NCBI GenBank assembly: GCA_002269645.1
Contig: NIVC01000887.1
Coordinates: 124,001 to 188,000 of the forward strand
Source: Macrostomum lignano
Taxonomy: Eukaryota
DNA: 64,000 nt
Direction: 5' to 3'
Numbering within the stretch: position 1 is the stretch's first letter; every line of letters begins with the position of its first letter. The notes under the pieces were generated by a model. The model made no database searches, was not told the origin of the DNA, and was given only the letters and a program-made list of their open reading frames with translations. The translations under genes were made by a program, and so were the position numbers. This document shows, piece after piece, positions 1 through 64,000 of this stretch.

Positions 1-783
1 TAGAAATGGTAAAAAATACTAGAGCCATTACATTTTACATTGAAAAGGTAGAATGTGCATTTTTATGTCAAAATTTTTTATGTAATACAAATATAAATCT
101 GAATATAAATATACCTGTAATAATATGCAAACATGTAAAAAATGTCATCTGTGATCTGTATTCCCTTGTGTCTATAAAAATGTGTACAACAGCAATTTTA
201 TGCGACAAAATGATTATATCTATTTGATTCTTTATCTTTGGAGAAAATGGAATGGCTATTGCAAGGCCAAGAAATTTTTAAGCTGCAAAAAAACAACAAG
301 AAACAAAAAAGAAATATTTCCTTTCCTTTTTATTTACTCGCCAAAGCTAAATAAACAGCAGAATAATTGAAACATACTGGGCTGTAAATCTAACAAATAT
401 TAAGTTGAGCTGTGAAACAAAAATTAATGCATATTTGACATGGCTAAAATTTCTGCAGGTTTTGCTGAAAATGAAATATATTTCACAATTTCTGCATCCT
501 GGGTGGGCAAATTTCTGCAGCAAGTGGCAGCACTGCTCTCCAGACTCCATGTCCATAAATTTGCATTGTGAAATGACTAGTCTGAATTTACTATTCAGTT
601 CTGTCTGAAATTCAATAGTAGAATGCATTGCAATAAATGCTTGAATTCTTAGATAAAATGAAAAATTGCTGTATTGCAAAGGAAACTCAATTCTGGATTT
701 CATATTTTTGCTCACTTTTAGCACTTAATTGATGCCTATCCATACAACCAACTCCCATATATGCATGTCCGATTGCCTTCCAG

Positions 784-2223
784 GCCAGTCCGCACAACAC
801 CAGCAAGCAGCAGCGGGAGCTCGAGCAGGCCGCCAGGCGGGCGGAGCGCGAGCGCAAGCGGCTGCAAAAAGAGGCGGAGAGGCTGGCGAAGGAGGCGGAG
901 CGGCAGAAGCGAGAGGAGGAGAAGCGGCTGAAGAAGGAGGAGGAGCTGCGCAAGAAGGAAGAGGAGCGACAGGCGAAGGAGGAAGAGAAAAAGGCCAAAG
1001 AGGAGGAGCGGGCCAAGCTGAAAGAAGCCAAGGAGGAGGAGAGGAAAGCGAAAGAAGAAGAGAAAGCCAAGCTGAAGGAGGCCAAGGAGGAGGAGAGAAA
1101 GGCGAAAGAGGAGGAAAGGAAGGCCAAGGAGGACGAGAAGCAAAAGAGGCAGGAAGAAGAGCGCAGGCAGAAGGAGAAGCAGGCGAGTCTTCTGGCCAGC
1201 TTCTTCATCAAGAAGCCGGCAGCCTCCAGCGGAGCCCAGTCGGATGTCGGGGGTTCGAGTCAGACTGAGGAGGCGGCAGCGCCGGAGGAGAAGCGGCGCT
1301 TCATGCCGTTTCCGCTGCGCCGAGACGCCCGGCTGTGCCCGGCGATTCGCAGGGAGCCGCTGACTGAGTCGGAGAGAAATACCCTTGAGCAGTTTTTGAG
1401 CAGCGATGCAGCGCCGCAGGCTGAGTCCTACCTCACTGAGCTAAAGCATCGCCGGGGTCGCAGCTGCCCTCAGACCTGGCCACTTAGCGAGTTCCTGCAA
1501 GGCGGCTCCGATCCTGACGTTGTCATGGTGACGGAGACGCAGTCGCTGCGCAAGTGCAAGCTGTTGCAGTTCTGCGAGAACCACAGGCCCGCCTACTTTG
1601 GCACCTGGGGCAGGCGGAGCAGCGCCATCTCCGGCCGGAACCCGCTGAGCAGAGACGCGGCCACCCTGGACTACGATGTTGACAGCGAGGCCGAGTGGGA
1701 GGAGGAGGGTGAGGGCGAGGATCTGGACAGGTCCGAGGGAGATCCAGAGGAGGCTGGGTCGGATGATGATGACGAGGATGAGGCTGCCTTTGTTGTCCCC
1801 CACGGCTACCTGAGCGATGACGAAGGCGAGAACCCTGCGGAAGCTGAGGAGGAGGCTGAGGATGCTGAAACCAGGAAGAAGCGGCAGCAGCTGAGGCAGC
1901 GCGCGTTCGAGGAGAGCCAGCAGAGAAAAGTGCAGCGGCTGAAGCCGATTTTGTTCGGCATCAGCTTTGCCGAGCTCGCGGAGATCGCCGAGGAGGCGGC
2001 CTTCTGCTGCCACGAGGCTCTGCCAGTCGACTGCGACCCGCCACCCAGCCAGCCTCCGACACCTGATGAGGCTGGACGCAAGCGCCCGGGATCGGCCAAG
2101 CGGGCTCGCGGCTCCTCAGCCTCCGCCGCATCTCCGGCCGAGTCTGGGAAGAAAATGCGGCGCCCCATCACCGACTTTTTCCAGTCTCCGTCTTCCGGGA
2201 AAAAACTGCCTGTACAAAATTGA
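784..2223 (+). CDS. CHAF1A: Chromatin assembly factor 1 subunit A (CAF-1 p150), final coding exon; upstream exons lie outside the window
   Basis: The frame is open from the acceptor ttccag|GCC (783/784) to TGA 2221-2223, in frame with ORF 1303-2223. It contains a K/E/R-rich coiled coil (KER), a PIP-like LLASFF, then KLLQFCENHRPAYFGTW, LDYDVDSEAEWEEEGEGEDL and FVVPHGYLSDDEG, which are hallmark CAF-1 p150 motifs. Confidence 0.93.
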   Translation, partial: ASPHNTSKQQRELEQAARRAERERKRLQKEAERLAKEAERQKREEEKRLKKEEELRKKEEERQAKEEEKKAKEEERAKLKEAKEEERKAKEEEKAKLKEAKEEERKAKEEERKAKEDEKQKRQEEERRQKEKQASLLASFFIKKPAASSGAQSDVGGSSQTEEAAAPEEKRRFMPFPLRRDARLCPAIRREPLTESERNTLEQFLSSDAAPQAESYLTELKHRRGRSCPQTWPLSEFLQGGSDPDVVMVTETQSLRKCKLLQFCENHRPAYFGTWGRRSSAISGRNPLSRDAATLDYDVDSEAEWEEEGEGEDLDRSEGDPEEAGSDDDDEDEAAFVVPHGYLSDDEGENPAEAEEEAEDAETRKKRQQLRQRAFEESQQRKVQRLKPILFGISFAELAEIAEEAAFCCHEALPVDCDPPPSQPPTPDEAGRKRPGSAKRARGSSASAASPAESGKKMRRPITDFFQSPSSGKKLPVQN

Positions 2224-2489
2224 CTGACGTTTGCACCTGCCCTGCTGTTGCACTGGCATCTTGTGGCATCCTGTTGACCCTTTAGTGCATTTTTATGACT
2301 GGTTCAAGTTTGTTAGGACCCGAGTGAGCATTTGTTTAAAACAGGTTCTGGACACCTTCCGCCAAATAGCAGGTAAAATGCAGTTTGAACTAGCTTTACT
2401 ATGTTAAGGTTGGTAAAGGCAAAGCTTACAAGTTACTGAGTACTTCTGGGGATAATATTAAAACAGTTTTGGCGCGAATTTGAGTTGGA

Positions 2490-2700
2490 TTCTACGAATG
2501 GATGAAGCATTTTGGTAGATCTAAAGATTGTAAACGAATTTTCAAAAACGTGAAAAAACAACTGGCACTCAAAGCAGACTACTTCAGTATCTTTGATGGC
2601 ATAGACAACTGCAGTGCGAGGAAGCTACACTCGACTTTCCTAGAAATGAGTTGGAGGGCCGTTAAGAACGCATTTTTGTCGCATCGCCAGTGCATGTAGA
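2490..2700 (+). pseudogene. Possible decayed hAT-type transposase fragment
   Basis: ORF 2502-2699 reads CKRIFKNVKKQLALKADYFSIFDG, loosely resembling the hAT 'FSIxxDxxTD' region; surrounded by stops, no further motifs found. Confidence 0.25.
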
Positions 2701-4099
2701 ATGCTTTGGAGAAACTGGATTTTTGTCTATGACGAAACCCCATTCAGTGCTATGCGTTCTCTAGAACGACACAGACACCTTCCTTATGGTCCGGCCCTTT
2801 AGCTCATTTCTAAGAAAGCCAAGTGTAGCGTCATTCTAATGAACTTCTACTAATGTAGCATGAGCTATCATTACCACTGGGTAGTTGGAGTAGATTTTGA
2901 TGCCTTTGTCGAATTGTCTACTCGAGTTTTACAAAGGGAACTGTTTTATCACTTGCTCACCCTTTCTTCAGTATATAATGTAAATTTTTCCGTTGCAGCA
3001 TTTCAGTGCTCAGAATCTACAATTTACAAGCCAGTTTTTGTAATTTTATCGGCACTCTGTTCTGTGTTCTTTTTCACGATATTGTCATTTCTGTTGCGAT
3101 GGCAATAATTTTATATATATATATATATAGTATATATATAAATATATATGAATCTTAGTCACCGGCTATTTAATTATTTTCGTGTAAGTAGGTAAATTCA
3201 TTTCACTACTGGTTCTTTTACGGTAATTTTCTTGAATTGTTTCTTTTTTAGTGCTTTTTTATTTCACATGGAGCCCGAGGTGATGGAAGATTACGGCAAC
3301 ACACAGATGTTCATCGGAATGGCAAATGAGCTGACGGAGTCGTGGCTGGCTTGGATTGTCACAGTGAGATAGTCTGTGGGCCAAACCCCGGCTCCCATAG
3401 CAGCGATGGTTATATAGCTGAGATTGAATTGTCACAGTGAGATAGTCTGTGGGCCAAACCCATCTTAAATGCGGTACGCCGGTATAAGAGTCAGGAAACA
3501 CCGAATAAAAGAGGCTTAAGAACTCACCGTCAAAATATTCGGCTATGCAACTCGCCATGCCTCGCGCTTTTCTGGACTTTCGGGAATGAATAAATTGTCG
3601 TGTTCTCATGGCTTACTTTTGTTGTTTGAGCAGCAACTAAATACGCTGTACTTTCTAGGCATTGGATATTTTCCGTCAAAAGGGCTTTTTATTCGCTTCT
3701 CTCGCACCTGCTACATTTTCGTGTAGCCATCAATCTTCTATATATTCTGTGCCTCCAACTCAAAGCCATGATTTTCGAGTTTACAGTCCTGATTGATTAG
3801 GTTTTCCTTGGCTCTAATTTGATTTAAGAGTGGCTGAGATTCAAAAGTGCAAAAATCTCTGCATTATTAAGAATAACTAGATATTTTACCTACTCGTAAA
3901 CAAGCTATTAAATTTGAGTTATTTAAATAATAAAAATAGCCTTTTTGACAACCGGGCTTACAATGTATTCATGGCTCTCTCTTCATTGCCGCTCTCCAAC
4001 AATACTTCTAACTGTTCTCAGCAAGCTTGTGAGGATTGCAACGCCTGTTTGCTTTGCAACTCGGAATTCCCAGAAAGTGAGACATTGTGAGTTTAGTGT

Positions 4100-4259
4100 T
4101 TACCCGCTAATGCTGGTACCCATTTTACACCTTGGTGAACTGAAGCAATGCAGAGTCAAGTGCTTTGCTTAAGGACACCAATCGTTGAGGGTCGAGAATA
4201 GAACCACCGACCTTTCATTCGTGAGTCCGACGCTCTGACCACTAGGTAACAACCCCCTG
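4100..4259 (-). mobile_element. Diverged tRNA-derived SINE fragment
   Basis: Shares gcaatgcagagt..aaggacac and gtgagtccgacgctct(g/a)accacta with the SINE at 57221-57505; degenerate A/B-box head on the minus strand. Confidence 0.65.
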
Positions 4260-4941
4260 TAAGTTTAAAGGTTACATACATCCAGTGAACGCTGCGCAAA
4301 GATGAATAATAACACAAAAGAATCGCTCCTGTTTGTTTTTGCAATCCTGGTGCAACCAAGAAAATTTTCAATAAGAAAAATTAACGCTACGATAATTAGC
4401 CTATATAAATAACAATACGGGTATATAATAATATTGCCAAGATAGATTTTTGTGCTTTATTTTCAATGTTCTTAGAAGCGTAAGTGACTTTTGGGCGGAC
4501 AGAGGAGACAAAAGTAGTTAAAGCAAGACACATAAAGCACACAGGATACAATAGAGCAAATATTGTCCATTCCAAATAGTTATAATCTTCACTAGAATAG
4601 AATAGACAGTGAGACAATTCGGGATAGCAAAAATCCGGCTGCTGGAACACAGACAACGTAGGAAGGTCACTCGGTGCAATGTTGGGGCACATCTGCGCAC
4701 AGCTTTGGTGTGAGCCAATTTGCACCGCACGGCACAGGATATTGGTGCGCAGGCGGAGAACAGGTGAAGCAAAATACATAATTAAACTACATACAAAATG
4801 AAGGCGGGATAGCCCACCGCGAACAACAACTTGGCGTTCGTTTTTGTACGTCATCTGCATCTATTTCACCATTGTGGCAAAAATTCAATTATGAATCTCT
4901 TTGGAAATATTTTCCCTAAAGGCTCGATGGGCAAGGCAAGT

Positions 4942-5522
4942 ATCTCCCTGAAGGATGAGTGGGGAAGGTAAAAATCTGCCTGAAGGATGGGTGGGGAAGG
5001 TAAACATCTGCCTGAAGGATGGGTGGGGAAGGTAAACATCTGCCTGAAGGATGGGTGGGGAAGGTAAAAATCTGCCTGAAGGATGGGTGGGGAAGGTAAA
5101 GATCTCCCTGAAGGATGGGTGGGGAAGGTAAACATCTGCCTGAAGGATGGGTGGGGAAGGTAAACATCTGCCTGAAGGATGGGTGGGGAAGGTAAACATC
5201 TGCCTGAAGGATGGGTGGGGAAGGTAAACATCTCCGTAAAGGATGGGTGGGGAAGGTAAAAATCTCCCTGAAGGATGGGTGGGGAAGGTAAACATCTGCC
5301 TGAAGGATGGGTGGGGAAGGTAAACATCTGCCTGAAGGATGGGTGGGGAAGGTAAACATCTGCCTGAAGGATGAGTGGGGAAGGTAAACATCTGCCTGAA
5401 GGATGGGTGGGGAAGGTAAACATCTGCCTGAAGGATGGGTGGGGAAGGTAAACATCTCCGTAAAGGATGGGTGGGGAAGGTAAAAATCTCCCTGAAGGAT
5501 GGGTGGGGAAGGTAAACATCTC
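4942..5522. repeat. 32-bp G-rich minisatellite (~18 copies)
   Basis: Unit ctgcctgaaggatgggtggggaaggtaaacat repeated in tandem with point variants. Confidence 0.97.
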
Positions 5523-6059
5523 AACAGGCGACAGTAAGCAACAGGCAGTGCCCAGGCAGTCCAGCATCTACAAACCTGTGCGATTAATGATCAACAGACA
5601 ATGATCGGAGGAGCAATGTGGGGCACCACAAGTCGCAAAACAAACAGTAAAGGAAGCTGCAAAAACAGCTTATAAGCTTGTACAAAGCAGACAGGACTAT
5701 GCTTTATGTTCCTATTTGAGCTAAAATATACGTGTAAGAAAAAAGAATCAACGATTGCGAAACTGCGGCAGTTCAAACACTCAAATTGGCGCCTTTTTAT
5801 GCAAAAAATTTGAACAAAGCAAACTTGTTTAATTTAACTAAGTGCGATTAATAAAATAGACGCTAATACCTATTTAAATTTGCAAAAGGTGAGTAGCTGA
5901 ATGACACAATTAAACTGAAGGAGTCGATACCTAGCATACAATAAAATGTTTGCACCTTGTGTTTCATGAGATTGTATCATATGTATTATTGGCAATCGAT
6001 GATCGTTTCTAATTGAACTGAAGTCCCATAAAATCTGGAAGTGACTGCAGCTTTACATG

Positions 6060-6665
6060 AGGATCTGGGAGGGTGGCTGCTGCTCAACCTGAGGATCTGG
6101 GAGGGTGGCTGCTCAACCTGAGGATCTGGGAGGGTGGCTGCTGCTCAACCTGAGGATCTGGGAGGGTGGCTGCTGCTCAACCTGAGGATCTGGGAGGGTG
6201 GCTGCTCAACCTGAGGATCTGGGAGGGTGGCTGCTCAACCTGAGGATCTGGGAGGGTGGCTGCTGCTCAACCTGAGGATCTGGAAGGGTGGCTGCTGCTC
6301 AAGTTGAGCATCTGGGAGGGTGGCTGCTGCTCAACCTGAGGATCTGGGAGGGTGGCTGCTCAACCTGAGGATTTGGGAGGGTGGCTGCTGCTCAACCTGA
6401 GGATTTGGAAGGGTGGCTGCTGCTCAAGTTGAGCATCTGGGAGGGTGGCTGCTGCTCAACCTGAGGATCTGGGAGGGTGGCTGCTCAACCTGAGGATTTG
6501 GGAGGGTGGCTGCTGCTCAACCTGAGGATTTGGAAGGGTGGCTGCTGCTCAAGTTGAGCATCTGGGAGGGTGGCTGCTGCTCAACCTGAGGATCTGGGAG
6601 TGTGGCTGCTGCTCAACCTGAGGATCTAGAAGGGTGGCTGCTGCTCAACCTGAGGATCTGGGAGG
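6060..6665. repeat. 29/32-bp minisatellite (~19-20 copies)
   Basis: Unit ggatctgggagggtggctgct(gct)caacctga; length variants differ by one gct. Confidence 0.97.
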
Positions 6666-7486
6666 ATAGCTTCTATTCAATAGAGAAATTATAAAACAGA
6701 ATTCCACATGCAACACAGAGAACAAACTATGAGCGTAATTAGGGCTTGTGTAAGACGGCCCCAATGTCTGTGGGCGCAGTTAAAAAAGCAAATAAGTTAG
6801 GAATCACTATGGGGAGAACAGAGGCGGCTTGACTGGCACAGCGCTTGGTCGGCATTGCACACGGGCCTGCGTACTGTATTGGAAAAATAAAGTTTTATAA
6901 TAACAGCAATTATTCTAGTAGAGCACGAGGACACATTATGGTTTCTGTATTATTTTTATTCATTAAACAGTACAATTACAATATATAGTAAACAAACTGC
7001 CGAAGTACAATGCAATATGCACTGTACAATAATAACAAGATGCAGAAAATGAACAACAATAATGCGCACAGCATACTACTGACTGCGTGCGCGAGAGAGA
7101 CGTATTACAACTTGCGTGTGTAGAAAATAGGGCAAACTTATGCGTACACAGAATGACCAAATAAATTAGATGATGGGAAAATAAAACTCGAGCATATTAT
7201 TCAATATTTAGCGGCCAGGGAACAATGGAACTTTGAGCCTTGCTTCCTTCGTGGAGACGAGAAAAACGAGCCAACTTAACACAAATCTTGGGGTCATTTA
7301 GTGCACTCGAAACAGCATTGGATGGATCGATCGAAGTTCATCGCGAGCGCACAGAATACTGCTGCGATAGCTAGACGCAATGAATATTGCCGCGTGCACA
7401 CCTACGTACAAAACATGTATTGTAGTTAGTACTAGAAGTAAGATAAGAGGGTAGCATGCAAAATTGTGGCGAGTTCAGGGGAAGGC

Positions 7487-7587
7487 AGACAGACAGACCA
7501 GACAGACACTGAGACAGATACACAGATAGATAGATAGACAGAAGGACAGAGACGGATAGACAGAAAGACATCAATACAGGCAGAAAG

Positions 7588-7630
<43 letters not shown>

Positions 7631-7631
7631 G

Positions 7632-7663
<32 letters not shown>

Positions 7664-7684
7664 CACAGACAGACTGACAGACAG

Positions 7685-7728
<44 letters not shown>

Positions 7729-7729
7729 G

Positions 7730-7777
<48 letters not shown>

Positions 7778-7794
7778 CACAGACAGACAGACAG

Positions 7795-7830
<36 letters not shown>

Positions 7831-7863
7831 CACAGACAGACAGACAGACAGACACACAGACAC

Positions 7864-7914
<51 letters not shown>

Positions 7915-7963
7915 CACAGACAGACAGACAGACAGACACACAGACAGACAGACAGACAGACAC

Positions 7964-8002
<39 letters not shown>

Positions 8003-8005
8003 TAC
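7487..8005. repeat. (GACA)n microsatellite
   Basis: Long cagacaga tract with caca/ggac interruptions. Confidence 0.97.
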
Positions 8006-8433
8006 AGACCCTAAAAAATTAGTAGATAAAAAACCAGTGAAGCAAGCATAACAAAAATAATTCCTTAGCAATGGAAACATATGGACATATAGAAATAAAT
8101 TTATCGCTAGTTGAAGCTGGCGGCATAACGGATGGCCTAAATGCCGGCTTACTAACATGAGTTATAATAGTTTTTGAAAAAATAAGATAGCACAGTTATT
8201 TTCTATAGGACTCAAAGGGCCAACAAGTTACAGGGACCCTCCAACCTCACAAGGCAGCAAGCACAAATTTCTGTTGGGCCAAAAACTAGATTTAATATGA
8301 ATAATTTAAGTTTACTTGGAATATTTAAATAGCAACACTCGAACGGAACATCTATAACATTAATAGTTAATAGTTAATAATGAAGTAAAAAAATAATTAG
8401 AATTTAGAATGGACCAACAGGTAAAATTCTGAT

Positions 8434-8749
8434 TTAATTGTGCGGCGACACAACCAAATAGAGGTTGTTAGTGGCTGCCAGGGCAACGCAGTTATGCTTT
8501 GGATGACAGGCCAGGTGCAGGATCTTCTTCTGCAGGTCCAAGCTGTCGGCTGTCAGCAGTTCGGCGTGCTGGCCGGCGCCGCTCTGCGCTGCAGCAGCCT
8601 TGGCCGCCGCGGACAGGACCACACGGCGGGGCTTCAAGTCGCTGCCGGGCGCCACGCCCTCCCGGCTGGCCTCCAGGGTGACGTCGGCGCCGCCAGACTG
8701 GCGATCGAACACGCGCCACAGGTTGTTGTAGGAGCCGGTGAGCACCAGC
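8434..8749 (-). CDS. PPP2R2: PP2A regulatory subunit B55 (PR55), exon 3 (last)
   Basis: Acceptor ctctcag|G; encodes LVLTGSYNNLWRVFDR..LEASRE..DSLDLQKKILHLACHPKHNCVALAATNNLY, the B55 C-terminus; phase matches exon 2. Confidence 0.93.
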
Positions 8750-8862
8750 CTGAGAGCGGGTTGGGGGGGGGAGGTTAAGTAGGATTGACTGCGCAAGGGT
8801 ACTTGATAATGCTCGGGGCGGTTGATGATAACTAGTAATTCAGCTGGTTACTATTTACAATA

Positions 8863-10195
8863 TCATTCAGGTACTCAGATAATTCAGGTACTCAGATAAT
8901 CCAGGTACTCAGATCATTCAGGTACTCGGATAATTCAGGTACTCAGATCTTTCAGGTATTCAGATCATTCAGGTACTCAGATCATTCAGGTACTCAGATC
9001 CTTCAGGTACTCAGATCTTTCAGGTATTCAGATCCTTTAGGTACTCAGATAATTCAGGTACTCAGATCATTCAGGCACTCAGATAATTCAGGTACTCAGA
9101 TAATTCAGGTACTCAGATAATTCAGGTACTCAGATAATCCAGGTACTCAGATCATTCAGGCACTCAGATAATTCAGGTACTCAGATAATTCAGGTACTCA
9201 GATAATCCAGGTACTCAGATCATTCAGGTACTCGGATAATTCAGGTACTCAGATCTTTCAGGTATTCAGATCATTCAGGTACTCAGATCATTCAGGTACT
9301 CAGATCCTTAAGGTACTCAGATCTTTCAGGTATTCAGATCCTTTAGGTACTCAGATAATTCAGGTACTCAGATAATTCAGGTACTCAGATAATTCAGGTA
9401 CTCAGATAATCCAGGTACTCAGATCATTCAGGCACTCAGATAATTCAGGCACTCAGATAATTCAGGTACTCAGATAATTCAGGTACTCAGATAATCCAGG
9501 TACTGAGATCATTCAGGCACTCAGATAATTCAGGTACTCAGATAATTCAGGTACTCAGATAATCCAGGTACTCAGATCATTCAGGCACTCAGATAATTCA
9601 GGTACTCAGATAATTCAGGTACTCAGATAATCCAGGTACTCAGATCATTCAGGTACTCGGATAATTCAGGTACTCAGATCTTTCAGGTATTCAGATCATT
9701 CAGGTACTCAGATCATTCAGGTACTCAGATCCTTCAGGTACTCAGATCTTTCAGGTATTCAGATCCTTTAGGTACTCAGATAATTCAGGTACTCAGATCA
9801 TTCAGGCACTCAGATAATTCAGGTACTCAGATAATTCAGGTACTCAGATAATTCAGGCACTCAGATAATTCAGGTACTCAGATCATTCAGGTACTCAGAT
9901 CATTCAGGTATTCAGATAATTCAGGTACTCAGATCTTTCAGGTATTCAGATAATTCAGGTACTCAGATCTTTCAGGTATTCAGATCCTTCAGGTACTCAG
10001 ATAATTCAGGTACTCAGATCTTTCAGGTATTCAGATAATTCAGATACTCAGATCATTCAGGTACTCAGATCATTCAGGCACTCAGATCATTCAGGTGTTC
10101 ATATCATTCAGGCACTCAGATCATTCAGGTATTCAGATCATTCAGGCACTCAGATCATTCAGGTATTCAGATCATTCAGGTACTCAGATAATTCA
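8863..10195. repeat. 17-bp minisatellite (~1.3 kb) in B55 intron 2
   Basis: Unit ataattcaggtactcag with variants atcattcag/atctttcag/gcactc/gtattc. Confidence 0.97.
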
Positions 10196-10589
10196 TGTAC
10201 CATAACAGTACTTCGGGGGCTACAGATTTCGCAATCACATCAGTTAGCAGCAGACAAGAATTTAAAAAGCCAGAGCAGACCAAAAGACGCAGACTTGCAA
10301 AAGCCTTTGCTAATTGCGCAAAGCAGAATAAAATTAGTGAAGCAAAATCAGCGAGACGGCAGCACCTGCTCGAGCTGAACAGGCTTTGATAAGAGAATAT
10401 GCGGAATCCAGCCAAGAATGCACTGAGCGCAGCTGAAGAAGCGCTAATTAAATGTAAATCACTTGATTCAAGCGCTCTGTGGTCTGTTCGACCAGAAATT
10501 GAGAAATTTCAACAACAAACAGATTTCGCAGCCACACATTTGAAGAGCAAAGAGTACTAAATAAGTAGTGCCAGTACCGCTATGCTCTG

Positions 10590-11216
10590 ATGGCCTCTCT
10601 GTCTCGCCATTCTAAGCTTCCTTCTCTGGATTCTCGCCCCTTAATCTCCCTGCCTCCTGCTCTACTTCTCTCGATTCTCCTATCTCAATCTCCCTGTCTC
10701 CTGCTCTACTTCTGTCGGTTCTCACCCCTCAATTTCCCCGTCTCCTGCTCTACTTCTCTCGGTTCTCACCCCTCAATCTCCCTGTCTCCTACTCTACTTC
10801 TCTCGGTTCTCACCCCTCAATCTCCCTGTCTTCTGCTCTACTTCTCTCGATTCTCACCCCTAAATCTCCCTCTCTCCTGCTCTGCTTCTCTCGGTTCTCA
10901 CCCCTTAATCTCCCTGTCTCCTGCTTTACTTCTCTCGGTTCTTACCCCTCAATCTCCCTGTCTTCTGCTCTACTTCTCTCGATTCTCACCCCTAAATCTC
11001 CCTCTCTCCTGCTCTGCTTCTCTCGGTTCTCACCCCTTAATCTCCCTGTCTCCTGCTTTACTTCTCTCGGTTCTTACCCCTCAATCTCCCTGTCTTCTGC
11101 TCTACTTCTCTCGATTCTCACCCCTCTATCTCCCTGTCTCCTGCTCTGCTTCTCAGGATTCTCACCCCTCAATCTCCCTGTCTCCTGCTCTGCTTCTCTG
11201 GATTCTCGCCCCTTAA
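10590..11216. repeat. 44-bp CT-rich minisatellite with a 132-bp (3-unit) higher-order repeat
   Basis: Unit ctccctgtctcctgctctacttctctcggttctcacccctcaat; the variant taaatctccctctctcc recurs at 10861 and 10993 (132 bp apart). Confidence 0.9.
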
Positions 11217-11276
11217 TTTCCGTTTACTACTCTCTTTCTTCAACTTCAACGTCACCAATCTGTGACTTGAGCTCAC

Positions 11277-11412
11277 CTGTCGTCGCCAGACCAGCAGCAC
11301 TCGAATTTATCAAAGATGCTGTCATTCTCGTACAGAGCGCACAGGTTTCGCCTGAAGTGCTCGTGCACCGGGTAGACCTCCACGGGTTTGGTTGCCATGT
11401 TCAGGTCCCACA
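11277..11412 (-). CDS. PPP2R2: PP2A regulatory subunit B55, exon 2
   Basis: ttttag|TG TGG GAC...GAC GAC AG|gtgag; encodes (V)[44 protein letters not shown](R); 136 nt, phase 1 to phase 2, joins both neighbours in frame. Not present in the supplied ORF track. Confidence 0.93.
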
Positions 11413-11504
11413 CTAAAACGTGAACAAAGAAATATAGCAGTGTTGTAGTCAAAAGGAGGCTACATATACACAGGCGGAAAGTGGGACGATAAGACTGGTA
11501 GATG

Positions 11505-12185
11505 GAGTGGGAGAGGAGGGAAGGGAAAGAAGAGGAGGGAGAGAAGGGGAGGGAGAGAGGGGAGGTAGAGAAGGGGAGGGAGAGAAGGGGAGGGAGAGAG
11601 GGGAAGGAGAGAAGGGGAGGGAGAGAAGGGGAAGGAGAGAAGGGGAGAGAAGGGGAAGGAGAGAAGGGGAGGGAGAGAAGGGGGAAGGAGAGAAGGGGAG
11701 AGAAGGGGGAAGGAGAGAAGGGGAGGGAGAGAAGGGGGAAGGAGAAAAGGGGAGAGAAGGGGGAAGGAGAGAAGGGGAGGGAGAGAGGGGAGGTAGAGAA
11801 GGGGAGGGAGAGAAGGGGAGGGAGAGAGGGGAAGGAGAGAAGGGGAGGGAGAGAAGGGGGAAGGAGAGAAGGGGAGAGAAGGGGGAAGGAGAGAAGGGGA
11901 GGGAGAGAAGGGGGAAGGAGAAAAGGGGAGAGAAGGGGGAAGGAGAGAAGGGGAGGGAGAGAAGGGGGAAGGAGAGAAGGGGAGGGAGAGAAGGGGGAAG
12001 GAGAGAAGGGGAGGGAGAGAAGGGGGAAGGAGAGAAGGGGAGGGAGAGAAGGGGGAAGGAGAGAAGGGGAGGGAGAGAAGGGGGAAGGAGAGAAGGGGAG
12101 GGAGAGAAGGGGGAAGGAGAGAAGGAGAGGAAGAGTAGGGGAGGGAGAGAAGGGGAAGGAGAGAAGGGAAAGGAGAAAAGGCGAG
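11505..12185. repeat. Polypurine (GGGAGAGAAGGGG-type) low-complexity tandem repeat
   Basis: Almost exclusively G/A on the + strand, with ~13-bp subunits. Confidence 0.95.
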
Positions 12186-13762
12186 ACATGAAGAAGAAGC
12201 GAAGCAGAAGCAGAACTCCGGAAAGCACTCAGAAGTCATCTGTGCATAGCAATGACGCAAAGACAAAAAACTAGCGAATAAGCACAGTCAAAGCCTTCAA
12301 TCCCAGCAAGGAAAATAAAGTATAAATCTAGCCAATACACTCTGCAGGGGTAAGTATAGGCCAGAAAAATTAACCTGCAGATTTTCTTGTAGTGAAAAAA
12401 GAGAACCGAACAGAAAGCATTTATCAGTGCCACTCCGCTGCCCTGTACTTAGCCAGCTACCTGTTTAGTCTCTACGGAACTCGTTAATTACAGGGATTAG
12501 GCAGGAGTAAAGCGAAGTGTGGGAGGTGGAGAAAGCTAGGAGGGAGGGAGGGGGCTGGGCTAATCTTGCCTCCGCAATTTTCTTTCTTTACATCCCAACT
12601 CGCCTTCTTTCATCATCTGGAACCGAGCCGCACAGATGGGGCCGCGTAAACACGCGAGCATTGTGCATTGGCGTTAAGTAGAGACGCGCACACCTTGAGG
12701 ATAACTGGGCTGCTGGGATGAGGATTAGCAGGGATGAAATCGGTGCGTGACAGCCCGAGGAGCTGGGGGGGTTGAGAAGACAGCTAGGCTAGCAGAAGCA
12801 GAAACTAGGCAAATTGTAGCGCCTGTCCTTCTCACTCATTATATATGGAGAGAAATCGAAGCTGCAGAGCTGCAGCAGGGGGGGGGGAGGAAGTCTCCCC
12901 CGCTGCAGTTGAGGAAAGTCCCAGAGCCGCCTGATTATAAAGAAAAGATCCTTTTAATCCTTATCCCCCCAACAGCGGTGACTTCTTATTCTCCCTTTTT
13001 TCTCTAAAAAACCATCTGCTGCATCTGCATGTGCTGGATAAGATGGACACAGTGGGGAGAGCAGCACAGCAGATGGGAACGGAGAGGCGGATTTGGGCAA
13101 GCCAGTAGAGCAGAAAAATTGCCAGCCATCCCCGTCCGGCAGCAGCAGCGGCAGCCTCCCAGGCCTGTGCAATCCTATAATTCACTCTTAAATTACCGTC
13201 TGCATCGAACTGTCCCATTTTGTCCCAACGGCCGGTTCTTCTCACTCCATCTATCTTCTCTTTCATCGTCTGATATCTGTTATATGGCCGCCTGCTTTCT
13301 TATGGCATAGTGTTGATCCTATAGTCTTGCACACAGTGCAGAGCAGGGATGAGTATGCGCTCATTCCCCTAGTATTATTTTGTGCTCAGACTGGCCAATG
13401 CTCCTTACGAGATTCAATTAGCAACCCGTTCCCCCGCCTCCCCTACCTATAGGTGAGCTCCCTTGCCTGTCTCCAGATCCCCAAAGACTACATTTCCCCT
13501 TCCATTGGCAAGATGTATAACTCAATTTCTGGACTCAGACAGGCCGCCTCAGCTGAGTAAGGAAAGCGGCTTGACACGCCATCGCCTCTTATCCAGTTTA
13601 GCTCCTAGCAGTATATTCAACTAGCTATTCATGTTCAATGAACTGCAGATAGTTTATAGCGATATAGCCGCCACTAATACCAACGCTAAAAATATTCATT
13701 ATTTAGTAATCATACGAATTACAAGCGGCACAAACTCGAACATTCAAAGAACCTAAATGAAC

Positions 13763-15045
13763 TCGAATCTATGAGAACCCGAATCTATCAGAAACGAATC
13801 TATGAGAACCCGAATCTATCAGAAACGAATCTACGAGAACCCGAATCTATCAGAAACGAATCTATGAGAACCCGAATCTATCAGAAACGAATCTATGAGA
13901 ACCCGAATCTATCAGAAACGAATCTATGAGAACCTGAATAAATCAGAACCGAATCTATGAGAACCCGAATAAATCAGAACCGAATCTATGAGAACCCGAA
14001 TAAATCAGAACCGAATCTATGAGAACCCGAATAAATCAGAACCGAATCTATGAGAACCCGAATCTATCAGAAACGAATCTATGAGAACCCGAATCTATGA
14101 GAACCCAAATCAATCAGAAACGAATCTATGAGAACCCGAATCTATGAGAACCCAAATCAATCAGAAACGAATCTATCAGAACCCGAATCTATCAGAAACG
14201 AATCTATGAGAACCCGAATAAATCAGAATCGAATCTATGAGAACCCGAATCTATCAGAAACGAATCTATCAGAACCCGAATCTATCAGAATCGAATCTAT
14301 CAGAACCCGAATCTATCAGAAACGAATCTATGAGAACCCGAATCTATCAGAAACGAATCTATCAGAACCCGAATCTATCAGAAACGAATCTATGAGAACC
14401 CGAATAAATCAGAATCGAATCTATGAGAACCCAAATCAATCAGAAACGAATCTATCAGAACCCGAATCTATCAGAAACGAATCTATGAGAACCCAAATCA
14501 ATCAGAAACGAATCTATCAGAACCCGAATCTATCAGAAACGAATCTATGAGAACCCAAATCAATCAGAAACGAATCTATCAGAACCCGAATCTATCAGAA
14601 ACGAATCTATGAGAACCCAAATCAATCAGAAACGAATCTATGAGAACCCGAATCTATCAGAAACGAATCTATCAGAACCCGAATCTATCAGAAACGAATC
14701 TATGAGAACCCAAATCAATCAGAAACGAATCTATCAGAACCCGAATTTATCAGAAACGAATCTATGAGAACCCGAATAAATCAGAATCGAATCTATCAGA
14801 ACCCGAATCTATCAGAAACGAATCTATGAGAACCCGAATCTATGAGAACCAAAATCAATCAGAAACGAATCTATGAGAACCCGAATCTATGAGAACCCGA
14901 ATCTATGAGAACCCAAATCAATCAGAAACGAATCTATCAGAACCCGAATCTATCAGAAACGAATCTATGAGAACCCAAATCAATCAGAAACGAATCTATC
15001 AGAACCCGAATCTATCAGAAACGAATCTATGAGAAAACGAATCAA
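13763..15045. repeat. 15/16-bp alternating minisatellite in B55 intron 1
   Basis: Alternating gaatctatgagaaccc / gaatctatcagaaac units with aaatcaatc and gaataaatc variants. Confidence 0.96.
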
Positions 15046-15159
15046 TGAGAACTGCAGTATCTACCCAAAATCTCCAAAAAGCAGAATAAGACACATGCTT
15101 CTTCTGCTGAAGAAAAGCAGAATATAGGCAAATAAAGCTTTGATTATCCCAAAACTCAC

Positions 15160-16126
15160 CCTTCAACTGAAGATAGTCCCGGCTGAGTATGTAGCGACCG
15201 GAATGGGAGAATTTTATATCGCTAACAGATGAAATGATCTCGGAGAAAAACGACCGGCTAGAGGGATCGTCGGCCTCCTCGAAGATGCCAACGTGCTGGT
15301 CGCACAGGGCCCGCTGGCGCATGTCGCACATGCGGATTGAGCCTTTGCTGCTGGAGTACAGGAACAGATGACAATGGCTGGGATGGAACTCGGCAGCTGT
15401 GATCACCTCGGTGAGGTCCTCCATATTGTTGGGCTTGATGTCCACAATATTGTAACTCTGATCCGTGATGCCCAGGTGCCACAGGTTCACACGCAAGTCG
15501 TCGGCGCTAAGGAATGTCTCCTGGTCGCTATTAACAGAAATCGAATTGATATGGTAGGTGTGCGCGTTGGCGAATATTCTGCGAGGCGCGGCTTCGACTA
15601 TCAGCTCGGCGGGAACGTAGCGGGGCAGGCGCAGGGCTTGCGCGTTGGCATTGGGATCGGATTCCACAGCTTCCAGGGCCCGGTCCTTCTCGCTGACGCG
15701 CCACAGCTTTACGGTCTTATCGTTAGTTGATAGCAGAAAATTGGCCCGATAATGGCCGGGTAACCAGCGGATTTTATTAATTTTCTCCTCAATCTCCAGC
15801 GATTTCAGGTAGTCGAACTCCGGCTCGTGGCTAGTGAAAGTCGAATAGACATTGTACAGGCCGCTGTCCGACCGCTGGAACACCACCACCCGGCCGCCTT
15901 TGTCCCCGGTGGCCAATAGCTCGCCAGTGTGGTTGAACTCAACGCAGGAGATTATATCCTGCTCGTTGACCGCCTCCCAGGCTGTGCCTTTCACCTGGGA
16001 GAACTGCCAGCGCAGCGTCCGCTCGGCGGTGCCGGCCGCTGCCGCCGCCCTTTGCTGACCTGCGGACGAAGAATTTGACGAAGATGAACGATGGCGCCTC
16101 TTACTGTGCCGGTTAAACGGCCACAT
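15160..16126 (-). CDS. PPP2R2: PP2A regulatory subunit B55, exon 1 (ATG at 16126 assumed); full CDS 1419 nt, 472 aa
   Basis: [79 protein letters not shown]; donor AAG G|gtgag at 15160/15159. The frame is open a further 35 codons upstream, so the true start is uncertain. Confidence 0.95.
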
Positions 16127-19100
16127 CTGACGGCTGCCCAGTTGGATAGGGGGGCCTGACGACGGGTCATTTACTGCGCTGGAGCCGCGTCTAAGGAACT
16201 GCAGCCTTGACCGCGCATTGTCAAACTGCACCGCAAAGCTGGCAATTTGTTGCTATTGTGCTTCCACTTTCTATTTTGTTTTAATAAAGCGCCAGGGAAG
16301 CCCCGAGGAGCGCCGATTTATAGGCGGCTAAGTTGAGAGACGGACAGAGAAATATAAGGCGGCGGAGGTGGTGGGCAAAAGGAGGGAGGCGGTCGGGCGG
16401 GCGGACGACGCAGTTTTGAAGACTTCCTAAATTAACACTGGTGTCATGTGTGTGCAGCATACGTATTTCAGTGTCTAGCATGGCCTACAAGCAGTCGGCA
16501 ACTCTCTGCAGCTTGACGCACCCCAAACCCCACCCAACGTCTGTGTCTCTCTTTCCTGTGAACCCCTCGGCGACTCTGGTTGGCTCCGGCTTTGCATAGA
16601 CCGACGACAACACCCGATCCTCCTAGCGCTGCACTACCCTCCCTCAACCCCCGATCCATGCCGGGGGAGTGGTGAGAGGACTGTCTCCCCCCCTTCCGCT
16701 CACTGTCACTCAGTGACTTCTGTTCCGCCTTTGCTATTCAACTTTTTTATTGAAGCCATTATACGAGCTGGCGTTAAAAAAATATAGCGGGGGGGGGGTA
16801 ACGGGCGCGAGGGTAGAGAGACGAGGAAAATGGCGAAGAAAGGGAATAAGGGGGGATAGGGAAGGCCGTGCTAGATATTCGGCGACAGAATACATGCAGC
16901 AGCAACAGCGAGGGGGGCACAGTGGGTGGCCAGTCACTCAACAGCCGGCTGCACTCCCCCCCAGCCAGCACTTGGGCATAAAAACAGGGGCCTTTACTCC
17001 TTAGCCAATGGCAAATCGTGTGTCTAGAGCAAGAGGTTAAGCCAGGCCCTTAACTAGCAGTCAAAGGGGGGAGAGAAACATGCATGCAGGGTTTGTTTTC
17101 TTAGTTAAAGACCTAATTGTTGTCAGTTCACAGCTACTATAGGGAGGGAAAGCTATAGGAATTGAGTGAAAAATTCAATGGCTGAGCGCTACTTGCAACA
17201 GGCCCTGCCAAGAAAATGTCTGACAGCATGTTATAATATTCACTACATCTGACATACACAACAAGCAAATTAAAAACCAAATTTTAAGCCAGTTAACCTA
17301 CTAACAAATATTTTAGAATTCACTTTTTAAAACAGTAAACCCTTGCTATTAAAAACAATCACAAAAAATGTTGCCCAGATAAAAGATGTTAAACAGCAGT
17401 TATTACTTAAAAAACATAGCTTAATGTATAATAAACTTAATGATCCATAAATTTTGGACAAATGTTAAACCTAGCAGACATAACAATGAATAAAAAGGGA
17501 CACAAAAGGATACACACTTTTGAATGAATTACATAGGAAATTCTGATTCTTATTTCAACCAATGATATACAAGCCGTATATGTGTGAAATGGAAACAACA
17601 AAATTAAAAAATGTATCTTTTGCCTTTCTAAATTTAAACTTGGAAGTTCAGTATCTGCAGCAGCTAGGCTGGAAGATATTGTCATATCCAGTTTATAGCC
17701 TAAGATGTTTCTTTTGCAATTATCTTTTATTTTTCTAACCAAATTTTGGTCAAAAAATCCCCAGAAGTACAACTTAAATATGGGATCATAGGATTTTAAT
17801 CCAAAAATGACCAATTTTATAGATCTAATTCAGAATGGCCTATAATTTATTAGAAGGCTATTGTTATAGCTAGGGGTGACTATTTTGTTGAGTAAATATA
17901 ATTGCTTTTCTTTTTAACTTGTCATATTTTATAAAATTATAAAAAACTTCTCAATGACCAAAAATTTAGATATCTTTTTAATTATATACATATAAAAAGT
18001 TGGATAATACTAGAACTTTTAGGATTAAATATGATAAATATCATAATCAGGATTCAACTGAAGCTTTATATTGATATTGTAATAAGTAACTATCATCAAT
18101 TGTAATAGGCTTCATTTGGTATATAACTTTATTATGATTTCAAAGCTCCACCATTTTTTATACTGTAAAAAAATTATAAATGTGTTGTATCTTTTTTAGA
18201 CATTCTTTTTCTTCTAAATAATAAAGAAACTTTTAGTATAAATAAGAGCTATCTAAAAGCCAACTCAAATTAATTGTTCAATTGTTCCCTTATTCCTAAG
18301 CTTAAATTGTGCTTTAATATTGATTGAGTACCTCTCTAGTTATTCTATTTGGAGATAAAATCAACCAGCCTTAGGGCTAGTACTTGCTCTTATGTTACTT
18401 ATTTTGAGTACTAGATAACAACTAGAAACAGCCAAGATACTCTATTTTTAGAGACTTCTAGATTTAGTATCTAGGACAAAGAAATTGCCTTATAAGGCAG
18501 AACTCCTATCAAAGTGTAAGCATATCTAGACCAGGATCTGAGACTTTGCCTTAGGGCAAAAAACCTACCTAGAGTGTAAGAGTGACTCTTTGATCCCAGT
18601 AAATGCCCAGACTGAGAGAAAAACCCCCAATAAAAGAGAGCTAAGATATAAGATAAGATATAAATACAAGTATTATAAGACTACTCAGGCTTATAGTATG
18701 TAATATGGTACTGATTTGGAAACAAATATATATGATACACTACTAGTAAAAAGTATAATACCAAAAATACATCAAGATATTACATAAGAATAAAACTGTT
18801 ACAACTTAATGGCAACTTGGTAAGATTTTGAAAGGAGAACCAAGAGCCCTGTGACAGCCTAATGGCTTACTAGTAGGATTAAGATATAGAAGTTTATACC
18901 CCCATAACACAATGTTCCCCAATTGGAGAAGCAACAAAAAAATGAAATAAAATTTTTAAATAGCCTTATAACCTTATATAGCTTTATAGCCTTTATCTTT
19001 TAGCCTTGATTTCCTAACAATTCTTATGCCAACCTTAACATCTTGGAAATTTTTCTCTAAAAGCCTAACCTAAGCCTTGATATCTCAGTGATTCTTACAT

Positions 19101-19153
19101 TAGCACTGACATCTCAGATTGATAACTACTATTGGTTAGAAAACATGCTTGGG

Positions 19154-19307
19154 TGCAACCTAGGGATTCACCTGGCCATTTCTAATGGCAACACACACAT
19201 GTAAGTCGCTATTGGACAGAATAGTAGTTACATGATTGCTCTCAGCCAATAGCGACTTTAATGTGTGTGTTGCCATTAGAAATGGCTGGGTGATTCCCAA
19301 GGTTGCG
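19154..19307. mobile_element. Short palindromic MITE-like element (~65-bp arms)
   Basis: gcaacc..ggccatttctaatggcaacacacacat..gtcgctattgg is mirrored by ccaatagcgac..atgtgtgtgttgccattagaaatggc..ggttgc. Confidence 0.6.
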
Positions 19308-20099
19308 CATGTATGTTAGAAAATATAAACAATATTCACTTATTCTTCTAATTTTTATTCTAATAAATATGCATTTAATGACCTTGACATTATTTGTACA
19401 AATACTATCGAACTTCAAGACTTTTGATATGTTTTTAGGCTCATTATGCAACAATAGATACTTGTGATACATATTAGCTTTGCATTATACAATGCAATAT
19501 ATACTTTTATCACATATTTGCATATATGAAACTGCTAGAATACATTCATATAAAGAATAGTATATATTATGACATATGTCAAGACTTGAAATGACTATTA
19601 AAAATTTTGACTACTAAGAACATACTTCTTACTCATTTTAACTAAGACAAAAACAAAAGCTAAATGATATATAGCATTTTGAATATATTATTATTTGTTT
19701 AAAAAATGTAAACTAATAAAACAATATTTTGGCTTAATATAAATTGCAAGACAAATTTATATACTTTTCGAAGAGGATTTTTTGCTAGAAAACATTTTTT
19801 AAAGTCAGTACCTAAAACATATTTATAACTCAAGAAATTGAAAATTTGTTTAAAATACAAGCTGTTGAAACCCGTGGATTTTGAACCCGAGGAATTCCAA
19901 TACCCGGAACTACTTTTGCATGTATTCTGAAATCTAAGGCCATACACAAACAAAAAATTGTAAATAGTTAGTAGGATAGAGGTAGACATAAAATGGAACA
20001 CATTTGTGTAAAATTAGGGTTTGAGACATTGTTGGCTGGGGTATTGCGCAGAATGTCAAGCAATGTCTGTCTGACTCTAAAAGATATATTGCTAAACTC

Positions 20100-20491
20100 T
20101 GGTCTCTCCCTGACTCTCCCTACATCCCTTGGATCTTTTAAAATTTCTATTGTCTCTTTGTTTCCTCTCATCTCTCTCGTCCCTCGTCTCTCCTCTCTCC
20201 CCTCTTCTCTCATATCTTCCCTCATCTCTCTTCTCTTTCATCTCTCTTATCTCATCTCTTGTCTCTTATTTTCTCTCTCTTCTCCTCTCTCCTCTCACCC
20301 CCTCTTCTCTCTTATCTTCCTTCTCCTTTCTATTCTTTTCTCTCTTCTCTTAACTCTCTCCTCTACTCTCTCATCTTTCCCCTCTTCTCTCGTCTCTTCC
20401 CTCACCTCTTTTCTCTCTCGTCTTTGCTCTCTCATCTTTCCTTTCTTTTCTTTTATCTTTTCTCTCTTATCTCTTCTCATTTCTCTCTGCT

Positions 20492-20565
<74 letters not shown>

Positions 20566-21240
20566 CTCTGTTATCTCTCCTCTTCTCTCTACTCTCTCCC
20601 CTCTCCATTCTCCTCTTTCCTCTCCTCTCTCCTCACTCACTTCTCTACCTTTGTCTCTCCTCTCTCCTCTTGTCTCTGTAACCTCTCCTCTGTTCTCTCT
20701 ACTCTCCCATCTTTTATCTGTTCACTCTCGTCTCTGCTCTCTCATCTTTTATCTGTTCACTCTCGTATCTGCTCTCTCATCCTCCTCTTTAATCTGGCAT
20801 CTCTGTCTTATATGTTCTCTCACCTCTCTCCTCTGTACTCTTTTCTTTCCCCTCTTTTGACTCCTCACTCTCCTTTCTTCTTTTCTCTTTTCTTCCCTTT
20901 TCTATACTCTGTCTCCCTCTCTTCTCTCCATTATCTCTCATCTCTCCTTCCACCTCTCTCATCTCTACAACCTTAGAGATGTAGAGATGTATCTTTATCT
21001 CTTCTCTCTTCCCTTTACTCTCTCATCTCTTCTTTCACCTGTTTCCTCTCTGCTCTCCTCTCTGCTGTCTCCTCTGTCCTCTCATCTGCAGCTCTCTGCT
21101 CTCTCATCTCTACTCTCTCCTCTCGCTTTTCCTCTCTCCCCTGTTCACCCCCTCTCTCATCGTCCTCACCCCCTCATCTCTCCTATTATCTTTTATCTTT
21201 TCTTTTATCCCCTCTGTCGCCTCTCCTCTCTTTGAATCGT
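20100..21240. repeat. CT-rich low-complexity block with a (CT)n tract
   Basis: Polypyrimidine; pure (CT)n at about 20495-20560. Confidence 0.95.
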
Positions 21241-21974
21241 CTATTCCTTCTTCTTTCCACTTTCATCTGCCCCTCAGCCAAGAGCTGGATTCTTTATCTG
21301 GCCTTTGAGGTAAAAGTCTGCCCATCCCTGCTTGGAAAGCCAGTCTGTGGGACATAGTACTCTCATGGTTGTTCTCATGCTTTGATCACATCATCTTTCT
21401 TGCCAATTTGCAGTCCTGAAAGGAATTTGTGTATCTTCAGCTCCACTGCAGTCTGCATCAGTCTAACAACCAAGGAAATACGCATTTCTTAGGAGGCCAT
21501 TTAATATTTATACAGTACCTTTAAAAGAACCCTAAAATTTCCATGGTGTGCCTAATTTAGTAGGGTTGTATTGCATTGCATCGCATCGCCTTTTCATAAA
21601 TCTTTCGCTTTTACAAACCATGCTGGACAGTAGATTCCCTCGATTTGCCAATTGCCAATTGCCATCCACTGTTAAACTGCTGCAGAGTTTGCCAATACAG
21701 AGGGGAGGGCAGTGGTTAGAATTTCTCCCTAAACTGTTATGGCTAAACATAGCCTCTCCACTCTCGGGGGGCAGAGAAGGCTATAAATAAAGTTATTCCA
21801 AAACACTGTACATTTGCTATGTACATTCAGCCCTATTGCCTGACCCTTTGTCTGGCTCTGGGGGAATGAGTGAGTGAGTGGCACAAACAGAAAAAGCAGA
21901 CAAACTTCACATGCTTACAGTTTCTATCCTGATTGAGATACAGAGTTGAGACTTTACATTTAGACAGAGAATGA

Positions 21975-22615
21975 GTCAATGAAGAATTGTGTCAAGTTTG
22001 AAGTTAATCGCTTCACATGGAGCAAACTTATGGCAGTTGAAAGTCAGTCAATTTTGAAACCCTTTTTCACATCTGGGCCCAGATTGGTATTGGGGAAGAG
22101 GCAGGCGGGCAGAGGTTGGGGTGGTTGCTACGCTGAAAAAAAACAGCCTAACTTTAAAAGTGCACAGCACTGCTCAGGATTAACTTTGAGACTTGAAATT
22201 TTACATGATTGTGCCAAAATAGTTTAAGATTTTGCATCTTTTGGCGAAAACGCGATCAAAATTGGTGAAGAATTGCAATCTCTAGAGTGTTATGGACAAG
22301 CAAACATACAAACCTTGGAGATTTAGTATATTAGATTATCTGTGTCAAATTTCAAGAGAATCGGTAGAAGTGGAGCGACGCTATGGAGGATTAAATGAAA
22401 AAAATGCTCATTTTGAGCAGTTTTTTGTACTTTTAGGTGGGAAGACTCAAATTTAGGAAATTTTAAGGTAGCCTATGACACTTTCTGTAGTGAATTTAGG
22501 GTGGGTGCAAAATTTGGTGTAATTTGGTTGAGCGGTTTGGGAGTCTATAGCAAAGTAATTTGTCTACAGACACACACATAGACACACAGAGTTTTGATTT
22601 TTATATGTAGAGATT
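21975..22615 (+). mobile_element. Helitron2/Helentron-like non-autonomous element (DINE/HINE-type) relic
   Basis: Repeated aaatttggt/aagtttgaa modules, ttggttgagcggttt, a short cagacacacac microsatellite and a ttttatatgtagat-type end, a layout typical of invertebrate HINEs; no coding evidence. Confidence 0.45.
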
Positions 22616-23389
22616 AACTACAACCATAAGCATTAATTCTTCAAAGTTTAAATTATAAATCAATAGCAAACAAATTGATATTATTTATAAGACATTTGGT
22701 TAGGGAAATCAATAAGTTTAATAGAATTAAAGAAATTGAAAAGAAATAAGAAATTGGAATAGAAATAGTAAAAAATCAATCATTCTAAATAGGCCAAATG
22801 CTAACTTTTTAAAGATATTATTTCCTTTTAATTAATCTTGTTTAATATTACAGAATATTTTATATATTTTAAATTTATTACTAATAAAGGCAAAGCCTTC
22901 TATCTAATATGATAAAATCTATTTAAAAATATAAATTTTTAATCAAAATGAGAATGCTTGATTGAAAACTTAACTCATTATGTTTGCAAAATGAAAGAAT
23001 TTATATTTTTCATGTTTGAAAATTATAAAAAAACAAAGAAACTACTCCATACTCAGAATGGGAAATAACAAAACCTAGAAGCCAATCCAATAAAAACTTA
23101 GTCTTCAAAAAGCATTGTAGGTTAAACTTTGTAGTTAGTCACTTTACAATTATAGTTAAAACTTCTCCTAAGCTCCTAAGTTTTATTATTTCTTTTTTAA
23201 GGATTGAGTTATCCTTGAAAAACACAGTTTTAATAACTTATATCATTTAAATAAAGAACTTAGAATGTTTTACTTTATTCATTTTAAAGTAAAACTAAAA
23301 TGATATTAATATATTTTTATTCATATAGTATATAGTTAAAATTCGTAAATGTAAAGATGATATGCCAATTATAGAAGCACAAAAAATGC

Positions 23390-23975
23390 CCGCAAACGAA
23401 TTGCCTGGATTTGCCCACTAAGCTTTTCCCACCAAGATTTACCTACAATGCATTTTGCCCATGGAAATTTGCCTACCAAAAATAGCTTATTGAGATTTGC
23501 CTATGAGCAAATTGCCTGTGAAGATTAGCTAGCTAAGTTTTTTCACACTGAGGTTAACCCATAATGCTTTTTTCTTGTATCGCATTTAGCCACATATCAG
23601 ATTTTGTCTGCATTGCTTCCTTAATACATAGTAAATCTTAATAGATTTATTTAATCAAAATGTTTTAATAGTAACTGTATATCAAAAGTATATTTTTAGA
23701 ATGTGAGAGGGGCAATACAGACAGAATCTAACTACCAAATGCAATGCCGGAAAAAGTATTGCAGGAAAACCTTGGTAGGCAAAATTCTTGCATGCAAATT
23801 GCATTGCAGGCAAATCTCAGTGGGCAATTTTTGGTGGGCAAATCTCTTTGGGCAGTTTGCTAATGGGCAAAATGCACTGTAGGCAAATCTTGCAAGAAAA
23901 GCTTAGCGGGCAAATCTCGATGGGCAAATCTCTAGTGGCAAATCTTGGCAGGCAATTCATTTGCAATCAATTATC
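23390..23975. mobile_element. Foldback/MITE with tandem inverted subterminal repeats
   Basis: Left arrays of atttgccc/ttgcct face right arrays of gggcaaat/aggcaaat; gcaaacgaattgcc vs ggcaattcatttgc. Confidence 0.6.
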
Positions 23976-24119
23976 ATAGACTTGCCAATTATAGATAATA
24001 TCTAAGTTCTAACCTAGATACTATACTATACTTGGAATAAACAATAAAAACAAGATTTTATTAACAATATTAGATTTATATACTATGCTAAACTTTAAGA
24101 TTTACCTAGTTAGTATCTA

Positions 24120-24935
24120 TGAGGGGTGTTTCAAAAGTAACAAGAATTTTATAACTTTTGATTGGATGAACATATGAACCTGAAATTTTCACCCAACAAT
24201 GTTACACATATGAACAACTAATAGCTTTATTTTAAGCATTATATAGCTGCACGCAACTGTGTAATTGTAAGTGAAAGATCATGCCTCAAAAATTTAAATT
24301 ATACTTTTTGTCTATGGCAAAAGTAACCAAGTTTGAATGTGTTCATCAAGTAAAAAATCTGGTACAATTTTTCATTTTTTCTGTGATTTCAGCAAGCTCT
24401 ATAAAGTTGCCATTCATCTAGATACCTTTCTTGCAGCAATGTACCAGTTTGTTAACTTTCTCCTCCCAAAAACTTGATGACAATTTTGGACCTTCAGAAA
24501 AAGATCTTAGTTAGAAAAAAATGGAGCCATTTTTATAGAATATTCTGTGGCCATTTCAGTCAGAAATTGTGACTTTAACCAGCAATGCTATGCCGCTCAA
24601 AACTACAAGATTATTCCCAGGCAACTTTGTCCATAGAAAGCAGAAAGAGTAGGCTCTTATGAGATGTAGCCAAATTTAGTAGCAGAAGTTTAAAAGCCTT
24701 CAAATTTTAAACTTTTTTGAGTCTTTTTTGCCATGCCATGGACAAAAATTGTAATTTTCAATTTTGAGGCATAGACTTTTATTTACAATTACACAGTTGC
24801 ATGCAGTTAAATAAGGCTTAAATAAAGCTATTAGTTGTTCATACGTATAAAATTTTTTGATAACAATTTCAGGTTCATATGTTCATCCAATCAAAAGTTA
24901 TAACAAAATTCTCATTACTTTTGAAATACCCCTTG
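24120..24935. mobile_element. Mariner-type non-autonomous element with ~200-bp TIRs and TA flanks
   Basis: TA|tgaggggtgtttcaaaagtaa..ttgattggatgaacatatgaacctgaaat..aatagctttattt vs aaataaagctatt..atttcaggttcatatgttcatccaatcaa..ttacttttgaaatacccctTG|TA. Confidence 0.85.
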
Positions 24936-25097
24936 TATTATATTCAACTTTTAGATTTAAAGCAAAGGCTAAGAAACATTGAAATGAATTAAAACAAAAC
25001 TATATTATACAGTATAAATTTATATAAAGCAAAAATAATACCCTAAGGCCTAGGCTATATAAATATATTTATGTAATATTTATATAATATTTAATTT

Positions 25098-28000
25098 AGG
25101 GTGTCCAGTGAGAATTTTTTTTCTGAAATTTTTTTGGTTTTGACTTATGTAACTTATAGACCTGGATGTTATGAGTAAAATGACACTTCACTTTTTTAAT
25201 TTGGTCAAGTAATAAAAAAGTTATGAGTATTTTTGTTTTAAAAAGAATGCGTTTTTCCCTATTCTTAATACATTAGAAAGTGAAGCCAATTCCACGTCAT
25301 TTTTACTTTTTTCTTTAATTAAGTGTAAATAACTTTTTTGTTAGTTAAGCTACTTCTTTGACTTTGGTGTCAATTTTTAGGTAATTTAACTGTGCAATAT
25401 AATTTGTAACTAAAAAAGTTCTCCTGCTTAGCAGTTTTTTGCTGCAGGATGTTCTGTTAATAAAAAAATGTTTTTTTTATGCTGCCGGAGTCATACTTTT
25501 TTTACTTTAAAGTCCCCTTAAAATACTTGTACTATACTTAGACAGACTTTCTTGGTGTCAAACTTTAGATTTCTTTTAGTTCTTTTAGGAAACATAAAAA
25601 TTGTGCAGTTTAAGTATAGCTGTAGGTGAGGAGAATTTTTTAAGGAAAAATTGTGAATAAGGGTTCAGGAAGGCAAACTGGGTGATAGTGTCTAGTAAAC
25701 AGTTTTAAGTTAGAATGTCAGGGTTTTTACTTTTTTTAACAAATACAACTGGATGTTATGAGTAAAATGACATATTACTTTTAAAGATATGTTGAATAAT
25801 AAAAAAGTTATAAGAATTTTTAAAAAAAAATTCATTGCACTGCTTCTCTCTCTGTATTGTTGTAAATGGGTAATGACATGTATATGGTATAAAAAATGTT
25901 TCATAACTTCATAAGTTTCTGTTTCCATATTTTCTGGCTTGTCCTTAATATATAAATATGACTAATATTATGAGTATCTGGCTTTACTGTGAGTTTATGT
26001 CATTTATCATGTCAAAATATACTATTTCACTTTCAGATGCTATTATGTCATAATATAAATTGTAATTGTAAATTATGTCAGAACAATATACTCATACTCA
26101 ATTTTATCGCTCCATTTCTAACCCTCACTCCAGTGCTTCTGCTAGCATTTAAATTGAATACTACATAATATTTCATAAGCAAGCTGTGACAGGGCAGCTG
26201 CGTCTGCAGAAAGCCATGAGTAAGACAGCGTAGTTTTGGTATTAAGTAGGAAGTAAATTTTTAAATTGGTCTTTAGCAAAGAAAGTTTCACGAAAATTTT
26301 GCTGAAAGTTGACTTTCAAACGTTCAGGAATCAGGTAATTTGGAGAATTCATTATCACCTACAAACTTACTTCCATGCAGAGCCTACTCTGCCAAGGGAC
26401 CTGGCTGCCCTGCTCAACCTGTCGCAAGCCGGTGTAAGACGCAGCCTGCCCGCCCTGACTGCCAACCTGCGACAAGTAATTGCCCATCTGGAGGCTGAAA
26501 AGGCAGCAGTTGCCGTCGCGGTCGACACCCAAGGCAACACCAACATCTAGCCCTGTAATGAGCGGGCAGAGCTTGTCCGCTCTGCTGTCACCAAGAAGCT
26601 GGAGGCCCGTCAGGTGGCAGCTACGACTGGCCAGCAGCACCAAGGTGGCGCAGCAGGCAGCGGGCGTGGTGCTAGCGCGTCAGGCAGTCGGGCACGCGGT
26701 CGGGGTCGCGGACGTGGTCAGGGGCGTGGCCGTGGCCAGGGTAGAGCTTCGAGCAGGCAAAAGCGAGCGCCGCTGCCGACTTCTGATTCGGAGTCAGACT
26801 CTGCCGAGGCCATTGCAGAGCAGCAGGCTGCTGCTATTCCCCCCTTGCTGAGCAACCTCCCACAGCTGGAAGGCCGACGTGTGGAGGTTTTGTTTGGCTA
26901 CACTGACGGCGAGGTCTGGGAGCAGGGTGTCGTTGTCCGCCGTGTTCCGGGTACCAATGCAGACATCCTTGAGCAGAAGTTCCAGGTTGTGTTTGACGAC
27001 CATGGCAGCCCTATTGGAATAAGTGGTATTTTCGCGGACGGCGTCCGGCGCACTTTTTCTTTTTCCTCATAGTCATGGCGCATGGCGCGCTACGCGCGCC
27101 ATGCGCCATGACGCACAGCAGCTCACAGGTAAGATGCAAGGAGGACATCACGCGCTACATACAGCGCTGCTGAACAAGGATGAGAAGCATGCACAGGAGA
27201 AAGTCAGCAGCACGGTGGAAATTCAGCAAACTGTAAGTAAAACTTGTTTTTCTAATTTCTATAACTTTGATAATATTGCCGCGCCACATGCAGCGTTACC
27301 CTTGTGGCGATCCCATGTAACGATGTAAGTCGTTACTTGTTACAGTACACTATTCACTGTTCTATCTAATGTAACACTGCATTCTACCAAAAAATAAAAA
27401 ATAAAATAAAATATTTTCCTTTTCCTTTTTACCTTTGTTTTTGCCATTTGCTTACTTTTTATGTTTGTTTTGTTTTAAAAATTAGAAATTTAATTAAAAA
27501 TTTTTTAAATTTCTATTTTCGGTTTAACGATCTCAATTTCTCATAATATAATATAGATAGCCCGTAACCGTCCCGTATATTGGCGCACAAAAATTGTTGC
27601 TATGTTGTAAAAAAAGGTCTTTTATTGTCGCAAGGCAGGTAGTGGCGGGCGCACAACGGCGCACATGAGGGTTTTTGTGTCGGCGCACGGCGCACAATTT
27701 TGGGAGAGGCCAAAATTTGTTCCGGCACACACTCTGCCACCTTCCTGACTATGGCGTCCATACCACCTTAGGATTTGAAGATTGTCATGACGCACCGTCC
27801 AGGCCACTTTATGATTGCCATGGCGCACTAGATGCACTGTCCACAGTGTCTGAAAACTTATTCCAATAGGGCATGGCAGCACAACCTTTGAATATAACTT
27901 GTACGAAGACTATTTGAAGGGCGACCTTCATGTCCTGTCAGACGACGAGTAGCTCAACAGAGTTACTGAACTTCTTGAATATTGAGTCTAAACTGAAATG

Positions 28001-28922
28001 ATCAAGTGAGAGTGGATAATGTAGTATAGGTAATTACAATTCCTCAACTAAAAGCAACATTACTATCATATAAGTTGTTTAGATCAACAGCTCATATACA
28101 TCAATTTCAATTTGGGTCAAAGCAGAGTCAAATAGTCCCCATTAGAAGCTGCGAAATGCCCAGTTTTGTTTTTCCCTATCTCCGCAGTGTATTTCCAAGA
28201 AACGTTCTACAGTCTATGGCCAATGGTGCCTTTGCGTTTTGGCCTACATAGAAATCCTTTCTAGACCTGATTTGGGGTGCGTTAGGCTACATTTTAAGCA
28301 AAGGAAACATTCGTGCTTCAAACAGGCCATCCAATATTTGAAGTTTTACATTTTCCTATGAGATTTTACATGTATTTGGTGAAATTTTTGCCCAGCACTT
28401 GCGTTTATAGTTAGGAGGTCGAACTTTCACTGAAACTGCTTCATTTGGTTGCCATAACAACTACATAAAGTTTCAGGGGCATGCTTACACCCGATCTTGA
28501 AAAACTGACATTCACCAATTTTCATGTACATGACATGCTTGTACATGAAAAATTTTTTTCTTCAAAAAATAGCTCCTAAGGTACTCATACATGTTTACTA
28601 AGCTCCAGTGTTGAAAAAATCATGAAAAACAGTTCAGTTTTTATGTAGGACCAATTCTACAAAACCCACTTTCTTTTTTGGATTTTGCCTCAATTTTAAA
28701 TTTCTGTAAAAATGGCACAACTTTGCCATGCTGTAACTTTTTTTGTATAAAATGAAATCACTTGATTCTTTTTTTATGTTGTAGATATAAGTCTTAACTT
28801 TCTAAAAAGTATAAACTCATTGCTGTAGCTTACATACTTACCGATTTACAGACATTTGAAATTAGGTCATTTTCATATTTTTCAAAAATCATACATTGAA
28901 AAAATAGCTCACTGGACACCCT
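25098..28922. mobile_element. 3.8-kb element bounded by 15-bp perfect TIRs (Tc1/mariner-like agggtgtcc ends)
   Basis: agggtgtccagtgag at 25098-25112 and ctcactggacaccct at 28908-28922; internal subterminal direct repeats (ctggatgttatgagtaaaatgaca at ~25161 and ~25749). Confidence 0.65.
26278..27072 (+). pseudogene. Interrupted ORF: helical region, (RG)n/RGQG repeat, Tudor-like C-terminal domain
   Basis: ORFs 26266-26550 and 26614-27072 share one frame, separated by a single TAG (26548-26550). The C-terminus LEGRRVEVLFGYTDGEVWEQGVVVRRV..KFQVVFDDHG has the Tudor/Royal-family beta-barrel pattern; GT-AG sites lie at 26278-26335 and ~26387. Confidence 0.5.
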
Positions 28923-29022
28923 ATGTAATTATTTATATAATATTTATTATTTAAAATCATTTTAAAACAAGGCTAATACTAATAATAATAGAATTTGTTT
29001 TCAATTAGCAAATAATACTTAC

Positions 29023-29154
29023 CTGAATCAATTGTTGAATCCAATGCCTTATCATTATCAGAAGAAATTTCCATTTCTTCAGTGTCACTTGTTTCCATTG
29101 GGGTTGCTGAAGATAGAGTTTCTGACATACTTTTGTCTGTCAGATTTAAGTTAC
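29023..29154 (-). CDS. Putative orphan S/T/D/E-rich exon (partner exons unresolved)
   Basis: tttaag|GT AAC...TCA G|gtaagt; 132 nt, symmetric phase 1, stop-free (NLNLTDKSMSETLSSATPMETSDTEEMEISSDNDKALDSTIDS). Confidence 0.3.
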
Positions 29155-29973
29155 CTTAAATAAGATTAATGTTAAGCTAAGTCTTAAAATGTCACTAGGT
29201 TTTGTTTTTTGCCTAAAATATTAATACTAGACAAAACTTCTACTAACAGTTAGGGCAAAAATATTAATAAAAAAGTTGAAAGAGATAATATAGGGTACAG
29301 TTTCCTATCAGCTAGAGCAACATGCTAATTTACAAAAAAACAAGATGTGGATACCAGACACAAAAAGTATTGATTGTGACAGATTTATTATTTGCAGCAA
29401 GGGAAAGGTTGCTCTGCTTACTGCTAAGAAATAAGATGAAAGTCGAACAAATTTTCGATAAGCTTTGTGCACTAACAACTTCGAATGAATTAGTTACACA
29501 AGATTCATCAAAAGGAAGTACGATTTTCTAGCAATGAAAGAAATTATATCTATTACTCTGTCTGACTGTCATATACATATAATGTGATAAGTTGAACTTT
29601 AATTAATGGATTCCGCACCTTTTCTCTCAAAATAAAAAAATTCGTTCAATAGCTAAAGTAAATGTTTCAAGCGTTTAAATTTATTCTAACTTAAAATTTT
29701 ATCTTTTCCTTACATCTTGCTTTATAAGGTCTGTTGATCATTTCTATAATCGTTAGTTAAAATTTGTTTAAACATTAATGTTTTTGTTTGAAACACTTAC
29801 AAAATTGATATATTAATTCACTGGTATATCTGACTGCATGGCTGGGTGGATGGTTGACTCGACGTGACCGTCGTGACGTCATTTACATCGTGTTTTAATT
29901 TCTTCCTTAGTTCTGGCTCCAACTGATGTTAACTATAGATTCTTATCCTTTTTTACATTTGTGCATACTTGTA

Positions 29974-30913
29974 GGTTTCCAGTCAATCCGGCGACAGGAC
30001 GATCCGGCGACAGTCAATCCGGCGACAATTTGTAGTAAAAAGCTATTACATGAAAGCCAGCGATTGCTATTTAAACAGATTAAACGGAGCTTTGATTGTT
30101 ATAATTATTATAATTGGTATTATTGTTATTAACATTTTTATTAGAATGTATGCAAAAATAACTGAGAGAATTGGAATTTATCAGGTTCAAAATGCGCGGA
30201 TTTGGATCAACTATCAACAGCTTGTTTTCTTATATTTATGATACATAATACATGTATTGTTTAAAAAATGGAGAACTGCATTAAATCAAAGCGTTATTTT
30301 ATATTTTCACTAATGGCCGCACACTACATGTAGTTTATTAATCTGCAGATACATTAAAACGCGTTTGACGTGAGTCGTGACATCCTAAACTGCCAGAAGT
30401 ACGGACATAATGTAAAATTTTTATTAGAAAGGATATACTCATCGTCCTAAGGTGAATTCTCTATCTCTACATGTAAAATTGAAAACTACAGTAGCTCATG
30501 TAAAGTTTTGTTTTATATCTAAATTTTTATCTAAAATCCGTAAAATCTATGAGGCTTTTCATATTACCAATTCCAGAATCAGAATCGGTTCGGATCTTCC
30601 AAGAAAAACAGCAGTATAACTATTTAATTCTGTTGAATGTTTGACTGCCTTAACAACCTCACTTAGCACAATTTTTCACTTTCTTCTTAGCGATTGTCAT
30701 TCAAAAATAAAAACTTTATAGCACGTATCTCCCTCTAGTTATGGAGACAAAAAGTATACTTCACAAATTGGTTTTGGTTCTGGAACCAGAACAAGCAATA
30801 TGAAAAGGCCCTATGTACAATACAAAATCTGTCCCCGGATCGTCTGTCGCCGATTTGACTGTCGCCGGTTCGTTTGTCGCCGGATCGTCTTGTCGCCGGA
30901 TTGTCTGGAAGCC
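29974..30913. mobile_element. MULE-type MITE with tandem ccggcgaca subterminal repeats
   Basis: Left ggtttccagtcaatccggcgaca.. vs right ..tgtcgccggattgtctggaagcc; flanks cttgta / cttgtg. Confidence 0.75.
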
Positions 30914-31762
30914 CTTGTGGAAGGGCCAAGATAGTAATAGCAACTTAGGAAGTTAAAAGCTTTAGAAACTGCAGTAGGTTCTAGACTCTATACAACTTTG
31001 TTAGGCCTAGGCCCTATCCCTATAGCAATGCCAATTGATAGGAATGTGTTAAGGCCTAGAATATGCTAGAATAGACTCTTGGGGATGATCTATGAGGCTG
31101 TCTATATGTTTATATCATTATGTTGTTTGCTATTTATAATGTATCATTATTATTGTAGGCCTAGTTTGGACTTGGTTGACAGTTGTTTTGCAGGCCCTGT
31201 GTAAGTGTAAGACCAAGATGGCCACACACCAATATGGCCACAGCTGGGGTGGGGGTCACGGAAAATGACAACTGGTTTACTATTGGATAACTTCGGGTGG
31301 GGAGATGTGGGGTTGCAATGGGGGGGGTTTAGACAAGGCAGTCAGAAAATTTTATTAGTAGGAGCTCGTATATTGGGTTAAAGACAAAAATGGAACGAGT
31401 CTTAATTTCCTACTTATAGTAGGCCCCTAAGAGGTGTAAACATATTTCGTATTAAACAAATCTCTTCTTCATATAAAATCAGGTGTAGCTTTTTTCAATT
31501 TCTCTAATTGGTCGAGACTAAGTTACTTGTTTAAAATGGATAAAACTGGGTAAATTTCATGCCCTGTTCAAAATTCATCTGTTTATTCCCTGACAACAGT
31601 CTAAGCACTTAGATACAAAATGGCATGCGCATATCCATGTGTGGTCTGTCTGCAAACCAGTTTGCGATGGACAAGAAGCAATTGAGTGTTCTCAATGCTT
31701 GAATTGGCAGCACCGTGCATGTGATAGTCGCGTCACAATCGATCAGTATTCTGCAATGAGAA

Positions 31763-32780
31763 ATGTCGGTGAGTTTTTCTGGCTTTGACTGCAAATTAAT
31801 GCAATTTAATAGACGGGCTCTTGTGAACTCTTCACTAGGCCGAGACAACTTAGCAGTGTCTCAATCTCAAACTGCAGATGCTGCAGTGGTACATGTTAGA
31901 CAAGCCCTGAATTCTGGACCAGCGGCTGTTCCTCTGCCTGCTGAAAATCCAGAACCATGCAGTGCATCTGAGGATTCCGGCACAAGCGGAAATTTTTTTA
32001 CCATTTATCCAGATTTCAATGACCCTGATCCAGCTCTGGAAAAATCCATTCAAATTCCTCGAGCAGAGCTTGCACCGCCCCGCAGCCCACCTCCCCAGCC
32101 CTTTGAGATTCTTACAGGTGCAGGATGCAGTCACGGAAAAGACCTTCTAGTGCAGTATGCCCAACGAGACCTTGGCTATCTGATGGATGAAAAAACGCGG
32201 CGAAATGGCAACACGTACTATCGCTGCACTAAGCATTTATCACTGCACTGTCATGGCTCCGCAGTCCGCCGGGCTGATGGAACCATAGAAGCCCAATTGC
32301 TCCGCACACGTGCGATCCAGTTGATCGGCCAGCTCAGAAGAGAAAGGCAGCAAAGGAGGTAAAGGAGGGAGCAAAGCGCATGTTATTTAAGAACAGTTTG
32401 TTGCTAGAATTATCGCGGAGGAGAAGGTAAGAGAATTTTCACCTGAAGTGCAGGAGGTGCTTAGTATTGAGTCATTGAGTCGCAATGCTAGTTACAGTCG
32501 CAAAAAGATCGCCTATGGAACCTGTTGACGTACATTTCCAAGTTGATCCTAGACATGTACCTGCCCAGTTTCATTTGCAGGATGTGACAGTTCCTGAGAC
32601 AAACGGCCGCGACACTTCGTCTTCATGACGACAACAACTCAGCGAGAAATATCATCAACCCGACGAATCTTGAAGTGCGACGGACCTTTTTTAGCATTGT
32701 CAAGGCACCTTTCAAACAGCTTTACAGTGTACACGGCGCGATTATCATACTATCCATACCACCTCATTGCCATTTCAGAT
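31763..32780 (+). pseudogene. Decayed, 3'-truncated Mutator (MULE) transposase with FLYWCH-type zinc finger
   Basis: GKDLLVQ..GYLMDEK..TYYRCTKHLSLHCHGSA then (frameshift) PHTCDP. Downstream: PVDVHFQVDPRHVPAQFHLQDVTV, RHFVFMT..CDG(P)F and (frameshift) SIVKAPFKQLYSVHG, matching the MULE 'RHLxFAT..DGTF..PFxQLYSIH' catalytic-D region. Confidence 0.8.
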
Positions 32781-33924
32781 CATAACAACAAGTTAAAAAA
32801 GCCAAAAAAATCCGCACTTACTTATTTTTTGCATCCAATATAGCCCTGTAGCATATTTAAGAATCCCCACATTTCTTGCCAGATATTAACTTTGTTTTAC
32901 GCTCAAATTTGGGATGGGGGGTTCATTGCGTCGCACTTACAGAGCAAGCAGCCTTTACTTGGGCTAGTCACTGCATGTATGTGTGACTCAGTGCACTTCT
33001 GCAGCCTCCGTAATTCATCATCATCCCCATCATTATGCATGATATTATATGAGCTACGTATACGAGCTATTAAAATTCAGATATGAGATACCTTTTGCGC
33101 TCAAGTTCGCAGAACAGGCCTGATGAAATATTTCATAGAAAAACAATTTTTTCATTGCTACAAACTGCTGTCAATCCGTTGGTATCTAGAAATAATATGC
33201 AATATCGTGAATGGGTGGCAACTGATGCAATTTTTTTAGTTTTTTATTTCCACTTCTATTGAGTTCACACACGAGCCGTATTCTGTTGTTTGAGTTGAAT
33301 ACAAAAGGTAGGCGGGGTTGCTGTCAATTCAAGCTTGAATGTGCAGAGTTAATTTATGGTCAACCAGTCCTCACACCGCTCCCACACTAGGTGGTACCTC
33401 ACGGATCGTGTACTCAAGCCAACCCTAGAGCAACTTTTTTTTTCAATTTTGGCCTGTACTGATACGATACGATTGGAAGTCATATAAATACAGTCTAAAT
33501 AACTGACTGGCTTGCGTGGAGATAGAAATCTTTCTATATAAAACAGCTCACCTCAAAACAGCCATATCGTTATTTTTCGTTGCAATCTTTTTTTCAGTTT
33601 CAACTTTTTTAGCCACCTGTTATGGTTGGTAACCATGGTTACAATCTGGCTCGTAAATAAATAACTCACTATAGTGACTTTGCATGCAGCACTTAGCATG
33701 AAGCCTCAGATTTATTTATGTAAATATGTACTGTTTATGCACTGCGGCAAATTTGCACAGATATTAGCTACATGTATTTTTCAGCAAGTACTGATACCTA
33801 GGGAAACGCAAGGCTTCAATACAAAAAGTCTGACAATTCTGAAATCTCGTCAAAATAAGCCGAACTTATAAATACATGTACATGTACAGATATTAAGTAC
33901 ATGTACGAGCTCGTAACTGATATA

Positions 33925-34810
33925 AGTTAGAAAATAAGAGGAGAGAAGAGGAGAAAGGAGAGATAAGAGAGAGTAAAGGGAAGAGAGAAAAGATAAGGTT
34001 GTAGAGATGAGAGAGATGAAAGGAGAGATAAGAGAGGAGAGAAGAGATTACATAGACGAGAGGAGAGATGAGAGAAGAGGGAAGTATTGAGAGAGGGGAG
34101 AGTGAGAAGAGGGGAGAGTAGGGATTGCAAGATCCCGTTATTTGCGATCCCGGGATCCCGGAATTTGGCCAATCCCGGGATTGCAATCCCTAGGGGGAGA
34201 GAGAAGATAAAGTAGAGAGCAAAAGAGAAGTGAGAAAAGATAAGAGAGCTGAGAACAAAGACGAGAGAGAAGAGAGACGAGGGAAGAGACGAGAGAAGAG
34301 CGGAGGAATGAAATTAAAATGAAATTTAGGTCTTATAAAAGCGTCCTCTGCAGAGTGCATGCTTTGTCAGTGCATGGTAAAGAATTGCAAGGAAATACTG
34401 GGGGTTAGGAGGTAACAACAATCCTCCGTTTGGGAGGAAAATTCAGTGCGGGGGTCTTAAGTCAAGTATTTAAAGACTAAAAATAAAATTAATCTAACAA
34501 AATGATAGCAATTAGTGAGAAGGTAATAGCTTTACCTGTGCATCGCATATGAAGCTGAGCTGAGAGAAGCTAAATATAGAGGCCGAGAGTAGAGAGAGGC
34601 TGAGAGTAGACAGAGGCTGAGAGTGGATAGAGGCTGAGAGTAGAGAGAGGCTGAGAATAGAGAGAATAGAGGAGAAGGGAGATTAATGGAGAGGAGAGAG
34701 GAGGAAAGGGAGAAGAGAATGAAGAGGAAAAGGGAGATGAGAGGAAAGAGGTGAGGAGATGAAGAGGAGAGATGAGAGGAGAGGAGAGAGATGAGGAGAG
34801 GAGAGGACAA
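33925..34810. repeat. GA-rich low-complexity blocks
   Basis: Polypurine tracts at 33925-34310 and 34545-34810. Confidence 0.9.
34119..34193. mobile_element. 75-bp hAT-type mini-element
   Basis: 12-bp perfect TIR tagggattgcaa / ttgcaatcccta, internal atcccggga repeats, flanked by 8-bp ggggagag on both sides (one extra g on the right). Confidence 0.7.
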
Positions 34811-35463
34811 GAGAGAATATGAAGATTCAAAGAACCCACGGGCTTGTGGGCCACATGTGGCCAACCTGGGGGTTCGCCGACCCCTATTTTAGTTTAGCCT
34901 TTTTACTTTGGTTCCGACACCTCTGAGGAGAGGGCAGAGATGATCGGGAGAGAGAAAAGATGGGAGACGAGAGGGCAGAGAGCCGGGGCTGTTGCCCCCA
35001 GGACCCCGGGTCCTGCACGCAATGGCGTGGTGAACTATCTGTGCAGTATGAGACTGGTATGGCCCTTATCCCAGCCAGCGATGCTCACACCTGCCTCCCC
35101 TGGCGGGCTGATAGCTCAAGAGACTCTGTATCCTGATTTTCACCTTGCAAGGCGCACTTCGAAGGGTACTCGTCCCGTGGGTGTTAAGGCAGGCTTTTGG
35201 GCCTTGCCGAGCTGATTCGTTGGCGCCGAGTCCTGGTGTGACCATATAAACGCACCCTCTAATGTCCCAGTGTAACTACGTGCTGATGGACGCTTGGCCA
35301 GGGAGTAGTCTGGTCGCTAACGGTTCCCCTTGCGCTTTTGGGTCGCCCGCAGGGTGGTATTTTGCTTTTTGGGGGCCTGCCGCTTGGTTTGGGGTTGCGG
35401 CCTTGCGGCCTTGCGGCTCTTTGCCTGTGTTCTGCAGGAAGTCCCACATTTTTACTTCCAGCC

Positions 35464-36950
35464 AATGGCTTCTAACCGAAGTACCCAACCGGCTGTGGAT
35501 GACACAGTGCCTCCGGCCTCGGCTGGGGCCGTGGACTCCGCGGCCATACCACCTGCTACCATCGGGGACGCCTCGGCGAGACCCGTGGAGCCAACTCTGA
35601 GCGGTGCCTCCGAGAAGACACCTGCTACTCCAGCTGCCAAGCAGCTGAGCACCACCTCTGGAGCTGCCCCGCCGTCGACTTAACAAGGCGAGGCGGGCCA
35701 AGGAGGGCGGAAGCCTAACCGGCGCCAGGGGCCAACGGCCCGCGGCAGCGGAAGTTTCCCAATCTGGGGCGGTGGCGGAAGAGGGCCTCGAGCTCACTGA
35801 AGTCCCTGCCCAGGATAGGGAGGCCGATGCAGCCGGGAGGGTGGACAGCCCACCTGAAGAATGCTCCACCGACCCCCGGGCCTCCGACGCTGATGCGGCA
35901 AAGAGGCAACCGGCGGTTGTCATTCTGGGGAAGGACGCGCGCTTGTCTCCCGACTAGCTGAAGCAGGTGAGAGGTGCCGTTGATGGCCTCCTGTGGAAGC
36001 AAACTCTGAAGGGCACGCCTCAGAACATTCATTCGAATGCGACGAGGGACACGTGCCTTCTCATTTGGCCCAGTGATGCTGACTCGGGTCGGCGGCTCCT
36101 TGAGCTGCTGCCCGAGCAGAGCTGGGACCTCAACCTAGCCTTCTGCAGAGAGGACGAGCGCCCCCGGACCAAGAGGCATCGAATCTGGGTTCCGGCCAGG
36201 AGCATCGTTACCTCTGCTGACGAGCTCCGGAAAGGACTGCTAGCAGTCAACCGGGAGCTTCCCGCCGCGGGCCTAGTGGTGCATGACACCCTTAAGCGCC
36301 TGTCGGACGCCTCGATGAGGCGCTATCCACACGGCAGCTTCATCAACGTTGGCCTTTTTAAAGCTGCGCATCCGCTCCTACGAGGCCGACCCTCCCCGTG
36401 GCAGTGAGCAGGGCGGGCGGAATGCCGAAGCAGCCGGGGCCGAGGCGCGAGCTTCTGCTCAGGCGGCCAAAGCAAACCGCCCCGCCCGGCAGCACGGCCG
36501 CGCGGGTAAAGCCGAACGCGCTGCTGAGGGCGGAGGGGACCGACGCCCGGCGCGCAGCACCAAGCGGCGCGGCCTGTACCAGCGCGCAGCGAGGCGGTCC
36601 GCACCGCTAAAATCACCTAGCTGAGGAGAGAGGTCGCCTGGACGCCTAGGCGCACCAGCTCATCCAGGGAGGGTGGGGACGTCCCAGCTGGGCCCAACCC
36701 CTCGGGGCAGGGCCGGCTGGAGACGGACCCGCCTGCCCAGGCGGCTGGCTGCTCCAGGGCATTGGGCCAGTCTGAAGCGGAGGACCCCGTGGCCGGTGGG
36801 CGAAGGGCGGCGAACGCTGCCTACTGCCTTCCGACCCATCGGGGGCCTTTTGCTGAAGAGGAGCCCATGGACACCGGCGACCCCGACCCGAAGCTGGTGA
36901 GCGCCGAGGAGGAGGAGGAACTCCTGGCATCAACGCCCGATCTGCACTGA
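35464..36950 (+). mobile_element. Degenerate ORF1 of a LOA/R1-type non-LTR retrotransposon (DUF4780-like region)
   Basis: GC-rich, with stops and frameshifts; RIWVPARSIVTSADELRKGLLAVNRELPAAGLVVHD resembles the LOA ORF1 domain; ends EEEEELLASTPDLH*, overlapping the ORF2 start. Confidence 0.55.
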
Positions 36951-36963
36951 TGCCAGCGGCTAC

Positions 36964-37567
36964 CGGTGTCTGCAGATCAACACCCAGCACTGCGTGGCGG
37001 CGTCAGTCAACCTGATGCGCACGACAGAGCAACAGCTTCCGGCCCTGGTCTTCGTGCAGGAGCCCTGGATGACTAAAGGTTGTTGTGCTTTTGGCTTTAG
37101 CCTTTAGCAATTGTCAGTCTAGCGGTCTGTTGACCTATGACGCGTCTATCATTTATTTCATAACTCAATAGCATGGTTCAATTCATCAACGCAGTCGCGT
37201 AACAAAAATGTCTATCGCAAAGCCATCAACCCACAACAAAGGTAAGCCAAATAATGTGCCATCTAGCTACCACTGTTTTTGCATGGCGGACTCTCAGCCT
37301 CGCCCAAGATCTCTGGTCTTTGCTGCAAAAGCTTTTGAGGCATGGATGAGACCTGATCTCTCGACTGGGGACATCTGTGTTGTTCAAATCAATAACCTCA
37401 TTCCAAATAAACCTGTGCTGGTAGCATCTGCCTATTTCCCAGGCGATGCCCCAGTAGTCTGCGGCGCACTAGTCAACCTCATTGACTACGCCGCGTCCCG
37501 TCGGTTCGAGCTGCTCATTGCAGGGGATGTGAACGCACACCACCTGCATTGGGGCAGCAAGAAGTGA
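36964..37567 (+). mobile_element. AP endonuclease N-terminus of LINE ORF2 (LOA/R1-type), interrupted and 3'-truncated
   Basis: RCLQINTQHCVAAS..VFVQEPWMTKG [insertion] KPNN..RPRS..VASAYFP..IAGDVNAHHLHWGS; no RT follows. Confidence 0.88.
37081..37238. mobile_element. 158-bp insertion with TG..CA ends, short inverted termini and 5-bp TSD (solo-LTR-like)
   Basis: aaggt|TGTTGTG...CACAACA|aaggt; removing it plus one TSD restores the endonuclease frame QEPWMTKGKPNN. Confidence 0.8.
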
Positions 37568-37574
37568 GGAAGAT

Positions 37575-38035
37575 GGCCTTTTTCACGGAAAATTCCGGCG
37601 CAAAAGGGGGTTAGACATGCGCCGCGCCGGCGCGTTCCGGCTCAATAGCAGGCAAAGGAGAAAAATCGGGTGCAATATGGCGCAAGACAAAAAAATTGGC
37701 ACTATTTAATGCAAGACAAAAAACTTTCGATGAGACAATATTTTCTCTGACAGAAAATTAGCATGTAATTTCTTTTTATTAGCACTTTTTGTTTGCCGGT
37801 ATATTGACAGCTTTTTTAATTAATTTACGTTAACATTGTATTTTCTATGAAACAGATTCAAATACAAGTTTTACCAGTATTTTTCTAACGGTAAGGGGTA
37901 AATTGACTGATTTTCGCATTTTTTTTAAAAGTTTCGGTACATGGCGCGAGCAAATTTTTTTGATAGGAATAGTTCCGGCGCATGGCGCAATCAAACTCTT
38001 TTTATAGGATTCCTTCCGGCGTAGGCGTGCCATGA
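37575..38035. mobile_element. Probable DNA-transposon relic at the LINE truncation point
   Basis: Repeated ccggcgc/tggcgc motifs with AT-rich spacers; similar in style to 27590-27730. Confidence 0.35.
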
Positions 38036-39862
38036 TCCTGACTAGGCCCTGACTAGACTAGACTAGGTTTTATAAGGGACCCTTTTTAGCTGATAAGTTG
38101 GTTGCTTTTTGCCTTTTTGTCTATACCACTTATAATTATAGCAGAAAATTGATCCATGCAAACATTTAAAACCTTATTACAAGTTTAAAAACCCTAGAAA
38201 GTTTGAAATTTATACTTCAAAATGAAATTCTTTATCTTTTTTTCTACCTAACACTAACTCTTAAGTGATTCTATCAAGTGCATGCCATTATGCCAAGTAT
38301 ACATGCACACCATACTTTGGATTGTGTATTAGTGTAGGCCTATGCCAGGTTTAATGCCAGAAAAAATGACAAGACCTTGCTTATATGCTAGGTCCTAGGA
38401 TTGTGCACCAATACAAAAAATTGGTTTTTGACATAGGCCTAATGTAGGGCCTATCTGCTGTGTCATGTGTAGGGCCTGTACTAGGCTTAGAATATACCCT
38501 GATTTATGCTGAAAAATGATGGTAAGACCCTTATTGTATGCTTGGGAATCCTAGCATATATGTAGCCTTTTGAACTATGGCATGCACATGTTTTTAAGAG
38601 TGATACATGCCAACTACTATGCATGTCTAACTCTTGGTAGGCCCTATGCAAGGCCAATGCCTACTTAAATTTTTGGGCATAAACTACATGATCCAGAGTA
38701 TGGTGATGATTATAGGTTTCAAGATATAATGCTGAATTGGCATATGAAAAAATACCATTTATACTTATTTTTGGTCCTAAAATAACAAGTCTATATCATA
38801 TTTATAGTTTATAGAAAAATATTTTGGAACTTGTCTTTTTTAGAAGCAAATAAGATAAATTTTAATAGGTATGATGGTCATTGCCACAGAAATATGTCTA
38901 TATTAAGACAAAAAAGTTGCTTTTGAATTCTTGTGAATTTTGGTTATTTGATTGTCTAAAGTGGTTTTTTAAGGATAACATATAACTACTATAAAACATA
39001 AGGAATGGAATTATTTGTTTGTCTATAATCTTTTATTCAACTTGTTTAACTATGACAATTGTAGTGTGATAGAGCCATGAATGTTAGTAGTCAGTGAAGT
39101 TTGTAAAATTAGAGTACAAAACCAAATTGATTGGGGCTATATATCATGGCAAGGACCTATATAGAGCTAAAGCCTAGGGCTATCTATAAGCTACTTTATT
39201 TTAATCATTGCTTATTCGCATGTTACTTGAGCGCTAATGACTGTTTATTGATCATATCAAATTGCATTCTGAATTGCATTGAATTATCATAGCACATTCT
39301 GGATCCGCCTAGAGAGTGATAGCAGGTCTTATAATAGACAATGGAATAGATTACAATGATTATACTTTTCAAGGCCCACAACTCCACCTTTTAAATTTTG
39401 CAATTTTGGGCAAATGATAAAAGTAACTATAACTATATTATTAATGCTAAGTGATTCATAATCTAATTAGTACTATGTGCAGATTACTTGTTTTTCAGAT
39501 GGGCATTTTTGTGATGTACCTTGGCTGGCTTGGCTGAATTGTTGAGTAATTACAATTTTTAAACTAATTAGAAAAAACTAGCCAGATAGTTCTCAAGAAA
39601 ATCAAAGACAGACAAACAGAGAGATCAGCACAAAATTTATATATAGATATACCAAAGAGCCTTATAGTTATGGCTTGCATTTTTGTCATTAGCTTTTAAA
39701 AGAAAGTCTTTTAATTACATCTTTTTCAGCTTTTAAAATTAGTTTTGACTGAAAATACCAAGCTTATAGCATGCTTTCTAGTCATAAAATTTTTAGATTG
39801 ATGTAAGTTAAATTTGTTTACATTTAATTTTAACCATTGTACCTTTCTGTTTAAATTTATTT

Positions 39863-41870
39863 ATGATGACTTCTAAACAGCAAAGGTAAGTTTACCATGT
39901 TCATAAAAAAATTTTGCAATGTTAAATGATTCATTTTTAAAGTACTATATCACTCTATCACTCTATTTTAATTGTAGCAAAAAATTGTCCTCAACTAGGG
40001 CTTCGCCTGTACGCACAAGGACATTGGGGCCAAGCAAGGTTTCAGCCAGGTATTTGTTTATCTTAAATGTTTGTTTTTTAATCTTATTCAATCTCTCTTA
40101 CTCATGTCCCTGCTGAACTCTGCAGTGATCTGTCTAACTTAAGTACACTTGCCGGACGCAAGCTATCGCCCATTGCTGCCAAGACTTCTCGGCGTCGCAC
40201 TGTTGCCATGACAACGTCTGCTGCTCGCAGCCAGGAAATTACTATGACGTCATCTTCCGATTCCGGCACGAATTTGACTTCTAAAACAACAGTGATGAAG
40301 TCAGCCTCAAGGCAAATGCGCATAGAAGAAGAGCAGCCGCTTTCGTAAGCTTTTGTATTCCTAATATTTATGCTTTTTCAACAAGAATGTGTCCTGAGAT
40401 TAGTAAACTATAATATATTAAGTGCAAAAGCAGCTGCTAGAAAGACCCCTGAAAAACGGCAACCCCTAAAATATAGCCCGACTGGCACTTCTGTCTTCAA
40501 AACCCTATCATAAAAGCAATCCTTAGGCTCCACTCAAGAATGCAGAAGTAAAAATAGCGATTCGAATATCAATCATATGGCATATTGGAACTACCCCACC
40601 AGAATCGCATACCCAAAATACTCTTACCCCACCAGAATCGCATACCCAAAATACTCTTACCCCACCAGAATCACATACCCAAAATACCCCACCAGAATGG
40701 CATACCCAAAATACCCCACCAGAATCGTATACCCAAAATACCCCCCCCCAGAATCTTATACCCAAAATACCCCACCAAAATCGTATACCCGAAATACCCC
40801 ACCAGAATGGCATACCCAAAATACCCCACCAGAATCGCATACTTAAATACCCCACCAGAATCAAGTCTATTGCTAATTTTCTAATTTTCCCACCTCTCTC
40901 ACCCAGCTCGCAGCCGATAGTCGCTGCCGCCTTAGCCAAGCCAAGGAAGCGCAAAATTAGCGTTAGTCCTGTGCGCAAGGCGGTCGACGCTGCCGCCTCC
41001 CCAGCTAAACGCCGTCGCCCGGCCGCAACTGCGCGTAAATCTCCGAAGTCGTTTTTTGGCAGCCCAGCCAAAGTTAAAACTGTTAAAAAGTCGCCAACCA
41101 AGGCTGCCGTCTCTCCGCCACCAAAGCGAAGCCGCCAATCTGTGGCCAAGACTTCAAAGGCTGCCACCTCTCCGCCGCCAAAGCGAAGCCGCCAATCTGT
41201 GGCCAAGACTTCAACTGCTGCCGCCTCTCCGCCGCCAAAGCGAAGCCGCCAATCTGTGGCCAAGACTTCAGAGGCTGCCACCTCTCCGCCGCCAAAGCGA
41301 AGCCGCCAATCTGTGGCCAAGACTTCAACTGCTGCCGCCTCTCCGCCGCCAAAGCGAAGCCGCAAATCTGTGGCCAAGACTTCAAAGGGCGCCGCCAACC
41401 CAGTCAAGGAGGCCACAATAATTAAAAAGTCGCCATCAAAGTCTGTCGCAATGTCTCGCAGTCGCCAGGCTGTGGCGAAAACTTCAAAGGGCGCCGCCAC
41501 CGCCTCCAGCTCGGCTGTGAAAGCCAAGTCGACCTCGAAGCGGCAGTCGATTGCGGCCAAGTCTAAGCCTTCGCAGAGACAATCTACCAGCAGCTCCAGG
41601 AAGTCCAGCGCTCGCTCAGTCCAGTTCATCGCTTCGTCGAGTTCCGGTTCCCAGTTTGACAGTCCGCCGGCTGGCGTTTCCGGCGGCGGCGTTGTGCGGC
41701 GTCAGCAGACGCCGGCGGCCCGCCGCAAGCTGACAACTGTGGTTGAGTGTCACGAGATGACGCTGGACTCCAGCAGCACTGTTCGCGAGGCCGCCTCGTC
41801 GACAAGCGCTGCCAATGATTCTTTGGAGTCAGTACAGACTGGCAACAAGAGTTGGTGTTCAGTCATGTGA
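39863..41870 (+). CDS. Uncharacterised ~425-aa basic, low-complexity protein with 5x19-aa SPPPKRSRQSVAKTS repeats and C-terminal CaaX (CSVM); exons 39863-39885, 39978-40049, 40126-40344, 40907-41870
   Basis: All three introns are GT-AG and phase 2; the joined CDS is 1278 nt and stop-free, ending TGT TCA GTC ATG TGA. K/R/S/A-rich with KPRKRK and PAKRRR clusters. The first exon (ATG ATG ACT...) is the least certain. Confidence 0.72.
40592..40860. repeat. 27-33-bp intronic minisatellite
   Basis: Unit ccccaccagaatcgcatacccaaaata(ctctta), ~9 copies, in intron 3 of the CaaX gene. Confidence 0.92.
41111..41390 (+). repeat. 57-bp coding tandem repeat (5 copies)
   Basis: ctctccgcc(a/g)ccaaagcgaagccgccaatctgtggccaagacttca.. 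at 57-bp spacing (41111, 41168...). Confidence 0.95.
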
Positions 41871-42220
41871 CTTCATCACATTATAGTGCTAAATGACATC
41901 CTTTTTTAAACAGCATCAACAGTTTTTCTCCCCAGTCCGTGACTTTTTAGGATTTGGGATTCTTTATTTATTAGCTAATTCTTGTATTTGATCGTATTAT
42001 CATCCATTTTGTTTTGTGTCATCTAACTGGTCCGTAACTGGTCATGGGAAAGGAATTCCATGGAAACCAAATATTGTGTGTAAACTTTGCTTAACATAAT
42101 AAGCCCTGCTTTCTTTATCTTTATACCGAGACTCAAACCGAGACTCGTTTTAAAAAACCGTTTGTCTATGTTAATTAGTTCTTAATAGAATGGAATTCTA
42201 TTATATCACCTAGCACTCGA

Positions 42221-42795
42221 ATGCAATTGTCTATGGCAATCAGCTGATAATAGAATGCAATTGTCTATGGCAATCAGCTGATAATAGAATGCAATTGTCT
42301 ATGGCAATCAGCTGATAATAGAATGCAATTGTCTATGGCAATCAGCTGATAATAGAATGCAATTGTCTATGGCAGTCAGCTGATAATAGAATGCAATTGT
42401 CTATGGCAATCAGCTGACAATATAATGGCATTGTCTATGGCAATCAGCTGACAATAGAATGCAATTGTCTATGGCAATCAGCTGACAATAGAATGCAATT
42501 GTCTATGGCAATCAGCTGACAATATAATGGCATTGTCTATGGCAATCAGCTGACAATAGAATGCAATTGTCTATGGCAGTCAGCTGACAATAGAATGCAA
42601 TTGTCTATGGCAATCAGCTGGCAATAGAATGCAATTGTCTATGGCAATCAGCTGACAATATAATGGCATTGTCTATGGCAATCAGCTGACAATAGAATGC
42701 AATTGTCTATGGCAGTCAGCTGACAATAGAATGCAATTGTCTATGGCAATCAGCTGACAATAGAATGCAATTGTCTATGGCAATCAGCTGACAAT
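42221..42795. repeat. 34-bp minisatellite (~17 copies)
   Basis: Unit aatgcaattgtctatggcaatcagctga(t/c)aatag. Confidence 0.97.
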
Positions 42796-43399
42796 GCATT
42801 GAACGGGAACGGAACAAGGATGCTAGAAATGGATAAAACACTCAAAGCAAGACTACCTGACTCAGACTAGCACAGGCCATGTTATTCCTTCCTCCATGTG
42901 ACTGATGCGGCGAATTTTGTTATCCAATTCCTTGTCTGTTTTTCTTTAACGTGTTTTACTTATTCGATTAATCTTATAATATTTTTGTCGTGTCTTAACA
43001 ATATACACAATTATAAAATTGTTTAACTCGCTCTGGCAGCTAATTTTAAATGCGGTGCGTCACTTTGTGCCAGTTGTATCTCAAATTTTCAGTTGACAAC
43101 TTAGTCATATTCTATTTTTTGTACAAACAAAGTCTTTAGCATTGTTTTTTATTGGTTAATAGTTAATTTTGACATGTCAATTTGTTAAAACTTCGTGCTG
43201 TTTGCTACTGTTTTTATACTTAATCCATTTTATAACTTACAAGTTGAAATAATTTACACCTATCTATTTTTCTAAGCTTTTTAACTAGTGTCAAATATAT
43301 CCTAGTAGTTTGTGTTTTTATTATGAATGTTTTCTAAGTATCTCCTTTTCCCTGGGTAGTTAGCTCTCTAATCCTCTAAGCTATCTACTCTTCCTAAGA

Positions 43400-43662
43400 A
43401 ATTCCCTGAATAATCCAAGCCTCTCGAATTCCCTGTGTAATCCAAGCCTCTTTAATTCCCTGTGTAATCCAAGCCTCTTTAATTCCCTGTGTAGTCCAAG
43501 TCTCTCGAATTCCCTGTGTAATCCAAGCCTCTTTAGTTCCCTATGTAGTCCAAGTCTCTCTAATTCCCTGGGTAATCCAAGCCTCTTTAGTTCCCTATGT
43601 AGTCCAAGTCTCTCTAATTCCCTGGGTAATCCAAGCCTCTTTAGTTCCCTATGTAGTCCAAT
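43400..43662. repeat. 27-bp minisatellite (~10 copies) just upstream of MRPL17
   Basis: Unit aattccctgtgtaatccaagcctcttt. Confidence 0.93.
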
Positions 43663-43884
43663 CCTCTAATTTCCTGAGTAGCTTGTCCTAATATTCTTAT
43701 TAGCGGATGCAATAAGCGGACTTACTGATCTGTATAGATCTGTATACCATCTAACTGGCTACATTAGCAATCCATTGCTGTCATTAAAGCCTTCTCCAAC
43801 ACTGACAAACCAGCCCGCAGCCAGCTGACATTGCCAGACAAATTAACAGGCCCGGAAGCAAAGCAACCGTCTTAGCTTTCAACC

Positions 43885-44406
43885 ATGTCTGCAACTGCGG
43901 CAGCAAAATCTGCCGCTACCAGGATGCGGTTCAATTTTCCAAGAAAGCAGGTGCGAATCGACGCTCCAATGGGCTTTGGCACCGGCCAACTTGGCCGCCT
44001 GCTGCTAATCAGAGACTCAGTTTCCGCCCTGGTTGCTAAGGAGCGATTAGAGTTCAACGATCGCCCTGTGGCGGTGAACACTCAGCAGTACTCTGAGCTG
44101 CTGCTGCACAAAGCCACGCTGCTCGGGCCGGACAATCCGGCTATGCGCGACCTGGCATTCTTCTGGTTGGAGAACCAGCAGCTAGTGCGAAAGATGTTCG
44201 ACGAGCTGGTGCCCCGTCTTGCTGGCAGCTCAAAGCCGTACACCCGGCTGCATCGGGTCGGATCGGCCGGCCTGCAGGTGCTGGAGATTCGGGACAATCA
44301 GCTGCCGCCGCTGGTGCCGCGAGTTGAACCGGGCGTCAGGTCCCAATACCTGATTAACTATTTGCTAAAGTGCGCCAGGGAGGATCCGGACTTCAAGCCG
44401 GTTTGA
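43885..44406 (+). CDS. MRPL17: Mitochondrial ribosomal protein L17 (bL17m), intronless
   Basis: MGFG..RLLLIRDSVSALVAKERLE..YSELLL..FWLENQQLVRKMFDELVPR..YTRL..VLEIRDNQLPPL..LINYLL aligns by eye with metazoan MRPL17 (LVRHERIE, FWLTEKDLIPKLFQVLAPR, YTRML, LPPL); A/R-rich N-terminus. Confidence 0.88.
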   Translation: MSATAAAKSAATRMRFNFPRKQVRIDAPMGFGTGQLGRLLLIRDSVSALVAKERLEFNDRPVAVNTQQYSELLLHKATLLGPDNPAMRDLAFFWLENQQLVRKMFDELVPRLAGSSKPYTRLHRVGSAGLQVLEIRDNQLPPLVPRVEPGVRSQYLINYLLKCAREDPDFKPV

Positions 44407-46529
44407 TCACCAGCACAGTAGCAGTGCTATTGCATTCTGACATCTGACAATTTATGATGCCTTGAAGCCTTGATTTTAGTCAAGTACTTTACTGCTAGGC
44501 TTTCGTCATTGAAATATTCCTTAAATATTCGGTCGTTTTATAAGATTGAAATTTCTTTGCAAAGCCTCTCCGCACAAACTCCGGTTGGAGTTTTCAGTCT
44601 GATGATTGCGGACCCTTCCTTGATCATAAATAGATCATGTAGATTGGTGCAAAGAAAGCAACTACCAGGGTACGAATGACATGCGATTCCTGTACACGAC
44701 AATGCGCCATCATACAAGGCGAGGGTGAAATCACATACGACTTGCGCAAGCCCTGTCTAGACACCACCTACAAACTCCTGTATTGTAGGCAGACAGGGAA
44801 CTATTAGGGAAATTGAACTATTTCGTAATTCGCTGTCAATAATACTCTAAACAACAGGCAGGTAGGTAGTCCTAATTCGTAGCTGGCTTCAATTAAACAA
44901 GAAAATTTTGAATTTATTTTTCAAGTAGGCTTCAGTTTGCATTTTGTGCCTGCTTTAATGTCAAGTTACGAGTAGTTTTATCATCGTTAGTCTGCGTAAT
45001 TTGTATGATTTTGGAGCTGAGCAAACCCCATTATAAATCGCATTATTTGTGCACAGTTTTGTCATTGTACTGCCCACTCTGAAATATACTTTGCAAGTAA
45101 AACACTGAATCGAATATAATACAGAATTAAATTGAGACTAATTAAACGAGTCTATTTCTTTTTAGCTTGTACACGTCGACGTGAACTTTAAGTGTCGAGA
45201 GTCGAGACGAAGGAGAATTCAAGGCAGACAGTCTCGCGCGGTGAATCGAACTTCAGGGTAAAAAATGGGTAATCTCCAAAGGCAAATGGATATCTGCAGA
45301 GAGAGTAAATTTATTTTTAATTTTGATAAAAGTACAAGCTGGAAAAAGTTTCATAAGTTTCCCACTGATCCAGAACTCAATCGCTAGTGGATTAATTATG
45401 AGCAAGCAGTATGACTGCAAGAGGCTGAGAAGCCTGTTGCATTGAATTGTCCCTCAAGCTTAGCCTCTCGCGACTGATTGCAACATCGTAACATTTGGAG
45501 GATTGCTTCTTCCTAACGACAGTGTGATGAGCCGTGTATTGAGTTACGTGCCTGCCTGCATGGTCTTTTCGCCATAGACATTCTCCATTGATAAACGTTG
45601 ATACCGTCATGAGTGCGAGGCTTTTTACCATTTATCCCCCACTTGTCCCGGTCAAATAAGTCTATGGTCTAGTGTTGAAGCATTTATTTGTCCGGGAGGA
45701 AGAAATTTTTATTTGTCCCGGACGAAGAAACGATTTATTTGGAACTGACAACAACAACAAAAAGGCCACAAAAAGCAACTATGGTTGACACTAACGCTAA
45801 TAGACTGATAGTCAATGACAGTAAAGCACTTTTTGTCTTTCTCACTCCATAGTGATCACGAGGGTGTTATCATTTCTAGAAACTTCGATTCGCATTTTCT
45901 TCACAGGAGCAGTAGAAACCGTCTTAGACCCAGTTTTCGGAGCGCCTCCAGCATCAGGAACAATGGCAACCGTCGTAGTCCCAGTTGTCGGAGCGCCTCC
46001 AGCATCACGAGCTTCTTAGTAGCTTCTGGCACACAGCCATCGACAACAGCCATGACCTCTTCTTCAGACGTAAAATCGAAGCGAGGGCTTGAGGGTGTCT
46101 CCATTCTCGCTATATCGTCGTCAATACTGGCAAAGTCACTAATGTCTTTAGCTATTTCGTGCGCAAGCGTTGTAATTAAATTGCTTACACAGCATCAAAC
46201 TATCGCTATCGCATCAAAAATCTCGATGGCCAGAACGACTTCAAACTCGTTTCTCAGTCGTTCAGACGGCCACAGATAAATGAATAAACGGGAGAGATAG
46301 TATTTTTCCTTGCTTAAATGTAGTCACGTGTACCAGTGAGTGAACTGAATGAAGTACATCCCACTTCACAAGTTCATAAATGAGTTACGAGGCCAACTCC
46401 TCCGTTGGCGGAGTAAGGGGAAGAACTCCCATCGCCAGAATTTCATTTTCTGAAATCCATCAGCTGAATCCAATGACACGAATCCCATCGTCCAAATCCT
46501 CTCCAAATTCTCTATTAAGCTCCCAAAAA

Positions 46530-48200
46530 CCATGTTGTTTTACCTGTTTGCAAAAACTGACTGCCTGCCATCATCCAGACTGACTCTCGCCTGTCTCCTC
46601 TCTCCTCTTTGCTCTCTCATCTCTAATCTCTCCTATCTCCTCTCTGCTCTCATCTCCTCGCTTATCTATCATTTCTCATCTCTCATCTCTACTCTCTTAT
46701 CTCTCCTCTCTGCGCTCTCATATTTACTCTCTTCTTTCTCCTCACTACTTTCTCCTCTACTTTTTCCTCTCTCCTCTTTTATCTCTGCTCTCTTCTCTCT
46801 CCTCTCCTTTATCTCCTGTCTGCTCACTCATCTCTCTACTTTCTCCCCTCTCCTCTCTCCCTTATAATCTCGCTTCTCTCTCCTCTCTCTCCCCTCATCT
46901 CTACTCATTTATCTCTTCTCTCTCGTCTTTCGGCTCTACTCCCTCCTGTCTCCTCTTTCTCCTCTCTTACCCCTCTCCTCTCTCCTCTCAATTCCCTCAT
47001 CTCTTCTCTCGCCTTTATTCTCTTTTTTTCTTTTCTCTAATCTGTCCCTTTTAATTCTCTCTTTTCATGTTCTCTTTCATCTAATCTTTTATCTACTCTA
47101 GCCTTTTCTCTTTTCTCTATTCCCTTTCAATTTAACCATTTCATCCTCTCCATGAAACAGCTATCATCAAAATCCTCTCCGTTAAACTGCAATCTAGCTT
47201 GTATCATCTCCTTCAAGCTACAATCCATCGATTTAAAAAAATACTATCTCTATCAAATTTCAGTCAATCAAGACTATGAAACTGAAGTCTATAAAAATAT
47301 GATTTTTACTTGTCTGGGTATACGTCAAAAAATCTTCCAAATCTTCCAAATCCTCCATAAAACCTCTGAAATATCATAGCATGTTTTCCCTGTTTACAAA
47401 AATTGACTGCCATCGTCCAGACTGAGACTCTCTCCTGTCGCCTCTCTCCTCTTTGCTCCTTTATCTAATCTCTTCTTTCTGCTTCCTGCTCTCCATCTCC
47501 TCTCTCATCTCTACTCTTACTTTCTTATCAATCACCTCCCATCTCTCATCTCTCCTCTCTACGCTCTCATCTCTATTTTCTCATCTCTATTCTCTCATCT
47601 TTTCCCTTTGCTCTCTCATTTGTTTTTTCATCTCTCTCTTCTCTCCCTTCTCTTCTCGCTTCTCTCTCTCCCCTCTTCTCTCTATCTCTTCTCTCCTGTC
47701 TTCTCTCATTTCTCTCTATCTCTCCTCTTCTCTCTCATCTCTCATCTCTACTCGCTTATCTATCGCCTCTCCTCTACCCTGTCCTCTCTCTCTCCTCTTT
47801 TTTCTCTCTCGTATCTCCTCTCTGCTCTCAATTCTCATACTCCTATTTTCTCTCTTACCCTCTCCCTCTTCATCTCTCATCTTTCCCCTCTTCTCTCTAC
47901 CGTCTCCTGTCTCATCTCTCCTCTCTCTTCTCTCTCCTCTGTACTATCTTATCCCTCCTCTCTCCTCCCATCTTTCCTCCCTCCTTTGCTCTCTCATTTT
48001 CCTCTCTCCCCTCCTTTCTTCCCTCTACTTTCTCTTCTCTTCGCTCTCCCTCTTCATCATTCCCGCCTCACTCCCCTCTTCTCTCCCCTCTGGCTCTGTC
48101 GTCTTTAATCTCTTATCTCTCATATCTACTGTCTTTCTATCATCTTTCTATCCTCTCTTCTCCTTGAAATCTCTCTTCTCTTTACTCTCTTATCTGACGG
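46530..48200. repeat. Two CT-rich blocks sharing a duplicated unique leader (~850-bp period)
   Basis: cctgttt(g/a)caaaaa..gactgcc..tccagactga..ctctctcctctttgctc occurs at ~46540 and ~47390, each followed by polypyrimidine sequence. Confidence 0.8.
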
Positions 48201-49850
48201 ACTGAAAGCGCCGATAATCAAACCAATTGAAATTTGTTACCAGCCTCCTCCATTACTGAATTTACTCAAATGATAGCTGGCCTGAATTTGTGTACTCAAC
48301 CCCCCCCCCCAACTACAATCTTGGCAGAAATTTTAAAAGTATGGAATCGTTTTTTCAATGCTGTGCTTTTTGTTTTCATATTTAAAGCAAATAACTTAAA
48401 TCCCCGAATTCAGCGTTGCAAGATCCTTCCAGCAATATAAGTCTCTCCTCTCAAAGTTAAAAAAAAGGAACAGTTAACGTCTGAACTTCCCGGTTCAAAG
48501 CATTAAGTATCGAGTGTACATTCACCTGCCTGCTGTTTATTCATTGAATTTCACTGCCCAGCTAATATACAGACAGGCTGCCTTTTGAAAGGCGCCGATA
48601 GTAAAACCAATTGAATCTCGACACAGTCCTATCTATCTGTTTACAATGTACATTGCTATGTACACTCAGCCCAAACCAACCCTCCGTTCTGGAGGGAAGC
48701 ATTAAATTTAACTGAACCCCCCAACACGCGGGGTTTTATTAGCATTGAACCCAGAACACGCATCAACCACCCCTCCAATACACAGCGACCTGCGGGGGAG
48801 GTTGGGGTGGTTGTTTTTACAATAATGCCACTGGAGAGGCAAAGTGGCCAAAGAAGGTTAAGAAAACAGTTTTTTGCTTTTTTAACGGACTTGACTTTTA
48901 ATTTTTCAACATTAAAATAGCCTATTTGTTGCGTAGGAAAATTTTGAATTGATATATGTAAGTCCCGCATTTGAGTTGCCAGCCGTCTAGGAGGAGATAC
49001 GCGTTAAACCCGGCCGGTCGATCGACCCACTCAGCTTTAGATATAAGAACGAGGCCAACTCCTCCTTCGGAGAAGAAAGGGGAAGAACTCCAATCAGCGG
49101 AATTCCATTCCCTGAACTCCATCAGCGGAATCCCATTTTCCAACACCTCTCCGCGCAACAGAAATCGTCTCCGTGAAACTGAACACTATCGAAATCCTCT
49201 CCGTGAAACTGAACACCATCGAAATATTCTCCGCGAAATAGAAATCCTCTCCGTGAAACTGGACTAAATCGAAATTTCTACGTCAAATAGCCCAGCTCTC
49301 AGAATTCATTGGTTAGGGTTAGGGTTAGGGTTGACAGCTGCGTGTTGAAAGGCGCCGTAAAAACATTGAACCAATTAAATTGCGCAACTTATTTCTCAGG
49401 CAGTCAGTATCAGCCTCAGTTAAAGTTAACAAAAAGATTGCGCAATCTAAATCAACCCTCAAATACACAGCAACCGACCCCCCTTCCAATACGCAGTGCA
49501 GCTAGAAATTGAACTCCCCCCCACCAACTATTGGGGGGTCGGTCGAACCCCCATTGAACTCCAAAATGAGCACAATCTTTGCAGAAAGCTAAAAGTATGA
49601 AAATCTTTTCTTGAATGCTGTGAATTTAATTTTCATATTTAAAGCAAAAAACTTATATCCCCGAACTCATTGCAGCAAGATCTTTCCAGCAATATAAGTC
49701 TCTCCTCTCTAAGTTCAAAACTCGAGCAACAGTTAGTGTTTGAAACTTTCTGATTTTAAGCATTGAAATATCGAGTGTACGTTCACTGCCTGCTAAAGAT
49801 GCTCGCAAGTTTATGCATTAAAATGCACTGAATTTCACTGTGCAAAAAAT
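48200..49850. repeat. Local ~1.26-kb-period duplication
   Basis: ttttcatatttaaagcaaa..tccccgaa..caagatc.ttccagcaatataagtctctcctctc occurs at ~48375 and ~49630; gaaa(g)gcgccg..aaccaatt occurs three times. Confidence 0.8.
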
Positions 49851-52149
49851 ACACAGGGCTTCCTGTTAAAAAACAGAACACAAATAGTTGCGCAATTGTC
49901 TATAAAGTCAGTCAGTGAGCCAGGGTTCAAGTGTACACACGCAGCCACTGAGAACGCGACCATCCCCCCACTTGAGAGAAAATACACTGCCAAGATAGAA
50001 AAATTTTATGGCGCAATCACTAAAATTGATGCAAATTTTCAGCTCCAAGCAGAAAGAGGGGACAATTGAGATTATCAAAGGTCAAGACCGCCATTTTCTG
50101 CTTTTTTAGGGATCTTAAAAATTGAAAATGAAAGATTAAAATAGCCTAAAGCCATCCTCGGAAAATTTGCAGTTTTCCCATATAAGTTTCAACGCTGACT
50201 TGCAAGTATTCTAGGAGGAGTTATCCAACAAACACACACACACACAGACAAACAACGCACCAGTTTTAGTATTAAGAGAAGAGAGAAGATACTCGTATTA
50301 AAATAATAAGACTCATTTATGCTTGGGAAGATAGGAAGTACCCGTAAGAAGCGTCAGGTTTACCGCGTGCGAGTTATGTACCAGCTCATCGTTTTTATTA
50401 AGCTACTTCGGTGGTTAAACTGTTTTGAATTTATCCGATTCCAAATACATGTAGCTCGTGTTTAGTGATAGTAAATAGAAAACACATAAAACATGCGTCT
50501 AAAGTATGTTTACGTAGTCTTAGTACTTATACAGACAGTAATCAAATAAAAGCACATAGGTTTTAAACTTTCACAAGCTAGAAAAATTTGACTCATTAAA
50601 AATTTAGTACCTCATGATAAGCTCTTTAAGAACAGTTTTCAGTTGATTGTGAAATTTCTAGTTTATGGAAGGCGTTCAAATATAAATAGTCGTGGACAAA
50701 ATAGTGGGTCCATAGCTTTTATCCTTTAATTAGTGATACGAGACAGCTACTGCTTTACAATTTTAGTCCAATTTAAGCACATGGAATAATAAGGGAATTT
50801 TGAGCATTTTTACAACTTGCATTGTATATGTATTTTAATGAAACCAGAAATTAAATTAATATTTTTTTATTTTGCAGACATAGAAGGTTTTAATTTTTTC
50901 AGCACAAAAATTGCTATTGCTTTTGATAGGAGGCAGATCCAGTGCTCATCTTTTGATATGTTGTGCCTTTCTTATTGCTCTATCGATATTCATAAAGCTT
51001 TACGTTCAGAAATAGTTTTAAAGGCAGGTTTCACCGGAAAAATACATACACTACGGAAATAGGAAATTTCACGATTTTCAACACTAAAACAGTGAAGTTG
51101 CATGTCCTTAAAGGATTATAGATAAAAAATAAATTAATAGTATACCGGTATAGTTGTTAAGGCGTTAAATGTACATGCTAACACAAAAAGATTTCGATTT
51201 TTAGATTTGCAAAGGAACTGCAACAAGTCAGCCATCGAATACGTTTTTTTTCAGGTTGCCGTCATTTTTTTAACAAACCAAATTACGAAGCATATGATCT
51301 GAAATGCCGAGGAACTTGGGTCTTGTTACTACCAGCCGTATATTGCATTAGCAGCTATGCTTGGCACATCATTTGATTGGCAAATACAATTTAAATACTC
51401 ACATTGACACTTGTCACGAAGATGGAGAACGTATGGATCGAATAATAGTATTTGGCAGCCGTTCTCTTCAGAGCATCGTAGCAGCCCTGCGATTGTAGAA
51501 TTTTTAAGCCATTAGTTACAACGTGAATTTTTCATGATTTCACTGGCAACAATGTACATTGACTGTCACTCAGTTTTTTATCTAAATCAAAGCATGCAGT
51601 TAGTCAATGTGTGTCATGCATTTCATAATCCTTTCAAAAGTCTGCGCAAGAACTTCATACTCCGACGGGCACAGGCAAATGACAGCAGTCAAATTTCGAT
51701 TCCCTGAAGCACTGGAGCGTCGCATATCGCTTTTTACACCGCGTCGGCTGCTTGTGGGATGCGCACAAGCTGCCGTGACAGGTTGACCATAGAAGTAAAT
51801 TAAATATACTTGATAGCAAGTCTTGAGTGTTGGTGATCTAATGTGTGTACTTTGAATGTCATACATGTAATCTACTCAAACCAACTCTAGACCCTGTAAA
51901 GAGTGCCGGTTTCAGAGAGAGACATTTTCACAAGCGCAAATTTCACATTTTCGACCGTTTAAATCTCTTGCTAGTCACAATTCCGTTAACTTTACAACTT
52001 AAACTAGTTTCGACGATGTGAAGTTTCAAGTCCTGCGAAGTTTACTAGCTATCTTCGACAATATGATTTTTTTGGCTTATGGGAAGCGACCTTCCGCTAT
52101 GGCTTAAGTTGGCATCGCCTTTTGAGGACACAATATTGTCAGCGGCGGG

Positions 52150-52975
52150 GTTTCATTGTCGGCTGATTTTCCATGCAAGAATGGCATTCTTGCACTCTTT
52201 TGCGTGCAGGAATGGATGTCTATGGTAAAATCTCACTGAAAAAGCATTAGGCGCAGAAATGCATTCCTGCACGGTTTTGTGCATTCCTGCACGATGAATC
52301 ATCCGACAATGGAATTCCTTCACGTTCACTCGTGCGTGAAGGACATCGTGCACTCGTGCGCTAGCGCGCACTCGTGCAGATGTCATTCCCGCACTCGTGA
52401 CCGTGCAGGAATATATCATTCTTATTTGATCCAGCGTGCAAGAATGCTTTGGAAGTCGCCATATGCGTGCAGAAATGCAAGTGTCTATGGTAAAAGCACC
52501 TTGAATTTACATGTGCACTCCGTGCAAGAATGTCAATCGTGCAAGAATGTAATGCGCAATGTTTCTATATTTAGCATAACAGCCATATACTACAAGCACA
52601 ATCTTCTTTCCATCGTGCAAGAATGTTCAGACTAGCTCGCGCATATTTTGTCTATGGTTCAAGTCTAACTCCACACCCCCAGCTCCACCCTTGTCTACTT
52701 TAGGCACACATGTTGGATCAAATAAGAATGGGAATCAAGCACTTTGACTTGTGCGTCTATGGCAAAAACCCTCGTGCGCTACGCGCACTCGTGTTTCAGC
52801 CATTGACGCACTCGTTAGCGTTCAAGAATCCTAACATTCTTATTTGAGCCAGCGTGCGGGAATGAAGGCAGTCGTGCAGGAATGAAATAATCTATGGCCA
52901 AATCTCCACTGTTTTACACATGGACATCGTGCAGGAATGACACTCTCCGTTCCTGCACGCAAACAATTTATTTAT
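52150..52975. mobile_element. Foldback-type insertion present only in duplication unit 1
   Basis: Recurrent gtctatgg, cattcctgcacg / cgtgcaggaatg and cactcgtgc motifs; its first ~130 bp recur at ~60250-60378. Confidence 0.55.
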
Positions 52976-53958
52976 ATGTATTTGATTATTTAGTTGTATT
53001 TATTCAATAACCTTAACAAAACTTAACATGAAAAAGTCCTGCCCAATCAAAGCTAATAAAGCGGGTTTCGTCTGTCTGTCCAAAAAATGCTTTCCTGACT
53101 GATTTGAACGGCGCATCCTGCCGCTATCCGCTTAGAGTAACAACAATACGTATTAACTACAATATTAATTCGGGCTGGATGGCGTGAGCCAATTACTGTT
53201 GTGAGCAGGAGAATAGCTTTGCTCTGCGAATCTATTGTCAAAGCAGTCTTACGCAGAGGGAGGTTGGTTACGCGTAGAGGTTATAATGGGCCGAGCTCGA
53301 ACTCGAGCAGCTGTACTCGATCTTTACCTGCTATTGTCCAAGCGCTCGCTCTTCGTGCTGCACTGCGAGTCTGCCTGCGCCTTGAGGCGGTGGGCTCGCC
53401 ATCTATTTTGTTAGCTATCTTTTGCTATCTGTATCCATTTCGAGCGCTGAGCTGAGTGCATGGGTCCTGCGCGTTCCCGATGAAAGATCTTACAATGCAA
53501 GCGAACCAAGCCTCAAGGCTTTTCACAGAAATATTACTACAGACCGCGGATGGGTTCCTAACACTTAGTAATCCTTCTTGCCAGATACTCGTACAGGTAC
53601 AGTATAACCGTAGCTTGTGCGAGCCTGTGTGTAGATCAGCATCAGGGTCCGGCAAACTCTATGATTTTCAACCCCGAGGCCAGATAAAGAATTAGCTATA
53701 GCTCCAGGCTGCAGACCAGATAGGAGAGAAAAGAGGAGAGAAGAGATCTATTTGAAAGATGGCTATTGAAAAGTTTCAAAGAACCGAGAGCCGGATAGGG
53801 AGCTGGCTTCGCGGGCCTTCTCGGGTTGTCTGATCAACGGGCGTGTAGAGGTTTTTGCGGTCGTCTCTTCAGATAAATTTGTACACAAAAGCAGAACTAT
53901 TTCACTACTGCATGAATCGTAATCTGTGAGAATGCTTACTGGCATAGTTTCTAATTAC

Positions 53959-55590
53959 CTTTCTGTGCGGATAATGGCCTGTGTTGGGACAGTCGGGGTC
54001 CCGCAAATACGATCCAACGGAGTTCCAATTGCTGTCCTTGAGCAGACCCGCTCTCTTTGACTGCATCGGGCAGCAGCTCACTGGTATCACCTGTCGGATG
54101 CCCTTGTAGGTTGGTGAGGACTTGTGCCACAGGGTGGTGTTGCCGGTGATGTCCCGGTAGCCGTTTGTTCCGCAGCATTCGAACTGGATGAATTTATTGT
54201 TCAACAATTGCTTGGCTGAGGTATTACATTGTCGACCGGTTTTATCAAACTCTAAATTCACTTCTGAGGAATATGTACGCAAATACGCTTGCAAATTTTC
54301 TGAGATTTTGGTAAGGATTTTGCATGATACTTCTGACCTGACCTTCATTGACCTCCCCTGGGTGGTTCCCAAATCGTCCCCTCCAACCTCAATGCAGACC
54401 CACCCACAAAAAATTAACATAATTGAACCCCCAACTTGCCTGCACTTGCATGTGGTTAATCATCATGGTGACTTTGGCCTCGGTAGTAGAATTCTGCTTC
54501 AGCGCCAGGCTCAGCGGTTGGAAGTAGTTCCTGTCCAGAATCATCAGCTTGGTTCTCATGATCAACCCGCTGTTGACGCCTACGTCATGGCTGATGCCGA
54601 AGCTGTCCATGAAGCCAATGCTGATAAAGCCCAGAATGCTGGGCAGCGCCATCAGTATTGGACTCTAAAGATTTCATGAGTTATTACTGACCAAAATTGA
54701 AAATGCAATTCGAGTGTTTCTAAGCAACGATCGATCGCCTTCGTATGGTCGAAATTTCCTCGATCTCAGATTGTACTTTTAAATTTTGCTTAATTAGAGC
54801 TTCTTGATTATTAAGATACTATTTTTAGAGGTTAATGCTAAATGCTAAATACTGCTTAAACTAATTTCTGGTTAAAAAATCCGTTAAAAGCAGAGTCTCC
54901 ATATTAATCGCTGGAGCTGAGCTGATTGCAGCCGAGTCAGATAGCTGTAGTAGCCATGAACTCGCCATAAACTACTCTTCTGTTGCAACTGAAGGGAAGA
55001 AGGACATTTTTGTTTCAATTTTTCAGCGCAAGGAAATGCCGGTTGTACATTCTGGGTACGTCCTATACTCCGTGGTTTGGACTTTCGGTTTCTCAATACA
55101 GTTTGTTTGTTAGACTCTACATGTATAAGAAGCAGAAACATGGTTTCAGACATAGACACCACGTGGCATTGCCTGTCTGCTGCCAAAATTTCGTATATTA
55201 GTGAGGCTTCAAGTCAAAAGTGAAGCTACGAGCCCTAAAGGTAGTATTTTTCAGTCCTGAAACAACTAGCTCCCCTGACCCAAGATCATGACTTACAATC
55301 AGGCGCTCCTCGTTGTTCCTCGGTTCGCAACAGATGAGCAGCCCGCTAGCGATGGAGAAAACGCTTAAAACCACGTTGATTCCGCCCACTACAAGAAGAG
55401 TTTGCGGAGCCCATGCCAGTTTCAAACCGCCCACCGGGTGCAGATCCTGCATTAGCAGCTGCATCAGCTCGAACAGCGGGCCGTGAGCGACGCTGACAAC
55501 CCAGATTGACAGGCCGAGCAGGGCCAGGGCGGCTATCAGGCCCGCCGAGACGATGCCGATAAACAGGTTCTTTATCCATTGCTGAGACAT
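53959..55590 (-). CDS. Tetraspanin-like gene, copy 1 (exons 55590-55297, 54664-54440, 54183-53959; TM4 exon not resolved)
   Basis: Three hydrophobic segments, then NHMQVQ|FECCGTNG..PVSCC..DCP, the tetraspanin EC2 signature; the exons are phase 0 and stop-free, and intron 2 has a GC donor. Confidence 0.72.
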
Positions 55591-57220
55591 TTCTGAGACG
55601 TGTGAAACAATTTCAGAGAAATCTGCTAAGTGGCGAGAAATCCGGTAAAAATTTATATTCATTATTCTTTGCTCACTAACGCTTTTAGCTCAGGGGGGGG
55701 GGGTTGAAGACTCACTTAGTGCACACACGAGTACAATAGTACACTCGTAATTTTCGCAACTTGCTGCTGTACATTGCGTCACCGCCCGCGCCGAACGCAC
55801 TGTGTCTCAATGCCTAATCATAGTATGAAGGAGGCTGCATTTACGAGCGTTATAAGATACGACCTTAATACCGTCGTGACTAAAATCTCTTTTACTAAGT
55901 TGGATTCAAATTGTTTTATTATTTAATGTAGAAAATTAATTTACTAAACTAATTTAAATCCAGTTATAGATGATTACGTCATAATGCACCACGATAGTGA
56001 AGCAAGAAAAGTACATGTACATCTTATCCCGCAGGTACAAAAATTAAGGCTTAAATATAATTTGTTGATTTAACTATTTGTGACCTCGTAAAAAGGGGCT
56101 TTATTTTTTTATAAAAGCTGGGTTCATTCTTTTTATTAAGCTATGATGGTTAAATTATTGAATATATTAAATCAAAATTCGCATGGGTTAGTTATGGTAA
56201 AAATCAAAACTAAAAATACGTGCGTCTCAGTTACATTTTTTAGAAGCTTAGAAACTTTTAAAATTTTAGAAGCTAGAATTTTTTATTTAGTAAGAAAAGT
56301 CAGCGGCCATCAGCTTCCAAAGATCAGAGCGCAGTTCTCCAATTAATTTTGACATTTATAGCTCGTAGTTTATGGAAGTCGTTTAAAATATGAATAGTCT
56401 CAAACAAAATAGTGAATCCATAGCTTTGGTCAGTTTAGGGAATGATACAAGCTACTCTTTCCAATTCCCAGGTGTAGTTGGGCAAAATAGCAGGGTTTAT
56501 TATTACAGGTAGCGCAGATTTGCCTTGACACTAGTATTAGTAGCCTTTAGTTGTGGGAATATCAGTAGATAAATTACTTACTCAAAACTTAGAAAATGAC
56601 AGGAAAAAGGAGTAAACTGATCGAGGATAATCATGCCGCAATGAAAAAATGAAAGCCAATCAGGTAATGTGATAAAAATTGAACTTAGGAGGTTAACCAT
56701 CTTTTGTAGAACTTAAATTATTTTATGAAATTATTTTTCGAGCAATCGTACCTCACCTTATAAGGATTATAGAGACAGTAATATATTAATAGTGGATATG
56801 CATGTAATTGTCAAGCCGTACTGTATGAAAATAACGATATAAATAATCTGTTTTTAATTCCCAAGGAAGAGTGAGTTATCGAATGAGTTTATTTTGGCGT
56901 GCAGGTCAAGCCTCAGCTTTGTTAGCAAACGAATTCACAAACCAAATTATGAAGCATATGATCTGAAATGCAGAGGAGCAGAGTTTTGTGGTTAACCTGT
57001 ATTAGTGGCTTACTTGAATGTCATTTGATCGGCAAACACGATTTATAAATACTCACATTGACACTTGTCACGAAGATGGAGAACGTATGGACCGAATAAT
57101 AGTATTTGGCAGACGTTCTCTTTAGAGAATCGTAACAGCCCTGCAATTGTTTTGTGGCGAATTTTTAAGATTTCACGGATAACTACGTACATATTTACTA
57201 AGCTACTCCGTTTTCGATCT

Positions 57221-57505
57221 AATAATAATAATAATTGATTACACCTGCCCCAATGGGCAGATGTGTAACCGACAGCTCAGCCGCAGCTATTGCGCGGCGC
57301 ATCTGAAGGCTGCGTACGGCTGTTCAGTCCAAGGACTGGGGGGGGGGGTCGCCACACACACCCTCAATTACCCCAACTGAACTGAAACAATGCAGAGTTA
57401 AGTATCTTACTCAAGGACACAAATTGTTCCCAGTGGGATAGGGAATCGAACCCCCAACCTTCCAGTCGTGAGTCCGACGCTCTAACCACTAAGCTACAAC
57501 CCCCC
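57221..57505 (-). mobile_element. tRNA-derived SINE with core-like domain and (TTA)n tail
   Basis: Minus strand: A-box TAGCTTAGTGG, B-box GGTTCGATTCC, then gtgtccttgagtaagatacttaactc, ending in ttattattattag; absent from duplication unit 1. Confidence 0.85.
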
Positions 57506-58764
57506 ATTTCTACGCTCGTATCTACGGTAATTTTCTATCTAAATCCAAGCAGTTGGTCAAATTGTGTCAGTTTGTCAAAACTTCGTAATCCCTAAGATTG
57601 CAATCCCCTAGTCAAGCGCTTTTTAACACACTCCGGCACAAGGACGCAGTCAAATGACAACAGCCAAATCTAACAACGATTCAATAATGCAATTGTTTCC
57701 CTGAAGCACTGCAGCGTCGCATATCGCGGTTCACATCGTGTCAGCTGCTTTCGGAATGCGTGGTGGCAGGCGTATTCTTTGAGATCATTACTAGTGCATT
57801 GAATGTGATTGATATCATATTTGATCACTGCTTAACAAATTCAAAAGTGCTCAACTAGCTTTGCATGGATATAAAAATCGTTGAAAAAAATTCAGACCTT
57901 TTCACAAGCGTGAAATTTCACATAATCGATATGGTTCACTAATTCGATAGAATAAAAGTTCAAGCTTGTGAACTTTCGCTCTAGTGAAAGTGTCTGACAT
58001 TTCGACGATGTGACATTTTGAGCTTATAAAAAGCGACTCAGCTTGAGAGTTGGCATCCCCCTTTTGAGGACACAATATCGATCTATATGGCTTTCATTTC
58101 TACGCAACATTCAAAGCAAATAAAGCCGGTTTCGTCTGTCCAAAGAATCCTTGGATACTACTGCTCCCTGACTGATTTTAGTGGCGCACCATGTCGCTAT
58201 CCGCTTACAGTAACAGCAATATTAATTCGCTGGATGGCCTGAGCCAATTAATGTTGTGAGCGGGAGAATAGCATTACTCTGCGCATCTATTGTCAAGCAG
58301 TCTTGAGCAGAGGGGGTTGGCTACGCATAGAGGTAGCATAGACTTTGAACTCGAGCAGGTGTACTCTCTTTGCTTGCTATTGCCCAAGCGCTCGCCCTTC
58401 ATGCTGCACTGCGAGTCTGGAGGCGGTGGGCTCGCCATCTGTTTTGTTAGTTCGGTCCATTTCGAGCGCTGAGCTGAGCGCATTTCCTAAGCTTAAGCGG
58501 ACTATTATAACTATATACAGGTAGCTCGATACCATCCGATGCATCTCGACGGGTCTCAACGGTTTTGACAGGAATATTGCTAAAAGCTGCTGTTAACTGT
58601 AGGAATTTTTTTCAAGCCAGATTCATCACCGGTACAGTATATCCATAGCTTCAGTACGAGTCTGTGTGTATGAGGTAGATGAGGGGTCGGAGGGTCGGAG
58701 AGTAATTAGCTCGAGGGCCAGATGAGCTAGCTCCTGGCTGCGGGCCAGAGGGAGAAAAGAGAAG

Positions 58765-58999
58765 CAGGGGCGTCGCCATGGATTTTATGGCGGAGGGCAA
58801 AGTCAAGAATTCTAAATTACTAAATTTCTACATTTTTGAAATCGGTGTTGTCAGCACTCATTTTAACGCACCCATTTCGGCGCCCTGGAGTAATATTACT
58901 GGTTTCCATAATTGGTCTCACGGGCGGGGGGACAAAGCATTGGCCCTTAGCTTTTACTGGGTGGGGGGACATGTCCCTTGTCCTCCTCGGTGGCTACGG
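58765..58999. mobile_element. MITE-like insertion specific to duplication unit 2
   Basis: caggggcgtcgcca ... ggggacatgtccc..tggctacg with imperfect inverted ends; missing at the homologous site (~53735) in unit 1. Confidence 0.55.
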
Positions 59000-59268
59000 T
59001 AAGAGAGGAATTGAGGAAGAGAGATGAGAGAAGAGACACAAACGCTGAGCGGTATTGCTATAGTGAAGTTTCCAAGGACCCTAGGGTCGAAAGGCTCCGC
59101 TGCCTGGAATTTGCCGATTCAGGACGTACCTCGTAGATACATGCAGTAGTTGCATTTATGTCTTTGCAGTCGTCTCTTCAAACAAATTGATACTCATGAG
59201 GAGCATCATTTCCCTATAAATGTAACTGTACTAAGCATAGTCCATCAGATGACACAGTTTCCACTTAC

Positions 59269-61478
59269 CTGACTGTGAGGGCTGCGGCCTGTGTTCGGGC
59301 AGCCAGGATCCAGCAAATACGACCCAACGGAGTTCCAATATCCGTCTCTGAGCAGGCCGGCTCTCTTTGACAGCATCGGGCAGCAGCTCACTGGTATCAC
59401 CTGTCGGGTGCCGTTGTAGGTTGGCGAAGACCTGCTCCACAGGGTGTTGTTGCCGGTGATGTCTGACGGGCCGTTCGTTCCGCAGCATTCGAACTGTAGT
59501 ATATGAGTTAATTGTTCAACAATTGCTTGGCTGAGGTAATTACATTGTCGACTGGCTTTATTATTAAACTCTAAATCCACTTCAGCTTGCACGGTTTCTG
59601 AGATTTCTGTAATGATTCTGCATGGTTCCTCTAATCCCTGCAGGACTTCTGACTTGACCTTCATTGACCTCCCCTGTATGGTTCTCAAGATGCTCTACCA
59701 ACCTCAATGCAGACCCACCCACAAAAAATTAACATAAGAACTCCAAATTACCTGCACTTGCATGTGGTTAATCATCATGGTGACTTTGGCCTCGGTAGTA
59801 GAGTTCTGCTTCAGCGCCAGGCTCAGCGGTTGAAAGTAGTTCCTGTCCAGAATCACCAGCTTGGTTCTCATGCTCAATCCGCTGTTGACGCCCACGTCAT
59901 GGCTGATGCCGAATTTGTCCATGAAGCCAATACTGATAAGGCCGAGGATGCTGGGCAGCGCCATCAGTATGGGACTCTGAAAGTCAATAGAGGGATTACT
60001 GGCAAAACATGCCATTCGAGAGTTTCGAAGCAACGATCGCTTTCGTAAGGTCGAAATTTCCCCAATCTCTGATTGTACTTTTACTTCCCATTTTGCTTAT
60101 CTCAAGCTTCTTTATTAAGAAACCGAAAGTTCTGCTTTTTTCATTAATGCTATTTTTAGAATGCTAAGGTCGAGGTGGCTGCTCAGAGTTTCGATTTCTG
60201 TATACGGTTTCTTGTCCTTATGATTTTTGCGGTCCGCTCAGAATCGTCATTGTCGGCTGATTTTCCATGCAGGAATGTGGCATTCTTGCACTCTTTTGCG
60301 TGCAGGAATGGATGTCTATGGTAAAATCTCACTGAAAAAACATTAAGCGCAGAAATGCATTCCTGCACGGTTTTGTGCAACTTGACGATCATTATTCACA
60401 TTTTGAATGCAGAACAATCCATTAATACAAACAATGCATTGTCTGTAGGATCGTCAAACAGAAAAACAATGCAAAGAATCAGCGGTCGCAGCACGTGACA
60501 ACGAATTGTCTATGGGTTGTCACGCAATGGGACCCCTGATTATTTATCCAATGTGTGCCCGCGGTTTTAGTCTATGGCATTGTTCAGCGTAGAAAACAAA
60601 AGTTCAACTTCCTTCATCCATGGTTACGAGCTACTCGTATTAGCTAGCATAACAAAAGTACATTTATTAAATATACGTCAATACCAGAACGTTGCTTAAT
60701 CCTGAATATTTCATTGACAATGAACATCAAATAACGCGTGTCTCTACGCGCGATATGAAACTTCCGGATTCCATAAGTTATCGGGGTAATTGGGGTCAAG
60801 ACCTTTACGGGCTCATGAGCACTGTTTGGACATGAATTTAAATTCAGCACTATCCAGGTCAGTAATGTCGCCAGTGGAGATTGTTTACGTGTATAAATAT
60901 TATAGGCTCTTTTCTTGAGGATTCTCTCAAGCTAATGCGAAAAAACTACAGTTTAAGAACGGCCCGTTATTACCACAGACTAAAGTGCCGGGCAGAAATG
61001 AATTATAACCATTACTGTAGTTGGGCTCCCCTCGCATAAGCAGCAGAAGCTAGCATGGTTTCGGACATAGACATCGTGGCATGCAATTCAATGACCCCAA
61101 TGACCCAAGATCATCAATGTATACCTGTGCATGTGCGTGTACGCTAAAGCTACATGCAATGTACAAGAGTGAGGCGATATGACTTACAATCACGCGCTCC
61201 TTGTCGGTCCTCCATTCGTACCAGCTGAGCAGCCCGCAAGCAATGGAGAAAACGCTTAAAACCACGTTGATTCCTCCTACTACAAGAAGAGTTTGCGGAG
61301 CCCATGCCAGTTTCAAGCCGCCTACCGGGTGCAGGTCCTGCATTAGCAGCTGCATCAGCTCGAACAGCGGGCCGTGAGCGACGCTGACAACCCAGATTGA
61401 CAGGCCGAGCAGGGCCAGGGCGGCTATCAGGCCCGCCGAGACGATGCCGATAAACAGGTTCTTTAGCGTTAAGGGCAT
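59269..61478 (-). CDS. Tetraspanin-like gene, copy 2 (exons 61478-61188, 59976-59752, 59493-59269; TM4 exon not resolved)
   Basis: Same exon structure as copy 1 with canonical GT-AG sites; FECCGTNGPSDITGNNTLW..PVSCCP..GCP. Confidence 0.72.
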
Positions 61479-61974
61479 TTCTGAGATGTTAAGTCGCAGG
61501 ATATTCCGTTACAAATTAGTATTTCGTTAATTAGCTAGCCGCTAATTTATTCCTTAGCTGAGTATCGCTTTCAACTGGGGGTAGGGCAGAGACTCACTCT
61601 GTACTCATGAGTGTACGCTGGTACAATAGCAATTTTAACATTTGCTAGCAGCTGTATATGCACCATCTTTCTGGCGTTATCTGAAACCTAATCTCCTGAG
61701 TAGCCAGCCCAGCTCTCAGAACGATCTGGAATATCGTAGTATAGTACGATCCATCGGTGTAGTAAGAGCATCCATCTGACTATTTGCATTAAAAAACTGA
61801 TTGCGATAATTACATATACGACATGAAGTGCAAAACACAAGGGTTTTTTTGGAAGTCTTATATGATGCTTTAACAGAGTTCCGACAATGTCTCTATAGGC
61901 ATGGAATAATCAATCGCATGCGCTGCACTCAAGGACGACTAAAGTAACATGTACATAGTAGCTTTAGTATTCCT

Positions 61975-62108
61975 TGGCGGCGCCCCTTGGTGCTGGCGCC
62001 CCTGGTGCTGGCGCCCCTGGTGCTGGCGCCCCTGGTGCTGGCGCCCCTGGTGCTGGCGCCCCTGGTGCTGGCGCCCCTGGTGCTGGCGCCCCTGGTGCTG
62101 GCGCCCTG
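61975..62108. repeat. 15-bp GC-rich minisatellite (ggcgcccctggtgct, ~8-9 copies)
   Basis: Exact tandem copies immediately 5' of the RT relic. Confidence 0.97.
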
Positions 62109-62149
62109 CAGAGTGACGGACTGCGCATATCGTTGGGATCCCAAAGAAA

Positions 62150-63290
62150 CCAGGCTCCGTTAAGATCGAAGAGAAGAGAGTATCACGGGATTTCACTAAT
62201 GCCCTGCATGGCTAAGCTGTTTAACAGGGTTCGGCTGTCGCGGCTGAAGCCGATGCTGGACCCGCAGAACGGATTTTGGCCAGCCACCATTTGCATCTTC
62301 GTGGAATTCCTGAAGGCCTTTGACTCGGTGATGAGGCGGGTCATCACGACCATCCTGCGCGCGTATCACTTACCTGAGCAACTGGTGACGGCTGTGTTGG
62401 CTCTGTAACAGGAGACTAGGACTGTTCGTCCTGATCCTGGACTGGGTACTGCGCACCGGCCTACCTGACGACTCCAACGGATTCTTGCTCTGTCGCAGAA
62501 CAAGCAGGCGACACCCCGAGAAGCGACTCTCCGTCCTAGCGTACGCGTACAGCCTAGCGCTGCTGTCTAGCTCAGCTGAAGGAGCTCAACGCCTGCTAGA
62601 CCAGCTGACGGCGGCGGCCGTTGCGATTGGACTGTCCGTGAACACCAAAATGGTGCTGACCGTCCGAAAGGGCAGGCGGCGTTGCTGCCTCGCTGCAAAG
62701 AGTTCATCTATCGGCGGTCTTGTGCCAAGCAACATAGACGACGTGGCACGGCGCAGGGCGCTTGCCTTGGGGGGGGGATGGCGCATTTCGCACAGTGCGG
62801 ACTGTCTTGCAGTGCCCCACGCTGCCGGATCGCTGAGAGGGCGGCTGTTCCAGGCAGTCATACGAGTAGAAGCTTTCCTGATCTTTACAATGCTGAAACG
62901 TGGACACTGACCCGCAGGAGCGGCAACTCGACACCGCTCACGCTGGACTTCTGCGAGCCGCCTTAGGTGTCCACTACTCGCCGACCGCCACCACCAGCAC
63001 CAGCAATGACGCGCTATACCGTCGGGCCCGGCTCTTCCGACCATGCCAGCTGAGCTGCGCATCCGGCGCCTACTGCTGGCGGCGGCCACGTCATCCGAGC
63101 AGAACAGTACTGTCCTGAGCCGCTGCAGGACGTGCTGCTGCTCTCTCCCTTCAAGGACCGCGGCGGCTTGGTCAGGCGAGAAGTCTGCGTTTTGTCGACT
63201 TGCATGCTTCTAAGAGACGCAGAGAATTTCGGACCCTCACGGACGCGCGCTGTTCTGCGCAACTCTGCGCTTGCGCTCGCATTTTGACAG
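62150..63290 (+). mobile_element. 5'-truncated, frameshifted RTE-type LINE reverse transcriptase relic
   Basis: YHGISLMPCMAKLFNR, QNGF, FVEFLKAFDSV, LAYA(YS) at the YADD position followed by LALLSSSAEGAQRLLDQL..GLSVN, then ETWTLT and ..LLRAALGV..SNDALYRR tail. Confidence 0.85.
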
Positions 63291-64000
63291 CAGCCAAGCT
63301 GGCCTGTCCAGGGCTGCTGTAGTTTGTTTTTTATGGAACTTGTTAGGTGTTATTTAAATAAAATCTCAATACCCGTTTTTTTATACAAAACTTTTGCGTG
63401 AATATTGAGTGAATGAATATATTTTTAGCTGTTGTATTTTTTTCAAACGTGAATAATTTTAACTTCATTTTTATAAAACTTCGATGATTAATTTTGCGTT
63501 TCATCTGCGCTGTTAAAGCAACGGCATCCAAATAGTGCATCCCAAATAAAAGCAGAATAAATATTTATGAATACATGAAAAATTACAAAAATATCTGGTG
63601 TTAGTTTTTACGACTTCGAGGTTAAAAGTGCCGTTTACTATACAGTACTCTGTCCAGCTGTAATGATGAACACAATATATATGTTGTCATACTGGATATT
63701 CGGTGTTCAGTGTTCAGACATGGGTGCCGTCATCTTTGCGAATCTTGTTCACCATGCACGAAGCGATTACGACGCAGAAAATCTGGAAAAAATTATTAAG
63801 GTAGGTCCCCATAACTCAAAATGTAGAAGCAGCATTTTCTAAAATTTAGGCGACATTCTCTGATGCACAAATTTTGTCGGATACTTTCTATTTTTTAATT
63901 AACCAACCGGATGTTAAAATTTAATCTTTTACGATTGTTTAGTTAAACTAGAAACTCTCCAGATTTGTTTTTTAATTCAACTTCTAAGAATTGCTACAGT

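Follow-up and report, generated by a model that had tools for sequence, protein, structure and literature searches.

It was confirmed that positions 39863-41870 of the window (the whole 64,000-nt stretch of DNA that was analysed) hold a real-looking four-exon protein-coding gene of Macrostomum lignano. Its product is a strongly basic protein in which NLS-like clusters, S/T-P-x-K/R motifs, a tandem repeat and a terminal CaaX box occur together; its composition and motifs, the structure of its gene and the absence of a fold and of homologues were all shown. By analogy with Drosophila Kugelkern and with the tails of B-type lamins, the protein may be a farnesylated, CDK-regulated, DNA-binding disordered protein of the inner nuclear membrane, a reading to which we give a probability of about 0.4. 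It is proposed more tentatively that it is a Macrostomum-specific, lamin-independent polycation, farnesylated and similar to the tail of histone H1, which staples chromatin to the inner nuclear membrane and is switched off by CDK phosphorylation. If such stapling were true, the protein would be a second, independently evolved nuclear-envelope protein of the Kugelkern type, with a DNA-binding body built in.

When positions 39500-42300 were read and their ORFs listed, the four exons on the + strand (Table 1) joined in frame to give 1278 nt, or 425 codons and a TGA, with all three introns of the GT...AG type. In a preliminary description of this DNA a clean four-exon ORF of about 425 aa had been claimed, and both its coordinates and its length proved exact. 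An in-frame stop is present upstream of the ATG, and exon 4 is free of any strong internal splice donor. Left unspliced, intron 3 leads at once to a TAA, and splicing is thus required. No canonical AATAAA was found downstream of the gene.

Table 1. Positions of the gene parts and motifs in the window (aa, residues of the 425-aa product; a slash marks the splice site)
Feature	Position	Strand	Residues	Details
Exon 1	39863-39885	+		23 nt; start ATGATG; donor AAG/GTAAGT
Exon 2	39978-40049	+		72 nt; acceptor TTGTAG/; donor CAG/GTATTT; SPVR at aa 17; junctions as in the deposited models
Exon 3	40126-40344	+		219 nt; acceptor CTGCAG/; donor TTC/GTAAGC; S/T-rich, mildly basic
Intron 3	40345-40906	+		562 nt; 27-nt minisatellite inside (40592-40862, 9.6 copies)
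Exon 4	40907-41870	+		964 nt including TGA, 320 codons; acceptor ACCCAG/; basic disordered body and C-terminus
KPRKRK	40938-40955	+	116-121	NLS-like basic cluster
PAKRRR	41001-41018	+	137-142	NLS-like basic cluster
57-nt tandem array	41100-41396	+		in frame; five near-identical 19-aa units (41100-41384), then degenerate units
RSVQF	41613-41627	+	341-345	fits PP1-docking [RK]x0-1[VI]{P}[FW]; weak, possibly chance
CSVM and TGA (CaaX box)	41856-41870	+	422-425	last residues of a 50-aa tail that is neutral to slightly acidic

Codon usage was scored as log-odds, for which three ORFs of this window with Pfam support (B55-like WD40, CAF1A and MRPL17) served as the training set. The + frame of exon 4 scored +0.13 bits/codon, and the part after the repeat alone +0.15, a modest signal; it was the only one of the six frames that had no stop and a positive score, the other five being interrupted by 2-11 stops. 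Exons 1-3 scored slightly negative (-0.09), and even so the annotated frame was their best. On the antisense strand an ORF of 368 aa (40523-41629) was rejected as a real gene: its codon score is worse, it crosses the minisatellite of intron 3, its Pfam matches are sub-threshold and chance-like, and both the GT-AG introns and the deposited models lie on the + strand. Similarly, the gene is not an ORF of the LINE fragment upstream (endonuclease-like, 37208-37567), which is 2.3 kb off and separated from it by AT-rich non-coding DNA, and the gene has introns.

The sole database relatives are UniRef entries of M. lignano itself. Two names were found among them, 'Neurofilament triplet H1-like protein' for A0A1I8HHC7 (n = 2) and A0A1I8GLD5 (239 aa, 98-99% identical) and 'PP1-binding domain-containing protein' for A0A1I8HPS3 (234 aa); the three deposited copies are 86-99% identical. 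The start MMTSKQQS is common to the gene and to three deposited models (P0001, P0002 and P0004), and all three exon junctions, EEEQPLS/SQPIVAAAL among them, are shared with three deposited models, which corroborates the 5' two-thirds of the gene model. All deposited models stop within the 19-aa repeat array, and the end that bears the CaaX box matches no deposited protein of the collections searched. In A0A1I8HPS3 two stretches match another reading frame of the gene (compare the ORF at 41056-41421). A word-indexed search of 5.8 billion proteins returned just two M. lignano fragments for the full protein and no match for its C-terminal 157 aa. When 1.84 billion cluster representatives were scanned exhaustively with a HMMER profile, the M. 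lignano copy and a spurious repeat protein (P0003) were the only hits. Exact-protein look-ups placed P0001, P0002 and the exon-4 ORF on no recorded contig, and no paralogue was found inside the window. The gene thus appears, so far and as judged from sequence searches, to be restricted to Macrostomum. Literature searches by peptide strings, and for Macrostomum together with farnesyl or protamine, returned nothing about the gene, its expression and localisation included, and no family of disordered farnesylated chromatin tethers was found in the literature. A part in shaping sperm or germline nuclei, suggested in the preliminary description, likewise gained no support from these searches.

Serine makes up 20.7% of the 425 residues, followed by alanine (14.4%), lysine (11.1%), threonine (9.2%), arginine (8.9%) and proline (7.8%), and the pI is about 12. 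Net charge is positive in each 25-aa block up to residue 375, and the final 50 residues form a neutral to slightly acidic stretch. KPRKRK is read as NLS-like by the pattern of classical monopartite NLSs. Six full [ST]Px[KR] sites are present (SPVR and SPAK twice each, SPTK and SPSK once), with nine more S/T-P sites beyond them. In composition-preserving shuffles 1.96 full sites were expected (P = 0.013), or 1.17 against the same six with the young repeat collapsed (P = 0.002), which is overall an enrichment of about 3-5-fold; SP dipeptides numbered 14 where 6.9 were expected (P = 0.002). Cores of the K[KR]x[KR] type were counted at 6 vs 1.8, falling to 2 vs 1.3 (not significant) once the repeat was collapsed, and their enrichment comes only from the young repeat. 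RVxF matches of the RSVQF type were not significant in shuffles (P about 0.14-0.16).

The repeat unit reads xAAxSPPPKRSRQSVAKTS, with the basic core KRSR in each, and TRF scored the array at 5.2 copies with a 92% match. Just four codons vary among the five 57-nt units; the expansion is therefore young, and too young for the units to carry a dN/dS or selection signal. The same five repeats had been claimed in the preliminary description, as had KPRKRK, PAKRRR, SPVR, SPAK, SPTK, SPSK and the ending WCSVM, and all of these were recovered from the 425-aa translation.

No Pfam family was matched at E ≤ 10 by the full 425-aa model, nor by the deposited copies, and a PDB sequence search gave no match. 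AlphaFold2, run on single sequences, returned a mean pLDDT of 45.8 and no helices for exon 4, and a mean pLDDT of 51.3 with two short (10-residue) low-confidence helices for the N-terminal 239 aa, so that the earlier suggestion of a protein with no globular domain stands. The highest 19-residue Kyte-Doolittle hydropathy is 0.37, too low for a signal peptide or a transmembrane segment.

The protein ends in GNKSWCSVM. This end follows the farnesyltransferase pattern, with a Cys at position -4, an aliphatic a2, an X within M/S/Q/A/C and the true C-terminus of the model. The whole protein has two Cys, of which one is this C422, and the chance that a random C-terminus of this composition would read C-x-[aliphatic]-[MSQAC] is about 7e-4. 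Cxxx ends are frequently found on proteins that are not prenylated. Human Rheb is farnesylated on a CaaX box of exactly this sequence, CSVM (PMC7255682). Embryos of M. lignano have been used to try mammalian Ras CaaX tags, and in most of the animals of that study prenylation tags were functional, a result given for the animals together (bioRxiv 10.1101/2024.11.12.623055). In the AlphaFold model CSVM sits on a disordered tail and should be accessible. A weak beta-pairing of residues 384-389 with 419-424 (pLDDT about 60-69) was also predicted there, placing the CaaX Cys beside the only other Cys; such pairing, if real, could give the CaaX Cys another role.

The protein is closest by function to Kugelkern and to the NLS-CaaX tail of B-type lamins, and by composition to the C-terminal tail of H1. 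In the preliminary description it was called histone-H1/protamine-like, of which the likeness in composition holds: like the H1 tail and the invertebrate protamine-like proteins, it is a disordered polycation rich in K, A, S and P with motifs of the S/TPxK type, and the presence of an H1-type basic tail with S/TPxK is a resemblance of composition only. Membership is a different matter. No winged-helix globular domain was found (Pfam Linker_histone at E ≤ 10; AlphaFold2), which speaks against a linker histone H1/H5, and a length of 425 aa with serine dominant and K+R at about 20% does not suit a protamine or sperm nuclear basic protein, the arginine content in particular being too low for that part of the claim to be kept. 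To our knowledge a CaaX ending has not been described for H1 or protamines.

Ki-67 and RepoMan are large basic disordered proteins under the control of CDK and PP1. The M. lignano protein resembles Ki-67 and RepoMan (CDCA2) in being basic and disordered and in having the RVxF-like RSVQF, and one of its copies bears a PP1-binding name. Neither the gene product nor the PP1-named entry A0A1I8HPS3, however, has a Pfam match to their PP1_bind domain (PF15276), and the crystallised peptides 5j28_C (Ki-67) and 5inb_B (RepoMan) share nothing with the protein past KRRR by BLASTP and have no meaningful likeness to A0A1I8HPS3 either; the patterns used in this comparison were KR[RK]RV[ST]FG...LP.N.PL and, for the KiR-SLiM, KR.RV[ST]FG...F.E.LP.N.PL. 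KRKISV was rejected as a PP1 site, as it has no obligatory F/W. A neurofilament heavy chain, the name given to two deposited copies, would be expected to have a rod and KSP repeats; no Pfam Filament match was found, and the name follows from a composition rich in S, P and K. Both deposited names, neurofilament and PP1-binding, reflect composition and chance.

Kugelkern, which combines a coiled coil with an NLS and a CaaX box, is a non-lamin farnesylated inner-nuclear-membrane protein of Drosophila (PMC2947476). Like it, the M. lignano protein is lineage-restricted and no lamin, has an NLS and a CaaX at its C-terminus, lacks a lamin rod and an Ig fold, and is predicted to act through a farnesyl anchor in the nuclear membrane (PMC2947476). 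The two differ in that the N-terminal coiled coil of Kugelkern is not predicted here, where the NLS and CaaX are present, and in that the M. lignano protein, whose localisation is a prediction, is far more basic, S/T-P rich and provided with a tandem 19-aa repeat. Among the 1.84 billion representatives scanned with the HMMER profile no homology to Kugelkern, its conserved C-terminal domain included, was detected.

A similar likeness ties the protein to the tails of B-type lamins, where an NLS is likewise followed, after a non-basic spacer, by a CxxM farnesylation box; the order of an NLS followed by a C-terminal CaaX is present here as KPRKRK, PAKRRR and CSVM. Lamin tails are non-basic just before the CaaX box, and the mitotic behaviour of lamins is controlled by CDK sites. 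A place among the lamins was rejected in view of the missing rod, lamin-tail Ig domain (Pfam) and filament-forming helices, the two 10-residue helices of low confidence being all that was modelled. With Rheb the terminal CSVM is identical; what is shared with the Rheb/K-Ras4B class is the lipidation signal only, and the M. lignano protein differs from them in having no GTPase domain. Judged by its sequence, the protein falls outside the H1, protamine, lamin, Kugelkern and Ki-67/RepoMan families. The earlier view that it belongs to no named family agrees with this, as Pfam, PDB and the HMMER scan all failed to yield an assignable relative.

From these features we infer nuclear import, farnesylation, binding to membrane and chromatin, and regulation by phosphorylation. 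KPRKRK, PAKRRR and the five KRSR cores would allow importin-dependent entry into the nucleus. Farnesyltransferase would modify CSVM at C422, after which removal of -SVM and methylation would let the C-terminus enter the inner nuclear membrane. Electrostatic binding to DNA or chromatin might fall to the long body rich in S, A, K, R and P, as it does to the H1 C-terminal tail and to the basic domains that inner-nuclear-membrane proteins extend into the nucleoplasm, and the protein would thereby join peripheral chromatin to the membrane. When the envelope reassembles, DNA is bound directly by basic domains of this nucleoplasmic kind, and the same logic would apply to the proposed protein. Phosphorylation by CDK of the six full and nine further S/T-P sites would lower the charge and could release chromatin in mitosis. 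Growth or a change in shape of the nuclear membrane may also be promoted, as by other proteins with an NLS and a CaaX. It was reported that the CaaX box makes lamins lipophilic and favours their association with the nuclear membrane, and that chimeric GFP-NLS-CaaX and lamin tails are enough to bring about association with the nuclear membrane and its growth (PMC2947476).

It is possible, if somewhat doubtful, that the protein is instead a soluble basic disordered polycation of the nucleus, the nucleolus or the chromosome surface, similar to an H1 tail, to Ki-67 or to a sperm basic protein, which binds nucleic acids electrostatically under the control of S/T-P phosphorylation and in which CSVM is fortuitous or unused. 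Very basic disordered proteins are often nucleolar or RNA-binding. The composition, the high pI, the disorder and the S/T-P enrichment over shuffles all agree with such a protein, as does the finding that the searched collections hold no orthologue or paralogue with a C-terminus in which the CaaX box could be conserved, and the PP1-docking-like RSVQF and the deposited name 'PP1-binding domain-containing protein' would suit it as well. The last two points are weakened by the absence of similarity to the Ki-67/RepoMan PP1-binding peptides and by the non-significance of RSVQF. The C-terminus itself argues against an idle CSVM: a CaaX-like end is rarely met by chance, this one is a proven farnesyltransferase substrate sequence, and a disordered tail should be accessible to the enzyme. 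Farnesylation could also be real and the site extranuclear. The polycation and the farnesyl group would then bind acidic phospholipids together, whether in the plasma membrane or in endomembranes, as in K-Ras4B and Rheb. Rheb's CSVM box directs it to endomembranes (PMC7255682), and polybasic-plus-CaaX tags reach the plasma membrane in many animals (bioRxiv 10.1101/2024.11.12.623055). We consider such a location quite improbable here, as the 50 residues by the CaaX box are neutral or acidic and not polybasic, several strong clusters resemble classical NLSs, and no further membrane-targeting feature was seen.

The remaining explanation, which we hold to be unlikely, is that a young orphan ORF of little or no function lies in a minisatellite-rich region, or that its C-terminus is mis-modelled, the CaaX box being meaningless in either case. 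The window does contain at least 12 large minisatellites, the coding 57-nt array is very young, no homologue beyond M. lignano was found in 1.84 billion representatives, and the antisense 368-aa ORF is likewise open. The modest codon signal, slightly negative for exons 1-3, the missing AATAAA and the confinement of all deposited proteins to the part before the C-terminus point the same way. Against this stand four exons that keep the frame across clean GT-AG introns, identical junctions in three independently deposited copies, 320 codons free of stops in one frame vs the interruptions in the other five, and motif enrichments that would be unexpected for random sequence.

The membrane-anchored chromatin-binding protein that we favour would add to a very small group. 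Non-lamin farnesylated nuclear proteins are very few and have strong effects on the size and form of nuclei and on ageing-like phenotypes. In 2010 Kugelkern was named as the only one then known (PMC2947476). What appears to be new here, contingent on the CaaX box being used, is a non-lamin NLS+CaaX protein whose body resembles an H1 tail and for which no homologue could be detected. The evidence is at the level of motifs in a single copy of an orphan gene; the architecture that they suggest is unusual, and to link chromatin to the nuclear membrane through a lipid anchor would be a plausible role for it. Were the CaaX box unused, the protein would simply join the other basic, disordered orphans of a repeat-rich genome. 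If confirmed, it would represent a natural protein of minimal design, in which a disordered polycation that binds DNA is combined with an NLS and a farnesyl anchor, and would mean that tethers between chromatin and membrane can arise de novo within a lineage. It would also offer a simple tool for the attachment of the envelope to chromatin, and for its mitotic control, in the transgenic and transparent M. lignano.

The protein encoded by the four-exon orphan gene has only two cysteines, C386 in VECHEM and C422 in KSWCSVM, each of which sits within a short predicted strand. AlphaFold2 pairs these two strands with one another at a pLDDT of about 60-69, and this predicted pairing is the sole structural hint in the whole protein. 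The RSVQF motif was not significant when compared with composition-preserving shuffles of the 425-aa protein (P of about 0.14). The name "PP1-binding domain-containing protein", carried by the deposited 234-aa copy of the gene in M. lignano (P0002, UniRef100_A0A1I8HPS3), is not reproduced by current Pfam. Against window positions 40990-41060 and 41270-41300 this copy has two stretches unlike the gene. Both resemble an alternative frame of the same DNA (e.g. ...LPPLRRQSEAAN), which points to indel errors, or else genuine frameshifts, in P0002.

Features in and around the orphan gene and elsewhere in the window
Feature	Position	Strand	Remarks
CAF-1 subunit A dimerisation domain	1303-2223	+	E = 9e-26
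WD40 protein	14999-16231	-	
Exo_endo_phos_2-matching ORF	37208-37567	+	inside GC-rich block, about 34000-38000
368-aa antisense ORF	40523-41629	-	overlaps exon 4 and intron 3
27-nt minisatellite	40592-40862		9.6 copies
RSVQF	41613-41627		C-terminal third of protein; matches PP1-docking RVxF pattern
Segment bearing C386	41742-41759		
Segment bearing C422	41847-41867		
34-nt satellite	42219-42795		17 copies, 95% match
27/54-nt array	43400-43680		3' of the 34-nt satellite, immediately upstream of next gene
Ribosomal_L17 gene	43885-44406	+	E = 6e-8
tetraspanin fragment	53905-54420	-	
Rfam tRNA match	57434-57503	-	35.2 bits, gathering score 29

Large minisatellites are spread window-wide, at least a dozen being found with periods of 4-57. 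Half of the third intron of the gene is taken up by one with a 27-nt unit (TACCCCACCAGAATCGCATACCCAAAA), from which spurious ORFs arise on both strands, and the 34-nt satellite downstream begins ~350 nt from the stop codon. The 368-aa antisense ORF was judged to arise artefactually from repeat DNA that is periodic and GC-rich, as it had a worse codon score and its Pfam matches were all sub-threshold and attributable to chance.

The ORF whose match to the endonuclease-reverse-transcriptase domain (E = 3.7e-5) is below the Pfam cut-off probably represents a truncated non-LTR retrotransposon, lying some 2.3 kb 5' of the orphan gene. The Rfam tRNA match is not called by ARAGORN and could be a tRNA-like sequence, either degenerate or SINE-related.

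The next gene downstream, identified by its Ribosomal_L17 domain, is likely to encode mitochondrial ribosomal protein L17. Three further coding pieces were recognized in the window, namely the CAF-1 subunit A domain, the tetraspanin fragment and the WD40 protein, the last of which looks like a PP2A B55 subunit.
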